A DNA stretch of 2,086 nucleotides, taken from the NCBI GenBank assembly GCA_000004985.1, contig GG739291.1; one strand, given 5' to 3'. The position numbers were made by a program, and so were the translations under genes. The notes below the pieces were generated by a model. The model saw only the letters and a program-made list of their open reading frames with translations. It was not told the origin of the DNA and did not search any database. Position 1 is the stretch's first letter. Each line of letters begins with the position of its first letter. Shown here piece after piece: positions 1 to 2,086 of this stretch. The stretch comes from Naegleria gruberi (lineage: Eukaryota).

Positions 1-1332
1 TGGCCTTGCACAAATGCACAATTATATAGTCCTTTAGGTGTTTTTGTTTCATCAAATAATGAAGTTTATATATCTGACTGTTTTAATCATAGAATTAGAA
101 AGGTATTACATAATGGAAATATTGTAACAATAGCTGGAAATGGAACACCTGGATTCAGTGGAGATTCTCCATTTGATATTTCACTCTATCCTCATTTCGG
201 AAATAGTAGCTCTTTAACTAGAAGAATAGAATTTCATAGTTTGAAAAAATATTCAAGAGATCAATTATTTGGATTGGAAATTTATGGATTCATGCCACTA
301 ATTGAAAGAATATCAATTCAATTCAGTCAAATTCTGAAAAATGAAAAGATAATTTGGTCAATGAATGCTTCACAACGTGCAATTATTCAAAAACTAATTA
401 ATTCTCTCATATATGATAATAATCAATTGAATTTTACAAAGAATGAACTATTAGATGTATTATTTATTTTAGGATTATTTAAAAATGGCGAATTTATTGA
501 GCTTAAAAGATCATTGACAAGTGATTTTATTAATTCCATTACCTTGAAAGAATTTCCTGCTGAATGGGAAAAAATTGAATCGCTGATCATGACATGCAAA
601 GATTTTGGAAATGAAAATTACATTCTTGAATGCTTGAACAATTTCTGTATTGAATTTGTTGCTGTCAAAATGAAGACCACAGAGGGAAGTGCTGTTTTGT
701 CTTCCCTTCCAATAGTTTTGCGAAATGCTACTGCTTTTTTCCCAAAATTGGTACTTGGTCAACCAACCCCAATCAACATTGAAGAAAAAATTGAAGTTAA
801 TCCACAAACATTAGAATCATTATTTAACGATAAGAAAACAAGTGATATTCAAATCAAAATGGGAGAAGACAAGTATTTATATTGTCACAAAACTGTTTTG
901 AGCACCACTAGTACCTTCTTTGCTGCCCTATTTGAAAGTGGATCATCCTTTAGTGATTTTAATAATGGAATTTTCACACCAGATGAATCAGAAGATTTGG
1001 AATTATTGGAAATTATCATCAAATATTGTTATGGAATTTCATTCGACAATGAAAAAATTTCTGGATTGTTAGACATGGCAATGAAACATGAAATTAAATA
1101 TTTAGTCGATTATTATTGTATTAATTTCACGCTCTCCATTCAAAATTACTTTTCCATTGTATCAACATGTGAACAGTATTTGGATTTACCTGTATTTGAA
1201 GGATTTTTCAAAGAAATTATTAGATTTGGAGTTACCAACAAGAAGCAACTCTTTACTGATTTGAGTGTTCTTTCTAAATTACCTGAAAAAGTTTGGCAGG
1301 TGATGTTCTTGAATTGGGCTCATGATAATTGA
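1..1332 (+). CDS. 5'-partial CDS of an NHL-repeat plus BTB/POZ-domain protein. Frame 1 is open from window position 1 and the stop is TGA at 1330-1332.
   Basis: Seen in sequence: frame 1 has no stop codon from nt 1 to 1329, which is 443 codons in a sequence of about 70% AT. Nt 22-201 translate to LYSPLGVFVSSNNEVYISDCFNHRIRKVLHNGNIVTIAGNGTPGFSGDSPFDISLYPHFG, which fits the NHL-repeat consensus (P.Gvavd..g.iyVaD..NhRIrk....G...tiaG.G..G..gd). Nt about 826-1140 translate to SDIQIKMGEDKYLYCHKTVLSTTSTFFAALFESG...LLDMAMKHEIKYLVDYYCINFTL, a classic BTB/POZ core. The ORF-track start at 241 is TTG, rendered as M under bacterial start rules. There is no in-frame ATG upstream, so the true start lies beyond the left edge or in an upstream exon. 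Confidence 0.8.
   Translation, partial: WPCTNAQLYSPLGVFVSSNNEVYISDCFNHRIRKVLHNGNIVTIAGNGTPGFSGDSPFDISLYPHFGNSSSLTRRIEFHSLKKYSRDQLFGLEIYGFMPLIERISIQFSQILKNEKIIWSMNASQRAIIQKLINSLIYDNNQLNFTKNELLDVLFILGLFKNGEFIELKRSLTSDFINSITLKEFPAEWEKIESLIMTCKDFGNENYILECLNNFCIEFVAVKMKTTEGSAVLSSLPIVLRNATAFFPKLVLGQPTPINIEEKIEVNPQTLESLFNDKKTSDIQIKMGEDKYLYCHKTVLSTTSTFFAALFESGSSFSDFNNGIFTPDESEDLELLEIIIKYCYGISFDNEKISGLLDMAMKHEIKYLVDYYCINFTLSIQNYFSIVSTCEQYLDLPVFEGFFKEIIRFGVTNKKQLFTDLSVLSKLPEKVWQVMFLNWAHDN
22..235 (+). other. NHL-repeat (beta-propeller blade) region: one well-formed blade at about 22-150 followed by a degenerate blade (...YPHFGNSSSLTRRIEF).
   Basis: Motif SDCFNHRIRKV...IVTIAGNGTPGFSGD...LYPHFG read directly in frame 1. 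Assignment to the NHL family (Pfam PF01436-type) rests on motif recognition by eye, not on an HMM search. Confidence 0.6.
808..1140 (+). other. BTB/POZ domain. A short BACK-like helical tail follows at 1141-1329.
   Basis: DIQIKMGEDKYLYCHKTVLSTTSTFFAALFESG matches the BTB beta-strand/helix signature (D..l.v.g..f.aHr.vLaa.S.yF.amf.sg). It is followed by LLEIIIKYCYG...LLDMAMKHEIKYLVDYYC (l.fiYtg.v.l...nv..lL.aA..l.i..L...C). Recognition is by eye. Confidence 0.7.
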
Positions 1333-1384
1333 GCTAATAACTTTAATGTTTATTTTTATTCCTCTTTTAAAAAATTGTGAACTA
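1333..1384. other. 52-bp inter-stop region shared by the two convergent 3' UTRs.
   Basis: The TGA of the plus gene ends at 1332 and the TAA of the minus gene begins at 1385. The region is about 80% AT. The plus strand has no canonical AATAAA here, only the variant AATAAC at 1336-1341. The next plus-strand AATAAA is at 1725-1730, inside the kinase CDS. Confidence 0.5.
1349..1360 (-). terminator. Tandem canonical poly(A) signal AATAAAAATAAA for the kinase gene. It lies 25-38 nt 3' of that gene's stop codon.
   Basis: Plus-strand tttatttttatt at 1349-1360 is AATAAAAATAAA on the minus strand. Its spacing downstream of the TAA at 1385-1387 is typical for a eukaryotic polyadenylation signal. Function is inferred, not demonstrated. 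Confidence 0.4.
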
Positions 1385-2020
1385 TTAGAATTTCAAGTTG
1401 TAAAACACTGGACTATTCGAATCCTGAATATTATTGGTTACACTTGCTGAATTGCCATTATTATTATTATTTGGTGGAAATCTGTCATTGAACTCACCAA
1501 CAACTTGTGAATTATTATTTTGTAAAGTATTAAAAGTATTAATTATTGTAAAATTTGAAGATGATTTTAGTGGAGTTTGAATTCCAGATCTATCTAAAGG
1601 GTTATATCCAATAACAATTGATCTTTTTTCATTAGTTTGAATTGTTTGTAATGTTGGAACTAATTTCCTTTTTTTGGAAGGTTGTTCTTTTTGTTCATTT
1701 TGTAAAATGTTTGCTGTTAATTTCAATAAATGTTTTTGTAATTCCGCAAATGATGGTCTTGATTTTGGATTATATTCCAAACAACTATTTCCTATTCTAA
1801 TAACTTCATTGGCTTGATTGAGTGTTAAACAAGGAAATAATTCCAATAATTCGTTTGTTGAGAGAAAGCAAGTTAATCTTTCATTATTTTCAATGTGTTT
1901 TTGAGAAAATAATTCATACATTGTAACTCCAAAACTGTAAACATCCAATGCCGTGAGAAGATATTCTTTTTGGAAATCTTTCGGTTTGTGTTGCATTCGT
2001 TTTTCATAAATTTCAGGAGC
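1385..2020 (-). CDS. Terminal exon of a protein kinase, TKL-like with Raf/MLK-like spacing. It encodes the C-lobe (APE to subdomain XI) plus a low-complexity C-terminal tail of about 110 residues. The stop is TAA at 1385-1387 on the minus strand.
   Basis: Minus-strand translation from the acceptor: APEIYEKRMQHKPKDFQKEYLLTALDVYSFGVTMYELFS...CLEYNPKSRPSFAELQKHLLKL. This gives APE (subdomain VIII), DVYSFG (subdomain IX) and the conserved Arg of subdomain XI. The ORF-track Met at 1996 (MQHK...) is internal to the kinase domain and is not a start. Confidence 0.85.
   Translation of the reverse strand, partial: APEIYEKRMQHKPKDFQKEYLLTALDVYSFGVTMYELFSQKHIENNERLTCFLSTNELLELFPCLTLNQANEVIRIGNSCLEYNPKSRPSFAELQKHLLKLTANILQNEQKEQPSKKRKLVPTLQTIQTNEKRSIVIGYNPLDRSGIQTPLKSSSNFTIINTFNTLQNNNSQVVGEFNDRFPPNNNNNGNSASVTNNIQDSNSPVFYNLKF
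1457..1471 (-). repeat. (AAT)5 trinucleotide microsatellite encoding an Asn5 run in the kinase tail (PPNNNNNGN).
   Basis: Plus-strand attattattattatt at 1457-1471. On the minus strand it reads in frame as aat x5, flanked by cca cca and ggc aat. Confidence 0.6.
1661..1681 (-). other. SV40-type monopartite NLS-like basic motif PSKKRKL in the kinase C-terminal tail.
   Basis: The reverse complement of 1661-1681 is cct tcc aaa aaa agg aaa tta, translating to PSKKRKL. It matches the K(K/R)X(K/R) consensus and resembles PKKKRKV. Nuclear targeting is inference only. Confidence 0.35.
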
Positions 2021-2067
2021 CTTTAGAAAGTAAATTCTTAGATTGAATTAAATGAGACAAAACTTAC
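2021..2067 (-). other. 47-nt spliceosomal intron, phase 0, GTAAGT...AG.
   Basis: Minus-strand sequence: gtaagttttgtctcatttaattcaatctaagaatttactttctaaag. Without splicing the reading frame hits TAA after 9 codons. With splicing, ...GTFQYM joins APEIYEK..., which restores the near-invariant kinase activation-segment motif GT..YMAPE. Confidence 0.7.
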
Positions 2068-2086
2068 CATGTATTGAAAGGTTCCT
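2068..2086 (-). CDS. 3' end of the upstream kinase exon (partial; it continues beyond the right edge). It encodes ...GTFQYM.
   Basis: Reverse complement of 2068-2085 is GGA ACC TTT CAA TAC ATG, translating to GTFQYM, immediately 5' of the GTAAGT donor. The rest of the kinase (the N-lobe, HRD and DFG motifs) must lie to the right of the window. Confidence 0.6.

What the first reader, a model, noticed from the sequence alone, without database searches (positions are those of the whole stretch)
1..1332. NHL beta-propeller repeats and a C-terminal BTB/POZ domain in one continuous reading frame: an unusual propeller-then-BTB architecture
Frame 1 is open for 443 codons and carries an NHL-type repeat at its 5' end (SDCFNHRIRKV...TIAGNG...GD...LYPHFG) and a textbook BTB core at its 3' end (DIQIKMGEDKYLYCHKTVLSTTSTFFAALFESG). 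By established knowledge, NHL propellers usually sit C-terminal to RING/B-box/coiled-coil modules (TRIM-NHL proteins) or in bacterial and secreted proteins. BTB domains usually sit N-terminal to a substrate-binding module (Kelch, MATH or zinc finger) in Cul3 adaptors. The order here is reversed: the propeller is N-terminal and the BTB plus truncated BACK is C-terminal. The partner is an NHL propeller rather than a Kelch propeller. By inference, this would be a Cul3-type substrate adaptor in which an NHL propeller replaces Kelch. The intervening region of about 190 residues (nt 241-807) has no domain I can recognise. The gene continues beyond the left edge of the window, so more blades, or other domains, probably lie upstream.
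Basis: partly seen in the sequence, partly recalled or inferred. Interest (0 to 1): 0.55.

Follow-up and report, generated by a model that had tools for sequence, protein, structure and literature searches.

The report
Naegleria NHL-propeller double-BTB adaptor gene
The window holds the last two-thirds of a Naegleria gruberi gene whose protein joins an NHL beta-propeller to two BTB-type domains (one hidden, one obvious), most likely a substrate receptor for a cullin-3 ubiquitin ligase; it is real but an uncharacterised variant of a well-known design, not a new kind of system.

Summary
Frame 1 is open for 443 codons (nt 1-1329, stop at 1330-1332). Pfam finds one NHL repeat (aa 8-34, 21.4 bits against a cutoff of 20) and a BTB domain (aa 271-372, 44.6 bits against 20.5).

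The window is a complete 2,086-bp Naegleria gruberi scaffold. A 409-aa partial "predicted protein" is 100% identical to it. Full-length paralogs of about 700-760 aa have six NHL units at a strict 56-aa period, then the same middle region, BTB and helical tail. About 282 residues are therefore missing upstream.

The canonical BTB carries the Cul3-binding phiX(D/E) motif (F317-S318-D319). Its tail aligns with the SPOP/KBTBD2 3-box and BACK start.

The propeller-then-BTB order is unusual only relative to KLHL proteins. LZTR1, RCBTB1 and MATH-BTB proteins share it.

The double-BTB cassette is expanded in Naegleria and also occurs fused to ankyrin repeats. A Cul3 adaptor function is inferred, not shown.

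Verdict: a new variant of a known kind, of modest interest.

The parts
1..171 (+). Last (sixth) NHL beta-propeller unit, 56-aa period. The gene runs off the left end of the scaffold inside the repeat array.
   Evidence: Pfam NHL at aa 8-34, 21.4 bits. The unit is 39-77% identical to individual blades of paralogs, and its motif position matches unit 6 of the six-unit paralogs.
160..201 (+). Conserved junction motif GDSPFD...YPHFG between the propeller and the helical region.
   Evidence: P, H and G of YPHxG are invariant in alignment A1, including the 30%-identical environmental homolog P0019.
235..801 (+). Middle all-helical domain (aa 79-267), probably a cryptic, degenerate BTB/BACK-like domain. 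The core that aligns with BTB is aa 90-242 (nt 268-726).
811..1116 (+). Canonical BTB/POZ domain (aa 271-372).
949..957 (+). F317-S318-D319, a candidate phiX(D/E) Cul3-binding motif in the alpha3-beta4 loop.
   Evidence: Aligns with SPOP M233-E234-E235 in A3. The D aligns with the E of KBTBD2 L-S-E. Motif definition from PMC6484134. About 25 of 40 cassette members that reach these columns keep phi-X-D/E.
1117..1329 (+). Helical C-terminal tail (aa 373-443): 3-box-like plus a short BACK-like end.
1330..1332 (+). TGA stop codon of the NHL-BTB gene.

Best explanation
The window is a small Naegleria gruberi scaffold. It carries the 3' 1,329 nt of an intron-free gene for a protein of about 725 aa.

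The protein has five parts, in order:
- A six-bladed NHL beta-propeller. Only the last blade is in the window.
- A conserved junction motif.
- A degenerate, mostly helical BTB/BACK-like domain.
- A canonical BTB domain carrying a phiX(D/E) motif.
- A short 3-box/BACK-like helical tail.

Most likely mechanism (inferred): the protein is a substrate receptor of a cullin-3 RING ubiquitin ligase. The canonical BTB plus its tail would dimerise and dock the N-terminal domain of Cul3. The cryptic BTB-like domain would act as a rigid spacer or a second oligomerisation module. The NHL propeller would capture the substrate for ubiquitylation.

The gene belongs to a Naegleria-lineage expansion. In that expansion the same double-BTB cassette is fused to NHL propellers, ankyrin repeats or other N-terminal regions, which suggests swappable substrate-recognition heads.

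What is shown: the reading frame, the domain content, the family and its architecture. What is inferred: Cul3 binding, dimerisation and substrate recruitment.
For: - Open frame and Pfam NHL and BTB hits.
- 100% identity to an N. gruberi partial protein on a 2,086-bp contig. Full-length paralogs of 679-762 aa are colinear with the window protein.
- Six NHL units at a 56-aa period in full-length members.
- Single-exon genes in N. lovaniensis and on an environmental contig.
- The exhaustive profile search returned 84 representatives at E<1e-10. At least 50 of the sequences examined span the middle region into the BTB. N-terminal regions are NHL, ankyrin or unknown.
- The Cul3 motif F317-S318-D319 aligns with SPOP M233-E-E235, and A309 aligns with SPOP A227. 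The motif definition and its role are from PMC6484134.
- The tail aligns to the KBTBD2 and SPOP 3-box/BACK regions.
- The best-matching solved structures are Cul3-bound adaptors: A55, KBTBD2, SPOP and KLHL3.
- Nine cullin-family genes are reported in Naegleria (PMC9928731).
Against: - There is no experimental or co-occurrence evidence for Cul3 binding. A Cul3 ortholog in Naegleria was not verified here.
- The SPOP D278 contact is not conserved; it aligns with M in A3.
- Pfam BACK is not detected.
- Several cassette members, notably the ankyrin subgroup, lack the phiX(D/E) loop.
- Many BTB proteins do not bind Cul3.
- The cryptic-BTB call rests on profile and fold similarity in the grey zone. 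Foldseek E-values are not significant, and hhalign against the family's own BTB domains gives only 27.6%.
Confidence: 0.6

Rival explanations
1. The protein is not a ubiquitin-ligase adaptor. The BTB domains serve only as oligomerisation modules, and the NHL propeller binds RNA or another ligand, as in the TRIM-NHL regulators Brat and LIN-41. The result would be a multivalent scaffold or post-transcriptional regulator.
For: BTB is a general protein-interaction fold. BCL6, PLZF and CP190, which are transcription or chromatin BTB proteins, are among the best sequence matches. One Cul3-contact residue is not conserved. Part of the cassette family lacks the phiX(D/E) loop. RNA binding by the NHL domains of TRIM-NHL proteins is from my own knowledge.
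Against: The window protein and most NHL-type members keep phiX(D/E) and the alanine equivalent to SPOP A227. A 3-box-like tail follows the BTB, as in Cul3 adaptors. The best structural matches are Cul3-bound adaptors. The modular pairing of a variable recognition head with a conserved BTB cassette is the hallmark of CRL3 receptor expansions.
Confidence: 0.25
2. The continuous frame is an artefact. It would be a chimeric or misassembled scaffold, a pseudogene, or two adjacent genes read through.
For: The scaffold is only 2,086 bp and ends inside a repeat array. The public gene model begins at V35 and lacks the NHL part.
Against: There are no stops or frameshifts in 443 codons. Colinear 46-67% identity to at least 6 full-length paralogs runs across the NHL-to-helical junction, including the invariant YPHxG motif. 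The same architecture sits in a single exon in N. lovaniensis and on environmental contigs.
Confidence: 0.03
3. The family is part of a host-virus exchange. The double-BTB cassette, with NHL or ankyrin heads, would be shared between Naegleria and giant viruses and would act in infection or defence, for example by hijacking or guarding the host Cul3. This reading is compatible with a Cul3-adaptor mechanism.
For: Two environmental contigs of 76 kb and 179 kb come from one sample and have equal coverage. They show dense intron-less ORFs, mostly ORFans, plus LRR, F-box, ankyrin and BTB multigene families. Together they carry four cassette members, including an NHL-BTB protein. Poxvirus BTB-Kelch A55 is a precedent for viral Cul3 subversion (PMC6484134).
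Against: No viral hallmark gene was seen. The mimivirus early-promoter motif is not enriched. There are no relatives in IMG/VR. The contigs could belong to a compact protist. The window itself is an ordinary N. gruberi locus next to an intron-containing kinase gene.
Confidence: 0.1

Closest known systems
[quoted passage not shown]
   Same: An N-terminal six-bladed beta-propeller is followed by two BTB-type domains with 3-box/BACK helices. The propeller-then-BTB order is the same, and the role is presumed to be a Cul3 substrate receptor (PMC8154269).
   Different: The propeller here is NHL, not Kelch. The first BTB is so degenerate that Pfam misses it and most of its beta-sheet appears lost. 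The BACK parts are short. No sequence relationship beyond generic BTB was seen, and LZTR1 is not among the PDB profile hits. This is an analog, not an ortholog.
SPOP / MATH-BTB (BPM) proteins
   Same: The substrate-binding domain is N-terminal, followed by BTB, 3-box and a short BACK-like C-terminal domain. The window's BTB plus tail aligns to SPOP 179-360, including phiX(D/E). Lineage-specific expansions are typical of the family (own knowledge). MATH precedes BTB in P0182 and P0196.
   Different: The head is MATH rather than NHL. SPOP has no intervening cryptic BTB. SPOP D278 is not conserved here.
RCBTB1/2 (RCC1-like propeller plus two BTB domains)
   Same: A beta-propeller combined with two BTB domains, and a link to Cul3 (PMC4974088).
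   Different: RCBTB1 has a seven-bladed RCC1-like propeller rather than a six-bladed NHL one. Its domains are recognisable by standard profiles.
BTB-BACK-Kelch proteins (KLHL/KBTBD; poxvirus A55)
   Same: These give the best sequence and fold matches for the BTB and tail (KBTBD2, A55, KLHL3). The logic of a propeller as substrate receptor is the same. A55 uses the Asp variant of the motif, F-I-D.
   Different: The domain order is opposite (BTB first, Kelch last). They have a full BACK domain and a Kelch rather than an NHL propeller.
TRIM-NHL proteins (Brat, LIN-41/TRIM71, TRIM2/3/32)
   Same: A six-bladed NHL propeller paired with an E3-ligase-related module (own knowledge).
   Different: In TRIM-NHL proteins the NHL is C-terminal and the ligase module is RING/B-box/coiled-coil. 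Full-length paralogs here begin directly with the NHL array and have no RING or B-box.

Membership tests
BTB/POZ domain (Pfam PF00651) | Profile score above the Pfam gathering threshold | tested here: met
   44.6 bits against a cutoff of 20.5, E 1.8e-11, aa 271-372, profile positions 1-102 of 110.
BTB/POZ domain (Pfam PF00651) | BTB fold (three-stranded sheet plus helical cluster) | tested here: inconclusive
NHL-repeat beta-propeller (Pfam PF01436) | NHL repeat profile match | tested here: met
   21.4 bits against a cutoff of 20 for the single unit in the window. Paralogs score 74.9-143.7 bits.
NHL-repeat beta-propeller (Pfam PF01436) | Six repeats closing a propeller | not testable with these tools
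   The scaffold ends inside the array. Seven full-length relatives have six units at a 55-56-aa period.
Cul3-RING ligase substrate adaptor (BTB type) | phiX(D/E) motif in the alpha3-beta4 loop of the BTB | tested here: met
   F317-S318-D319 aligns with SPOP M233-E234-E235, and A309 aligns with SPOP A227. Motif definition from PMC6484134. This is by alignment only.
Cul3-RING ligase substrate adaptor (BTB type) | 3-box helical pair immediately after the BTB | tested here: inconclusive
   The tail is helical and aligns with KBTBD2 to residue 180 and with the SPOP 3-box/C-terminal domain. Pfam BACK is not detected.
Cul3-RING ligase substrate adaptor (BTB type) | Physical binding to the Cul3 N-terminal domain | not testable with these tools
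   No multimer prediction or experiment was available.
Cul3-RING ligase substrate adaptor (BTB type) | A Cul3 ortholog in the same organism | not tested
   Literature only: nine cullin-family genes in Naegleria (PMC9928731). No paper pairs Naegleria with Cul3.
LZTR1-type (propeller plus two BTB-BACK) | Two BTB-type domains after the propeller | tested here: inconclusive
LZTR1-type (propeller plus two BTB-BACK) | Kelch-repeat propeller | tested here: not met
   Pfam finds NHL and TEN_NHL but no Kelch in the window protein or in the full-length relatives.
TRIM-NHL | N-terminal RING / B-box / coiled-coil before the NHL | tested here: not met
   Full-length paralogs start with the NHL array within the first 10-30 residues, and Pfam finds no RING or B-box. 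This could not be tested on the truncated window gene itself.
BTB-BACK-Kelch (KLHL/KBTBD) | BTB at the N-terminus, full BACK, C-terminal Kelch propeller | tested here: not met
   The order is propeller first. There is no Kelch, and PF07707 is not detected.

The most novel reading that the evidence does not exclude
NHL-(cryptic BTB)-BTB proteins would form a previously undescribed class of Cul3 receptors. In this class a conserved double-BTB chassis is fused to interchangeable heads (NHL propellers homogenised by repeat turnover, or ankyrin repeats). The class would be expanded in Naegleria and shared with giant-virus-like genomes, which would point to a role in host-virus conflict comparable to poxvirus BTB-Kelch or nematode MATH-BTB expansions.
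Probability: 0.15. Interest if true: 0.6.

Novelty: new variant of a known kind. Interest (0 to 1): 0.35.

Why it matters
If the inference holds, Naegleria has its own family of cullin-3 substrate receptors that use NHL propellers. I found no description of this pairing in the searchable literature. The family would add a further independent case of propeller-plus-double-BTB design alongside LZTR1 and RCBTB.

The cryptic BTB shows that standard domain scans under-count BTB domains in divergent protists.

The genus includes the pathogen N. fowleri, which has at least one cassette member (P0277, ankyrin subgroup). A lineage-specific ligase-receptor family there is of some practical interest.

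The possible sharing of the cassette with giant-virus-like contigs is the only aspect that could make this more than a catalogue entry.

Tried and rejected
- A second word-indexed protein search, using only the non-NHL part, returned just 4 short N. gruberi proteins and missed the known full-length paralogs.
- The same tool run with the middle-domain alignment returned nothing.
- The AFDB Foldseek library was unavailable.
- Foldseek against the PDB gave no significant hit for the middle domain.
- Pfam at E<=10 on 34 middle-domain sequences gave no consistent family. One member hit BACK_BPM_SPOP at E 0.0014.
- The N. gruberi paralog loci could not be fetched because P0001, P0003 and P0009 are not in the contig index. 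Extension of the scaffold and tandem-array context in N. gruberi therefore remain unchecked.
- IMG/VR scans with the cassette alignment, P0271 and P0143 found no relatives.
- The mimivirus early promoter AAAATTGA is not enriched on the virus-like contig.
- Literature searches for Naegleria with BTB and NHL, and for Naegleria with Cul3, found nothing relevant.
- I considered a bacterial origin of the NHL array, because all non-Naegleria top hits are bacterial. I set this aside as untestable: the query holds a single 56-aa repeat and the database is dominated by bacteria.

Full report
**Observation**

The 2,086-nt window is about 29% G+C. Frame 1 is open from nt 1 to 1329 and stops at TGA 1330-1332. 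By my own arithmetic from that composition, about 8% of random codons would be stops, so 443 open codons has a chance probability near 5e-17.

Pfam finds a BTB/POZ domain at aa 271-372 (44.6 bits, cutoff 20.5, E 1.8e-11). It also finds one NHL repeat at aa 8-34 (21.4 bits, cutoff 20). It reports no BACK domain and nothing between aa 60 and 270, even at E<=1.

**Origin of the sequence**

A 409-aa "predicted protein, partial [Naegleria gruberi]" (P0003) is 100% identical to the window protein. It sits on a contig of exactly 2,086 bp, so the window is a whole unplaced N. gruberi scaffold. That public model begins at V35 and is annotated with BTB only, so the NHL unit is not part of the deposited annotation.

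The minus strand carries the 3' end of a protein kinase gene. Pfam PK_Tyr_Ser-Thr scores 34.1 bits. A 47-nt GT...AG intron at nt 2067-2021 joins GTFQYM to APEIYE. This fits a eukaryotic chromosome.

**Whole-gene architecture**

Six full-length N. gruberi paralogs (P0001, P0002, P0004, P0005, P0006, P0007; 679-762 aa) are 46-67% identical to the window protein over 87-100% of its length. Pfam scores their NHL arrays up to 143.7 bits and finds a C-terminal BTB.

In these paralogs, in N. lovaniensis P0121 and in the environmental homolog P0019, the NHL motif recurs six times at a 55-56-aa period. The single unit in the window matches the position of unit 6. About 282 residues (roughly 0.85 kb) are therefore missing upstream, and the full protein would be about 725 aa.

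Blades within one paralog are 54-82% identical on average and up to 100% identical. This plausibly explains why the assembly broke inside the array; that explanation is an inference.

The junction GDSPFD...YPHxG is conserved even in the 30%-identical P0019. The N. lovaniensis gene for P0121 is one uninterrupted 2,214-nt exon among ordinary eukaryotic genes such as a Sec7 GEF and an RGS protein. The gene for P0019 is one 2,175-nt ORF. NHL and BTB therefore belong to one gene, and the artefact explanation is very unlikely.

**The "unrecognised" middle region**

I ran an exhaustive profile search with the non-NHL part, using alignment A1. It found 2,268 proteins at E<=1e-3, 84 at E<=1e-10 and 24 at E<=1e-30. 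At least 50 of the sequences examined match from the middle region into the BTB.

Their N-terminal parts differ:
- NHL propellers: P0121, P0123, P0132, P0142/P0271, P0134
- Ankyrin repeats: P0129, P0133, P0143
- Regions with no Pfam match: P0125, P0126, P0146, P0157, P0162

Every member that carries an organism name is from N. gruberi, N. lovaniensis or N. fowleri. The rest are metagenomic.

Modelled alone with a 34-sequence alignment (A2), window aa 79-267 folds with mean pLDDT 93.7 and pTM 0.89 into 11 helices.

The evidence that this domain is BTB-like is as follows:
- Foldseek gives no significant E-value (best 0.9), but most of its 39 listed chains are again BTB proteins.
- hhalign of A2 against 88 BTB domains from proteins outside the cassette family gives Prob 95.5%, E 1.5e-8, over 134 colinear columns. 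With the closer sequences removed it still gives 95.2%.
- Controls are clean. The reversed alignment gives 0.4%, and eight block-shuffled versions give at most 19%.
- Against the family's own BTB domains the probability is only 27.6%, but the register is the same.

The aligned segments follow the BTB order: the strand before "HK", then helices A1 to A5, then the 3-box/BACK helices. I conclude with about 70% confidence that the middle region is a degenerate BTB/BACK-like domain that has lost most of its sheet. The protein is then propeller plus double BTB.

**The canonical BTB and its tail**

The best solved-structure sequence match is KBTBD2 residues 18-180, which cover the BTB and the start of BACK. 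It spans profile positions 215-385 (E 1.1e-6). BCL6, KEAP1 and SPOP follow.

The canonical Cul3-binding determinant is a phiX(D/E) motif in the alpha3-beta4 loop, together with a small hydrophobic residue in alpha3 (PMC6484134). In a MAFFT alignment with that segment, the window's F317-S318-D319 aligns with SPOP M233-E234-E235, and A309 aligns with A227. The HMMER alignment to KBTBD2 likewise pairs D319 with the E of L-S-E. About 25 of the 40 or so cassette members that reach these columns keep phi-X-D/E, whereas the ankyrin subgroup has a shortened loop. SPOP D278 is not conserved here; KLHL3 also lacks an Asp at that position.

**Mechanism**

Shown: the reading frame, the domain composition, the family and its modularity.

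Inferred from established knowledge of CRL3 adaptors: the BTB plus its 3-box-like tail dimerises and binds the Cul3 N-terminal domain. The NHL propeller recruits substrates. The cryptic BTB acts as a spacer or a second oligomerisation module, as proposed for the two BTB-BACK units of LZTR1 (PMC8154269).

Naegleria is reported to have nine cullin-family genes (PMC9928731). I could not verify a Cul3 ortholog.

The main rival is that BTB serves only for oligomerisation and NHL binds RNA or another ligand. It cannot be excluded, and I give it about 0.25.

**Comparison with known families**

The order "propeller, then BTB" is unusual only in comparison with KLHL/KBTBD proteins. [quoted passage not shown] RCBTB1 combines a seven-bladed RCC1-like propeller with two BTB domains. 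MATH precedes BTB in SPOP-type proteins.

What differs here:
- The NHL type of propeller.
- The degenerate first BTB.
- The short BACK parts.
- The restriction of named members to Naegleria.

The protein is not a TRIM-NHL protein, because it has no RING or B-box. It is not a BTB-Kelch protein, and there is no evidence that it is an LZTR1 ortholog.

I found no paper describing an NHL-BTB architecture or these Naegleria genes. The proteins are already in public databases as "predicted protein" or "BTB domain-containing protein".

**Verdict**

The finding is real. It is a new variant of a known kind of system. The spacer is probably a hidden second BTB. Interest is modest, at 0.35.

The most novel open lead is that four cassette members, including an NHL-BTB protein, lie on two giant-virus-like metagenomic contigs from one sample. 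This remains unresolved.

Noticed in passing
window 1385-2086, minus strand: This is the 3' part of a convergent protein-kinase gene (Pfam PK_Tyr_Ser-Thr 34.1 bits, C-lobe). A 47-nt GT...AG intron at 2067-2021 joins GTFQYM to APEIYE. The protein has a long Asn/Ser-rich C-terminal tail. The CDS ends at nt 1388 and the stop is at 1387-1385.
   Followed up: partly
window 1333-1384: Only 52 nt separate the stop codons of the two convergent genes. Their 3' UTRs and polyadenylation sites must therefore overlap or be extremely short.
   Followed up: no
window 1-102, compared with public model P0003: The deposited partial protein starts at V35 (nt 103), although the frame is open and homologous to NHL blades from nt 1. 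The NHL repeat is therefore missing from the public annotation of this gene.
   Followed up: yes
paralogs P0001, P0004 and others (N-terminal ~335 aa): NHL blades within one protein are far more alike than is usual for propeller blades. Mean identity is 0.54-0.82 and reaches 100% in P0001. This suggests recent unit duplication or gene conversion, and probably explains why this scaffold ends inside the array.
   Followed up: partly
P0012 + P0009 (same 236,320-bp N. gruberi contig), compared with P0005: P0012 is an NHL array only (308 aa). P0009 starts exactly at the YPHIG junction (390 aa). Together they look like one NHL-BTB gene split by the gene model, nearly identical to P0005. P0010 on the same contig is another member, which hints at a local cluster.
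   Followed up: no
L002, L003, L007 (ENA ERZ12289978 NODE_127, 76,395 bp, and NODE_41, 178,699 bp): Both contigs have about 11.2x coverage. The loci checked are about 42% GC. ORFs are densely packed and intron-less, and most have no Pfam match. There are tandem arrays of ~600-aa LRR and F-box-LRR paralogs and a SUMO-like ORF. Four members of the Naegleria-type cassette are present: P0141, P0271 (NHL-BTB), P0162 and P0143 (ankyrin-BTB). The contigs look like a giant virus or a very compact protist. They have no relatives in IMG/VR, and the mimivirus promoter motif is not enriched.
   Followed up: partly
L001 (ENA ERZ27315067 k141_554141, 8,567 bp): The most distant full-length NHL-double-BTB homolog (P0019, 29% identity to the window protein) lies on a 38% GC environmental contig next to an intron-less CDC48 gene. 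It probably comes from another heterolobosean or an unknown protist.
   Followed up: no
one search hit list: After the Naegleria paralogs, every strong match to the NHL unit is bacterial (Spirosoma, Acidobacteriota, Chloroflexi and others, 45-65% identity over one repeat). This could hint at a bacterial-type NHL array in Naegleria, but it may simply reflect database composition.
   Followed up: no

What the first reader, a model, noticed from the sequence alone, without database searches (positions are those of the whole stretch)
2021..2086. The window is eukaryotic: a phase-0 GTAAGT...AG intron splits the kinase activation-segment motif YM|APE
On the minus strand the exon ending ...GGAACCTTTCAATACATG (GTFQYM) is followed by GTAAGT and 47 nt ending in AG, then GCTCCTGAA (APE). 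Read unspliced, the frame terminates at TAA after 9 codons. Read spliced, it yields the canonical protein-kinase subdomain VIII motif GTFQYMAPE. This fixes the reading of the whole window as a compact eukaryotic locus rather than a bacterial island. Operon, defence-system or TTG-start readings are therefore inappropriate, and the start codons in the ORF track are unreliable.
Basis: partly seen in the sequence, partly recalled or inferred. Interest (0 to 1): 0.5.

Follow-up and report, generated by a model that had tools for sequence, protein, structure and literature searches.

The report
Short intron in Naegleria kinase gene
The window is a whole 2-kb scaffold of the amoeba Naegleria gruberi, and the flagged 47 bases are almost certainly an ordinary short spliceosomal intron interrupting a protein-kinase gene; the only new point is that the public gene model omits it.

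Summary
On the minus strand, GGAACCTTTCAATACATG (GTFQYM, 2085-2068) is followed by 47 nt (GTAAGT...CTAAAG, 2067-2021) and then GCTCCTGAA (APE, 2020-). The unspliced frame stops at TAA after 9 codons.

Both proteins in the window are 100% identical to Naegleria gruberi "predicted proteins" recorded on a 2086-bp contig, so the window is a complete small eukaryotic scaffold.

Evidence that the 47 nt are an intron:
- Removing them raises the Pfam Pkinase score from about 26-28 bits (below threshold) to 35-37.5 bits (above it). The other three frame-preserving GT..AG removals do not.
- 48 of 82 homologues align through GTxxYMAPE with no gap at M|APE.
- A 57%-identical homologue on a separate contig has a GTAAGT...AAAG intron at the same codon boundary. 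It is 49 nt long and its interior is unrelated, while the flanking exons are conserved (dN/dS below 1).

No transcript data could be consulted. The public model starts at Met 1996 and omits the intron and upstream exon. This is an ordinary U2-type intron in a lineage-specific kinase gene cut off by the scaffold end, so interest is low.

The parts
2068..2086 (-). 3' end of the upstream kinase exon, cut by the scaffold end. Codons 2085..2068 encode GTFQYM, the activation-segment P+1 loop just before APE.
   Evidence: sequence and translation; 15 of 18 nt are identical to the homologue L001 419-436 (GTYQYM); the Pkinase alignment starts at residue 1 only when this exon is joined by the 47-nt removal.
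2021..2067 (-). Inferred 47-nt phase-0 U2-type spliceosomal intron, GTAAGT...CTAAAG. It has branch-point-like TTAAT and CTAAG motifs, with their A residues 27 and 17 nt before the 3' end.
   Evidence: for this window; the homologue L001 has a 49-nt GTAAGT...ACAAAG intron (437-485) at the same codon boundary, and the interior identity of 20/50 is at shuffle level. There is no transcript evidence.
1385..2020 (-). Last exon of the kinase gene. It runs from APE (subdomain VIII) through DVYSFGV (IX) and RPSF (XI), then about 110 residues of N/Q/S-rich tail, and ends at the TAA stop (1387..1385).
   Evidence: PF07714 and PF00069 match to the end of the profiles; 1385..1996 is 100% identical to N. 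gruberi P0001; codon-position differences against L001 are 40/28/63, with dN 0.34 and dS 1.9.
1333..1384 (.). 52-nt spacer (19% GC) between the stop codons of two convergent genes. On the minus strand it carries AATAAA at 1360 and 1354 and ATTAAA at 1347, downstream of the kinase stop.
   Evidence: That these motifs act as polyadenylation signals is inference only.
1..1332 (+). Neighbouring convergent gene, cut by the other scaffold end. It is the C-terminal 443 codons of an NHL-repeat plus BTB/POZ protein and is context, not part of the intron.
   Evidence: BTB 44.6 bits at residues 271-372, NHL 21.4 bits at residues 8-34; residues 35-443 equal P0090 'predicted protein, partial [N. gruberi]', and paralogues of about 700-760 aa are 46-67% identical.

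Best explanation
The window is a complete 2086-bp scaffold of the nuclear genome of Naegleria gruberi, a heterolobosean amoeboflagellate. Its right end carries the 3' part of a protein-kinase gene on the minus strand. Positions 2067..2021 are a 47-nt, phase-0, U2-type GT-AG spliceosomal intron between the codons for Met and Ala of the activation-segment/subdomain VIII sequence GTFQYM|APE. The spliceosome would recognise the consensus 5' site GTAAGT, a branch adenosine in TTAAT or CTAAG, and the 3' AG. Removing the intron joins the two frames and gives an uninterrupted kinase C-lobe followed by a low-complexity tail. If the intron is retained, translation stops after 9 codons, before the C-lobe. 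The rest of the gene (N-lobe and catalytic loop) lies beyond the scaffold end. Shown here: the sequence, the organism, the frame logic, the profile and homologue fit, and an intron at the same position in a homologue. Inferred: actual splicing, the branch site, and kinase activity.
For: Organism: searches give 100% identity of both products to N. gruberi proteins on a 2086-base contig. The 28.7% GC is of the order of the genome's 33% (PMC8296547).
Frame logic.
Profile test in the window: the spliced product scores 35.2-37.5 bits on Pkinase, from residue 1 to profile 159-260, above the cut-off of 31.7. Exon 2 alone, or the 38-, 86- and 98-nt alternative removals, score 25.7-28.7 bits, which is below the cut-off and does not use the upstream exon.
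Homologues: 48 of 82 HMMER hits align from residue 1-2 through M|APE without a gap.
Comparative test: on L001 the same boundary carries GTAAGT...ACAAAG of 49 nt. The spliced L001 product is a single Pkinase stretch (residues 7-240, profile 41-258, 108.9 bits), whereas the read-through product ends at profile position 167. Exon flanks are conserved (15/18 and 238/367 nt) while the intron interior is at chance level. Differences concentrate at third codon positions, and dN/dS is about 0.2-0.4.
Background: N. gruberi genes average 1.7 exons.
Against: No cDNA or RNA-seq could be examined, so splicing is not observed. Only one homologue with the intron was found. It is probably a paralogue from an N. 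gruberi-like genome rather than an orthologue from another species, because L004 from the same sample is 100% identical to an N. gruberi protein. The comparison therefore spans limited phylogenetic depth. The nearest full-length paralogues have no intron at this site. The public model P0001 does not include the intron. At 47 nt it is far below the reported mean intron length of 203 bp for N. gruberi. I could not retrieve the length distribution to show how common introns this short are.
Confidence: 0.93

Rival explanations
1. Decaying gene fragment or assembly artefact. On this view the 47 nt are an insertion or frameshift in a dead kinase copy on a junk mini-scaffold, and the GT/AG ends are coincidental.
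For: The scaffold is tiny and both genes are truncated. The public annotation does not splice here. No near-identical full-length copy was found.
Against: A consensus GTAAGT and an AG sit exactly at the two codon boundaries. An independent contig has an intron at the same boundary with a different length and unrelated interior. Exon 2 is an intact 211-codon frame with a third-position excess of differences and dN/dS below 1.
Confidence: 0.03
2. A real intron that uses another splice-site pair. The candidates are the 38-nt removal (donor GTCTCA at 2058, giving GTFQYMVSFAPE) and the 86- or 98-nt removals from the donor at 2063.
For: All three keep the reading frame open.
Against: Their Pkinase scores are 26.9-28.7 bits against 37.5 for the 47-nt removal, and the upstream exon drops out of the alignment. 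They insert or delete residues inside GTxxYMAPE, which is ungapped in 48 homologues. Their donors are non-consensus. L001 supports the GTAAGT boundary.
Confidence: 0.02
3. The public model is right. On this view an independent 203-aa protein starts at ATG 1996, and the upstream GTFQYM is not part of it. The prokaryote-style reading with separate ORFs amounts to the same claim.
For: P0001 is annotated this way. On L001 a metagenome gene caller likewise split the homologue into two 'genes'.
Against: Such a protein would begin in the middle of a kinase C-lobe and scores below the Pkinase cut-off (27.7 bits). The frame stays open upstream of the ATG, back to the AG at 2021. The two 'genes' on L001 join into a single 108.9-bit kinase domain. 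The organism is a eukaryote with spliceosomal introns.
Confidence: 0.02

Closest known systems
U2-type GT-AG spliceosomal introns of Naegleria gruberi (genome of Fritz-Laylin et al. 2010, as cited and tabulated in PMC8296547 and PMC3488318)
   Same: It has a consensus GTAAGT 5' site and a 3' AG. It is AT-rich with a yUnAy-like motif upstream of the 3' end. It lies in phase 0, and its removal restores the frame. The host genome averages 1.7 exons per gene.
   Different: At 47 nt it is much shorter than the reported mean of 203 bp. It is absent from the public gene model. Splicing was not observed here.
Eukaryotic protein kinase domain (Pfam PF00069 / PF07714), subdomains VIII-XI
   Same: The spliced product matches profile positions 159-260 above the gathering score. 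It shows GTxxYMAPE, DVYSFG and the subdomain XI arginine.
   Different: Only the C-lobe is in the window. The homologue L001 shows HYD in place of HRD and DFD in place of DFG, so catalytic competence is open. A low-complexity tail of about 110 residues follows the domain.
N. gruberi paralogous kinases XP_002674560.1 (P0012), XP_002671040.1 (P0084) and XP_002674929.1 (P0013)
   Same: They come from the same organism. Apart from the much longer P0003 (28% identity), they and their cluster-mates are the best-scoring full-length relatives, at 32-36% identity over the C-lobe. They share the extended insert between APE and DVYSFGVTM.
   Different: P0012 and P0084 are encoded without an intron at YM|APE, as single uninterrupted tblastn segments on L004 and L002. 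Sequence identity to the window is low.
Homologue P0002 on metagenome contig L001 (ENA ERZ929261)
   Same: It is 57% identical over the C-lobe. It has an intron at the identical codon boundary with the same GTAAGT and AAAG ends.
   Different: Its intron is 49 nt rather than 47, with an unrelated interior. Its C-terminal tail and downstream neighbour differ (a zf-C3HC4-like gene rather than NHL-BTB).

Membership tests
U2-type GT-AG spliceosomal intron | 5' splice site GT, with consensus GTAAGT/GTRAGT, immediately after the upstream exon | tested here: met
   GTAAGT lies at 2067..2062 on the minus strand.
U2-type GT-AG spliceosomal intron | 3' splice site AG immediately before the downstream exon | tested here: met
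   The sequence ...CTAAAG ends at 2021 and GCT (Ala) starts at 2020.
U2-type GT-AG spliceosomal intron | Branch-point motif (yUnAy) a short distance upstream of the 3' site | tested here: inconclusive
   TTAAT and CTAAG are present, with their A residues 27 and 17 nt from the 3' end. L001 has TTAAT with its A 18 nt from the end. Such motifs are common in 23% GC sequence, and no Naegleria consensus was available to score against.
U2-type GT-AG spliceosomal intron | Removal restores a continuous reading frame that matches homologues without a gap | tested here: met
   this is the only one of the 4 frame-preserving removals that lifts Pkinase above its cut-off, and 48 of 82 homologues are ungapped at the junction.
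U2-type GT-AG spliceosomal intron | Position conserved in a homologous gene while the intron interior diverges | tested here: met
   L001 437-485 is 49 nt at the same codon boundary. Interior identity is 20/50 against a shuffle mean of 0.49, and the exon flanks are 15/18 and 238/367 identical.
U2-type GT-AG spliceosomal intron | The spliced junction is observed in transcripts | not testable with these tools
   No RNA-seq or EST access was available. N. gruberi RNA-seq exists under PRJEB23822 (PMC6142364).
Eukaryotic protein kinase domain (PF00069/PF07714) | Profile match above the curated cut-off | tested here: met
   The spliced product scores 35.2-37.5 bits on PF00069 (cut-off 31.7) and 36.4-38.6 bits on PF07714 (cut-off 23.1).
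Eukaryotic protein kinase domain (PF00069/PF07714) | C-lobe motifs: APE (VIII), DxxxxG (IX) and the conserved Arg (XI) | tested here: met
   APE, DVYSFG and KSRPSF are in the translation and align with homologues.
Eukaryotic protein kinase domain (PF00069/PF07714) | Catalytic residues: VAIK Lys, HRD Asp, DFG Asp | not testable with these tools
   They lie beyond the scaffold end. In the homologue L001 the motifs read HYD and DFD, with both Asp residues present.
Bacterial or phage locus (operon or defence island) | Prokaryotic origin, with uninterrupted genes and usable ATG/GTG/TTG starts | tested here: not met
   Both products are 100% identical to N. gruberi nuclear proteins. The kinase domain is interrupted. 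The listed TTG and ATG starts lie inside longer open frames.

The most novel reading that the evidence does not exclude
The 47-nt intron could be more than a passive interruption. It might be a regulated, retention-prone short intron in the activation segment of a Naegleria-specific kinase clade. Its length is not a multiple of three and it has an in-frame stop, as does the 49-nt intron in the homologue. Retention would therefore give a truncated, C-lobe-less product or an NMD target. That would allow kinase output to be switched, for example during amoeba-to-flagellate differentiation. Nothing here tests this reading. It is merely not excluded.
Probability: 0.04. Interest if true: 0.4.

Novelty: new member of a known kind. 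Interest (0 to 1): 0.1.

Why it matters
Mainly for triage. The result settles that this window is not bacterial or viral, so any operon, defence-system or alternative-start reading of it should be dropped. It also corrects a public gene model. The 203-aa N. gruberi 'predicted protein' is the tail of a larger kinase gene whose upstream exon and intron were missed because the scaffold ends 19 bases into that exon. Prokaryote-style gene callers split the homologue in the same way on a metagenome contig. Beyond that it is an ordinary intron in an ordinary gene family.

Tried and rejected
I used the exon-2 translation instead and re-aligned the spliced product locally.
2. Fetching N. gruberi genomic DNA for P0001 and for the paralogues P0012, P0084 and P0013, to compare gene structures: none is on record. 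I used near-identical metagenome contigs L002-L004 instead.
3. Metagenome scan with the two-sequence profile: 33 loci, all at most about 36% identical over any substantial length, so only distant kinases. It added no further copy of this gene or intron.
4. Protein search with the spliced L001 kinase, looking for N. fowleri or N. lovaniensis orthologues: only P0002 itself, then plant and bacterial kinases at about 30% identity. This word-indexed search also missed P0002, so absence is weak evidence.
5. Rfam and tRNA scans of the window: nothing except a chance-level mir-338 hit (E = 0.96).
6. Literature: the 2010 Cell genome paper is not held. PRJEB11402 is not mentioned in any held paper. A search for a Naegleria splice-site or branch-point consensus failed on a syntax restriction and I did not repeat it.
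7. Alternative splice-site pairs: considered and rejected on profile score.
8. A U12-type intron: rejected by eye because there is no ATATCC/GTATCC 5' site.

Full report
**Observation**

- Positions 2085..2068 are GGAACCTTTCAATACATG (GTFQYM).
- Positions 2067..2021 are 47 nt, GTAAGTTTTGTCTCATTTAATTCAATCTAAGAATTTACTTTCTAAAG (23% GC).
- From 2020 the sequence is GCTCCTGAA (APE), in frame with the ORF 1385..1996(-) listed.
- Without splicing, the upstream frame reads VSFVSFNSI and then TAA.
- Because 47 is not a multiple of three, the two coding stretches are in different frames. The boundary falls between codons (phase 0).

**Source**

The exon-2 product is 100% identical to P0001, 'predicted protein [Naegleria gruberi]', recorded on a contig of 2086 bases. 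The + strand frame is open from base 1 to the TGA at 1330-1332. Its residues 35-443 equal P0090, 'predicted protein, partial [Naegleria gruberi]', recorded on a contig of the same length.

The window is therefore an entire mini-scaffold of the N. gruberi nuclear assembly. According to the table in PMC8296547, that genome is 41 Mb with 33% GC, 1.7 exons per gene and a mean intron length of 203 bp. The window has 28.7% GC. Rfam and tRNA scans found nothing meaningful.

**Is the 47-nt stretch an intron? Test 1: profile fit in the window**

- The spliced product matches Pfam Pkinase from its first residue (profile 159-260). It scores 35.2 bits for the full-length product and 37.5 bits for the domain only, against a cut-off of 31.7.
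- Exon 2 alone scores 25.7 bits. The public Met-1996 start scores 27.7 bits.
- I enumerated every GT..AG removal in the first 140 nt that keeps a long open frame and found four.
- The 38-, 86- and 98-nt alternatives score 26.9-28.7 bits, and the upstream exon drops out of their alignments.

**Test 2: homologues**

An exhaustive HMMER search with the exon-2 product returned 82 hits. I re-aligned the spliced product to them with BLASTP. In 48 of the 82, the alignment runs from residue 1-2 through the junction with no gap between M and APE, as in GTLGYMAPE, GTLYYMAPE and GTEEYMAPE. The kinase family therefore expects these residues to be contiguous.

**Test 3: comparison with a homologous gene**

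The best hit other than the window's own protein is P0002, at 57% identity. It lies on a 2018-bp ENA metagenome contig, L001.
- A prokaryote-style gene caller split the locus into two 'genes'.
- The DNA reads ...GGAACATATCAATATATG | GTAAGTGAGAACAATGTGATTTCTTGTGTTAATAGTTGTATGAACAAAG | GCACCTGAG..., which is GTYQYM, then 49 nt, then APE. The frame changes from 2 to 3.
- The spliced L001 product forms a single Pkinase stretch (residues 7-240, profile 41-258, 108.9 bits). The read-through product ends at profile position 167.
- Between the window and L001, the exon-1 tail is 15/18 nt identical and exon 2 is 238/367 identical. The intron interior is 20/50 identical, no better than shuffled sequence (mean 0.49). 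Only GTAAGT and AAAG are shared.
- Over 123 aligned codons, differences fall 40/28/63 by codon position. NG86 gives dN 0.34 and dS 1.9. The coding sequence on both sides of the junction is under purifying selection, which argues against a dead fragment.

**Limits of the comparison**

Contigs from the same sample encode proteins 100% and 97% identical to N. gruberi XP_002674560.1 and XP_002671040.1. The sample therefore contains an N. gruberi-like genome, and L001 is probably a paralogue rather than an orthologue from a distant species.

Two of the nearest full-length paralogues, P0012 and P0084, are encoded without an intron at this site. The intron therefore characterises a small subclade. 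A metagenome scan and a further protein search found no closer relatives and no N. fowleri orthologue.

**What is in the window**

There are two convergent, truncated genes.
- On the minus strand lies the last exon of a kinase (APE, DVYSFGV, RPSF, then an N/Q/S-rich tail of about 110 residues). It is preceded by the intron and 19 bases of the upstream exon.
- On the plus strand lie the last 443 codons of an NHL-repeat plus BTB/POZ protein. This belongs to an expanded N. gruberi family of about 700-760 residues.
- The two stop codons are 52 nt apart.
- The ORF-track starts are artefacts. TTG 241 is inside a frame that is open from base 1. ATG 1996 is inside the kinase C-lobe.

**Mechanism**

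This section is inferred from general knowledge of U2-type splicing. U1 would pair with GTAAGT. A branch adenosine in TTAAT or CTAAG, 27 or 17 nt from the 3' end, would attack the 5' site. The AG at 2022-2021 would define the 3' site. Splicing would join Met to Ala and produce an intact activation segment. A retained intron would stop translation after 9 codons. Catalytic competence cannot be judged from the window. The homologue has HYD and DFD in place of HRD and DFG, with both aspartates kept.

**Verdict**

Both the observation and the interpretation hold. The feature is an ordinary short spliceosomal intron in a lineage-specific kinase gene of a sequenced eukaryote. The only new element is that the public model (203 aa, starting at Met 1996) omits it. 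Transcript evidence such as PRJEB23822 would be decisive, and I could not consult it.

Noticed in passing
window 1-1332 (+): The neighbouring gene is the C-terminal part of an NHL-repeat plus BTB/POZ protein. N. gruberi has at least ten paralogues, 46-77% identical; most of the longer ones are about 680-760 aa. The short NHL stretch (about 12% of the query) is 45-65% identical to NHL repeats of many bacterial proteins (Spirosoma, Acidobacteriota and others). This may simply reflect repeat conservation.
   Followed up: partly
window 1-102 (+) and 1997-2086 (-): Both public gene models are shorter than the open frames. P0090 starts at nt 103, although the frame and an NHL match extend to nt 1. 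P0001 starts at the ATG at 1996 and omits 8 codons of exon 2, the intron and the upstream exon.
   Followed up: yes
window 1333-1384: Only 52 nt (19% GC) separate the stop codons of the convergent genes. The minus strand has AATAAA twice and ATTAAA once here, and the plus strand has none. The 3' UTRs must therefore be very short or overlap the opposite gene.
   Followed up: no
L001 1766-1821 (- strand): A second candidate short intron lies in the neighbouring gene of the homologous contig. It is 56 nt, GTAAGT...AAATAG, in phase 0, and joins ...LKQVEEKI to EMKMGSNQ..., which links two 'genes' called separately in different frames. There is no homologue support.
   Followed up: partly
L001-L004 (ENA ERZ929261 / ERR1078381, PRJEB11402): This 'metagenome' sample contains N. 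gruberi-like DNA. L004 encodes a protein 100% identical to XP_002674560.1, and L002/L003 encode one 97% identical to XP_002671040.1. The L001 kinase (P0002) has no counterpart among the named N. gruberi proteins that were found, so it may be unannotated there. No held paper mentions the project.
   Followed up: partly
L001 2-436 (+): The homologue's catalytic motifs are non-canonical. It has HYDIKPAN in place of HRD and KIADFD in place of DFG. Both aspartates are retained.
   Followed up: no
window 632-665 (+): The only Rfam hit is mir-338, at 20.3 bits against a gathering score of 57 and E = 0.96. It lies inside the BTB-protein coding sequence and is a chance match.
   Followed up: yes
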